A stretch of DNA of 64,000 nt, from assembly GCA_036785375.1 (NCBI GenBank), contig JAWMAR010000105.1, forward strand, positions 2,480,001-2,544,000. Reading direction: 5' to 3'. This stretch comes from Leucoraja ocellata (lineage: Eukaryota). The position numbers and the translations under genes were made by a program. The notes beneath the pieces are model-generated. The model did not search any database, was not told the DNA's origin, and saw nothing but the letters and a program-made list of their open reading frames with translations. Below, one piece after another: positions 1 through 64,000 of this stretch (position 1 is its first letter; the number at the start of each line of letters is the position of its first letter).

Positions 1-754
1 GGCCATTTGGCCATTCGAGCCAGCACCTCCATTTAATGTGATCATGGCTGATCATCCCAAATCAGTACCCCATTCCTGCCTTCTCTCCACATCCCCCGAG
101 TCCGCGTACAAACGTACGACAAACTCCGTACAGACCACACCCATAGTCAAGATCGAACATGGATCTTTGGCTCTAAGGTTGTAACTCTACCACTGCGCCA
201 GTGTGCTGCCCTGTGGTACGATTCTTCTGCCCTTTATCGGGAGGTTTGGTATAATCCTGTTGCATGGTCTTGAGGTTCCCAATACCATTCTGAATACTCC
301 TCCTCCACTTTGACCAGTCAGGGGCCAAGTATTCATTCCCAAGAGTCTGGGGCGATGAGTGCATCCATTAACTTTTCCCTCTATCTGAAAGCTAATCTTT
401 TCCCGTAAAAGAGCTTGGAACAGGGTCTGTTTCAGGAGTCTGACGTCGGTCACATAAACAATGCGCCTGTTTAGTGTAGCTGACGGAGTGTAATGAGGAC
501 CTCCTGTACAGCAATATTGATCTAAGATCAAGAGCTGCAGAAAATGTAACTGCTGTAACAAGACTAGCTGCTGTTTGCAAATACATGCACCAATCTTGTA
601 ATTCACATAGCACGTAGCAGCTGGAAAGTCTGCAAAGATTTAAATATGACTGGTAAAATTTTAATCTCATCCTGTTAAGAATATTAGGATTGACACCTGC
701 TGGAACGGATTTCAAATCCTGAATTACACCATCACTTTTTCAAAATTATCATAA

Positions 755-1070
755 GACATGGGAGCAGAATTAGGCCATTCGGCCCATCGAGTCTGATCCG
801 CCATTCATTCATGGCTGATCTATCTTTTTTATCTTAACCTCATTCTCCACGTGACCTTTGACGCCCTCACTAATCAAGAATCTATCAATCACTGCTTTAA
901 AAAGACCCAATGACTTGGCAATAAATACCAAAGATTCACCACCCCCTGGCTACAGAAACTCATCTTCATCTCAATTCTAAAAGGTACGTACTTTCATTCT
1001 GAGGCTGTGCCCTCTGGTCCTAGACTCTCCCACTACTGGAAACATCCTGTCTCTGTGCATTCTACCTCTG
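755..1070 (-). mobile_element. CR1-clade LINE 3' end
   Basis: gcagaattaggccattcggcccatcgagtc... shared 3' sequence; further short copies at ~1-95, 1980-2100 and 61895-62025. Confidence 0.8.
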
Positions 1071-4000
1071 CCTTATAGCTAAAGCAACCTGAGAAACTTG
1101 TGCTTGACTATATTTTTCCTCCCAAATGGCTCATTTAGTAATTTTCCGAGCATACAACAAGGAGAATAAGGTCTGGACAATTGCTGAAGGGATTTTGACA
1201 ACCAATGCTTAACAAGCCTTTGCTTGTACAGGTACAACTCTATAATCATTGCAATAGAAGCCATATAGAAGCCTGATGTGATTCTAGATTAGCTAATAGA
1301 GAGTTTAAAATGTTGCTTTAAACCTACAACATTTTTTTCATCTAATTCTTCCACCTTTCACTGAGATTAAAACAGCCCATTGAAAATTAAATATTTACAC
1401 ATTTTCGATAGGGCTATGAAAACAGCACAAGCTGTTCCAATGGAAATTACGTTTTTATGTAATACTGTTAATTATGGACTCTGAAAATCATAATGATTTT
1501 AGTGTTGGAGCAGCTAATCATCCCATCGAGTAGTACAGCCCCATGCAAGAGCGATCCAGCGAGTCCCACTCGTCTGCCCTTTTTCCACGCTCTGCAACGT
1601 AATTATTCCCCTTTAAGCATTTATCCAGTTCCCTTCAAAACACAAAATTAAGTTTATTAAAAAAAAATTGCAGATGCTGGAATTCTGAAACCAAAACAGA
1701 AATTGTTGGAAAATCTAAAAAGGGGTCCTGACCCAAAAAGTCCCCTATCTAGGTTCTCCAGGGATGCTGCCTGACTCCCTCAGTTACTCCAGTTTTGTAT
1801 ACCAGTCATGGCTTCTTCCTCCCTCTGGCTGTAATTGCCAGATTCCAACCATTCTCTATGTTGATAGTGTATCCTAGCGTCATCTTTGAAGTTTCTCTCA
1901 ATCTACTTCGCCTAAACCATTCCTGATGTTAACTGTCTCTATCAGATGTCCTTGCACCTTCTTCCTCTGTTCATATTTTAGAAGCAGAATTAGGCCATTT
2001 GGCCCATCAAGTCTACTCTGCCATTCAATCATGGCTGATCTATTTTTCCCTCTCAACTCCATTCTCCTGCCTTCTCCCCATAACCCCTGACACCCGTACT
2101 TTTCAAGATTAGTCTCAAGGAGACCAGTCCAAGCTCTACCAGTTTGATCATAAAATTGTTCATATGTTTAGTCAATCATTTCTGCACCCTTTAAAACCTT
2201 CACATCATGCCTAGATCGTGACTCCAGTTATTGCTGCCCTAAAGTTTTTAATTATTAAAAATAGATTAATCGTGTCTTCTTCGCTCCTGCATTCTCGTCT
2301 CTTTATTGTAAAGGTCCCCACCCCCTAGATGTTTTAATTATTTTGTCCATCTGCCCAGCCAATTTCAACAATTTATACACATCTAGTTTCAGCACAGCAT
2401 CTGTTCCATCAACTTTTCCAATATCTTCCTTCTAAATTATTTACCTATTCCACCAATTTAGTCTACTTCTGACTCCCACACAATTGAACAGATTTCCAAA
2501 TGTTGTGCCTTCTGCATATTATAAAGTCATGCCCTGCACACCCAAGTGTCATATGTTCAGAAATAGTGGATCTAGCACCGACTCCTGAGGTGCTGGCTTG
2601 AAGGGCCGAATGGCCTAGTCCTACTGACTCTATTGACTCTAATATGTGTTGTCCTCTTCTGGTTACAACTGTTCACTAATACTCTCCGTTTCCTGTCACC
2701 TAACCAATATTGTTCATTTTACTTCATTGACTTAAATCGTAATGACAAATTCATAGCATGTTATCAAATATTTCTGAGAGTTCTTTTGTCCAACATCAAC
2801 TGCATTTCCCTCATGGACTCTGTTATCCCCATCAAAAAATGCTGGTGTTTTACTTGAACGTGATTTGCCTTGAATAGGTATTTTCCAAATCACCCCGCAT
2901 ATGTCCAAGTGACTGCTAATTCTGCCCTTAGATTATCCTTTCTTAATGTTTCCCCATCGCCAAGAATAAACTGACTGGGTTCTGTAATTTGTCCTTGACG
3001 TATAGGACGCAATACTGGGATAGCATAGATTTAGTGTACGGGTGATTGCTGGTTGGCACCAACTCGGCGGGCCGAAGGGCTTGTTCTACGCTGTGACGTT
3101 AAACTAAACTAAATTAAATCCAAATCACCATTGAAAAGGTGGTAATGAGCTACCTGCTTGAACCACTGTACCTTTGGTGAAGGTGTGTTGGTGAGAGTTT
3201 CAGGATTTCAACTCGTCTACAATGAAGGGAAACATGATATATTTCCAAGTTTGGATGGTGTGAAATTTGGTGGGGAAACCTGCAAGTGGTGGTGTCCCCA
3301 TGCACCTCTTGACTTTGCCATCCTTTGTGGCCTCAGTCACAGATTTGGGACACATTCTCGGAGTGGCCTGGGTATGTAACTATGGATGGTACACACTGCA
3401 GCCACAGAGTGCCAGTGACTGAGTTATTTTGGAATGAGGGACTTAAAGTCTTTTTTAAAAAAGCTCTTAAATTTATTATCTTCATCAGTAAAATATAATC
3501 TTACTAAATGGACCAATTTAAAAATGGATAAAAGGCTCATATTAACATGATATAATGTACCATTAACAAACCTTTCGGTTTATAGCTGTTATAAAATTAT
3601 AATTCCTTTGTATAAAAGATTTGACATTTATTTTTGTCTATTATAAAATGTATACATTTTCTACACCACATGATAAGGTAAAGCTGGAAGCATTGACAAT
3701 TCATCCAAAACATTCTGAATGGGCTAAAATTTGTGAACAGTACATCCTTTCCTTTATGATTTATACATTTAAAATGGCTCCTGTGAGATTAGCTAACCTT
3801 TCTCCCAGTTTTGATGTACGACACGGGCAATGTCATCAACACTGAGATGGAGCTATTAAGGCTGCAATGTGGGAATGATTTATCGGTCACTTGTCCATTC
3901 CCATTAATGAAAAACTGAATTAACCCAGAGACAAGGTAATAAACATTGCACTTTGCAGAACTATCTGAAGATCTTTAGTGAGTGTACTAAAAACTGTACT

Positions 4001-4198
4001 ATCTCATTAAAGTGATTTATCTGATCTTTGCAAAATTATTGTAGAATTATTTATTTTCCTGTAAGCTATTTTCTCACAAGCAGAAGGCTATATTTTACAA
4101 TAATAAACCAGGCTTTAGCCTTTTGGAGATAAATAAATATACTGGCCTCTCCCCTAGTCGTTTAACCTGTTCCTCGGCTCTCCATATTGTATCTCTCT

Positions 4199-4837
4199 TG
4201 AATAAGCGAGTTCAGTATTCTGACTGCTCATGCCCAGGTCATGGGTCACTCGCGATAAACATTCTCGGCAGCGGTGCTGCTGCGTGGGTGCAGACCAGCT
4301 TTTCGTCCGTGGTCAGGATTGGGCCCGGGTCTCTGGTGCTGCTGAGTTGTTGCTGGGCCATCCCCGTCCATGTCCGAGGGCGGCCAGGCTGTCTGACGTC
4401 GGCCCGTTGTGGTGGCGCGGGCTTGCAGCTGGCGTGGAGCGGAGGCGCTGGCTCTGGCTTGGCTCTGCCTGTCCCGCCGGTCAACCGGTTGACCGGCGGC
4501 CCTGGAATGGCGGGGCGCCAGCCCGTTGTGGTGGCGGCCCGGGCTTGCAGCCGACATGGAGAAGAAACGCTAGCTCCATTGATCAGTGCTGGTGTCCCAT
4601 CAGGACAGGCAGAGTTGAGCTGGAGTTGGTGCTTCTTCTCCGCGCTGGCTGTGGGCCTGGAATGCCGCTGTATTGGCAGTTCGGCGGCGCCAGAGGCCCG
4701 GGTTCGATCCTGGCTGCTGATGGGGCGCGGGTCTCTGTGCATGCGGCAGCACGGTTGCCGGGGGTGTTTATCGCGAGTGACCTTTGACAAATTCCATGAT
4801 TCCTTGCGTTTTTCGGAATACCGAACTCACTTATTCA
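4199..4837 (+). repeat. GC-rich nested fold-back element with G-T-rich stems
   Basis: Inverted arms at 4199-4223/4813-4837, 4244-4352/4674-4782 and 4420-4474/4603-4657; perfect 26 bp palindrome at 4474-4499; internal direct repeat at 4402-4454/4521-4576. Confidence 0.9.
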
Positions 4838-5250
4838 CATCTTCCCAAGCCAACAATGGGCCCACTAGGGCACCATCCTGCCGGAGGTTATTTGTGGCTG
4901 GCTCTGGTCTTTTCTTCTTGCTTCTTGTTCCTCTTATCCCCCACCTCCAATCCCTTACTTTCAGTCTGAAGAAGGGTCCCAACCAGAAAGGTCACCTATC
5001 CTGTTTGTCCAGAGATGGTGCCTGACCAACTGAGTTACTCCAGCACTTTGTGTCCATCTTTGGTATAAACCAGCATCTGCAGTTCTTTATTTCTACTGAA
5101 ATTCACACCAAGCTAAATTTCAACTTAACCTTTCACTTTCAGGTATTTTAAACAGGTTGTTAATATTTCCTGTTTTTAATGTTATTTTTTAGAACGTGCT
5201 TGTCTATTTCGAGATCAAGTTTATACGATCAAACTGTCAAAAAACTGAAT

Positions 5251-5460
5251 TGGAGACACAAGGAACTGTAGATGCTGGAATCTTGAGCAAAACACAAAGT
5301 ATTGGAGTAACTCAGCAGGTCAGGCAGCATCTGTGGAGGGAATGAATAGGCAATAATTTCGGTCGGACCCTTCTTCAGAGTCTGGATTCGAAAAGTCGTC
5401 TGTCCAGTTCCTCCACAGATGTTGCCAGACCTGCTGAGTTACTCCAGCACTTTGTGTTTT
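5251..5460. mobile_element. Penelope pLTR-derived fold-back mini-element (older)
   Basis: aaaacacaaagtattggagtaactcagcaggtc...gacctgctgagttactccagcactttgtgtttt. Confidence 0.75.
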
Positions 5461-6575
5461 TTACTCAAAAAAACATTGTAGGTAGGATTGAATTTATCAG
5501 TTTGAATTAATAATTATTGGGGAAACAAAAGCCTTGAGCTGTATCAAATTTTTTTTTTTTGCAAATAAAATTCTGTTGGCTATGATTGTCAACACTACAA
5601 GTTTTTTGTTTTTTTTGCAAATAAGATAGTGCAGGGCTTTTGTTTAAACAATATTTTTGCTTGAGCAGTCAAAATGAGAGCATGATGATGCAGCGGTCAG
5701 TGCTGAAGATTCAATCTTGACCTAGGTGCTGTCAGTACATAGTTTGCCTGTTCTCTCTGACAGTGTGAGCTTCCTCTGAGCTTTCTGATTTTTTTCCATG
5801 TTGTAAATGTGTGCTGACAGTTTGATTGCCTCCTGTGAACCACCTCTTAGTTAATGGCTAAGAAAGAATCAAAGGGGAATCTGATGGGGATGTGTGAGAG
5901 ACGGAGAATAAATATAGGGAAGTAAGAGGGGGAACGGGACTAATAGGATTGCTCCCCAGAGCCGCAATGAATTGAACAGAATAGCCTCCTTCTGCATCAT
6001 TATAAATAAAAAATGAGGTGTGGTAGATCAAATTTGTGTGTGGTTATATAATAGAATAGTCTTTACCACCACTAGAAGAAAATTCCCTAGGATAGTAAAA
6101 CTACAGGCAGCAGTGTGCTGGAATTATTATTTAGTTGCAATTTATTAGAGGGGACAGTCAAATAGTTGGATAAACTGTCAAAAATCTGAATTGGAGACAT
6201 GAGGAATTGCAGCTATTCCTAGTGTTCCTGAGAATCCCGTCGGAAACTGTAATTTAAGCCTGCAGAAAGCCTTCAGGAACATAGAAAATGTTGTGGTGAA
6301 ATTAAAAAGGATAATTACAAAAGCAAAGAGGGCATGGAAAAGTACCACAAGGTAAAAATGATTTTTTTTTTTAAATTAAAAAAATGTGAAGATGTTTCAT
6401 AGGAACACAAAAAAGGAAGTGGAGGAAAAACAAGGAAAGAGAAAGGCTTTCCCAGACCTCCCTGTGGGTGGAGGATGAGGATAGGCTGTTTTGCTGAATG
6501 CCTGGCAGATAGCTGCAAATCCTCCAACGCTTTTCAGAGGGATAGATGTTTGACTCCGGTTGTCAGGATTAGACG

Positions 6576-6589
6576 GTTACCATGGCAAC
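6576..6589. promoter_or_regulatory. RFX X-box GTTACCATGGCAAC
   Basis: Canonical near-palindromic 14-mer X-box in non-repetitive sequence. Confidence 0.55.
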
Positions 6590-6904
6590 ACCCACTTGTT
6601 GTACCTACATACCATATAATCACCAACCTCACCTCATCCACCCCCAATGCCTCCCCCTCCCCACCCATACTACAGAATCAACTCAATTAGAGAACGCAAG
6701 ATGAGAAAATAAAGCAGATTTCTTGAAAATTAAGCCTACCGTTGGTCGTCAGAGAACAATGTTTAACCTATCCAAGTAATTTTAATTTCGGTAGAAATGT
6801 GAATACTTTGACAAAAATCTTTTAACTGCGGACTGAAATACAAAATACGGGAAGGTATTACTTGATGCATTTATGGTTGAGGAGGAAAGCAGTCTTCTGT
6901 TCAT

Positions 6905-7240
6905 AAGTTGTAGGAGCACAATTAGGCCCATTAAGTCTACTCCGCCATTCAATAATGGCTATCTTTCCCTCTCAACCCCACTCTCCTGCCTTTACCTCAT
7001 AACCCCCGATGTCATTAATCAAGAACCCATCAATCTCCGCCTTAAAAATATCCATTGACGCCCTCCATAGCCATCTGTGGCAAAGAATTCCACAGATTCA
7101 CCACCCTCTCGTTAAAGAAATTCCTCCTCATCTCCTTTATGAAGGTACGTCTTTTTATCCTGAGGCTGTGCCCTCTGGTCCTAGACTCGCCCAGGAGGGA
7201 AACATCCTCTCCACATTCACTCTATCCAGGCCTTTCACTA
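6905..7240 (-). mobile_element. CR1-clade LINE 3' end
   Basis: Same subfamily as 755-1070. Confidence 0.8.
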
Positions 7241-8550
7241 TTAACTGTAAAACAGGGGAACCATAACGACCTGGAGGATGTGTAACTGCTGCTTAGTTTA
7301 CAGGGAAATGCAAAAGCAAACCTTCACTGCAGTTACATAAAATCAATTACGAAATATTTTATTTTTCATTTAAATAAAGAATCACAAGTTAAAATCAAAA
7401 ACTAGTTTGAAACTACTATTCTGTGTTGACCATAATCTAACATTGTAAATATAATAAGTTTAAACAAGAGATTATTTCAGGTAGTTGCATTGGCCAAGCT
7501 GCAAAGACTGGGCTGTTCAACCCATTACAAGGTTAAATATTGTCACAGAGAAAACTTCACCATTAGTATTAGCAACTTTGGGGCTAGAGTAGAATGAGCC
7601 CTTGACAACTTAGCAGTTTTAATGACTGAAAATGGGCTTGTACAAACTGATCACTATTACAGCATCATGTTTGGCAGAGATATTGTGGGCCGAAGAACCT
7701 GTGCCTGTGCTGTATTGTTCTACGTTTTATGCAGCTTGTTACAGTTATAGCATCATACAGAGATAGAGCATGGAATCAGGTCTTCAACCCACCCACTTCT
7801 TGCCAACCATCAAGCATTGAGTTACATTAATCCATCCTAACCCGTTTCATGCTCCCCGCAATCCCAACTCCCTTCAGATACTACTACTCATTAAGGGCAA
7901 TCAATAGCAGGCAATTGACCTACTAACCTGCACATCTTTGGAAAGTGGGAGGAATCACAAGCCCTCAGGGGAAGGTGCAAACTCCACACAGACAGCGTTT
8001 GAGGTCAGGATTGAGATGGGGTCACTAATGCCATTGAATGGATCTCTCCTCTTCATAATTTCCTACTTCCCATGGTGTATTTGTGGCATTTACTGACACT
8101 GTTGCTGATGCAGCATTTCAACAGGAGAGACCGAGTGTCTATCAGCCCAGATGATAAACAGATGACTATTTGCCACAGTCCAGATGTAGTTGACTAACTA
8201 CTACTATCTCCAGACTCAGGATCAAAGTACCTCAAACAGTCTCAACACAAACAACAGATGTCTTTGAGAAGTGCCATGCCGATCAATACCATCATCTCAT
8301 GGTTTTCATTTGCTAGGTTAAGCCATATAAACTAGCGAAAAATAAAAAAAATCATTTCTGCCAATATTTCCTGGCCAGTCACTCTTCACAGATGCATTGA
8401 TCATCAAGTTGCATTTCTGGTTACTACTTCAACAGAAGCAGGCAGTAAACTATTTCTCATGGTTTGCTCTATTTTAATATACAGAATTTGTCTACAACCA
8501 TTTGAAATTCTGAGGCTACAATGATACTCCTAACTCCTTCACAGCAGACA

Positions 8551-8832
8551 GGGGCAGCACGGTGGTACAGCGGTAGAACTACTGCCTTACAGCAGCAGAG
8601 ATCCAGGTTCAATCCTGACCACGGGTGCTGTCTGTACAGAGTTTGTATGTTCTCCCCGTGACCTGCATGGGTTTTCTCTGGGTGCTCTGGTTTCCTCAGA
8701 CACACCAAAGAAGCAGAGGTTTGTAGGTTAATTGGCTTTGGTTAAATTGTCCCTCGTGTGTGTAGGATGATGTTAGTGTACAGAGATCGCTGGTCGGCGT
8801 GTACTCAGATACCGCGCTCTATCTCTAAAACT
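8551..8832 (+). mobile_element. tRNA-derived SINE
   Basis: A-box (tggtacagcggtaga) and B-box (ggttcaatcc), followed by the family core. Confidence 0.85.
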
Positions 8833-8918
8833 AGACAGGAAAAGGCAATGAAACTTTCCTATAAATTTCTACTATTAAATGATGCGTGTTATGAGAAAAT
8901 GTTATGGCTTTAACAGTG

Positions 8919-9548
8919 ATAGAAACATAGATACATAGAAAATAGGTGCAGGAGTAGGCCATTCGGCCCTTCGAGCCTACACCGCCATTCAATATGATCA
9001 TGGCTGATCATCTAACTCGGTATCCTGTACCTGCCTTCTCTCCATACCCCCTGATACCTTTAGCCACAAGGGCCACATCTAACTTCCTCTTAAATATAGC
9101 CAATGAACTGGCCTCAACTACCTTCTATGGCAGAGAATTACAGAGATTCACCACTCTCTGTGGGGAAAAATGTTTTTCTCATCTCGGTCCTAAAAGATTT
9201 CCCCCTTATCCTTAAACTGTGACCCCTTGTTCTGAACTTCCCCAACATCAGGAACAATCTTCCTGCATCTAACCTGTCCAACCCTTTAAGAATTTTGTAA
9301 GTTTCTATAAGATCCCCCCTCAATCTTCTAAATTCTAGCGAGTACAAGCCGAGTCTATCCAGTCTTTCTTCATATGAAAGTCCTGACATCCCAGGAATCA
9401 GTCTGGTGAACCTTTTCTGTACTCCCCTATGGAAAGAATGTCTTTCCTCAGATTAGGAGACCAAAACTGTACGCAATACTCCAGGTGTGGTCTTACCAAA
9501 ACCCTGTACAACTGCAGTAGAACCTCCCTGCTCCTATACTCAAATCCT
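8919..9548 (-). mobile_element. CR1-clade LINE 3' end (young)
   Basis: LSYEERLDRLGLYSLEFRRLRGDLIETYKIL (CR1 ORF2 C-terminus) plus a (TTCTATGT)n-type tail. Confidence 0.92.
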
Positions 9549-12500
9549 ATGATCAATTCAATTCCATATTTTTTAATTTTCTTATTAATTTCTTATAGTC
9601 TTTTAGATGCAATTAAAATCACACAAAAAGAAATTAACTATCATGATTGATATTGCAGCATTTGAATTGATTGTGTTATCTTTCCACATTTACATTTTGA
9701 GACACAGTGGTGCTAAATGTTTTACCTGAACCAAATGAAAATGAGACCCTTTTCTGCTCTGGACACATTTACAATGTTGCCCTATGTAATAAATATGTGA
9801 CTTACTGTATGAATGCTTGTAATCATTATGGAGCTGCAGACATCAGATACCACTCACTGGTTTCAGTCAGACATCCCCTCTTCACACAGTTCTCGTGTTG
9901 GCTCTGTGATGATATGGCTGATGTTGTACCAAATCACACAGATAACAGATGTCCCAGATTTCATCCCGTCTCTGCTGAAGTAAACAAGCAAGTTTTTTTT
10001 AAATATATGATCGCAGTGCGTGACATTTTCAACACAGCTCAGAAATGAAAGACCAAAACATTAGCTTATATTTGTATGGTGGAGACACAAAGCTGGCTGA
10101 GATTAAAAAAAAAATGATACTCTCCTTCTGACCAGTAATGGATCCAAATATCAATTAACTTACTCATTTCACCTCGCCATTTGTGGTCAACCACAGGAAA
10201 TACCAATTTTAAATGAGGCAGTCTGTATGGAAAGGATAAATACAGCAAATTTTGACGGTGCGGATTGTATTTCCTGTGAGTTAATTATACAAGAACATTA
10301 CAGATGGAACGGTAATTCACAATCACAAGTCTCGATAACCAAAGATGATGCATTGAAAAGAAATTCAGATTCATATTCAACACCATGCAAGAAAAAAACT
10401 GGAACTAATTGTGATAGCTTTGCCATTTCTCTTGCATCTCCCATCTCCATTTAGATTTTACTTTAGACTTTCGAGATACCATGGAGAAACAGGCTTTCTG
10501 GCCCACCGAGTCCGTGCCAACCAGCGATCACCCTGTAGTGTACACTAACCTACACACACTAAAGACATTGCTTTTTACAGCTTATTGAAGCAAATTAACC
10601 TGCAAATCTTTTATGTTTTGAGTGTGGGAGGGGGAGTAATAGAGAGACAAACTATGTTAATAGCAGAGGAGAAATGAAATCTCCCTCGTATAGTCAATAA
10701 CATTGATTGTATTTATTACATCCCCTCTGAATGGATCGTCATTACCCTGTGTGCTGCTGCATCAGGTTAAAGGTATCTTGGGGACCACTACTATCAAACT
10801 ATGGTGACCTGAATGGGTCGATAAGGTGAGTAAGAAGGCAAACGGGAAACAGATTTATTGGCCGATGTAAAGAGAAAACTTTGCGTAAGCAGAGAGATCT
10901 TGCTTTAACTGTATAAGACGGCAGATGGACTAGGTGCTGGGGTACTGTATACAAATTTCAGTTAATAGGTAGGATTAAAAGGGAGTTGAAAAATTGTTAT
11001 ATGTGGAACTCATTGCACAAAAAAAATGGGTGTAGCAGAAACCCTCACACATTTAAAAAGAACCTGGATGAGAATTTGAAGACCTATTCTCAAGGCTGTG
11101 CATCAAAGCTGGAGAGTGAGTTAAACTTAAAGACAATTTTTGGCTGACATGTATAGGATGGGCTAAGTGGCCTTCTTGTTATAGTAAATATCTATGATCT
11201 GATCACCTGTTGCCTCATCTATGCAAAACATGTCCACTGTCCTTTTTCGAGTGACAGACTCAGTACAGCACAGAAACAGGCCCTTCTGCCCACTATGACT
11301 ACCACCATGCCCACTTTCCTGCATTGATTCCATATCCTCCATTCCTTGCTCATTCAAACCTGTCCAGGTTGCCCTGAAATGTTTTTTTTGTTCCTGCCTT
11401 CACCACCTCCTGACAGCTCATTCCTGATACTAACTGCTGCAGATGTGTAAACATTTACCCCTCAGATTCCTTTTAAACCCCCTCCATCTCACTTGACGAG
11501 GCATTGGGGGGGCGGGGGCATCGACAAAGTTACAAAGTGTTCAATGTAGTCTAAGAACAAAGAGGAACTATTGAAGACTACACTGAACACTTTGTAACTT
11601 TGTTGGTGCCCTATTTGTGGCGACTCTTTGCATACTCGCGCATGGTATGCAAAACAAAGAATTTCACTGTGACATGTCACATGTAATAATAAAGTATCAA
11701 TCAATAAACCTATGCCCTTTTGGACAAGTTTTGGACAAACTTATCATGGAAAATAGATTTGCTGTCTATCCTATCCAAGCCTCCCAACTTTAAATACCTC
11801 TATCATATCACCTCTCAGCCCTTCATTCCAGGGAAAGTAAACCAAGCCTATCCAATCTCTCCTGATAACTGAAGCCCTCCAATCTAGGCAACTTCCTTGT
11901 GAATCTTTTCTGCACCTGCCTAACTTAAGCATGTCCTTCCAAATCTGCACACAATTCTCCAAGTGCAGACTAACCTGCATTTTGGGCAATTGTAACATTT
12001 TGTCCCAACCCTTATGAAATGTTTATTCCCCAGTTGACTGCTCGGTGGTCTTTTGACATCAGCAAGCATCTATTTCCCTTTTGGTTATTTTCTTATTTCC
12101 TTGCTCCTTATTTCTCAACATATCTGACATGTTTTGATTTTATTCGTAGTTGCATCACAATCTGTTCTATCAGGCAGTCAATTTCAGTTATCATAGACCT
12201 TTCAAATAATCCCTCAACCCAATTTTGGGGTTAGGAAAGTGTATGGTACCTAGCATTGCATGTACAAATTCCACTTCAAATTAAGAGAAAGGTATGTACA
12301 GTGAATGCATGAAATAGGAGGAGGAGGCGGAAACCTTGCAAAATCATAGCTCACTAGGTACAGGAAGCCTCCTCACATTCTGAAAATATGCTATTCAAAA
12401 GCATTCCTCTAGTCCATCTCTGGGCAATGACAAGGAAAGGGCAACCTATCTATGAAAAATACGAGCTCTCAATCAACAGAAATGCCTTTTAACCACCACA

Positions 12501-13099
12501 TTTCTTAAGCAAAATGCCTAGAATTCTAAAACAAGTTCTTAGCATTTGATATTGATTTTCTCAAAAAATATTGGTCATGAAATTCTGCTGCTATCTGATC
12601 ACAGTAATCATGGCTAGAGCCCTGAAAATATATAGCCAGGATCCCTTCCCAAATAAATGAAGCATTCTGAATCGTCGTTTAGGTGCTCAAGGTGCTCTTT
12701 GCTTTACCTCTGAATTAGTAAACCCAGTGCCTCTCACTTACAACTTAAAGAGCTACTGACCTCTATAACCCTTTGACAATTGATTGTTTATTTTCTGTGA
12801 ATCACTACTTCCTGATATTTATCCTCCATTTCACCTGTAACGTATCTGAATTCATGCTGTACAATGGCAAACTAACTAAAACAAGTAGGCTTTACAAGAC
12901 ATTCTGAATAACAAATCACTGAAGAGTTAAAAGCTACAAGTTCAGCTCATGTAAATGCCCATTGGGATTACAGTTTTGAACTACATCTCATTTATCAGTA
13001 ATCCTCTTTGAAACCTACACACTTTAGTTTGCAGTCCACAGAGTGCACTGCAATAAATCCTATCTTGTTCTATCAACAGGACAAACATCTTGAGGCAAC

Positions 13100-13460
13100 G
13101 GAAGTTAGTTTAGTTTATTGTCACATGTACCGAGGTAAAGTGAAAAGCTTTTGTTGAGTGCTATCCAGTCAGCGGAAAGACTACACATGATTACAATCAA
13201 ACTATCCACCGTGTACAGATACATGATAAAGGGAATAATATTTAGTGCAAGATAAAGTCCAGTAAAGTCTGTTTAAACATAGTCCGAGGGTCGCCAATGA
13301 GGTAGATAGTAGCTCAGTTGTTGGTCTCTAGTTGTTGGTAGGGTGGTTCAGTTGCCTGATAAAACAGTTGGGAAGAAACTGTCCCTGAATTTGGAGGTGT
13401 GTGTTTTCACACTTCTATACCTCTTGCCTGATGGGAGAGGGGAGAAGTGGAAGTGGCCAA
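13100..13460 (-). mobile_element. Rex1/Babar-like LINE 3' end
   Basis: Reverse complement includes ctcccatcaggcaagaggtataga...cagtttcttccc and a tail ending acaataaactaaactaa. Confidence 0.7.
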
Positions 13461-14204
13461 GGAAGCGGTTCCCACGCTGTCGCACTGTGGTAGAATTAGT
13501 TGTTTGAGATTTAATCTTCAGTGCTTTTTCTAGGCCGTGACATTGCTCTTATTATATTTTTCCACAGAGATAAAAGTTGTAATACTATTTACCTCCCTTT
13601 ATTTACTCTTAAACCATTCAAAATGAGCCATTTTATAGTGAAAGCTTTATGGAGGACTGCTCTGCCTCCCACAAACAACCTAACTACTCCCAGCTAATAG
13701 AGCCTCTGGAATGTCTATAATCCCCAGACTCCCATTGCATGGGCTTTCAGGTTATAAATGACCTGCCCCACAGAAATTGTCCCATACATTTTTAAAGCAT
13801 TTATATCAAACCAGTTATAATTATACTAACAAGAAATGCAAATCGAAACATGATGTTTATTTATTTACCTTTTTCATATAAATGTTGTAACAGTGAATTA
13901 TTATCCATATCCCAGATTTGTTTGGTAGTGATTTGTGAATTCCTTAAGGCTGTATTTCTGTTAAAGTTACAGGGTCGTCTGTACTGGTCGTCTGAAAATT
14001 CACCAATTCGTTCCTGAAATATAAGAAGTGATTGAATAGGCTGGGCCTCTGTTCTAGTTGTAGATTAAATGGCTGCTAAAAGTTACCCTGACTGTGGGAA
14101 AGTAGCAGGATAATGTGAAAGGGAACAGGTTACTGGGAAATAAGAAGAGGATTGGAATAATCTAAGAGTCAGGATAGAATCAGGATGGGCTGAATGGTCT
14201 TTAC

Positions 14205-14490
14205 TTTACACTTTAGAGATAGATACTCTTCAGCTCACTGAATCCGCACCGACCAGCGATCACTAACACTATCCTAACGCACCACGGGCAATTTTACAAT
14301 TTTATTTTACCGAAGGCAAGATTTTAACCTACAAATCCATACCTCTGTAGTGTAGGAGGAAACGAGCATCCGGCGAAAACCAACATGGTTATAGGGAGAA
14401 CGTAAATCTCCATACAGACAGCACCCGGAGTCAGGATCGAACCCGGTTTTCTGGCGCTGTAAAGCAGCAACTCTACTGCTGTGCCACTGC
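14205..14490 (-). mobile_element. tRNA-derived SINE
   Basis: Reverse complement of the 8551-8832 family. Confidence 0.85.
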
Positions 14491-15089
14491 GCTGCTTCTT
14501 CTGTGTGAAAACAGAGATTGTGTTAAAAGTCAAGATTGATAGATTTCTGGACATTTTTAGGAATTAAGAGAAATGTGGAGAGGGAAGAAAGGCATTGAGG
14601 AATAAGATCAGTCGCAATCTTGTTTAATATTTGAGCAAGCATAAGGGACAACTGGCTCACTCTTACTCCTATTTCTTATATTCTATCTCCAATTAAAAAA
14701 TTGGCAGTCTGCAGTTCTATCTGGGATTTTCAACCACTCGGGTCCCACTAAACTGCAGTGGAAACCAGTTACTTGCCCTCTGGAGGACCTGCTCATGGCT
14801 AGACCCTGGAAAATGTGGATTACTTTCCGTAATTGAGGAACTATCTCACAGTCAAAGCAGACACTGAAGTTGAAGTTTACCACACCTCCAGCGCACCAGA
14901 GTAGCCTTTAGATGTTTGAAATGAATAAGATTTCAAATGTGTTCAAGATCTACCAAACAGCAATTACCCACACCTTTCAGATAGATAACCTGCAGAAAAC
15001 ACTTCAAAGTACTTCCAACGATGACTTTATGATGTCTTCCAAATCCATTGTCAGAACAAATAAACGTCCTTTCCCAAGGCCATACCTTC

Positions 15090-15352
15090 GTAGCGCCAGA
15101 GACCGAGGTTCGAAGCTGACTATGGTTGCTGTCTACATGGAATTTGTATGTTCCTCCTGTGACCACGTGGGTTTTCCCTGGATGCTCCAATTTTTGCCCA
15201 CATTCCAAAGACGTACAGGCTTGTACATTAAATGCTTTGGTAAAAATTGTAAATAGTCCTGTGTACAGAATAGTGCCAATGTGCGGGAATTGCTGGTCGG
15301 CGCTGACTCGGTGGGTCGAAGAACCTGTTTCCATGTTGTATCTCTAAACTAA
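15090..15352 (+). mobile_element. tRNA-derived SINE (5'-clipped)
   Basis: agcgccagagaccgaggttcga... family core and ctaaa tail. Confidence 0.8.
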
Positions 15353-15786
15353 ACTCCAGTATTACAGCCCTGATCACACACAACCATTTCAGATCGTGGA
15401 CCATATTGTCTGCATGCTATCCACAAGCGCCTTCCTCCAGACTCCCTCAATGGAAGAAATTTCTCACAGAGTGAAAACGCTACAAGATTCTTCTCAAAGC
15501 CAAGCAGACAGAGATCACATGCAAATGGCGGAAGGAGTGCACACCAGCCCAAATTTCCTACCCATCCCATTATACACCACTTGCCCCACCTACGGCGGAG
15601 TCTGAAGATCTTTCTGGGGTTTTCAGCCACCCTTGTCCTACCAATTTGCAGCACAAACCAGTCACTTACCATCTGGAGAGACTGCTTATGAAAACATGAG
15701 GAAAAATTGTCAATGTTTTCCACTGGTTCCTGCAGGCATATCTCAGTGATATCTGAGAATGAGATTAAAAAGTTGGGTTGGTGGTA

Positions 15787-16161
15787 NNNNNNNNNNNNNN
15801 NNNNNNNNNNNNNNNNNNNNNNNNNNNNNNNNNNNNNNNNNNNNNNNNNNNNNNNNNNNNNNNNNNNNNNNNNNNNNNNNNNNNNNNNNNNNNNNNNNNN
15901 NNNNNNNNNNNNNNNNNNNNNNNNNNNNNNNNNNNNNNNNNNNNNNNNNNNNNNNNNNNNNNNNNNNNNNNNNNNNNNNNNNNNNNNNNNNNNNNNNNNN
16001 NNNNNNNNNNNNNNNNNNNNNNNNNNNNNNNNNNNNNNNNNNNNNNNNNNNNNNNNNNNNNNNNNNNNNNNNNNNNNNNNNNNNNNNNNNNNNNNNNNNN
16101 NNNNNNNNNNNNNNNNNNNNNNNNNNNNNNNNNNNNNNNNNNNNNNNNNNNNNNNNNNNNN
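15787..16161. other. Assembly gap
   Basis: Run of N. Confidence 1.
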
Positions 16162-16181
16162 TACCACCATATATATATATA

Positions 16182-16703
16182 CTAGACCAAGTGCAGACCC
16201 ATTAGGTCTGCTCCCACACTGAAATATTCCAGCACTCACCGCGGGAGGGCGTGGACCCGAGGACCCGAACAAGGCCATGGGCGGGCATGGACCCGAGAAC
16301 CCGAGCGAGGCCTCACCGCTGCGGTCTCGATGTCTCCTTCACCGCCGCGGTCTTGATGCCTCCTCGTAAAAACCTAGCCGGTAGAAGGCCGGGTTGGAAA
16401 AAGCTGAAAGTTAATGTAAATGCGACATCACTGGAAGCTGGTGGCCACCCACTCCCCCTTGGTGGCCGCCCACCTCCTCTTTGTGACGTCACTGAAGGTT
16501 TGCCATTGGTTTTCGCTATTTTTAAAACAATATAAGTTGTGAAATATAGCATGTAATTTGAAGTGAAGCAGTTTATTTTGTCGACTGAGTGAATGTGATT
16601 AATAATGCGTGAAAATGTCTGCACTAGCGCGTGGCGTTTTGACGAAGGTAGAAAGACACAGACCATACACGTATATATACATACAAGATGGGACTTTAAA
16701 TAG

Positions 16704-16710
<7 letters not shown>
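16182..16710 (-). mobile_element. Non-autonomous Helitron in a (TA)n tract
   Basis: Minus-strand 3' end CTAG|T (16182-16185) preceded by the hairpin gcagacc-n5-ggtctgc (16193-16211); 5' end merges into (TA)n. Confidence 0.65.
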
Positions 16711-16734
<24 letters not shown>

Positions 16735-17616
16735 GCATACGTAACTCAGATGCATGGGTCACCAAATGAATGGCACAAGAGAGGGGGGCTTTAGGTTCCT
16801 CGGATACTGGTTGTGGGAGAGGTGGTACCTGTACATGAATCAGTTGCATCTTCTTCAGTCCTGTACCAATATGGTTGTGGGAAGATTTTCCAGTGACATT
16901 TAAAAGGACAGAGAAATGGGAAACTGAGGGTAGTGTGAGAAGGAATCGAGGCACAGTTGGCTTGTGGACATTTTGATTATTATCCTAATGAGAATTGCCA
17001 CTTAAATTTGATTACTTTGGCAAGAACAATAAAGAAAATGTTGCAGCTGTGCATAGATTTTGATTAATGGACGCAATGGACCTTAACTAATTTTAAAAAT
17101 TATTATTGAAGAGCAATGGAAAAGAAAATGTATAAAATCATAAAATGTGCCAAGATTTGACAATATATTGAATCGCTGAAGTAATCAGCTATATTAGATC
17201 TCAGATTCCTCTCAGTCTTTGCTGAATGGAGCACAGCTCAAGAGAGTCCAACTCCAAGGGTGTTTACCTCTCAGGTACTTCACTCACTTTCTTGCCTCCA
17301 CCACCAAACGTGGAGGCTTAGGTTATCCAGTCTTCTTCCCTCCTTATTCCTAATCACTGAAGTAAGTTGCAGAGACCCTGTCACTATCACAGCTGCGACC
17401 TGTTAACTGGGGGATAGAGCCCATGTCCTCCACAGACTACACTGCTCAATGATGGACCATTCAAGGCAACTAATCACTGAGTAATCAGAATTTCTAACAT
17501 TTCAATGGTTATAATACTATATTTGGAAAATCATAGTAATTACTTAATTATAGCGATGTTTCATTGGGACATTGACAAAATCTTAGACAAAATGTATTTT
17601 ATTTTTTTAAATAACT

Positions 17617-17885
17617 GTGGGCAACGCAGTGGTAGAGTTGCTGTCTCACAGTGCCAGAGACCAAGGTTCGATCCTGACCTTGGGTACTGTCCATATGGAG
17701 TTTGCACGTTCTCCCTGTGACCACTTGGGTTTCCTCTGAGTGCTCCGTTTCCTCCCACACTCCAAAGACGTGAGCACTTGTAGGTAATTGGCTTCTGTAA
17801 GTTGTCCCTACTGCTTAGGATAGAACTAGCATACGGTTGATCACAGGTCGGCTGGTGGGACGGTTTCCGCGCTGTATCTCTCAAA
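17617..17885 (+). mobile_element. tRNA-derived SINE
   Basis: A/B boxes and family core. Confidence 0.8.
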
Positions 17886-20800
17886 TCTCAATTTTACAGA
17901 TAATTGTGAGAAAAAAAATTAATCTTAAAATAACTAATAACAACTAACCTGCCTGTCTACCTTCAGAACTAGCAAATGCTGCTCAGATTATTGTAGATAG
18001 TGGTTTACACTAGAGAAAAATAATTCTTAAATAATAAAATATGGTAAATCATCTCAACTGTCGTTTGGCTTTGGCTTTTGTGCATAGATGTGTGCATTTG
18101 TTTCATTTTGCATTTGAGCACACCAAAAGATTTCTAGGCTCCAGCTTATTCTGCAGCTCTTTGTTTAAATCCTGCACATTTGATGAAGTGTCATTAACTC
18201 CTGGGACCAGCTGCTCCTTTCTCTGCTGGGATCGCAGATGTACATTTCAAGGCTCTAATGGTTTTGCAGCTACGTTGACAAATTTAATTTGCCCCATGTT
18301 GATACTGTAATGCAAACTCTGCAAGTAAAAACACATTCTGCCAGAAATGGAGCCAAGACATGGAAACTCTGACATGCAGCTTCAAAATACTCTTCCCAAA
18401 TAAGAAAGGCAGCAAATATGATCTCATTCAAAATTCTGCTCTGTGTATCCAATTCACTCCATTATAATCACATCATGTCATTGGTAAAAAAGAGGGATCA
18501 GTTCCTGCAGAGATATTCTAGGGAACCAGGAACAAGGTTAAAAAGTATGTAGTAGGTATGTAGAAAGGCACTGGCCCGAAACGTCACCTTTCCAACAGAG
18601 ATTCTGACTAACCTGCTGAGTCACTCCAGCACTTTGTGGGGTTTTTTCTGTAAGCCAGTACCTGCAGTTCCTTGTGTCTACAAAACAAAGGATAATGCAG
18701 ATGAGCAGGTATGCACAAGAATTTTTGATTCCTCAGACAATGGAGCTGATGCTTGTGTGTGTGGGGGGGGGGTTGTTTGCAATCGGTTGCATGCCCCTTA
18801 GATCAGTATCAATGTGGGTGCAGGAGGATTTTCCAGTGATATTTGAAAGGGCAAAACACAAAATAGATTCAGGATAAATCAAGGCGCCTAGAAGTGGAAG
18901 GTTAAAAATGGAAAACTGGGAATTAGTAAACAAATTTGGAAGGCATACTAACCAAAACTTATAAAACATAGTGATGAGCATTTTTTTGTTTATACTTTAA
19001 TTGTATAAATGAGATGTTCTTGTTAAAATATGATAACTATTTATGAAACATTTCTTAACTGGTAGGAATAGCCTCCCAACAATCCTCATTACCAACTTTT
19101 CTCTTCCATATTGAGAGAGATATCATGAAATAAAGTGTTACAATAAAAATGAAAATGCTGTTAATATCCAGCAGAGCCAGCATCCATTCCTTCTCTCCAG
19201 AGATGCTGCCTGTCCAGCTGAGTTACTCCAGCTTTTTGTGTCTATTTTCAGTTTAAACCAGCATCTGCAGTTCCTTCTTACACATTTCGTCTGTACAAGG
19301 AGAAACAGGATGAATGTTGCCAGTTGATGACCATTCATCAGAACTATAAAACGCGAGATAAAATTATATCTAAGACTGTAGCTAAATTAATTGGAACATT
19401 CCGATGAAAGGCAATTAATTTTAAATTGTATTGTCATTTTTTGCTCTCCACAGAAGTTGCCTGACCGGTTGAGTTCTTCCAGCATTCTCTGTTTTTATTT
19501 CAGATTTCCAGTATCTGCAATGTTTGAGTTTTTGGCAAAAGATTTAGATGACTTGAAGGAGGAAATGCTGGAGGGGGGTCAACTAGTGAAGCTATGCAAG
19601 TCAAATAACAGTAACCAGATAATTGGTGTTCTCTAAATAAATGGTACCTGGGGTTAAAGGCTGGCCATTTCATTCTGCTGCCTGTTATCTGTTTTTTCGT
19701 TAGTTTGACCAAAGTTTGGGAGTACATTCTGCACAATGGTCCTAAAATTGAGGCTGCAATGCTGCTAAACTGTCACCATATCAATTGTAATTAAGTAGGA
19801 ACTTCTCTCAGTCCACACGTAGAGGAAATCTCAATTTTCATTTTGTCAGTGATATCTTTCACAGGATGTTCTGCTATAGCGTCTGCAGGTGCAATCAGAA
19901 CAGTCAGTCAAGGCATTGTGGTGATATTCAATTTTTCATGCATTGTTCTTCTTGTGAATACAAATATAAAGTGCTAAATCTTGTTGAATCAGACATAATG
20001 GGTTTAAATAGCTTAGTCAATTAAAGCAGCTCTGGCCTTGAAAATCTCAATTACCAAGCAGGCTGTTTCCTCCATTCGAAATGTTAAAAACTCCCTGATT
20101 CTTATGTTGCCAATGTTTGCCAGGGGTATTCCCAATCTCTGTTCTGCTTACTGTGTAAGGAATCAAAATTGAATTAGTCAAGAGTCAAGAGTGTTTTATT
20201 GTCATGTCCTGAAACAGAACAAAATTCTTACTTGCAGCAACACAACAGATATGCAAACATAGTACTCTGTAAACACCATAATAAACAACAAAAATTTCAG
20301 TATGTGTGCATGTATATACATGTATAAAAAGGAATTGTAACTGCACTTTTATTTTTATTTCTATAAATAATACGAGTAAAAATAATAATGCAATTGCGAT
20401 TCCCTTTTATAATTTTCTTTGCTGTTTTGTGAGAATTCTTCAGTCTGATCAGCCCATTTGATGCCTTCACTGTTACTAGACAGTGGAGATAACCAACAAT
20501 TACCTTCAAGTCCAAGTTGTGTCAGAATCCATGAAATTGGCATACAAGAGTCATTAAGTCAGAAATCAAACCCTTCACCACAAATAGAAAAATCTTGGTC
20601 ACCAAGACTACATAAGGAAAGGAAGTAGTTCTGAAAAAATATATATTTATTGAGTCTGAAGAGTCACAACCCTAAAAGTCACAAGTCCATTCCCTCCACA
20701 GATTCCGCCTGACCCACTGAGTTCCTCCAGCACTTTGTGTTTTGCTCTGCAGAACGTTGTGTCTCCATTGTCCCTTAACAAACATGTGCTGCCCTCTAAT

Positions 20801-21260
20801 GGTTGTATTTCTCTCAGCAGGATCCACTGTTTCTGAGATAACTTAAGTCAAAATACAACAGATAGTTCTATTGCTAAATACTGCTGCAGCTAAGTCGTTA
20901 ACTTGCTAAAACAATGTTTTCTGCATTACACTATATGTTTCAATCATACAAGCACAAAGATAAAAAAGAAAGTCTCAGCATTTATTAACAATTGAGGCAC
21001 TTCAAACTAGAAGAAAACATTCAAAGGAGGTGAAGGATTTCCTACCTGGCTACAATTGGTATTCTGTTCAGTCATACAGCAGGAAAACAGCCCATTCGGC
21101 CCTTCATGTCCATGCCAACCAGTGGGTGCTTATCCATATTAATCCCATCTTGAGCACTTCAATGTAGAAGTTTAGTTTAGTTTAGAGATACAGCGCAGAA
21201 ACAGGCCCTACAGTGATCCCCACACATTAGCACTATCCTGCACACTAGGGACTATTTACA

Positions 21261-22223
21261 CACCGGGGCATTGGAAAAGTCCTCGTTCTTCAGGGAACGG
21301 GGATTTCCCTCCGCCACCATAGATGAGGCTCGCACCAGGGTCTCATCCATACCCCGCAACACTGCTCTCTCTCCCCATCCCCGCACTCGCAACAAGGGCA
21401 GAGTCCCCCTAGTCCTCACCTTTCACCCCACCAGCCGGCAAATACAACAAATAATCCTCCGCCATATCCGCCACCTGCAACATGACCCCACCACTCGCCA
21501 CATCTTCCCATCTCCCCCTATGTCTGCCTTCCGCAAAGACCGCTCCCTCCGCAACTCCCTTGTCAATTCTTCCCTTCCCGCCCGTACCACCCCCTCCCCG
21601 GGCACTTTCCGTTGCAACCGCAAGAAATGCAACACCTGTCCCTTCACCTCCCCCTCGACTCCATTCAAGGACCCAAGCAGTCGTTCCAGGTACGACAAAG
21701 GTTCACCTGTATCTCTTCCAACCTCATCTACTGCATCCGTTGCTCTAGATGTCAGCTGATTTACATCGGGGAGACTAAGCGGAGGTTGGGCGATCGTTTC
21801 GCCGAACGCCTCCACTCAGTCCGCAATAACCTACCTGAACTCACGGTGGCTCAGCACTTCAACTCCCCCTCCCATTCCCAATCCGACCTCTCTGTCCTGG
21901 GTCTCTTCCATTGCCAGAGTGAGCAACACCGGAAATTGGAGGAACAGCACCTCATATTCCGACTGGGTTGCTTGCGTCCGGTTGGCATGAACATTGAATT
22001 CTCCCAATTTTGCTAGCCCTTGCTGTCTCCTCCCCTTCCTTAACCCTCGAGCTGTCTCCTCCCATCCCCTCGCCCTCAGGCTCCTCCTCCTCCCTTTTTC
22101 CTTCCTTCTCCCCCCCACCCCCCATCAGTCTGAAGAAGGGTTTCGGCCCGAAACGTCGCCTATTTCCTTCGCTCCATAGATGCTGCTGCACCTGCTGAGT
22201 TTCTCCAGCATTTTTGTGTACCA
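21261..22223 (+). mobile_element. Penelope-like retroelement, 5'-truncated (GIY-YIG endonuclease region + pLTR), inserted in a tRNA-SINE
   Basis: NLIYCIRCSRCQLIYIGETKRRLGDRF is a PLE GIY-YIG motif; TSD agggactatttaca at 21247-21260 and 22224-22237. Confidence 0.9.
22130..22157 (+). ncRNA. Minimal hammerhead-ribozyme-like motif in the Penelope tail
   Basis: CTGAAGA-A-GGGT(TTCG)GCCC-GAAAC-GTC: hammerhead core boxes around a UUCG-capped stem II. No obvious monomeric stem I. Confidence 0.55.
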
Positions 22224-24769
22224 AGGGACTATTTACAGTTTTACTGAAGCCAATTAACCTTCCAACCTGTACGTCTTTGGAATGTGGGGGGAAACTGGAG
22301 CACCTGGAGATAACCCACACAGTTACGGGGAGAATGTACAAATTCCGTGCAGACAGCAGCTGTAGTCAGGATTGAACCCATGTCCTTAACACTGTAAGGC
22401 AGCAACTCTACCACTGTGCCACTTCTTCTCTATCAAAACAGAAATAATTAAAGGCTGATCTAAAATATTAAGCATATTATTTTAGATCAAGCTAAATGTG
22501 ATCTTGAGAACATTGAGAATACACAAAATAACTCTATTTCTACAAATTTATCAGTGATTTAGACCACTGATTTTTTGTCTTTGTTATTTAAACATATGCT
22601 CTGTCTCTCATTTACTCAGATAAGAGCTGGGATTAATTTCATGCATCATTTGGTCTCCAAAGCAGACTTGGTTAATCCCTCAGAAGCAGCAGATTTTAAT
22701 AATGTACCTCAGTCTAAACTCCTTTCATTATTTGATATCCACTACCATTGTACATATAATTATATTTTAGAACTTAATTGGGAGCCTGTAACCAGTGAGG
22801 GACATATCCTCTGTCACCAATGATTAGTCAAAAGACTCAATACAGCCAATGAAGAATGTATCACGCTGAAGTGTCAAGGATTAGAAATGTACATATTTTT
22901 TCTGTAAAAACATTTAAATAATATATAGCCATCAGTGCCTGTCTCGAGATTATAAATTTTGCAGTAGCAAATAATAATGTTCAAAAATATATTTTGCATT
23001 TTAGCACTTTTCAGAGCGTTACATATAATAAATTTACCATAGTGCAATTTCTATTACTATGCAGATTCATGTTCTACAAGCAGAGACAAGGTGAACCACC
23101 ATCTATTTGATGGTTCTATTCAAAATAATTGACACTAAAATATTCTAAAGGACTCACACCTAAAGCATCAACTTCTGTACTCTTTCCTCAGATAATTCCC
23201 TAGCTCATGTATTTCCAATATCCTTTTTTTTCTCTTCAGATTCCTCCATCTGTATTTTATGCATATCAGATATTTTATTTATCAAATACATTTGAATGTA
23301 TCTTTGAAACATTGCTACAGACATCTTCAGCATAATACCCTGTCTGAAGGGCACCACCTCCAGTAATACTCTCCTCCTTCATTATTGTAATTTAGGTGAT
23401 CAATTCAAACTAAATATAATTGAACACAACATTCTGGCCCAATAGAACCAATCTGGCTATCAGAGATAACAACCAATTCAGTAATGCCTCTCCTTGGTTA
23501 CAAGATGAATCTAAGTGTACGAGTGCATTTCAACGGCACAGTGTGGCATTGTATCTTCTCAGGCCAAGGTTGCATGGGGTTAATCCTCTAAAGCCTTCTG
23601 CAGTATTGAAACTCAGCAGCCTTCTCCTGACCAGAGTGTAGGCACAGCAGTTAAACAAAATTTTCAACAGTATTTATACTGACAAACATTCTCAAAATAA
23701 GCACCAAGGGAATGCAAAGGGATTTTCTTTTTTGTTTGGTATGTGGCAAGATTCATTTTATAAATTTGGTTTGGAATGTTTATTTTATGATATGATGTTT
23801 CAATTTACATGATATTCATGCAGACACCTTGATGGTCAGTGACACGGAATGTATGCTGTTGGTGAATAGGCAGGTGGAGTTGTGATTTACTGTAAACACG
23901 CATAGATGAGTTTTACAGGGACTGCTCAGATATAAAGTGACTATCTAAGTTGCTCTTCCCTTCTTCTTCCTCCACTTCTTTAAGCTTCTACAGCTCTTTA
24001 GCTAATAGCCAGGACTGTGCCCTCATGATGGTGTTCTGTCATGCATGAAATAGATTACTACAAGTCTTGACCTCACCTTTCCTCTTCAGTACTGCAGGGC
24101 ACCTCTCACGTGACGTAGAAAGTGCAAGCACTATTTTGGGGATCTGCTTTCTCACACTTTGAGCAGCAGAATGGCTTTCATTACATCCACAAAGCCTACA
24201 GAAGCATGGCCTCTGCACTAAAATCATGAACTCTGCCTTCAGCAAATAGCTATTGTGTTCCTCATCTGGAAGACCAGCTATGTTGTTTCGGAATAAAGGC
24301 CACAAAGATAATAGATGGTGACCTACATGATACACTACTCTTGGTCATACTGCAATTAGATGCTGAAGGGACTTAAATCTGCAGTATAGAGCTGATATGA
24401 GGAGTGTTTGAAGTGCTGTGTATTTACTCAATGTCACCACGTGCTATTAGGAAGTCTGAGATCCTCTGCCTGCCTATTGACAAAAGCAAATTAAATATAA
24501 TCGGTTCTTTTCAATATACACAATTGGATGTTAAATTTTGCAGTGCTGCAAATTTCTCCACTTCTGAGCATCTGGTAGGAGACAGAAACATAAATGTTTA
24601 TTCCCATTTCAACCTCAACCACACGGATTTAGTTCTGTTCTAATGTTGCATTATAACTGCAAAGGCTGATTTCAGTTAATATATAGATATTCCAATGCCT
24701 CGCACATTATTTTGTTACTCGGGTTTAAATAGGAAAATTACTCCTGGAACGCGCTGAACAGATGGGGCC

Positions 24770-25315
24770 TGCAGAATACTATTCTCCACTACGACCTTCA
24801 TGTTCTTCCAGCATATTGACTGGTTGCATCAAGGGCCTGGTTTAGCAAATTGAAAGCTCAGGAACGAAGGAGATTATAAAAAGTGGTGAACACATGGGTA
24901 CTCCACTCTACACCATCGAATGGATCTATAAGAGGAGATATCTAAAAAAAAACAGCCTAAAGCATCAAGGACCCACACCACCCTGGCCAGGCTCTCAATT
25001 AATTCCGGTCATCAGGAAGAAGATATAGGAGTTCAGGTTCAGGAACAGCTTCTTCCCAATAACCGTCAGGCTATTGAACACTACGAACTTCACGCAAAGT
25101 CAAAACAACAAACTGCCTAGGCTGTAAGAGGAACTTTGGGCTCTGCTTTGTTTTTGTGCTATATAGGGTTTTTTTATTTATTGAACTTCTTTCTTTCTTT
25201 TCTTTTTTTGTTTATTTTATTATCAATTGAGTACTGCATTTACAAACCTGTTTTCTGCTACTGCAAGTAAAAATGCCATTGTTCCATTTCGGGACATATG
25301 ACAATAAATCACTCT
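24770..25315 (+). mobile_element. Rex1/Babar-like LINE 3' fragment (decayed)
   Basis: Similar to 63580-63890, plus a tail ending acaataaa. Confidence 0.7.
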
Positions 25316-27349
25316 TTAATCTCTTGACTCTAGCTTGTCCTGTCGTGCTCCCTGCTCATTCTCCCTGTCATGATGTACTACAGTGGTAAAAGTTACTAAT
25401 GCATCCAAGTCCGGGAACATATAGCGTGTGTCCATGCAGGAAAGTAATACATTTTCAGCAATTGCTATGGTAGGTTTCTGTAGATTTCTGCACATCATGC
25501 CAACATTTGAAAGCAGCAAATGCAAGAAGAAAGAAATAGCCCAGCAACCTACTCATAAATAGCTGATGATCTCTGCAGGTGATCCTAATTAGGGATCTTA
25601 CTCACAGTTGAAGCCATGTTCAACTACGTCTGTTAAGACATGATGTTAGCAGGCAGTGTTGGAGTCAAATCAGCATTGTATGCTAGTTGACATGAGCATC
25701 TGTATATTCATACTTCCATTAGTTGTGCAGCACACACTAAAACACTCAACAATGTGCCATTTTTGCCAACCCAAAGAAAAGCCTGAATAGAATCCAATTT
25801 TACCCTATCTCATTCTTAAGTCTCAGCTGGTGCTTTTTTTTTTGCTGTAACCCTAACTATGAAGCCACTGGGAAATCTTTCCAATCTGCAGTTTTTTCAG
25901 AAGCAGGTGTGTGCCATTTAATGGACTTTCCTTTATATATTGCCAAGAAAGATCAATAAAAAAAACAAAAGAGAGAAAGAACACCTCAGTGTAGTATTTA
26001 CTTCAAAATATTACCGACACCTCCAGCTTCTCCCTCCAACCGCTATGCACATATCGTCTCAACCCTTCCTTAGGAATACATAAACAGCAATCTTTGTCCT
26101 GTGACGATTGCTTTATAATAGAAATGTCGGCTTTACTAAAAAGGTTTGACACAGGACTCTTACATGTTGCAGTCACATTGAATTAAAAGATAGTTATAAA
26201 GAAATAATATATTTTGAAATACTTAGGTGCAGGCTTGAAGGGCCAAATGGCCTCCTCCTGCACCTATTTTCTATGTTTCCTATTTTCTAAGTCACAAGGT
26301 TTCAAATGTATAATTTACTAGAACATACAACAAACAGTGCAGCACAGGCCCTTCGGCCCACAATGTCTGTATCGAACATGATTCCAGGTTAAACTAAATT
26401 TCCCGTGCCTGCACGTGATCCATATCCCTCCATCTCCTCCATACCAAATTGCCAATCTAAAAACCTTTTAAAAGCTACCATCATATCTACCCCACTCACC
26501 TGGCAGCGTTCCAGGCATCCACCACTCTGTGTTAAAACTTGCCCTGCACATCTCCTTTAAACTTTGCTGTGACTTGAACCCGAAGAAGCCTCTGTACATC
26601 AATGCTTTTAAGATCCACCATTAACTGCATACTTTTCCAATCAATGTCCCAAACTGCAACACCTCATATTTGCTCGGATAAAACTCCCTCTGCCATTTCT
26701 CTGCTAATTTCTGTAGTTGATATATATCCTGCTATATACTTTGACAGTGCTCCTCGCTGTCCCCAATCCCACCAGTTTTGGTGTCCTCCGCAAATTTACT
26801 AACCAACATATACATTTATATCCAATTTGTTCATATATATCATAATTTGTTCATATATATCACAAACAAAGGTCACTGAGGAACCTGATGGTGGTGGGTA
26901 AAAGGAATAATCTGCAAGAGGAGATAGTTGAGTCAGGTCACATTAACATTTAAAAGACACTTGGACAGTTACATGGATAGGAAAGGTTTAGAAGGATATG
27001 GGCCAAATGCCAGGGAACTAGGACTAGCTTCCATGGGGTATCTTGGTAGTTGGCATGGACGAGTTGGGCTGAAGGGCCAGTTTCGCTACAGTATGTATGA
27101 ATGAAAGTAAATTTGAGAAGATAAAATGAAGTACTTTGTTAAGATATGAATTAAAACGGGAACCGCCCTTGCAAACTGGACTTTCACGCAGCGTTGTGCA
27201 GCATCCTTACGGTTACCCGGACTCCAATTGAGTGGCCGTCCCTCGCGTTGCGGAAACCCTCGCGTTGCGGTCGAGGATGCGGAGCCGCCACCAAGCGGCC
27301 ATTCCCTCCCGCGGCGGTGCTGCCCATCGTCAGTGAGATTACGGGAAAT

Positions 27350-27460
27350 ATGTCGTCCACCGAAAGTAAATCCGATTCCAACCCGCGCAAAGTGCCGGCG
27401 GCGCGGTTCTTCGCCAGGCTGTCGACGCTGATGGAGAAGCCCGAGGTGCGAGGCTTCAGT
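27350..27460 (+). CDS. C16orf86: C16orf86-like / HSF-type domain protein, coding exon 1 (MSSTESKSDSNPRKVPAARFFARLSTLMEKPEVRGFS)
   Basis: ATG at 27350 in a CpG island; 111 nt, phase 0; donor GTGAGT at 27461. FFARLSTLME resembles HSF helix 1 (F..KL..lv). Joins in frame to 30930. Confidence 0.8.
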
Positions 27461-27478
27461 GTGAGTAACCTGCGCCCC

Positions 27479-27492
27479 GTCGCCCTGGCAAC
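27479..27492. promoter_or_regulatory. RFX X-box-like motif GTCGCCCTGGCAAC
   Basis: Near match to the X-box consensus GTNRCC(N)RGYAAC, 19 nt into intron 1 within the CpG island. Confidence 0.5.
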
Positions 27493-27599
27493 CTAGTGCC
27501 GCCCCTCGGAGCCTGGGCCCTGCCGCTGCACGGCTGCTTTCATCCGTTCACAGCGAGCCCGACCCGCTACTGCTCCCGGGAGCGATGCCTGGCCGACAC

Positions 27600-27995
27600 A
27601 TTTCTACTTTCGGCTTTAGGCACTGCAAATTATCTTCCACTTCTAATGAATCACTCCTCTTCTCACAGCACTTTCCCATGCAACCACAAGATGCAAGATC
27701 TGTCATTTTATCTCTTCCCTCTCCACCATCCAGAGCCACAAACAGTCCGTCCTCTTGCACTTCTTCCAACATATATTTTGGGCTCAGATCTAGTCTCTTC
27801 TATCATGAACAAACCAAATGAAGATGGGATGACTACAAAGCACTTGCTCAGCTCAAGCCTCAGCTTCGAATTGCCTATAAACTTAATTTTCTGTCCCACT
27901 CTAACTTCTTTAAATATTTCCTCCTGCACTATTATAGTAAAGCTCAATATAACTGGACATGTTGCAGTCTTCTGGACTCCATATTGACTTTAATT
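27600..27995 (+). mobile_element. Decayed Penelope-like fragment
   Basis: Degenerate similarity to the PLE body (gcactttcccatgcaaccacaagatgcaa). Confidence 0.55.
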
Positions 27996-30249
27996 ATAAC
28001 AATTTCAAATGTAAAGAAAATGACCAACACCAAGTAGTGAGGGATTATTCAGGTCATTGCATTTTAAAATTTAATAGACAGCAATTTATATATTGGATTA
28101 TGGCACAATGAAGGAACAATTTCCTTAGGAAACAGAATGTACATGTTTGGCAAGCATACATATGTCTCCTCTATTTAAAATATAGGATATAGAAAAAGTA
28201 CAAGCAGGAATAAGCGAAATGTCTGTGCCGAACATAATGCCAAGACAAACTTAACCGCGATCCATACCCCTCCGTTATTTGGATATACATGTGCTTATTT
28301 AAAAGCCTTTTAAACCCACTATCCTATCTGCCTCCACCTCCACCCCTGACAGCAGGTTCCAGACACCCACCACCCTCTGTGTAAAAAAATAACTTGCCTC
28401 ACAAATTTTCTTTAAAATTTGCTTCTCTCATTTTAAAGCTATAGCTTTTAGGCTTTAACATTTCCATCCTGGGAAGAAGATCCTGACTGTCCATCCTGTC
28501 TATGTATATTTAAAAAGATCACATGCATAATTATACCAGTTGGGAACTAAATTGGAAAGGTTAAAATTATTTTTACTTACCATTATTTCAGCCAACATGG
28601 GAACCAATTTTGTTCCAGAAATCTCAGCAAGATTCAGACTCTTGAGTGATCTAATCAGAATCATAGTATGTGGCATTTTTGGTTTGCTCCCTTGAAGCAT
28701 ATCTCCAGGGAATTTCTTTCAGGTCTGCAGGGAACCTATTTTCAAACTGTTGTAGAGTAATAATAATAATAATAATCTTTATTTATATAGCACTTTTCAA
28801 CAAAACCAGTATTTGAACCAAAGTGCTTTACAGAGATTGATTAAATTAATTGAACAGATCAAATGTCAATAAATCCATACAAAACAAAAAAAGAAAAAAA
28901 AAGAAAAAAGACACAGAACAGTACACTATAGAAATCAACATGAAACGTCCCCCCACAGCAGAATTCACTGTGAGGGAAGGCACTAAAAATATCCAGTTCT
29001 CCCCCATCATAGTCCACCCGAGGTCGGGGTCTATATGTGGCTTCCTCAGCCAACTCGATGTTCTCAGGCCCTCTGCCGCGAAGCTGGATCATCGGCGTCG
29101 GGTGAACATTCTTCAGCGGCCTGGACTGAAGCGGCCGCTTCCTCCCTGAAGACTGCAATGTCCAAAGGATGAGGTTCACCCTCAACAGCTATTTTGGCAA
29201 GTTCCCATGGATTTTCCCATGGCACAGGGATAAACAGAAACAAACTATGATTCCACCCTGCCCTGGTAGATTTAGGGTACCAGAGGTAGTGGGAACACAC
29301 TGAGTCAATGCAAGATTTTTCTTTCTCAGAATCCAGAATGAAATAAGTATAGATTGACTGAATGGTTGATTTATTGTGACTAAGGTGCACAACATATTAT
29401 CAAAAATCACATTGTGGGTTTGTGGTTAAAGCTCTTCATCACTGCATTTTAGCATTTTAGTGAGAATAACTGGTGCTGAGGCCTTGTTATTTTTGGGATG
29501 TGGTATGGTGGTTTTGACATCACATTCCACTCAAATTCCACTTGGGTAGCTTACAAAGCAGTGGTATGAACATCGAATTCTCCAATTTCAAGTGCTAACC
29601 CACATATTCCCTCTCTCTTTCCCATGGCCCCCTCCCTACCCCACTGCACATCCATTTCTCCCGCCATCACCCACACCCAGTTCCTTTTTCTTCTTTCATA
29701 CACTCATTTCCCATCTCCATTTTCCTTTCATCCAGCATCTGCATATTCCAGCATTTGCAGTTTCTTGTGTCTTCAAACCACAACCATTGCTCTATTTCAA
29801 TCTTTCTCACTGATAAGTTGTGTCTCATCTCCAACAAACTTCTCCCGTAGGAATGGAGCAAATTGTCTTTACTCCCGGGAAGCTATGACTACTAAGGTAG
29901 TCATTGATGTGAAATTCACCACCACCACCATCATGTGTCAGATCAGCCTTTGGTTGATTGAGGAAAAGGGTATCTGTACATCAAAACCTCAAACTTGGCA
30001 CATAGTCTATTGGGAAGCAGTCATCCCTCTCTACCTCTGTGTTTCTACGACTTGGACTATGTACTTTAGGTATTTCAAATGCTCCGCCAGTCCAGATGAA
30101 GGGTCCCAACCTGAAACTGTCCATTTCCCTCCACAGATGGTAGCTGACCAGTTGAGTTCCTCCACCAGTTTGGTTCTGTTCCCGATTCCAGCATCTGCAG
30201 TCTCTTATACCACCAATACCCATTGGCAAAATCCTCCAAATTCACAAGG

Positions 30250-30690
30250 ACAAGTGAACCAATATCAGTATTGTCTCTCAGGCCAACATCCTTATCATCG
30301 AATGCCTTTGAAATCGGCTACATTAGGCAGGCCATTCCTTTCAACAGACTGCAGAACGTCACTCTGAGGTCTTTAGTGAGAGTAAATTACATGATGGACA
30401 AAAGCAAAGTTCAAAGAATTGTTGAAGAAATGTAGTAGCTACTCCTGCAAATATCCAGCTTACGGCTGTTCAAAATGGAGAAGAAGCAATCAGAATGATG
30501 TTGAGAACTTTGCAACAATGCAGTGGGAGCGCACAGACGCCATGAATAAATGCATGCTACCTCACAAACTAAGCAGCCATTCACCCCATCAGCCACCTTC
30601 CTGTCCCATTTGTGGAAGAGCCTGCAGTTCGTCCATTGGCAGCAGAACACACAAAACTGGACTGGAAACAAGTCAATGTAGATCCTAAGG
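30250..30690 (+). mobile_element. Decayed RTE-like LINE fragment
   Basis: Degenerate RTE C-terminal character (CPICGRAC); related remnants at ~15370-15640 (+) and ~63190-63530 (-). Confidence 0.5.
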
Positions 30691-30929
30691 AACTGTCTCA
30701 AGAGTAAGGTGGTGGAAGTGCTAGAGTTCTCAGTGTACTCTCTCAGTTTCAAATTGATGTGGGTATCGTGGAGATATGCAAACACGAATAAAGAAAATGA
30801 GAGTCTTATTAAAAACAGACTTTTTTAAAATACTGTACTTCAGTAAGGAAATATATCACAATGTGGAGTTTACTCCTGGTTTAACATAAACAATGTTAAA
30901 ATGATTTTGCTGTTATCATTCTGTTTCAG

Positions 30930-31087
30930 TGGGATGAGAAAGGAAAGGCAGTTCTTGTGAATGCAAAGGTTTATGAAGAAGAAATCAAAATGTATGGGGA
31001 ACTACTGCCTGAGCTGAGGAACTATCAGAGTATGTCCATGCTTCACAGCTTACTATGTACCTATGGATTTAAAAAGAAGATGGCAAA
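30930..31087 (+). CDS. C16orf86: C16orf86-like / HSF-type domain protein, coding exon 2 (WDEKGKAVLVNAKVYEEEIK...LLCTYGFKKKMA)
   Basis: Acceptor ctgtttcag; donor GTATGT at 31088 (phase 2). WD..G...V and YGF.K are HSF DNA-binding-domain motifs. Confidence 0.8.
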
Positions 31088-31180
31088 GTATGTAATTGAA
31101 TTGAAAAACATTGTCAACATAAAATTGTTGACTGTATAGCAAGGATATTTAATAATTTGCACAATCTGAGACAATTGACA

Positions 31181-31422
31181 CACATAGAATGGTGAATCTC
31201 TGGAACTCTCTGCCACAGAGGGTAGTCGAGGCCAGTTCATTGGCTATATTTAAGAGGGAGTTAGATGTGGCCCTTGTGGCTAAGGGGATCAGAGGGTATG
31301 GAGAGAAGGCAGGTACGGGATACTGAGTTGGATGATCAGCCATGATCATATTGAATGGCGGTGCAGGTTCGAAGGGCCAAATGGCCTACTCCTGCACCTA
31401 ATTTCTATGTTTCTATGTTTCT
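31181..31422 (+). mobile_element. CR1-clade LINE 3' end
   Basis: Near-identical to 8919-9160 in reverse; ttctatgt tail. Confidence 0.9.
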
Positions 31423-32237
31423 AATTGTCTTCTCATAGCATTTCTGAAATCCTTAATTTCAAATTATACTTTCTGCAGAACAAATCTCCAGAACAATAAT
31501 TGCAACAGCAGAAACATCTGTTCCAGTAATTATTCCAAATTTTATAAAGTAAAATTAAAGTGATTACTTAATTAAGTAGCACAACTGAACATCTTCAGTT
31601 ACAATCTCTCCTTTGAATACAGTTTCCCAGTAACACCTCCATAGGGCTGAATATTTTATAGAGATTTAGCAGAGCCTTTATTGGTAACTTATTGAAGAAG
31701 GTGGAATCCATAGTGGAAGTCATAAAGCAAGGCTTTCAATACTAAAATGAAGGGAGTGGGTGCCCAAGGGAGAGAAATAAGGAATAAGACTCGTTGAGGG
31801 AGAAACAGACGCGTGTAAAATTGGGGAAAGTTACAGAGACTGGATAGTCAAAGTTGCAGACAGATGGAAAAAAACTAAGGGCATTATTAAAATATTTCAG
31901 TAAATTGCTGTATTGTATATGGAATTAGTTTCATTCAGTTTCAAATTAGTATAAATAGCAAAAAAAATTCAATGACAACCTTCAAAAATGTCTTTTCAGT
32001 AAAGCACAAATAATGACATTATATAACCATTAGTGCTTTGAGGTTATTAAGGAGGATTCTCCAGAGCCTCCTTAATCTCTGTGCCCTATCTGAAACATGA
32101 CCTATAACTGTGTTAGCATCTTACATGGTAAACTTGCACTTAAATATAATTAACTCAGACATTTCCCCAGCTGCAGTCTCGTGGTAGTGTGTGTTTCCTG
32201 GCCGTCTTTTAATGAATGCAAAAGAAAATATATTTTA

Positions 32238-33283
32238 CAGTGCCCTCCATAATGTTTGGGACAAAGACCCATCATTTATTTATTTGCCTCTGTACTCCAC
32301 AATTTGAGATTTGTCATTTTAAAAAAATCACGTGGTTAAAGTGCACATTGTCAGATTTTTGTAAAGGGTATTTTTATACATTTTGGTTTCATCGTGTACA
32401 GTGTACAGTGTACAGCATAGTCCCCTCATTTCAGGGCACCATAATGTTTGGGACACATGGGCTCATGGGCGTTTGTAATTGCTCAGGTGTGTTTAATTGC
32501 ATCCTTAACGCAGGTATAAGAGAGCTCTCTTCAGGAGTCAGGTGTGGATTTGTCAATGACCGTTGTCCGCAGAAGATTTCATGAACAGAAATACAGAGGT
32601 TACATTGAAAGATGCAAATCACTGGTTAACCGCATAAATAGAATGGCCCGGTTACAATTTGCCAAGGAGTACTTAAAAGAGCAACCGCAGTTCTGGAAAA
32701 ATGTCTTGTGGACAGATGAGACGAAGATTAACTTATATCAGAGTGATGGCAAGAGCAAAGTATGAAGGAGAGAAGGAACTGCCCAAGATTCAAAGCATGC
32801 CACAAAGGAGTTTTTCAAAGCTAAAAAATGGTCAATTCTTGAGAGGCCAAGTCAATCACCCTATTTGAACCCAATTGAGCATGCCTTTTATATGCTGAAA
32901 AGAAAACTGAAGGGGCCGAGCCCCCAAAACAAGCATAAGCTAAAGATGGCTGCAATACCTGTATGGCAGAGCATCACCAGAGAAGACACCCAGCAACTGG
33001 TGATGTCCATGAATCGCAGACTTCAGTCATTGCATGCAAAGGATATGCAACAAAATACTAAACATGACTACTTTAATTTACATGGCATTGCTGAGTCCAA
33101 AACATTATGGTGCCCTAAAATGGGGGGACTATGTATAAATACTGCTGTAATTTCTACATGATGAAACCAAAATGTATAAAAATGGCCTTTATCAAAATCT
33201 GACAATGTGCACTTTAACCAAATCTCAAATTGTGGAGTACAAATAAATAAATGATGGGTCTTTGTGCCAAATGGATGGCACTG
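32238..33283 (+). mobile_element. Tc1-like DNA transposon, internally deleted
   Basis: TA-CAGTG...CACTG-TA ends, long imperfect TIRs; remnants RLQFAKEYL..FWKNVLWTDETKINL and (L)NPIEH. Confidence 0.92.
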
Positions 33284-34627
33284 TATCTAAGTACAACAGG
33301 GCTACTCTTTTAAAAAACATATTAGCCTAAATATTGACAATGCTTTCTCATAAATTAGAATATATATTTTCTACATTATTTGTATTAGCTTGATTTCTGT
33401 ACACGATTGATCAGTTCAGATGTAGCGTGATTTATATAGCTGAAATTTGATTTTGTAATCAAATTATAATTTATATTATAATATAAATCCCCCAAAAACT
33501 CAAATATAAAATGTCAAAGAATTATTGGGAAGTTATGTTACAATATAACATATTTAGCTCCAAATTATTTTCCTGGAATAAGTGCAAGATTCTATCAACG
33601 GCAATACGTTTTCATACAATAGTTTGACTAATATTTGCCAATGAAATGCTTTCGTGAGATATAGTAATGCTACTTTTGGTAAAAATGATTTTTTTTAAAT
33701 TCTTAAGATTGGCTGTTTAAGTAGCTTAGGTGTGTGCCATGCAACTTGCATTTGTTTAAACATGCCACAGGTTTGATACCTGGTTTGTACTAAAGCTTTC
33801 CCAAATAGCAAGTTTGTTGTTATGAGCTCAAAATGATTAAGAATTTACTATAACCTTGGATTCATGGGTTAAGGAACAATTAGAGGCTTTGTAACCAAAC
33901 ATTGCCCTACCTGGGGGGCAGGGAAATTCAACCGGTATGTCTGCTGCAGAAAAATACCCTGCGACCCTTACTATAAAACTTTGCTTTAGCTTTGTTTATT
34001 CACCCCAACATGCTAATCATTGTGCAGTGGAGAATGGAGACCAACCAACTCTCCTGAGGTCTCTATGGGTAGTGACCAGTTGAAACAAAAAATAATTCAC
34101 TTTTCTCATTATAGAATATGTGAATATCATGCAAGAATTGAGAATATATTTAAAAAATGATCCCAAAATTGAATAAAATGCCCATATTACTCACGATTCA
34201 CTGGTGCTAGATGGAATACATCTAGCTAATTATATTGGAGGCGGTGATGGAAGAAATTAGGGAAAACCATTGAGACTGCACCAGAAAGTAACCTTTAATT
34301 TTCACACATTGCTGCAGAGAACGGGAAAATTATTTCTGTTTCAATTGGTAATCAGCTAGTAACAACGGGAAGGAAAAGTTCCTGACCTGTACTTTTTCAA
34401 ACTTTACATAGTCGTAAGCATAATATAAATAAAGAAGCTTAATTCAATATCCATTACATCAGGTAAAATATGTTATATAATAATATCAAATTAAGTGGAT
34501 TGAACAGTGCAAAAGATATTCTACATTAAACATGCAAGGAACAGAAAAGCTATTAATAGCTATTGTAAAACTATTATATAATACTATTAATACATTTTAA
34601 AGGAATATCTCTTTATCAACAAGATTC

Positions 34628-34766
34628 TTCTTCTTTTTGCGTATGGGGTGCACAGCCTAAAGTTGTAGGACAACTCGTTCTATTTGATCTTATTTGATTG
34701 TGCATGCCGGGTTGATTGCATTCGTCGAAAAAGGGCGGTCCAAGTGAATGTTGCAATCTTCCACCC
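34628..34766 (-). mobile_element. Short 5'-truncated retroposon tip with (GAA)n tail
   Basis: TSD caacaagattc at 34617-34627 and 34767-34777. Confidence 0.65.
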
Positions 34767-37015
34767 CAACAAGATTCCACCCCAACTACTTGCACATCTC
34801 AGGAAAAAAAACAAAATTCTTAACTGTTAACAAAATTGTGGTCTTGAAATCCAAGGGTTGCAAGCCTCTTTTCCAAAGTATACCGACAGCTTTTCACAGG
34901 CAAAAAGATTGCGGGTTGGGCTTTACAAGGTGTAAAACCTATAATTGGATGTAGCAGTTAAAAATGATATAATCAAGAAATTCAAATTTCGTATTTAAAA
35001 CAAATAAAAAGCCATAAATCGACTTTTATAATTAATGACATCAAAAGCGAAACAACGATTCTTAAAGCAAGTTCTTAAAGCACCTTTCTTAAACACAAGC
35101 CTTTTAGCTCCTAAATCTTTGTCCAATAATTCTCATTGAAATGAATGAGATCTCAGCCCCGTCCGCCAGGGCTTCTGTGATTCATATTCTGAGAATTCCC
35201 TCAGCAGCACCTATCGACACCACCAGTAATAGACAGTAAGATCTGTTCCGCCGTATCCTATTTCCCGAATCAGAACGGCAGTAGATAATAACAAGGAATA
35301 ACAGAGTGGTGAGGAAAATATGGAAGTAGAAAAAATGATAAAAGATATTTACGGTGTAAATATTGTTTGCCTCTTGCTGCGAAGCTTGGTCTGTGGGGGC
35401 GTCTCCAGCATCTGTGTTAAAGTATATTAAATGACTTTAGACTGTAGCTTTCTACCCCAGTGGTAATTTGGGACCTCAAAGTCAAAGACAGTTTGACTTC
35501 GCACTGTCGTTAGTAGTCTGAAGCTGCTGGTAGGTGGGGATGCCTACACTACATGTAAAATTGGAGTTAAATATTGTGAACGTTGAAAATAAAATATAAA
35601 TGCTGGAAATACTCGGCTGATCCAGCATCATTTGTAGGGATTAAATAGAGGAATGATAAAACAGATTATTATTCAAATCATGCATTAAGGGTGGCAAATT
35701 GATTATTTTTTCAAGGGGAAATGTGATAGACGTCCATGAGAGGCACATGTAGGGTAGACAGTCAGAACCTATTTTTTTCTAGGGTGTAAATGTCAAAAGG
35801 CTAGAGGACAGATCTTTATGGTGAAATTGGGCAAAGTTTAAAGGTGGCAATTCATTTTACACAAATAGTGGGTGCCTGAAAACAAAGTGGTGGTGGAGGC
35901 AGATGCAGTCGTGGCATTTCAGAGGCTTTTAGATAGGCACATGAATGTACAGTGAATAGAGGGGTGTGAATTACGTGCAGGCAGATGATATTGGCATCAT
36001 GTTTACACAGACTGAAGGCCGAAGACCTGTTCATGTGCTGTACTTTTCAATGTTCTATGTAAAGAGGTTGAGGGTCCTGAAGCATGAAATGCTTAAAGCT
36101 AGCGTACTGTTGCAGTGGGAAATCTAATGGAATGCAGTAACAGGGAACGACATGCTGATTTACTGAGAAAGACACAAATGCTGGAGTAACTCAGTGGATC
36201 AGGCAGCACATCCTTGGAGAACATGGATAGGTGACATTTCAGACCAGGTACCTTCTTCATACTGATTGCAGGGGTGGGGGGGGGGGGGGGGGAAGGAGAG
36301 CTAATGGAATGCTATTTTACTTCAATTGGGTTGGAGTATAAAAGGTAGTAAATCTTGCATCAACTGTATAAAACACTAGTGAGACCACAGCTAGAGTACT
36401 GTATATAATTTTGCTTTCCCTATTTAAGGAAACATTATCTTTGGAGGTTGTTCAAGGAAAGTTGAATCCAGGTATGGATGAGAAAAGCTTGAACAGGTTG
36501 GATTTATACTCAGGGTTTAGAGAGGCAATCTATTGAAATATGTTACATTCATAGGTCACACAAAATAACTATGCAGACCATTTCTGATCCATGGTCGTAA
36601 GATTGCAGACCAACATTGCTATCATTTTGTTTTGATATTCTGAAAAAACTCAAAAGCTCTTAATAATAACATTTTTCAAATAAATCTATTGAAAGCAAGA
36701 TTATTAGAGCTATGCATTAAATGTTACTTTAAGTTAATTTTGTTGGATTTTGCAGATATGTGATAACTTCTTCGGGCGGGTGGGACTAGTGTAAATGGGG
36801 CATCTTGGTTGGCATGAGCATGCTGGGCCGAAGTGCCTGTTTACGTGCTTGATAACTATAAAAAGGCAAAAAGGGGACATAAAATGATGAAAAATATAAA
36901 ATCTTTTCAGCATTTAACCTAACTCATCGCATGCATTGAATTATTTTCTATTACGCGCATTCAACTTAATTGTAATTTGGTTAATGAATTGCATTGTTTT
37001 TTCCTATACTTCTAG

Positions 37016-37239
37016 GGCCAGTGCAGAAGTCCACATTTTTCAGCATCCAGATTTCACAAAAGAACACTCATACAAAGATCTTGAGAGTGAAAGCAGTAAA
37101 CCTGATACTTCAACAGTTACTTTACAGCAGAAGAGAGCCCATAAGAAAAAGCGACGCAATGACGGGGTGGTGCTGCTAAATAGTACAGCAATCTCTCCAA
37201 AAACATCCACAGTATCTCTGGAAAATAACAGCAAAATAT
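37016..37239 (+). CDS. C16orf86: C16orf86-like, coding exon 3 (ASAEVHIFQHPDF...AHKKKRRN...)
   Basis: Acceptor cttctag; phase-2 entry completes AAG; donor GTAAGT at 37240 (phase 1). FQHPDF matches the HSF DBD C-terminal F.HP.F motif; basic NLS-like HKKKRR. Confidence 0.85.
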
Positions 37240-38286
37240 GTAAGTTAAATAAATATTGTGTAATATCTTTTTGCACCATGAACATTTCTCAAACTTTAAA
37301 TTAACTATAGTTTACCAGCATGAATATATTCACAGACCAATTATGTCAGAGATTGGGGAGTGTAGTTAATAAATCCACATCTTTCCTAGTTAGAATACAA
37401 TCCAAATTGATGATGTCAATGTCCTATCCCTGCCAGCGTAAATATTCTAAATAAGACAAGCCTGACCACTCTTTCCACTCCCTGTGGATCACAGCGAAGT
37501 TCTGTGCAGTCCAGACAAATGAACCCCAAATTAATGATCTTGCTTGAAGTGGGCAATAAGGACAGCTGAAGTGGGAAATGGACCTATCTTCAGAAATTAA
37601 CTTATGCTACAATGGTGGCACACTTACTATTATGCATCTTGTATATTGCACCCATCAAATTTGCCATGGTCATAGAGTCAACTACTTTCACCCTTTTCTG
37701 TAAAATGTAAAGATGTGGAATCCCAAAATATTAAATACAACATTTATTATTTTCTATGAATATATACACAATTTGCAAAATATTCAGTTAATCTGGAGAA
37801 TTGTCCATTGAGATGAACGGTAGATAGGGTTTATCACAACACATTAATGTAGCACCCTCAAACACAGGAAAATGTTCCAAACCATTTCAACAGTCTAATC
37901 AGACTGAAAGGGCACAGGCACAAAGGAGTTGTTATCGGACATATGAACAACCATTGGATGAGAGAGTTAGGTTTCAAGAGGAGCCAGGAGAAAAATATTT
38001 CAGAACTTGATGTCTTGAGAATTGCAAGACTGCTAATGGCGGAGGAGAGTGTATTAATGCCTTTAAAATGGAGATTAATTAAGAGTGGCGAGAGTGTTTT
38101 GAGTTACAAATATCAAAGTACTTAACAGGACAATGAGAGATGGAAGTGTACCAGTATAAAATGCAGTTCAATTGCAATGTGAGTGATAGACGAAAACCCA
38201 ACTTCGATGGTTCTTTCAGAAAATGCTCAACAGTTTTGATTGAGCTGTCATTTATGGCATTTGGAAGATGGGGAGAATGGCAGGCC

Positions 38287-38692
38287 ATAAGACACAGGAA
38301 CAGAATTAGGCCTTTCAGCCCATCGAGTCTACTCCGCCATTCATTCATGGTTGATCAACCTTTCCCACCTCAACCCCATTCTCCTGCCTTCTCCCCAAAA
38401 CCTTTAACACCCTTCCTAATCAAGAACTTATCAATCACTGCCTTAAAAATACCCAAATGTTTAGGCTTCCACAACCATCTGTGGCAATGAATTCCACAGA
38501 TTCACCACCCTCTGCTAAATAAATTCCTCCTCATCTCCATTTTGAAGGAATGTCCTTTTATTCTGAAGCTGTGCCCTCTGGTCCTAGACACTCCCACTAC
38601 TGGAAACATCCTTTCCACATCCACTCTATCTAAGCCTTTCATTATCCGGTAGGTTTCAATGAGATCCCCCCCTCACTCTTCTAAACTCCAGC
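38287..38692 (-). mobile_element. CR1-clade LINE 3' end
   Basis: Similar to the other CR1 3' copies in the window. Confidence 0.85.
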
Positions 38693-39410
38693 CAAGACCA
38701 GGGGTACAGAGAGGTAGTAATGACATTTGTACCAGGAACCAGATGTCAGCTAAGCAGTGCTTAATATTTATGTTCAACTACTAAAATAAAATATATAGCT
38801 TATCCTGTCTGCCTGGGTGACGTGCCAAAATATTTATTCTTTAACCAACATTCAAAATGGAGTCACAGTATCAATGCTATGTGTGGGGCCTTGTAAAGCA
38901 CAAATTGTATCTCAAGTTTCTCACCCAGAACAGCGTCTCAAATTCAAAAAATCTTTTTGAAAGTAAAGTACTTAGATATGTTGTGAAGGATGGTTTTTAA
39001 ATGAAAGTTTCTTTGTATAAAATTATGTAGTGATATCTCATTACAAATCTTTAAAGCACAGGATGTTCCATTTGGCCTAAGTAGTCTCCTATCGTCTATT
39101 ATTTAAAAAATCAATATTCAGAGGTTTGGTTTTATTGGTTAGTTATAATGATTGGCAGTTCATCTGCTTACATTCGAGTACATTTTTATCAATGTTTATA
39201 TGATAGAAGTTTTATTTACCTGACACATTATCTGCTGCAATTTTCCAATCGATTGCATCATAAATGGTTTCAAGATTAATATAAATTGGTAGCCCTTAAA
39301 ATTATATTTACTGACAATTATATTTAGCTTACTTTGCCTGACTATTGCTAATTTCAGCAGAAAATTGAGCTTTTTAAGTTTGCTTCATGTGCACAGCTCT
39401 CGTTTTATAG

Positions 39411-39581
39411 TATCTGCAGGAAAACAACGGCGGATGTTATACCAATACATCAATTTTGATAATCCAGAATTTAACATAATTACTGCTGCTGAGAGTGATA
39501 AAGAACAGAGCATCCAGGAAAATGTTAGTGAGAGCAAAGCAAAAGTACCCATTCCGAACCATCAAACAGCACGACCAACAG
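39411..39581 (+). CDS. C16orf86: C16orf86-like, coding exon 4 (SAGKQRRMLYQYINFDNPEFN...)
   Basis: Acceptor ttttatag; donor GTAATT at 39582; phase 1/1. LYQYINFDNPE resembles the LYQY.NY.NPE motif I recall from mammalian C16orf86. Confidence 0.85.
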
Positions 39582-40633
39582 GTAATTCCACATTCACAAA
39601 TGCACAGTTCAATTTATTTAATTTAATGTATTCTGATTTGAAGAAAAAAATGTTTTCTCTGTCATCTACATCCAAATCTTAACTAGCAAGAATGGAGGAT
39701 GGGTTAGTTGAACTGAGACAAGATCAAGTTCTGTGATACAGAATCTCAGATTCTGCCAAGTGCTCACTTTGGAGGTCGGTTGTGTTATGGTAGGCGGAAG
39801 GAGAGCAGAGATAAAATAATCTTCCCAACTTTAGTGGTCCAAGCCAATAATCAAGAAAGACACAAAGTGCTGGAGTAACTCAGCAGGTCAGGCAAGATAT
39901 CTGGAGAAAAATAATGGGTGACATTTCGAGTCGGGACCCTTCTTCAGAATGAATGTAGGGGTGGTGGGGGAGAAGGGATGGGCGGTGAAGAGCTGGAGAC
40001 CTGAACCAACCAGGGAACCAACAATCAAGATAGTTGTGTGATAGGTTAAATGTTCAATTGATTATAACCCTACAATACTGTAAAGGATTTACAGCATTCT
40101 GATCCTTTCAGATCCTCTCAGAAAGATTCAGTGGTCTCCAGGTGAGAAGAAAATTTTTACTCATTTTGGCCCAAGGAGAATTTTTTAAATTGTGGTCGTT
40201 TAAATAAAGCATGAGGATATTTGGCATATCTCACACCTCAGGCATCTTTTTTACCAGTGCATTAAATTGACTTGTTCACTGTCAAATGTCAGAGGGAACA
40301 TTTAGATTTATGGAAATGTTACTTTTTCTTTGACTCCATATTGGTTAATGTGTTTCTGTCCATATTACTGGCTTTTACCATTCACGTGTTCATCAATAAC
40401 AATGTGTTTATTTGTGCTTAATCATGCACTTTCTAGCAGGATAGGAAATTTTCATAATTAATTAATGTTTTCATTCAGTCAATTCAAAACATTTAATTGT
40501 TGCAGAGTTCAAGAATACCATTGTTCCATCGTTAAAAATCTTCACATCAATGCCAATCGTATTTTAGGTCTAAAAGCCAAAATTAAATACAGTTTTGTTA
40601 TATGTCTTCAACCCCTTATTGAAACCACAGATA

Positions 40634-43600
40634 CAGTGCATTCAGAAAGTATTCAGACCCCTTCACTTTTTCCACATTTTGTTACATTACAGCTTTATTC
40701 TAAAATGGATTAAATTATTATTTTTAAATCATCAATTTACACACAATACCCCATAATAATAAAGCAAAAACAGGTTTTAGAAATGTTTGCAAAGTAATTA
40801 AAAATAAATTCCGGGTTGGAATTAGGTGAACAGGTGTGTGTGAGCCTGGCTCCCAATTTCTGCTCAAAGTCTACCTGTTCATTTTTGTCATATGCTTGAG
40901 GTAACCTGCTATTGAACACTGTACAACTCGAGGCATTGGTAGACACTGAAACGGCAAATAAAATGCACCGCCGAGCTAAAACTGGGGGAAAAGACGGCAA
41001 AGTCTCAAACAAGAATGCTGCTGTCATGGCGCCACTGCCTGGTGCTGGACCTGAACTACCAGAGGATCGCGAGAGGCTTCGTTCAGTACTCCTTGCGATA
41101 TGACACAAGCGATAAACTCTGCCATAAAAAAAGAGAACTTGAAGATGCTCTGTCGCCGGTGAACACCAATCTGGAGCAAGTTAAGTCCTACTACGTAACA
41201 CATGATGAACGCATTTGCGTGGTTGAAGACGGCCTGAATGATCGAAGCCGCATAGCTACATTACAGAGTGAAAACGCACTTTTGAAAGGGAAGCTAGATG
41301 ACCTCGAGAATCGGTCGAGGAGATCCAACCTAAGGGTGGTCGGGATTCCCGAAAAATTGGAAGGCTTGGACCCTGTCAAATTCACGACTGAGTTTTTTTG
41401 AAGAAGTGCTGGGGGCTGATTTCTTCCCAAGACCTCTCATGCTTTCACGTGCCCACTGAGTTGGACCTACACCAACGAATGTCCCGAATACCAAGCCATC
41501 TAGACCAAGAGTGTTCCTGGTTGTCTTTCACTACTTTCAGGACAAACATCGCATCATCACTAGACGGAGGCAGGAGCTGTCCTTCCACGGGCAGCAGGTG
41601 CTTTTTCATGAGGATTTCAGCGCGGAACTGGGGAGAAAACGTGCAGCTTTTAGGGAGATAAAATCCCTGCTCTACGAGAAAGGGGTTCGATTCAGCCTCC
41701 TGTACCCTGCCTGGCTCCAGCTTACTCATGAAAGTAAAAACCATTGCTTCAATACACCAGAGGCTGACAAAGAGTTTTACCACTAGATGACGGCCATGAA
41801 GAGCAATGACTTTTTAGGATATTCATGCGGCATTGGCACGGTCTCCTGCGGCGGCAAACTGTTAATTTTTGTAAGATTTGTTCATTCTTTGTGGAATTCG
41901 ATTGAGCTGAACTGCCATGCTGCTTAATCTGATTAATGAGTCGAGGACTTTCAACCAGCGGAAATGTACACGTTTAGAATTGCTCTCTGGGATACAACTT
42001 TTATTTCTTTCGTTCTCATGCTTTGCTTGACCTGTGTTATCTTTAGCCTATATACCTTAAAGGTAGAACAAACGACCGTATAATTTTCAAAGAAGTGAGC
42101 CACCCTCAAATGGATTTCAAGTTTTAGTTAGGGAACGCTTTGGAAGTTTTTTGTTTTGTGATGCCTGCGATCGTCCTCAGTTGGGGAAGAAGATCTAGGT
42201 TTTGGGGGTTAAATGTTTTTTCTTGTTATTGTAAGGGGATGAGTGAAATGTTTTGGGTAATGGCAGCTTATTCTTTGAATGTCACGAATGCACTAGAATT
42301 TTCTTTTCTCCATTGTGTGTTTTCACATGCAGCCTTGGTGTTGTTTTGGATGGCAGGCCCTGTATGTATTTTTGAAATATGTATTTTGAAATAAGTCTAA
42401 TGGTGACATTGATGGAGGCCATCCTGTGAGGTATATATCTTGGAACGTAAAGGGGCTTAATGGTCCTGTAAAAAGAGCTAAAGTTTTTTCTCATCTAAAA
42501 CAATTAAAAACAGATATACTACTTCTACAAGAAACTCATTTAAGAATGGAAGATCATACTAGGCTGCGTAAAGCGTGGGTTAGTCAGATTTTTCACTAGA
42601 TTTAATAGCATGTCCAGGGGTGTGGCAATATTAATCACCAAAAGAATACAGTTTACACCATTTGACGTAGTCAGTCACCCTAATGGCCAGTTTATTATAG
42701 TTTCCGGGTCTCTTTTTCGAAAACCTGTCGTCTTAGTAAATGTTTATGCCCCTAATTGGGATGATGTCCAATTTGCAAATAAGGTTTTGTCATTAATATC
42801 TGATCTGAACACGCATGTTATATATAAAACACAAAATGGAGGGAAATGTAATGCATTACGTCAGCTGTATTGAATCTGTCCTTCAATAAAAAGTCAGTAA
42901 AAATAAATAACTGAAATATCACATTTACATAAGTATTCAGACCCTTGCTATGACACTCAAAATTGAGGTTAGGTACATCCTGTTTCCATTGATTATCCTT
43001 GAGATATTTCTACAACTTGATTGGTCCACCAGTGGCAAATTAAATTGATTGTATATGATTTGGAAAGGCACACACATGTCTATATAAGGTCCCACAGTTG
43101 ACAGTGAATGTCAGAGCAAAAACCAAGCCATGAAGACGAAGGAATTGTCCGTAGACCTCAGAGACAGGATTGTGTCGAGACACAGATCTGGGAAAGGGTA
43201 TAAAACAATTTCTGCAGCCTTGCAGGTGCCGAAGAACACAGTGGCCTGTCATTCTTAAAACAGAAGAACTTTGGAACCACCAGGACTCTTCATAGAGCTG
43301 GCCGCCTGGCCAAAGAGAGCAATCGGGGGAGATGGGCCTTGGTCAGGGAGGTGATCAATAACCCAATGGCCATTCGGACAGAGCTCCAGAGTTCCTTTGC
43401 GGAGATGGGAGAACCTTCCAGAAGGACAACTATATCTGCAGTACTCCACCAATCAGGCCTTTATGGTAGAGTCGCCAGACGGAAGCCACTCCTCAGTAAA
43501 AGGCACATGACAGCCCGCTTGGAGTTTGCCAAATGGCACCTAAAGAACTCTCAGACCATGAGAAACAAGATTCTCTGGTCTGATGAAACTAAGATTGAAC

Positions 43601-44190
43601 TCTTTGGTCTGAATGCCAAGCATCACATCTGGAGGAAACCAGGCACCGCTCATCATCTGGCCAATACCATACCTACGGTGAAGCATGGTGGTAGCAGCAT
43701 CATGCTGTGGGGATGTTTTTCAGCAGCAGGAACGGGGAGACTAGTCAGGAAAAGTGAACGGTCGAGGGAAAGGTGAACGGAGCAAAGTGCAGAGAGATCC
43801 TTGATGAAAACATGCTTCAGAGCGTTCTGGACCTCAGACTGGGGCGGAGGTTCACCTTTCACCTGAGAAGAATGGGAGAAATTACCCAAATACAGGTGTG
43901 CCAAGCTTGTAGTGTCATATACCCAAGAAGACTTGAGGCTGTAATCGTTGCCAAAGATGCCTCAACAAAGTACTGAGTAAAGGGTCTGAATACTTATGTA
44001 AATGTGATATTTCAGTTATTTCTTAATTACTTTGCAAACATTTCTAAACATCTGTTTTCACTTTTTTAATATTGGATATTGTGTGTAGATTGATGATTAA
44101 AAAAGTGAATTTAATCCATTGTGGAATAAGGCTGTAAAGCAACAAAATGTGGAAAAAGTGAAGGGGTTTGAATACTTTCTGAACGCACAG
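40634..44190 (+). mobile_element. Tc1-like DNA transposon with defective transposase (~43130-43976); left TIR interrupted by an L1
   Basis: TA-CAGTGCATTCAGAAAGTATTCAGACCCC...GGGGTTTGAATACTTTCTGAACGCACAG-TA; MKTKELSVDLRDRIV, ILWSDETKIELFG and TVKHGGSSIMLWGCF motifs; frameshifts and deletion. Confidence 0.93.
40810..42897 (+). mobile_element. L1-clade element: 5' UTR, disrupted ORF1, ORF2 endonuclease N-terminus, RT missing
   Basis: DDLENRSRRSNLRVVGIPE (ORF1); SWNVKGLN, LLQETHL, RGVAILI and LVNVYAPN (APE domain); TSD taaaaataaat at 40799-40809 and 42898-42908. Confidence 0.9.
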
Positions 44191-44462
44191 TATATCCTGA
44201 ATGCACCCCGTGATAGTTTCAAGATATCCAAGTTAATGTAAAAAGCTGGTATGCCACATGCCTATGAACTCTTAAATTTTCCTTATTTTTCTTCTGGCAG
44301 AAGGAATTCAAGTTCTTATGCGCAACATTTGGTCACATTGAATAAAATCTACCCAAACAAGTACCTGCAATGTGTTTAATATGTATATTAATCAATCTAT
44401 CAAAGCATAAAAGCTTAATGAATAAAAGCAATTAATAAAATTATCAAATTTTATATTTACAG

Positions 44463-44635
44463 ATCATGAAAGCAAAGAGGATTCCCTTTTACGAACGTCA
44501 CCAAGTTTGTCTTTAGGTACTCCAGAAAAGTCGGAGCCCAACAAATCATCACAAGTCGCTCTGGATATAAATAAGATGCTTAGTATTTGTGCAGCTCCTC
44601 TAGTACCTCCACTTTCTCCACAGCCAAAATGTTAA
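44463..44635 (+). CDS. C16orf86: C16orf86-like, terminal coding exon (...NKSSQVALDINKMLSICAAPLVPPLSPQPKC*)
   Basis: Acceptor atttacag; TAA at 44633-44635. C-terminus closely matches recalled human C16orf86 (KSTQVDIDKMLSVCTAPLVPPLSPQYK). The five exons sum to 837 nt (278 aa + stop). AATAAA at 44795-44800. Confidence 0.88.
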
Positions 44636-45355
44636 TTTGTGAGAAAATTTAAAATCACCTGCAAGTCCCACTTTTTAAACTCTTAATTTGTAAAATTATC
44701 TTGGTGATCAAATCTGCAGCAATAACAGAGTTGGAGGTGTATGAACAAACACATTTTTGTGTGTTATTAAATGGACAGTAAAGTTTTGAAGCACAATAAA
44801 TGGATTTGTTTATCAAAATGTGTTAACAGAAAATGAATAATGTTGTACAATAATTATGCCTTTAACAATTTATAGCTTCACTTAAAAGTATATCAGATTT
44901 TAAAGGAATAACCATAAGTTACTCAGCCCCCTTGAACCTGTTCTGCCATTAGATTACATTTTGATTACGAGCTTCATATTTAATTAATAGTCTTATATTC
45001 ATATAACCCTTAATTTTTTTTACAAAGAGAAGGGAGGGTGATACTACTGCCCGAGGGAGACACTTAGAGATACAGCTTGGATTATTTATTTGATGCACTT
45101 TATTTCAAAGACACATCTATAACATTTCTAACATTTTGAAGCCTTTCCAATAGTTCACCAAAACAAACTGTTAAATCTAACCCTCACAATCATTTCATTG
45201 TGTGGAATTACTAAACTACCCAATGCTTATTCTCAGGACATACGACCTAAAGGGCATTGTTGCGAGATGAAAGCTCAAGAAGCTAAATAGTCAATGACAA
45301 GGAAGTTGAGACATTCTTGTAAAAATCCAGGCCAATGTACATACGAATAGGTTAG

Positions 45356-45685
45356 GGTGGTCTTGTGGCACAGCGGTAGAGTTGCTGCCTTACAGCGAAT
45401 GCAGCGCCAGAGACCTGGGTTCGATCCCGACTACGAATGCTGTCTGTACGGATTTTGTACGTTCTTCACGTGACCTGCGTGGGTTTTCGCCGATATCTTT
45501 TGTTTCCTCCCACACTCCAAAGATGTACACAGGTTTGTAGGTTAATTGGCTTGGTAAATGTAAAAAATGTCCCTAGCGGGTGTAGGATAGTGTTAATGTG
45601 GGGGGGGGGGGGGGGGGGGTCCACTGGTCGGCACAGACCCGGTGGGCCGAAGGGCCACTTTCCGCGTTGTCTCTGTAAAATTAAA
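45356..45685 (+). mobile_element. tRNA-derived SINE
   Basis: tggcacagcggtagagttgctgcc...gggttcgatccc. Confidence 0.85.
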
Positions 45686-46688
45686 ATTGTTGTCACTAAC
45701 TCCAATCTCTCTCACATTGCTTTAGGTTAATGAATTTATTAGGGAAAATTAATTTTGAATATTCATGTTCGTGAGATTTAAAAATGAATTCAATACACGT
45801 TGCAGGCATTACAAGCATTTATTGGTCATTGTTAACAGCACCCAGACTGTAGAGGAGTTAGAAGCCATCCATATCTTGTGTTATTTGAACATCGTCTTAT
45901 CAATGTGCCAGGATACTGGCTGCTAGACTGATAACTTAGCCACTATATTATTATTTTTATTTAAGCGATAAATATTAGAAATTTCAGCCACTGAGAAAGA
46001 AATGAACAAACATTCCTTTCAGAAAGCATGTTGGTGGATACATGTCCACAAGGACATTTTACACAGGCACAAACCATAATGAGGTAGATTTGCAAACATA
46101 GATATTGCATGAAAATTTCATCCAGACTTAAAGAAATAAAAGTCATAAACTTCAAGAAATGTCATAAACTTCATGCAATTTAAGTGGGACACTTGCGTTA
46201 AAGATATAGTTAACATTGCCAACTAAGGAAATTTAGAATATTTCAATGAGGTGGTAAATTCAATGTTAATGTTTTTTTCTCTCTTCTCACCAAAGTTGCT
46301 CACTGACACTGAAGCAGTGCCTAAACAGCTACTAAGTAGAAGCCCACAACTAATCTTAACAATAATACAAAGTCGAAAAACATGCAGCAGCTTCCTGACC
46401 TGCTGAATATTACCAGCAACTGCAGTATTTTGCTTATGAGCTTGTCTGTTGGGATCAGAGGGTGTAACTGGCAAGTCTCAGCTCACACACATACACCTTC
46501 CAGCTGATAGCAAAGTAGCAAAACACTCCAATGACTAACAGGCATGATTGCAACACCCAGTTTATATCGAGAGCCAAGTTACTCATATTAATCAACCAAC
46601 GACAAATGTTTCTTTAAAAAAAATACTAAAGGGAAATTTCAAGGACAGAATCATTAACAAAATTTGGTAAATGTGGAAGGAAGGCAAA

Positions 46689-47012
46689 GATAGACACAAA
46701 AAACTGGAGTAACTCAGCTGGATAGGTAACATCAATGGAGAGACGGAATGGGTGACATTTCGGGTCAAGACTTCTTCGGACTAGTCAGGGGAGAGGGAAA
46801 CGAGAGATAGAGACGAGTATATAGAGAGATAAAAAACAATGAATTAAAGATATGCAAAAAAGTAATGATGATAAAGGATCAGGCCATTGTTAGCTGTTTG
46901 TTGGGTGAAAACGAGAAGCTAGTGGGATTTGGATGGGGGAAGGCTGGAGTTACTTGAAATTAGAGAAATCAAAACTCATACCACTGGGCTGTAAGCTGCC
47001 CAAGTGAAATAT
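46689..47012 (-). mobile_element. Penelope-like 3' fragment
   Basis: Reverse complement of the endonuclease C-terminus and pLTR tail seen at 57340-57590. Confidence 0.7.
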
Positions 47013-47439
47013 AGAAGGCAAATGGGTAAAAATTCAGTCAGAGGTTTTAAAGGAACACATTGAAAAGGTAGAGAAGCGAACAGGTTGGAAGAGGAATCCC
47101 AAAGGAGAATACAGGTACTTGCATTCAGGTGAGATGAATTAGCTATGTCTGCACCAGTGCAGACATCAAGCATTTCAAAACAAGAAGAATTTTATAATCA
47201 AGGCACTGCTTAATTTGGATTAATATGCATAAGTCATAGGTGCACAAGTGTTAGTGTCCAGAGATTTAAATATCCTCAAGTTTACAATGGGTAGGATCAG
47301 TAAGTCAAAGTAAGTCGAGTCATCAGTAAGCCAAGTAAGTTTCTTGGAGATCGTCCACAGATAACAAAAATATATATTTGAGTATTTCAATAAATAAAAT
47401 ATGGAAGAAATAAAATAAGATTGTTTAGTTTTCATTTTT

Positions 47440-47726
47440 AGTTTTGGAGATACAGCATGGGAATAGGCCCTTCGGTCCACTGTCTGCACTGATTAACCAT
47501 CACCTGTACATTAGTTCTATCCTACACAATAGGGACAATTTACAGCAGCCAATTAACGTACAAACCTGGATGTCTTTAGAATGCGAGGGGAAACCGGAGC
47601 ACCCGGAGAAAACCCATGCGGTCACAGAGATAACGTGCAAACTCCACATAGACAGCACCCATGGTCAGGATCAAACCCAGGTCTCTGCAAGGCTGCAACT
47701 CTACTGCTGCATTACTGCGCTGCCCA
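47440..47726 (-). mobile_element. tRNA-derived SINE
   Basis: Reverse complement of the family core. Confidence 0.8.
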
Positions 47727-48419
47727 TAATGTTGCAGGGTATATTTTGGTTGCATGGTTTAAAACTCATCCTGGCCCTCATTATGACAGGAATAAAGGTT
47801 GATAAAGTTGGTAGCGAAGGAAAGGAGTTAATATGGATTGTAGATATTAGCCAATTTCAAGGAAATTTCTTCTGATCCAATACTGATGTGCCAAAGGTAG
47901 TTTGACAAATCAGATTAGACGGTGACAGGATCAGCTGGGTATGGCTGCATACTCGTGGTAACTAATGTCATATTTCCACAGCTGAATCAAAATTAAAGGT
48001 CACACCAAAACTACAATGTTGCAAATTTATAAATTAGCAACAGAACAGAATTTGACGATAAAGTATTAAATTACTTAGTCAAGGTTCTCAATGCTGTGAT
48101 GCCAACCACATACAACAGCCTTGAACAGTTTGTAATAATTTTCTTTAAAAGAAAAATCAAGATGACCAAAATATCAGACTTAAAATGTAATATTTTTTTA
48201 TTTTTCAGGGTACATAGACTACTGGCTCAGAAACTTTAAACATTTAATATAGTAGAACTGGAGACAGAATATGTAACAGGCACATTTTCCAAAGCAACAT
48301 AGCCCGTCTTCTCCAAACACAGAACATAACAGTAGTCAAACCAGACAGACTTTGTTTTGTCAATGTTTCATTTTATGCTTTATTTGCACTGCTAAGCACC
48401 ACCTTTCTAAAGGATCCCA

Positions 48420-50258
48420 ATGAACAGTCCAGAACCATTTTATTGATTAAAATACAAAGTTGTCTTTTGAACAATAAATTTACATGTCAAACATAAATGA
48501 CACAAGAACACACATCTCTACCCCCAAACCTACATATTACAAATTACTGCAAATACATTCACAAAATTGTTAAATAAATCTTTAAGCCTTTCACATAGGA
48601 AATCAAGTTTAACTTTGTGCCCATGATTTGAAACAAAAATCTCAATATAAATAACGCACGTCTGAATTTTTAACCAAAAATAAATAACTATATAGGTAAC
48701 CTATTTTCTGCACAGTTCAACTATTTCAATGAAACAACCTAGCTGTATATTTGAACGCCAAATCCTCCCTCCCTCCCAAATTTCGAACAATCCCGCAAAG
48801 CAAACATGTTTCAATATAATCACTTAATGATGTAATAAATATCTATGCAATCAACATATACAAAGTTTGGAAAACTAAATGTAATATTTTAAAACTATGA
48901 CAAAAAATATTGTACAACTTGGATTTAAAAGCCAAGACCTACAGGTCCATAAAACAAATACTTAGTAATTTTCCATATTACAAAGTGGGGAAAAAAAGCA
49001 CATTACAAAAACATTCCAGCCATTTTTGCAATGTTATCTCAAATACAGTATATACACATTTTGAAAACTAAATTAGACTGCCACTTCCCTACTGTTCTTA
49101 ACTCTAATTAGCTGTTCATGAACCAACTTATTTCAAATTTGGAAATAAACAAGCTATTCAGATATGCAATGTACTCCTCACCATTTATTTTACTCAGTCC
49201 TATCAGTAGCCAGTTTCATAAAATAAATATTGGAACTAGAAACATCAGTTTGTAAACATTGTATTAAACCACCAAAATTCTTGTTGTAATTGCTTAAATA
49301 CTAAAGTATGTTCTGTCATGAGATGATCACAAGCAAGGGTAGATGAGAGAAAAACAACAAACAGCTGGACAAAGTAGTGCTTGGACATCTGGTCTGGCCT
49401 GAAGGTGGTTGGGGGTGTAAATGCTACCTACTTTAATTAGCTTCTTCTCCCTTCCCCCACCCAGCCCCATTCCAAAAAGTTGCACTATGAATGGCTGTAT
49501 ATCTTCAAAGATCTATTATGCTTATCATAATTTAGTGTAAGCCTAGTGAATTTTAAAGAACTTTAAAAAAAGAAATCTAAATATCAACTCAACTAACAAA
49601 GTAATTTGGATAAATTGCAACAGCATCACCAAGGTCAGAATGTAATCAGCCTGTGAATCATGGAAAATTAGTCTCAAACTTTCATTTGTGACTTGGAGAT
49701 ATATTCACCTTTATGGATGCAATTTTAAAACTGGGAAGAGGGAAAATCTTCCAGTTGGCACTGGGTTTCTTTTGGAATACTGGGCTAAAACATTCGGTCA
49801 AGCAGCAATCCTAAACAAGGAAACACATAATTCACAACCTGCCACAAAATTCAGTGTTTTCTTCCCATGTTTGAATTTTAAATCCCCCGCTTCCCAATAA
49901 ATTTTGATTTTATAGTAGTTACCGTAATATTAATTTTCCTTCAAGTAAATATAGGAATCACCAAACACACCAGTATTAAGTCTGAATATGTTCATTCCTT
50001 TGAATGACAAGTACAGGGTACTGCTAAATGACAGCATGTTAAAACAATTGAGTTGGAAGGAAATCAAAATTGAGTGTTTAAAATATGGCGGTTTCACATA
50101 GTGCTGACCGTACATGAGAGCAATCAACAGAAAGCACCACAGTAAGAGCGCAATACCCTTATTTCAGCTGCAAAAAATATTTTTGGTACCTTAAAACAAT
50201 ATTAGTTTGAATTGATTTTGATGGAATTATATCTCATGTATTATGACAGTATTGTTCA
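48420..50258 (-). other. GFOD2: Probable GFOD2 3' UTR
   Basis: Repeat-free AT-rich tract after the stop codon; minus-strand AATAAA at 48439-48444. The end position is approximate. Confidence 0.55.
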
Positions 50259-51160
50259 TCATAGATTATTACGTTGCAAAGCATCACATAGATTCTGATT
50301 GGAATCGGGTTCTTCTGCTATCACAGCAATGACTTCCCATTCTCCAGATCTGCTTGATCTCTTAATAGCATCCACAACGCTTTGCATGTAAAGACCATCC
50401 TCAAACGAAGCAGCCATAGAAACCGGCTTGTCAGCCCAAGTGCGCCGATCCTCCTGATCCTTAAAAGACTTGCTCAAGGCTTGCACCATGTAAACAATTC
50501 CCTTTAGATACAAGAGGGGAATGTCACCAAATGCTTTCTCCAGCACACCAACTGCATTTACCAGCTTAGTGTCAGCAAAGAGCAGCTCCTCTTTGAAGGT
50601 AGTGTTTTTCTGGCCGTATAGGTCCGTGCCTCGAGCAACCAAACGCCCTGCAGAGCCCACAACCATGACTTCGTGAATAAAGGGGCCAGGCATATTAAAA
50701 TTGAGTGTAACAGTGCTACACACACCTCCATTCATTAACATTTGAAAGAAGCAGAAATCGTCACTGGTGACGTGCCGAATACCATGGATGTTGTCATTCT
50801 GCTTGACGAAGGTTTTCAGGAGGCCATGGACCTTCTCGGCTCTCTTATTGGTCAAGTGGGTCAATAGGTCCACGATGTAGGTGCCCATTGTGTGAAGGCC
50901 ACCTCCACCCATCAACTCGTCACAAATCCAGTTGTACTTGCTGCTGAGTAGACTGCCCCAATAAACACGCACATCACAGATCATGACATTACCAATGTAG
51001 CCTTCTTCAATTAGCCGTTTCATTTTGATAAATGCCGGCAGGAACCGAAGGACATTGTCTACAATACTCATGAGCTTAGGATAGTAACGAGCTGCTTTCA
51101 CCATTTTGAAGGCATCCGCCGAAGTAGCAGCCTTTTCACAGATTACATTCTTCCCAATAC
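50259..51160 (-). CDS. GFOD2: Glucose-fructose oxidoreductase domain-containing protein 2, last coding exon
   Basis: Acceptor tgtacaaaag, then (G)[27 protein letters not shown]...[22 protein letters not shown]...[13 protein letters not shown], near-identical to vertebrate GFOD2. The upstream coding exon was not found in the window. Confidence 0.96.
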
Positions 51161-51299
51161 CTTTTGTACAGACAAGGAATAAAAAGGAAAATAGTTAATT
51201 TCAATCAATTATGAAGCCTGGTGATTGCAAACATTACTGTTAAAGGTTTCAAAACAGCTTCAAATAATGATTGGAAAAACATTAATTTATGCATGCATT

Positions 51300-51499
51300 N
51301 NNNNNNNNNNNNNNNNNNNNNNNNNNNNNNNNNNNNNNNNNNNNNNNNNNNNNNNNNNNNNNNNNNNNNNNNNNNNNNNNNNNNNNNNNNNNNNNNNNNN
51401 NNNNNNNNNNNNNNNNNNNNNNNNNNNNNNNNNNNNNNNNNNNNNNNNNNNNNNNNNNNNNNNNNNNNNNNNNNNNNNNNNNNNNNNNNNNNNNNNNNN
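51300..51499. other. Assembly gap
   Basis: Run of N. Confidence 1.
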
Positions 51500-53791
51500 A
51501 GCAGATTACTATCCATACAGCATTGAAAATGTCTATTAATACATGCATCCACCAGAAAACGAATCTGTTAATGTTCAATAATATTTGTGAAAAATGTCCA
51601 AAGTTTAATTTCTATTCTGCTTATATTATTTGAAGTGGCACATTGTATCCTCAGATCATAATCCAGATATCCCTACTGGAAGTTGTCAGTTAAATTTTCA
51701 TGTAACTTAGTATTCTCTTTTCTTTACATGGGTTTTTGCTACAGAATATTTTTAAAGTCTGCAACATGTGCATTTTATCCTTACAATTTAGTACGATTTT
51801 TATGCTGAAATGAAACTCGGCCTAGCCACATTTTCAAACCAAAAAAGCACTTCTTTCCAATTATCATATAACCTTGCGTGCAGTCACTGATAAATACTAC
51901 TGCAGATGCACGCTGTTTCTTGTTTTATTAGTCACCCGTCAACAATTTACCTTCATTACATCTCAGTGAACATTCAATTAAACAGAAGCAAGGTTTTAGC
52001 TTTAAAAAAAAAAAGCAAAATAGAGATAGGAACAGATACACAGAAGCCTACTGTTCAATCCCATGTTACAATACCAGCATGACAAATCCAAAGAATCATT
52101 CACAATGTAGATTCATCTTGCCAAACTGGAGAATGATTTTCTGGATGATGAATTATGCTTTTGTTATCAATACAACAACCAACACTGCACCCAGTTCCTT
52201 TACTTATAAACCGCCTAATGATGCCTAACATCATTACCCAGTTCACTTCCCACTCCTGCCAAAGAACTGCTAAGTAATGCACAACTTGTATATGTTTACA
52301 AGAATTTCATAATAAAATCCCATTAAACAAATATCAAGCCAAACAACAACTTTTCTTTCAGCACCAAAACATGTTGATGCAGTGAACTGTGAAAGAATAG
52401 TAATAAACTTTAAGAGAATAAAAAAAGGCTGATGAAATGGGTGAACACGTGTCAGGTGAGGTTTAATGGGAGGGAAAAAGTTAAATTCTAGATTTCAGTA
52501 AGAAGAATACATGTTAATACAAACAGAAGACATGCTTCTAAAACTGGATCTGGGAAAACAGATCTGAGGGCAAATGTGCACAAATTGATGAGTGGCAGAG
52601 ATGGGCAAAGAAAATAGTTAAAAATGCATACTGGATATTTTATTTTATAAGGAGAGGATAAAATACAAGAGCAAGGATGGCTTGATGAACCATTAGGTTG
52701 TCTTGATGAACCATTCCAAAATGCCCAGTTCAGCCACAACTGGAGCTGTGTGCCCAGTTATGGGCACCATACTTTAGCAGAGCTTTGAAGGCCTTGAGGG
52801 GATAGGGGAGAATTTGCCTGAATTATTCCAGAGATAAAGAATTTTAATTACACAGAATGACTGAAGAAACTGGGGTCATTCCCTTTGGATCAGGGATGGT
52901 TGATGAGGGATCTGATGGAGAAATGGAGAAAAGTCAAGGACCAGTGGGCATAGTGTGAAGGTGAATAATAAAACAACCAAAAAAAGTGAGAGAAAAAGGA
53001 AAAACAACATTGCAAGTGGTTTTAAATCTGGAAAACATTGTCAGGAGATGTACTGCGTGATTCATACGTGGCATTCAACAGGAAACTGAATAAGTACATG
53101 AAAATAAATAGTTTGCAGGGCGATGGGTTAAGGGCAGCTGCAGAACTAGCTGAATTGCTTTTGCGAGAGTCGACATGAACTCCATGACCTCCGAAATAGC
53201 CTCCCTCGACAATATAATCTTTGTGCGATTCTATCCTATATCCATAAATGGGCCTTTCAAAGGTTTAGCGGGTTTATGCTGGAAGCCCCAAACCACCCCC
53301 CCCCCCCCAGAAAATACTGGAAACACTCAGCAGATCAGGAAGAATCTGTGGAAAGAGAAAAAGAGTTAATGTTTCAAGTCAAAGACCTCTCATCAGAACT
53401 GCCTGACATGTTGAATGTTTCCATCATTTTCTGTTTTTATTTCAGATCTCCAGTATCTGCAGGGTTTTTTTTTACATTTTCAGTGCAGGCTGAAAACCTG
53501 AAAGGAATATCCTTTTCATGGTGACATACCTACAATGTAAATAGATGGGTATGGCAGCACTGTGTTTGGATTACTAGAATAACAGCTAGAGGTAAGAGAT
53601 CAAATCCACAATGGCAGATTTACATTTTTAAAATCTTAATACAGGTAATTAAGAAAAATAAAACTGGATTGTTGCGCAAAAAAACCCATATGGTACACCT
53701 ATGTCCTTCAGAAAAGGAAATTGGCCAACTCTACCCAATGTGCTGTCCTCATAACTGTAGACCCTGATCCAAGGAGACCGACCTTAGCTTC

Positions 53792-53981
53792 TGTACAGGA
53801 AGGAACTGCAGCTGCTGGTTTACACTGAAGTAGACAAAATACTGGAGGAACTCAGCAGGTCAGGCAGCATCTCTGGAGAAAAGGAATAGGTGACGAGAAG
53901 GGTCTCGACGCAAAAACGTCACCTATTCCTTTTCGTCAGAGATGCTGCCTAATCCGCTGAGTTACTCCAGCATTTTGTGTC
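53792..53981. mobile_element. Penelope pLTR-derived fold-back mini-element
   Basis: Inverted pLTR halves; near-TSD accttagctt/accttagatt. Confidence 0.75.
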
Positions 53982-54924
53982 AACCTTAGATTTTGTGGTC
54001 TTTGCCTAATTAAAGTTCAAGGACAAATAGGGATGAATAGTGAATGCTGACATTGTCAATGTCGTTCACATTGTATGAACGAATTAAAACAAAATGTAAA
54101 GACTTTATATGGCACTGCAAATTCTAGCGGTTGAAACAAGAGGCTTCCATGACAATCTTATCTTCACTATTGACATTAAATTTCCGACTAATATAAAAGC
54201 AGTAGAATTTATTTTTAAAAGTAATTAAAGAACAAGGTGTATACAATTATTTTAAAAAATGAAGATTTTAGAATCACTTTTCTTTGAATCCTTCACCCTT
54301 GATATAAAACAGATTTTAAAAATTCCAGTCATTGCAGAGAAAGCCAATTTTACCCAAAATAATGGTTAACTTCAGATTCTTTAATTAACATCAGTACCAT
54401 ACAGAATTTGCATCTTCAGGAAATAAGTAATGGTGAATAATCACCCGTATAATAATCACAAGCCAGAAACTAGTGACCATTGTGCTAATTTTTTCAAATA
54501 TGCACCCTATATTTTAATTAGTCTAGACTAGTAAATCAATAGTGAAGTTATGCGAAATAAATTAGTCTTACAATTATTTGTTCAACTGAGATGAATACAG
54601 TACCAAGGCAGGATAAAAATCTATGGTGTAATATTGCTCACTTTATCCCAATTTACCTTCAAGTGCTCTCCCCTTAAGCAACAACGACACCGTACACGAG
54701 TACCATTCTCTCACGTCACTGCTTAAACTTATTCAACTTAAAAACATTCCAAGTTGAGTTAACAGATCGTGTTCCATTTCACTTAAACCTTATTTTGCAT
54801 TCCCCTCCTCATTCCAAATGGACAATTCGGAACATATTTTTGTAATCACCTTGCATTCTTAGATTATTTGTCAATACTATAATCAAAAAAGTAGGAAATA
54901 TAGCACTGGTGGACACTTAAATTT

Positions 54925-55447
54925 TATAAAAAAAGGTTAAAGGAAATGTGGCTAAACAGATGTTGAATGGTTTCTATAATATAAATGGTCTAGTTTGGGG
55001 GGGGGGGGGGGCGTTGTCCCATTTGGTCTAGTTTGGGGGGGGGGGGTGCGTTGTTACATTTGGTCTAGTTTATTCTATTTTTATATTATTGAAAGCATTG
55101 AACATCTGTTTAGCCACATTTCCTTTAACCTTTTTATAGGGAGAGGAGGGGAGGAAGAGGAGGAGGGGAGCGGGACGGGCAGTGCTCGCAGCCGGGCATG
55201 CGGGACGTCACTCGCAGAGCAGACGCAGCACGCAGAGCCATTGTGACGTCATCAGCCCAAGCCGTTCTGGTTTAAACACTAATAACTCTTTTATTTTTTA
55301 TTGATTGGAAAAAATCCTCCTGTCCTGCGCAGCGGAGGGGGACTCCGAGTAAGACGGCCAAAAATCACTGCTGTAAGTGGCAGCGTTTTTTCTAAAATCA
55401 ATATACAGAACAGGAAGTGGTCAAGATCAGACTTTTAGTGATATAGA
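54925..55447 (-). mobile_element. Rearranged non-autonomous Helitron-like element
   Basis: Minus-strand 5' end A|TCTATATCACTAAAAG at ~55447; three ggtCTAGttt units and a ~50 bp inverted repeat at the left end. Confidence 0.55.
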
Positions 55448-56771
55448 TAAGGAAGGATAGATGGTGGAAAAACATGTACAGCTAAATGGAATTTCAGGCT
55501 AACAGCAGAGGATCTTACTTATTCACAATATTCGTTACTTTTCAATATCTTTATTCAATAGTGTTAGTGAAGTGTTTATACTTAAGAGAAAGCGGCTTGG
55601 AGATTTATTTTCATAATGTCATAAAAATGTGTTGTGCAGTTGAAAATAGACTCACTACGGAGTAGAGCCTTGAGGTTTATTCTACACACTGCTCACGCAT
55701 AAATCAACCTTCGCTGGGGCTTCAATGACGTTTCCACAATCAAAAATAACCTACAATGAGACTTTGCTTGCATGTGAAACTTCTCTAGCTGTAGATGGAT
55801 CACAAGTGACAGGGAGATTGCAGGCAATGTCAGAGTTAGTATGGAACACTCATCACCCAAGATCTTATGCACCCAGTAACCTATGCTTATAGTTAGACTT
55901 TGAGGAGCAATGTTATTTTACATCTGTGATGCTCTAAAATCTCCCAGGAACTTGTGTCTCGGCTGCTTTTCCTGCAAGACTGTGACAGTCATATTGCTGA
56001 TGGCACAGTACATAGTAATGTTGCCTCTCTGGTGCAACAACCTACCTTCAATCCTAATATTTGGTGCTGACCTAATATTTGGCCATGTCTGTTTCTCGCA
56101 GGCACGTCAGATATGTGGATATGTCAGTTTTTAGATTAATTGATGATTGTAAATTAACCCTGGTGTAGAAGGATGGGGAGTTGATGGATATTGAGGGGAA
56201 AAGTTGCAGGGAAATAATGGAGGCTATGGGATTCATGGAATCTCACCAAGAGCTAGAAGAAATTCAATAGGCTGAATGGTCTCCTTCTGAGTCATAAAAA
56301 AAAGAAATGAACATCCTAGCTTCAGTGTTATTCCTAGCCTTTGCCATTAATGTGGCTTTGCCACGTAACAAATTTGCTGCTCAATGCTCCATTATGGAGA
56401 TTCCCCAAAATTACATTTTCAAGGGGATAAGAATTAATCTACTTTGTTCTTCAGAAAGCAGGAGAAGGTAAAATGGACACAGAGATTCATTCAGTTCCCA
56501 GGTGTGGGCAGTGTGGGCAGGATGATTTGTTTATCTTGGAGACTAACAAATCACTCCCATCTCTATGTTTTTTTGACATATTTTACCCTAGAGATTCATT
56601 TTTCCTAAAAGTGCCTGTTTGTAGCTCATCATCATCATGACGTTCATGTCTCCAATGCATAATGTTTTTGACTAGTCTACTCAGAGACTTTGGAAGACCT
56701 CCTCCTCTTTCTCCCATTGTGTTAACATCTACTCTTGAAGCGAAATCACATCCCAATAGCTAGATAAGTAC

Positions 56772-57593
56772 GTTTAAGAAGGAACTGCAGATGCTGGAAA
56801 ATCGAAGGTTGGCAAAAATGCTGGAGAAACTCAGCTGGTTTTCACAACATTTTCGCCACCTTCAACGTGATCCCACCACTTGCCACATCTTCCTATCTCC
56901 TCCCCTGTCTGCTTTCCGCAGAGACCGCTCCCTCCGTAACTCCCAGGTCAATTCATCCCTTCCCACCCGAACCACCCCCTCTCCGGGCACTTTCCCTTGC
57001 AATCGCAAGAAATGCTACACTTTTCGCTTTACCTCCCCCCTTGACTCCATTCAAGGACACAAGCAGTCTTTCCAGGTGCGGCAGAGGTTCACCTGCACCT
57101 CCTCCAACCTCATCTATTGCATCCACTGCTCTAGATGTTAGTGGCTCTACATTGGTGAGACCAAGCATAGGCTTGGCGATCGCTTCGCCGAACACCTCCG
57201 CTCAGTTCGCAATAACCAACCTGATCTCCCGGTGGCTCAGCACTTCAACTCCCCCTCCCATTCCAAATCCGACCTTTCTAACCTGGGCCTCCTCCATGGC
57301 CAGAGGACCACCATAAATTGGAGGAGCAGCACCTCATATTTCGCTTGGGCAGTTTGCACCTTAGTGGCATGAACATTGACTTCTCTAATTTCAGGTAGTT
57401 CTTACTTTCTCCTCCCCTTCTCAGCTCTCCCTCTGCCCTCTGGCTCCACCTCTTCCTTTCTTTCTTCCTCCACCCCCCCCCCCCCCCCCCCCCCACATCA
57501 GTCTGAAGAAGGGTTTCGACCCGAAACATTGCCTATTTCCTTCGCTCCATAGATGCTGCCTCACCCGCTGAGTTTCTCCAGCATTTTTGACTC
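56772..57593 (+). mobile_element. Penelope-like retroelement with inverted partial pLTR at its 5' end
   Basis: Same family as 21261-22223 (FTCTSSNLIYCIHCSRC, premature stop); TSD gctagataagtac at 56759-56771 and 57594-57606; 5' segment is the reverse complement of the 3' tail. Confidence 0.9.
57503..57530 (+). ncRNA. Minimal hammerhead-ribozyme-like motif in the Penelope tail
   Basis: CTGAAGA-A-GGGT(TTCG)ACCC-GAAAC-ATT. Confidence 0.5.
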
Positions 57594-58800
57594 GCTAGAT
57601 AAGTACTCTTTCTTGTACATATATATCCCTTTAAAGGCTGGCTCCTGAGACAGCAACTGTGAGGCTAAGTCCCTACAGCTGTGAGATCCTACAACAGATC
57701 AATGTGCTGAAATTGACATAGGGCAACTTTACAGTGTGAAATCCAATAAAGTTGTTTAGTGTGTATGAAAGGAACTGCAGAAGCTGGTTTAAACCGAAGA
57801 TAGACAATAAAAGCTGGAGTAAAAGCTGGACAGGCAGCATCGCTGGAGAGAAGGAATGGGTGACATTTCGGGTTGAGACGCTTCAGAAAGTTGTTCAGAG
57901 AACCTCTGCAAATCTTTGAAACCTTTAAAAGCACTGGCATTATATGCAATGCCATTTTAACACCTTTAAAAAGGAGTGAAGGAATTTCTAGGCTAGAACA
58001 ATTTGAAGATAGAAACTTGCCAAAGTAGAAAGGAATTCAAACAATTGAGGAAGCTGTGTCAGAAATGAAAATAGTAATTATGACTGCACTGAAAAAAATT
58101 CTAATTTAAACAAGGTGCTGCAAACAGGAGACTTAAATTCAAGAGAAAATAAAATATTGTATCAATAGCAGCAATTCTAAATTAAAGAGAAATGCAGCAC
58201 AAATCTCAAGAAATAATCAGACTAATATGAACAAAGCACTGGGAAAATGTTGTGAAATCCTCATTTATGGTTTCTTCCAAATGCTTATTTAAAAAAACCT
58301 CACTGGAAATCAAAACAGTTCAGACAAAAGCAACAATGATATTAGTCCAAGTCAATAAACAAAGTTAAAATTGTTGTCTAATTGAGAAACAATTGTGTAA
58401 CTCTTATTAATACTAGGAATAAATGAAGTGGGAAAAAAAAATTCAAGTCAGGAAAATTAGGGGTGATGTTTGTGACGTATCCAAGGATCAAAAGAATCGA
58501 GATAAAAGCACATTAGAAAAAAAAGTCCATAAATTATTTCCCATATGTTCACTTTGTAATGAAGTGACTATAGGCTCAGGTGAAGTTTTTGAAAGAAACA
58601 GAACACGGTTACTTGTTGGGACTTATCACAGGACTGTCATCACATTATTGATCACAGGATTATTATTGCCGAGCTGCGTTTGTCAGCTGATACTACTGGG
58701 TATTCAAACCAAAATGGATCATTTCCAACACAGTGCTGTTATGAAAATTGTCATTAATAGGGGGTTTATCTTAAGTCAAACGCATAGGCCTGGATAATCT

Positions 58801-58984
58801 GTTTAAGAGGGAACTGCAGATGCTGGAGAATCGAAGGTTACACAAAAAAGCTGGAGAAACTCAGCGGGTGCAGCAGCATCTATGGAGCGAAGGAAATAGG
58901 CAACGTTTCGGGCCGAAACGTTGCCTATTTCCTTCGCTCCATAGATGCTGCTGCACCCGCTGAGTTTCTCCAGCTTTTTTGTGT
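58801..58984. mobile_element. Penelope pLTR-derived fold-back mini-element containing a perfect 145 bp palindrome
   Basis: 58840-58984 has 72 bp perfect arms centred on 58912; TSD ggcctggataatct at 58787-58800 and 58985-58998. Confidence 0.9.
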
Positions 58985-59789
58985 GGCCTGGATAATCTGG
59001 TCACTAGTAATGAGATAGCACTTGCTCCAGCCTCAAAGCCTTCTGTCGATAATGTTAAACAGTGTTTGTGTTGTCTGTCACTTTTTTGATCAAAGCTTAA
59101 ACCAGACCCTAACTGCATGACATCCAGGTGAAAAAGATTTTTTTTAAAGTAGGCTGATAAAGAATTATCACTGATATAACTTATTTTATTTTAATTTTGA
59201 AACATTTTCCAGAAGAAAAACATATTAGGTTGCATATTTGGGATTAAGGTCGAGCTAAAATATTACATTTAATTTAATTTTTTTTAGATAAATATACAGA
59301 ATTTTTAAATCATGATAGAGAAGAAATGATACTTCAGACTATACAATCTAGTAGAAATATGCCATTGATTCAGCGATTCAGCAACGTATGATGACTAATT
59401 CTGTTACATCACGCCTCACAAGGTAAAACAATTCTGATAGTTTTAATGACATGGATAATAAGAGGGCCATTTAAAATCAGTGATTCACTTGTACACATGT
59501 ACAGCAGCAGGGTATCAACAACAGATACTATAGGATGTATGTATTCAAATGTGCACTTGCAGACTCCACAAAGTGCTGCTGATTCAGACGTTATATAATC
59601 GTCTCTGCTGCAAATTCCAGTTCAGTTTGAATCATATCAATGCTTAATTTAAAAGAGTCCTAGCCGTAAAGTAATTTTCATCAGATTAACAAAAACTGCA
59701 ACAATGCAAAGCTCAGAATGACCAGAAAGCCCATTTTAAAGCCAAGCTAAGCAACTTGCTAGTTGGTTGCAACTTACCAACATGCTAAT

Positions 59790-60226
59790 GTATGATGAGA
59801 GTTTGACAGCTCTGTGCCTGTACTGGCTGGAGTTTAGAAGGATGAGGGTATCTCTGAAACTTACAGGATAATGAAAGGCTTGGATGTGGAGAGGATGTTT
59901 CCACTAGTGGGAGTCTAGGACCAGAGGGTACAGCCTCAGAATAAAAAGATGTACTTTAGAAAGGAGATGAGGAGGAATTTTATTTTAGCTAGCGGGTGAT
60001 GAATCACTGGAATTCATTACCAGTCAGCTGTGCAGGCCAATCTTTTATGTGTATTTTTAAAGCTGAGATTGACAGGTTCTTGATTAGTAAGGCGTCAAAG
60101 GTTATGGGGAAAAGCCAGGAGAATAGAATTGAGAAGGAAAGATAGAACACGCAACAATGCAAAATTATTGAATGGCAGAGTAAAATCAATGGGCCAAATG
60201 GCCTAATTCTGTACCTATGACTTATG
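59790..60226 (+). mobile_element. CR1-clade LINE 3' end
   Basis: Same subfamily as 38287-38692, opposite orientation. Confidence 0.85.
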
Positions 60227-60765
60227 AACTTATTATTAACTTGCTTCTCATGTTTAAACAATAGTAAACATTCAACCAGTGAGAATTGTGTACTTTCCAA
60301 TGGTTCACTGTCACATTAACACAATCACATTTCTGATTCTACTCAGAGCTGAAGCAGTTTAGCATCAGCAGAGATGACATCTATACTATGATATCGTCTT
60401 GAACAGGAATCTCCAATGTACGTTTTTTGGATTATGCTGCAGAAACAGCCAAGCATTGGAGCTTGAGTCACTTCTAAGTATTTGTTAGTAACCCAGATAC
60501 ATAGCAACAAAATAAGTTATCTAATCTTGGGCATTGTGCAACAAAAGTGGCCAAACAGCTTTCATCGTTTTTGCTTTTCAGCAAAATGAATTAGACACAT
60601 TTACTTGAAGACTATATAGCTGCATTTCTTTTCCTGCCCTTTCAAACATCACTAGACCAAGAATTACAGGATGATACCTACCTAAAAAAAATGTACACAA
60701 AGGCATTAAAAAAGTGTTATCAGCCATCTTTCTAATTCCTATACCATCGCCTCATTGTAAAGGCA

Positions 60766-61057
60766 CAGGCCCGTCTGGGTTACAAACGCCTGACTTATGA
60801 ACCAGCCACAACAATCAGAGCTGGGAGGCCGAGCAGAATCACTTACTCATTCACTGGGTCAGTGAGGCCGGTTGGCAAGTTGCCCTCACGCAATCCCACG
60901 CATGCTCTCACGCAATCCCACGCATGCTCACTCTCCTGAAACAACTGTTTCTGTGATCGTCTCAACGCATGCTTTCAGTTTATTTCCAACTTACAAACAA
61001 ATCTGGTGACGAACAGTTCGCAGGAACAGAACCCTTTTGTAACTTGGGGTCTGCCTG
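60766..61057. mobile_element. Pogo/Tigger-like MITE remnant
   Basis: Degenerate TIRs caggc..ctgggttacaaa / tttgtaacttggggtctgcctg-TA; internal 22 bp tandem duplication. Confidence 0.55.
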
Positions 61058-61436
61058 TAGTTAAATATGATCCAGAGTTTCTCCACATTACACAAAACAC
61101 TTCCAACTTCTCCACTATTTAAAGGACAAAGTGACATTAGTTATCCATTCCATGGTGATAATTCCCTTTCGAAAAGTATGACCAACAAATCAACAATTTG
61201 CTCATGCACCCAATTTGGAGAGCAACTTCTGGAAAAGGTCCTAGAAATGTTTCTGACTTTAATCTCATTAGTTATACCATTATTTTTTTTAATGGATATT
61301 GGATTTAATTTGTTCCTCCATGCTTTAGTCTTTCTTGTATGTTTCGTATTCTATTTTCATCCTTTACTGCAAAGTAAATATTAAGCAAAATAAAGGAGAC
61401 ACAAGCCAGTTCTTGGCCCATTCCTCCCCATCACCT

Positions 61437-61585
61437 GATCCCTTGTGGCTAAAGGGATCAGGGGGTATGGAGAGAAGGCAGGTACAGGATACTGAATTGG
61501 ATGATCAGCCATGATCATATTGAATGGCGGTGCAGGCTCGAAGGGCCAAATGGCCTACTCCTGCACCTATTTTCTATGTTTCTAT
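61437..61585 (+). mobile_element. CR1-clade LINE 3' tip
   Basis: Near-identical to 31270-31420. Confidence 0.85.
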
Positions 61586-62208
61586 ACAGGCCATCTCCCC
61601 TTTATTCTTTCAGTCCAGATGAAGGGTCCTGACCAGAAACATTTATAGTTTCTCTTCCTCCACAGCTGCTACCTGGCCGGTTGAGTTTCTCCAGCTGTTT
61701 GATTTTTGGACAGCAAAGGATATATTTCTACATTAAGGGAGCTCAAATGACTGAGCAGAAAACTGTGGGTTGATATTTTGTGCATATGGTGATCCCGCCC
61801 GCGAAGGTGTTAGGCATGCTGTGAAACCAAACAATGTACAATGCTCATTTATCCTCACTTTTGCAAGGTTTTCTTGCAAATATATGGGCAGTTAAACATA
61901 GAAAATAGGTGGAATACGCCATTTGGTCCTTCGAGCCAGCACAGCCATTGAATATGATCATGGCTGATCATCCATAACCAGTACCACATTCCTGCTTTCT
62001 CCCCATATCCCTTGATTCCGTTATTCAAATGTCCAAACACCCATCACCAACCATGTACACAATAACCTTCTGAACTCCCTACCCCATTTCTGTTCCCACT
62101 CCGGTCCTCTTCTTCATGATGTCTGCCCCACTGTGATGTTGGAAGAGTGGAGAGGGAAACCATGAATATTCACTGGGACATGCCTCAAAGCTTATGCAGA
62201 TAAAAGAA

Positions 62209-62430
62209 TAGACACAAAAAGCTGGATTCACTCAGCTGGACAGGCAGCATCTCCGGAGAGAAGGAATGGGTGACGTTTCGGGTTGAGACCCTTCTTCAGA
62301 CCCCATTTCATGTCTCGACCCCGAACGTCACCCATTCCTTCTCTCCAGAGATGCTGCCTGTCCCACCGAGTTACTCCAGCTTTTTGTGTCTATCTTTGGT
62401 TTAAACCAGCATCTGCAGTTCCTCCCTACA
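62209..62430. mobile_element. Penelope pLTR-derived fold-back mini-element
   Basis: Head-to-head pLTR halves (tagacacaaaaagctgg...ccagctttttgtgtcta). Confidence 0.8.
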
Positions 62431-63579
62431 TAGAGAAAAGAATTGGTCAATATTAGTTGTTATACTGTCGTTATTAGAATAGCAAATATTGATCAAAGTT
62501 TTAGACTCTAGCATCATGAAAAGCAAATGATATACTCCATTGAAGCTCCATATTAAGCTCTGTTCTTTTCAAAGCAGTAGACAAACAATCTGGCTTTAGT
62601 TAAATTTTTGTTTAGTTAAAACAAGGTAAATGAGGATGCGATATTCCCATACAGAGAAAAGAAAGAAAAAATAGCTGGCTAGGATTGGATGGAACATAGC
62701 AAACTAATTAATAGCAAGCACATTAGGGTATTTATACAGTACAATAGTTTTTAGGGATTCAGTTTGAACAATAATGTGAATGTGAGGTAAATGAATTTTG
62801 ACAGCTTAAATTCACCATAGCCAATTAAAGAACCTGTACACAATGACCGCCAGCGTTGCAAGAAGTAGACACTGACAGATTTTACAAAAACCTGAAGATT
62901 GCTTGGTGTTACTTTGAGTTTTTTTGTACCTTAACCTATTTGAGTTATAATGGGACAAAATACAACAAGTTCAGAATGTGAAGGGTCACAGGCTTACTTA
63001 CATGTCTTACTGAACAACTGCTTAAAATCAACTGCAAACTAAAGCAATTTGAATAAAATTGGTATCAATAGCCCACAGGTAGCCAATACACAATCTTAAC
63101 TTTAAATATGTTCAATTAAAAACTCAGCTGGACAAGACAATGAGTTTCCTTCTCGAGCTGCATCAGATAAAACTTTAATTAATCTCTTCACTAGGGTGAT
63201 GTATAACAATGCAGCTTCCCCTCCATGGAGTTGATGGGGCTGCTCCTCAGACACTGGTCGCACTTCAGCCCCAAGCTTCCAGTCTTTGAGTACCCGGTTT
63301 TGAGAGGGCCATCCTTGTCAGGATGCTTCTGGGTCTTGCCTCGTGTTTGTTCATATGTCCAGGCAACAGACCATGGATGGTCCATCTGTGCCAACTGCTT
63401 ATTCCTCTTCTGAAGTTACATTCATGCAAGAGTGTCCATGGAGAGAAAGCAAACCATCAGAGTATAGAAGTGAGATGGACCGATTGAACCAATGAACTGA
63501 TTGTGGACTTTGGAAGAGGAAAGATGAGGACCCATAATTACAGAGATTTGGTATTTCAGAGAGGATTCTCTTGAACTTC

Positions 63580-63890
63580 TACAGGTGTACAGTAGAGAGC
63601 ACATTGACTGGTTGCATCATGGCCTGGTTCGGCAACTTGAACACCCAGGAGCGGAAAAGACTGCAAACAGTTGTGAACACCACCCAGTCCATCACCGGCT
63701 CTGACCTCTCCACCATCTGAGGGTTTTATCGGAGTCGCTGTCTCAAAATGGCAGCCAGCATTATCAGAGACACAACCCATCCTGGCCACACACTTATCTC
63801 ATCCCTGCCATCGGAAAGAAGGTACATGAGCCTGAAAACTGTAACGTCCAGGCTCAGGAACAGATTCTTCCCTACTATTAAACAATACAA
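63580..63890 (+). mobile_element. Rex1/Babar-like LINE ORF2 C-terminal fragment
   Basis: TVESTLTGCIMAWFGNLNTQERKRLQTVVNTTQSITG. Confidence 0.8.
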
Positions 63891-63922
63891 CCTCAAATAA
63901 ACTCGGAACTTCAATATCATTA

Positions 63923-64000
63923 CTAGACTAAGTGGGACCCGTTGCGTCCCTGTCACGCAGGCCTAGTCTCCCAACGCAACCCGTTCCCCAACGCAATATT
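63923..64000 (-). mobile_element. Helitron 3' end (continues beyond the window)
   Basis: Reverse complement reads GGGAC-n7-GTCCC hairpin, acttagt, then CTAG|T. Confidence 0.65.

Follow-up and report, generated by a model that had tools for sequence, protein, structure and literature searches.

The rod-like fold-back of the window, i.e., of the whole 64,000-nucleotide stretch of Leucoraja ocellata DNA analyzed here, is the interior of a 629-bp non-autonomous fold-back DNA transposon of the ISL2EU type (4204-4832), and its strand asymmetry is most likely the fossil of A-to-I hyperediting of a hairpin RNA that was written back to DNA more than once. According to the reading favored here, to which we attach a probability of about 0.8, a hairpin transcript of an ISL2EU-type MITE was edited by ADAR and reverse-transcribed back into an element copy, which then spread by cut-and-paste. 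The kind of element is known. The unexpected part is that the dominant lineages of a class II transposon appear to go back, on more than one occasion, to RNA that had been hyperedited.

The element, its locus and its family

The pair counts made by hand in the initial annotation were recomputed and are exact, i.e., 75 Watson-Crick, 28 G-T, 6 other and 0 A-C pairs for the stem 4244-4352/4674-4782, and 37 Watson-Crick, 17 G-T, 1 C-T and 0 A-C pairs for the stem 4420-4474/4603-4657. When the folding energies of both strands were compared, as had been proposed there, the + strand folded far better as RNA (-383.4 kcal/mol, z -16.9) than the - strand (-265.2 kcal/mol, z -7.0). The fold-back is real, but the extent first given for it, 4244..4782, was too short, since the element occupies 4204-4832 with terminal inverted repeats (TIRs) at 4204-4223 and 4813-4832. 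The junction between flank and element is covered by contigs of three DNA-type runs carrying three other organism labels, with 2-4 differences, which rules out the objection of an assembly artefact; interior pieces of 109-127 nt, also with 2-4 differences, occur in two of those three runs, none of those listed spanning the whole stretch. The copy had been described as undecayed and its insertion as recent, neither of which is borne out. Indeed, only 22 of the 37 CpG sites of its subfamily (9 of these 37 having been created by A>G) are intact in the window copy, and its non-CpG divergence from the subfamily majority is 21/205. Decayed CpGs, together with the presence of the junction in runs of other labels, indicate that the insertion is not (very) recent.

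The proposed genome search for other copies revealed a dispersed repeat, with 641 exact matches of a 23-mer end motif and 984 of a 23-mer arm pattern, each against 0 for its control. A DNA similarity search gave 4102 candidates, of which 40 were scored, and the copy number is at least in the hundreds. Among 66 distinct two-ended copies (82 before duplicates were removed), AT adjoins the left end in 64 and the other end in 61, and the base flanking the AT is A in 55/66 and T in 58/66, giving an A|AT|T target. Copies L048, L064 and L019 lie inside a host repeat, whose empty form would be AATT. An AT duplication within A|AT|T is the one described for ISL2EU (PMC4482050). The TIRs, 20 bp long, start with AAG, which differs from the GG with which ISL2EU TIRs usually begin, “usually” being the wording of the source and hence no strict criterion (PMC4482050).

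Transposases were found beside the same ends by a Pfam search of the genome. One intact ORF of 527 aa, present at two places, carries THAP (PF05485), HTH_Tnp_4 (PF13613) and DDE_Tnp_4 (PF13359) domains, and in L160, L161, L164 and L169 related, decayed transposases lie between ends A and B. A protein of the family agrees at 98% with a named protein of a skate, in line with a skate as host. The decayed autonomous layout, as in L160, consists of end A, the transposase, a convergent ORF2 and end B. ORF2 begins at end B, runs convergent to the transposase and carries a SAP domain; YqaJ matches lie 1.3-3.5 kb downstream of it on the same strand at 3 of 24 YqaJ places, and, judging from this relative position, ORF2 probably continues into a YqaJ domain. 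The transposase follows end A on the same strand, so that the + strand of the window is the transposase-sense strand. Three of the four ISL2EU features tested were found (AT duplication, THAP+HTH+DDE partner, YqaJ ORF), the GG ends being the exception; the assignment is based on target-site duplication, domains, ORF layout and shared ends, and is thus one by features, not by clade placement. With its TIRs, AT duplication and ISL2EU-type THAP-HTH-DDE partner, the element cannot be said to match no known class, as was first thought. It further shares with the ISL2EU group of PHIS transposons the short TIRs, the animal host and the convergent second ORF that probably leads to a YqaJ domain (PMC4482050). 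It differs by the strand-specific A>G hyperconversion of its non-autonomous copies, which goes unmentioned for ISL2EU in the accessible parts of that source (PMC4482050).

Some other loci deserve mention in their own right. The 5.8-kb end pair L061 was considered as an autonomous element and rejected, as two elements and an inserted LINE lie within it. The only intact transposase ORF found for the family lies at L119:3680-5263 (contig C592) and at L118 (contig C142), where a nested edited MITE is present upstream, end B and ORF2 are apparently inverted and an F-box-like gene exon adjoins; this transposase is possibly immobilised or domesticated. A second, young ISL2EU-like family (L116:1171-6962 and L117:2812-6228) has 680-800-bp TIRs of 99.8% identity, an intact 452-aa transposase and a YqaJ ORF and, judging from its sequence, may be active today. 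A near-identical copy of the window element with its flanks, L002 (contig C105:1873194), lies 611 kb away, the flanks differing by 0.4-1.2% and the element by 3%; the many near-identical pairs of this kind suggest uncollapsed haplotypes or segmental duplications.

The window element is bordered by AT target-site duplications at 4202..4203 and 4833..4834. The left TIR, or end A (4204..4223, + strand), is common to transposase-bearing copies and its A's are unconverted. The end-A subterminal region (4224..4260, +), whose motif at 4244-4260 pairs with 4766-4782, is unconverted as well (0/12 at each of the sites 47-60), and its location upstream of the transposase in autonomous copies points to a promoter. 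The A>G-converted left arm of the rod (4261..4474, +) contains, at 4304..4345 (-), an antisense head fragment of a host tRNA-type repeat, probably a SINE and so called here, which is A>G converted on the + strand. As read in the unedited subfamily described below, 39 of its 42 nt are identical to the majority sequence of 17 host SINE copies. A perfect 13-bp local hairpin (4474..4499), found in this copy only and including 7 extra bases that are unaligned to the unedited yardstick, is followed by the second tandem copy of an internal unit of ~120 nt (4500..4602, +), which forms the hairpin centre and is less converted; the units have a spacing of 119-122, and the two differ mainly by A/G. The right arm (4603..4765, +), converted up to 4764, bears the same SINE head in sense orientation (4684..4723, +), again A>G converted, with a B-box-like stretch at 4701-4710, and ARAGORN reports a tRNA-like fold at 4644-4722. 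The end-B subterminal motif and spacer (4766..4812, +), unconverted and preceding the opposite-strand ORF2 in autonomous copies, lead to the right TIR, or end B (4813..4832, -). The interior is hence a patchwork of end-A subterminal DNA, of the 42-nt SINE head, present both sense and antisense, and of a varying number of ~120-nt units. The long ORFs over the element are a by-product of its GC richness.

Other captured pieces were observed in the family. A fragment of a CCCH zinc-finger gene (Pfam zf-CCCH, E 0.047), presumably ZFP36-like, is present at L064:775-1243 as a Pack-type capture, and an end-A type similar to that of L064 occurs in L070, L210, L215, L217 and L222. Window positions 4962-5090 hold a very abundant host repeat, which we take to be Penelope/retrozyme-like, with a hammerhead-like core motif at 4966 that scores below the Rfam gathering threshold; in subfamily B copies (L078, L063, L042), the centre consists of a folded-back piece of this repeat. 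From their sequences, the SINE head, this repeat and the zinc-finger piece look like transcribed sequences, which is suggestive only. Elsewhere in the window, a long exon at 50259-51194 (-) presumably belongs to a Gfo/Idh/MocA-type oxidoreductase gene.

Direction of the change and its enzymatic signature

Subfamily D shares its ends with subfamily A, to which the window copy belongs, and forms a near-perfect palindrome of ~680 nt (25/30 loci with both ends, 19 distinct). The check for symmetric decay in other copies, proposed in the initial annotation, gave G-T:A-C counts of 239:233 in the 19 unedited D copies and 421:394 in 58 other fold-backs (of the window and of family-masked loci), against 819:154 in 12 subfamily A copies (L075, unedited and counted with D, L172, a fragment, and L025, with a large insertion, were left out, and L013 was added). 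The bias of G-T over A-C is therefore beyond chance and family-specific.

Taking D as the yardstick (4 copies with an inverted centre left out), the column majority of subfamily A carries 42 A>G and 3 other changes, and that of subfamily B 39 A>G and 4 other. Per copy, subfamily A shows A>G at 651/1128 (58% of A's), T>C at 77/1151, C>T at 150/1600 and G>A at 84/1560; since copies share ancestors these counts are not independent, and weight is placed on the site-level counts. In subfamily B, 27 of 29 copies are converted, L065 and L078 being the exceptions. As to polarity, the host SINE has A at 10/10 converted sites (6/6 in 4304..4345 and 4/4 in 4684..4723), and each of four autonomous copies has A at 18/19, which indicates that A is ancestral. 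The change is thus A>G, on the transposase-sense strand only and in both arms. Later decay within subfamilies is symmetric (CpG 52/339 vs 46/333), and subfamilies A and D are equally diverged, at about 6%.

G-T pairs would also arise if C>T deamination, spontaneous or of the APOBEC type, had acted on a single-stranded + strand, but the outgroups show A>G and not C>T; what is seen is A>G on the sense strand of an element with a DDE transposase partner, not the G>A on the sense strand of an RT-encoding element that is expected of APOBEC. The chances of such a deamination, or of the insertion of an RNA replicon, are close to negligible. Indeed, the hammerhead-like core motif at 4966, which could recall the retrozyme- or viroid-like replicon first suggested, belongs to a neighboring, separate repeat, and the element is bounded by TIRs and an AT duplication and has a DDE partner, its termini being inverted and not the direct terminal repeats of a retrozyme. 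It contains no ribozyme or Rfam family: Rfam at gathering score gave 0 matches over the window, the 3 weak matches of an E-value scan of 4150-5120 were far below gathering and taken as chance, and no hammerhead core motif was found in the element on either strand.

Selection keeping a + strand RNA or single-stranded DNA rod paired, with G-U tolerated and A-C purged, would agree with the far better folding of that strand and with the mild C>T excess relative to D. However, it would be expected to retain C>T as well, which is the most frequent change and occurs at CpG, whereas the majority of subfamily A shows 42 A>G against 2 C>T; besides, decay within subfamilies is symmetric, the neighbor context is enzyme-like, and the unedited sister D spread equally without bias. 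Such selection is highly improbable. Of the two options initially offered, strand-specific editing or selection on an RNA rod, the former stands and the latter does not (42/45 A>G, enzyme-like context).

Conversion depended on the 5' neighbor. In subfamily A, it reached 8/8 after T, 8/8 after A, 16/22 after C and 14/25 after G (5' U/A 16/16 vs 5' G 14/25, p 0.003), and in subfamily B 8/8, 7/7, 13/17 and 12/23, respectively. Judged by these counts, both the neighbor order and the 58% conversion match the preference of ADAR (U>A>C>G) and its ceiling of 50-60% on long duplexes, as far as these are set out in PMC3113232. Conversion was also limited to duplex. In the central hairpin of subfamily B (16 copies), 0/78 A's of the loop, a count based on about 5 sites, were converted vs 241/520 in the stems. 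In the non-palindromic end-B DNA of 25 subfamily B copies (L048 and L077 left out), scored on columns where two unedited copies agree, 11/646 were converted. Hardly any conversion is seen in the TIRs and in the paired subterminal motif, with 0/4 ideal-context sites converted there vs 16/16 elsewhere, and in both arms conversion stops at mirror-image positions, at about +61. This limit would fit an RNA that begins near +60, or transposase binding that constrains the sequence. Within subfamily A, paired and unpaired sites did not differ significantly (p 0.05 with the MFE structure and 0.25 with the ancestral fold-back), probably due to post-editing rearrangement of the copies, and unconverted runs of up to 14 A's occur at the centres of these copies. 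In subfamily B, 24 nt left of the loop are paired yet spared (3/108 converted). ADAR spares 3' ends, which these nucleotides fit, although this was not predicted beforehand. The mild excess of C>T over G>A relative to D is not explained by ADAR.

These features bear on an error-prone DNA polymerase of the iota/eta type, inserting G opposite template T during + strand repair synthesis. Polymerases iota and eta make A>G and favor WA contexts, which resembles the observed 5' U/A bias. However, the polymerase would have had to produce 42 A>G but just 3 other changes over tracts hundreds of bases long, and to skip the loop between converted stems (0/78) and the non-palindromic end (11/646). We consider it very unlikely, and ADAR very probably the enzyme. 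The initial view that the sequence diverged as a single-stranded folded molecule is supported by the A>G on one strand (42/45), the neighbor context and the duplex limit.

Repeated editing and the return to DNA

The converted sites of subfamilies A and B overlap in part: 31 are common to both, 14 are converted in A only, 9 in B only and 8 in neither. At 5'G sites, the corresponding numbers are 6, 6, 5 and 6, as for independent events, and neighboring sites are swapped between A and B, an arrangement not expected of tract conversion from a single founder. A third edit pattern is found in L232/L262, where the left arm keeps its A's and shows T>C opposite a right-arm G in 21/25 cases and opposite a right-arm A in 6/30. 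Since the left T>C mirrors the right G's, one arm was copied from the edited other. In L076, L256, L252 and L254, both changes (A>G and T>C) are present in both arms. Among 68 rod-bearing ends, 40 show A>G, 7 both changes, 3 T>C only and 18 are unconverted; these came from 80 exact TIR ends among the first 100 listed, near-duplicates being kept and 12 having too little rod. Among the first 100 listed arm matches, 14 were fully unconverted when counted by eye. The possibility that every copy passes through RNA was rejected, as the minor-state A>G excess is weak in subfamily A (12/156 vs 22/623, p 0.03) and absent in subfamily B (p 0.41). Together with the symmetric later decay, this indicates that editing marks founders and not each jump. 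The patterns support at least two editing episodes, and probably three or more.

The asymmetric centre of the D palindrome exists in two orientations (flip/flop), 4/19 copies being inverted (L186, L200, L205, L209), and subfamily A carries both orientations in tandem. Variants of the end-A subterminal motif are mirrored by complementary variants at end B (e.g., L023, L063, L232), which suggests, from sequence comparison, frequent arm-to-arm copying.

The events may be ordered as follows. The starting point would be a near-perfect palindromic MITE with the same ends, which exists in unedited form. Transcription from the end-A promoter would turn this palindrome into an RNA hairpin of ~300 bp, and ADAR would then have edited A-to-I in both arms until the duplex was saturated, sparing loops and unpaired parts, a step that is strongly supported. 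The edited RNA, or its cDNA, would have replaced the interior of a DNA copy that kept its unedited ends, probably when a break in the palindrome was repaired on this template by means of a host reverse transcriptase. As seen from the shared patterns and the AT duplications, the edited copy acted as a founder, which was amplified and later decayed symmetrically. In some lineages, one arm appears to have been rebuilt from the edited other, turning A-T into G-C.

As for the way back, reverse transcription with replacement of the interior between unedited ends is slightly favored among the possible routes, the main alternative being retroposition of the whole element followed by rescue by the transposase. 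Intron-less ORF2 copies, looked for as a trace of reverse transcription, were absent (0/25 matches), and poly(A) or LINE-type junctions would be removed by cut-and-paste. Among the datasets listed as containing the stretch there was none of RNA, and in one RNA run only multi-mapping short repeat reads fell on the element. This lack of a cDNA hallmark is consistent with another possibility, in which ADAR acts directly on the DNA strand in RNA:DNA hybrids, the transcript pairing with the + strand of the opposite arm, so that reverse transcription is not needed. ADAR is active on such hybrids, and its action there would likewise confine A>G on the + strand to the arms, in ADAR context and with the loops spared. 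However, the ordinary co-transcriptional hybrid is that with the - strand, from which T>C through arms and loop is expected, whereas only 3/68 rod-bearing ends show T>C alone and 7 are mixed, and the T>C mirrors the right-arm G's where both arms can be scored. Besides, ADAR edits hybrids slowly, and cells repair inosine in their DNA; a conversion of 58% is difficult to reconcile with this. Direct editing of DNA is hence unlikely, and editing of the hairpin RNA followed by reverse transcription is preferred. That edited lineages outnumber unedited ones might reflect, as a guess, escape from palindrome instability or from dsRNA sensing.

Relation to known systems and significance

Palindromic MITEs and Foldback-type elements share with this family long internal inverted repeats, modules in variable number, high copy number, inversion of the centre and captured host fragments. 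Ordinary elements of these kinds decay symmetrically, as do subfamily D and the 58 other fold-backs; the window's subfamily differs from them in this respect. APOBEC-edited endogenous retroelements, as presented in the accessible parts of PMC4866542, likewise bear the strand-biased, clustered footprint of a host deaminase fossilised in genomic transposon copies, but as G>A in LTR elements via cDNA. In those parts, DNA transposons serve as the negative control for deaminase footprints, with no strand-biased signal (PMC4866542). The pattern is in line with ADAR hyperediting of long dsRNA, for which A>G clusters in both hairpin arms, the same 50-60% ceiling, the 5' order U/A > C > G and spared loops are described in the portions available of PMC3113232 and PMC2873906. 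According to the latter, ADAR clusters are found in RNA traces and APOBEC clusters in DNA (PMC2873906). Thus, what normally occurs in RNA or cDNA only is here fixed in germ-line DNA, in hundreds of copies or more. A literature search of open-access articles retrieved no account of a DNA transposon in which ADAR edits have become fixed, and earlier notice of an ADAR-edited DNA transposon is possible.

By definition, DNA transposons lack an RNA stage. The family could even have a built-in, recurring one, in which ADAR-edited transcripts routinely serve as the source from which its palindromic derivatives are remade while the TIRs are kept, a tentative idea to which we give somewhat less than even odds. 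If true, this would be an edit-and-copy ratchet, in which arms are re-copied and host RNA editing is written into the germ line; GC would be raised, palindrome instability and dsRNA sensing escaped and host RNAs captured, and the family's own YqaJ-type nuclease might take part. On the favored reading, the family offers natural, countable evidence that RNA sequence, including its editing, can re-enter vertebrate germ-line DNA, in the same element and repeatedly. With edited and unedited sister subfamilies side by side, RNA-templated repair and the inheritance of RNA edits can be tested from sequences only, and other genomes can be screened cheaply for the same event by means of the G-T:A-C ratio.
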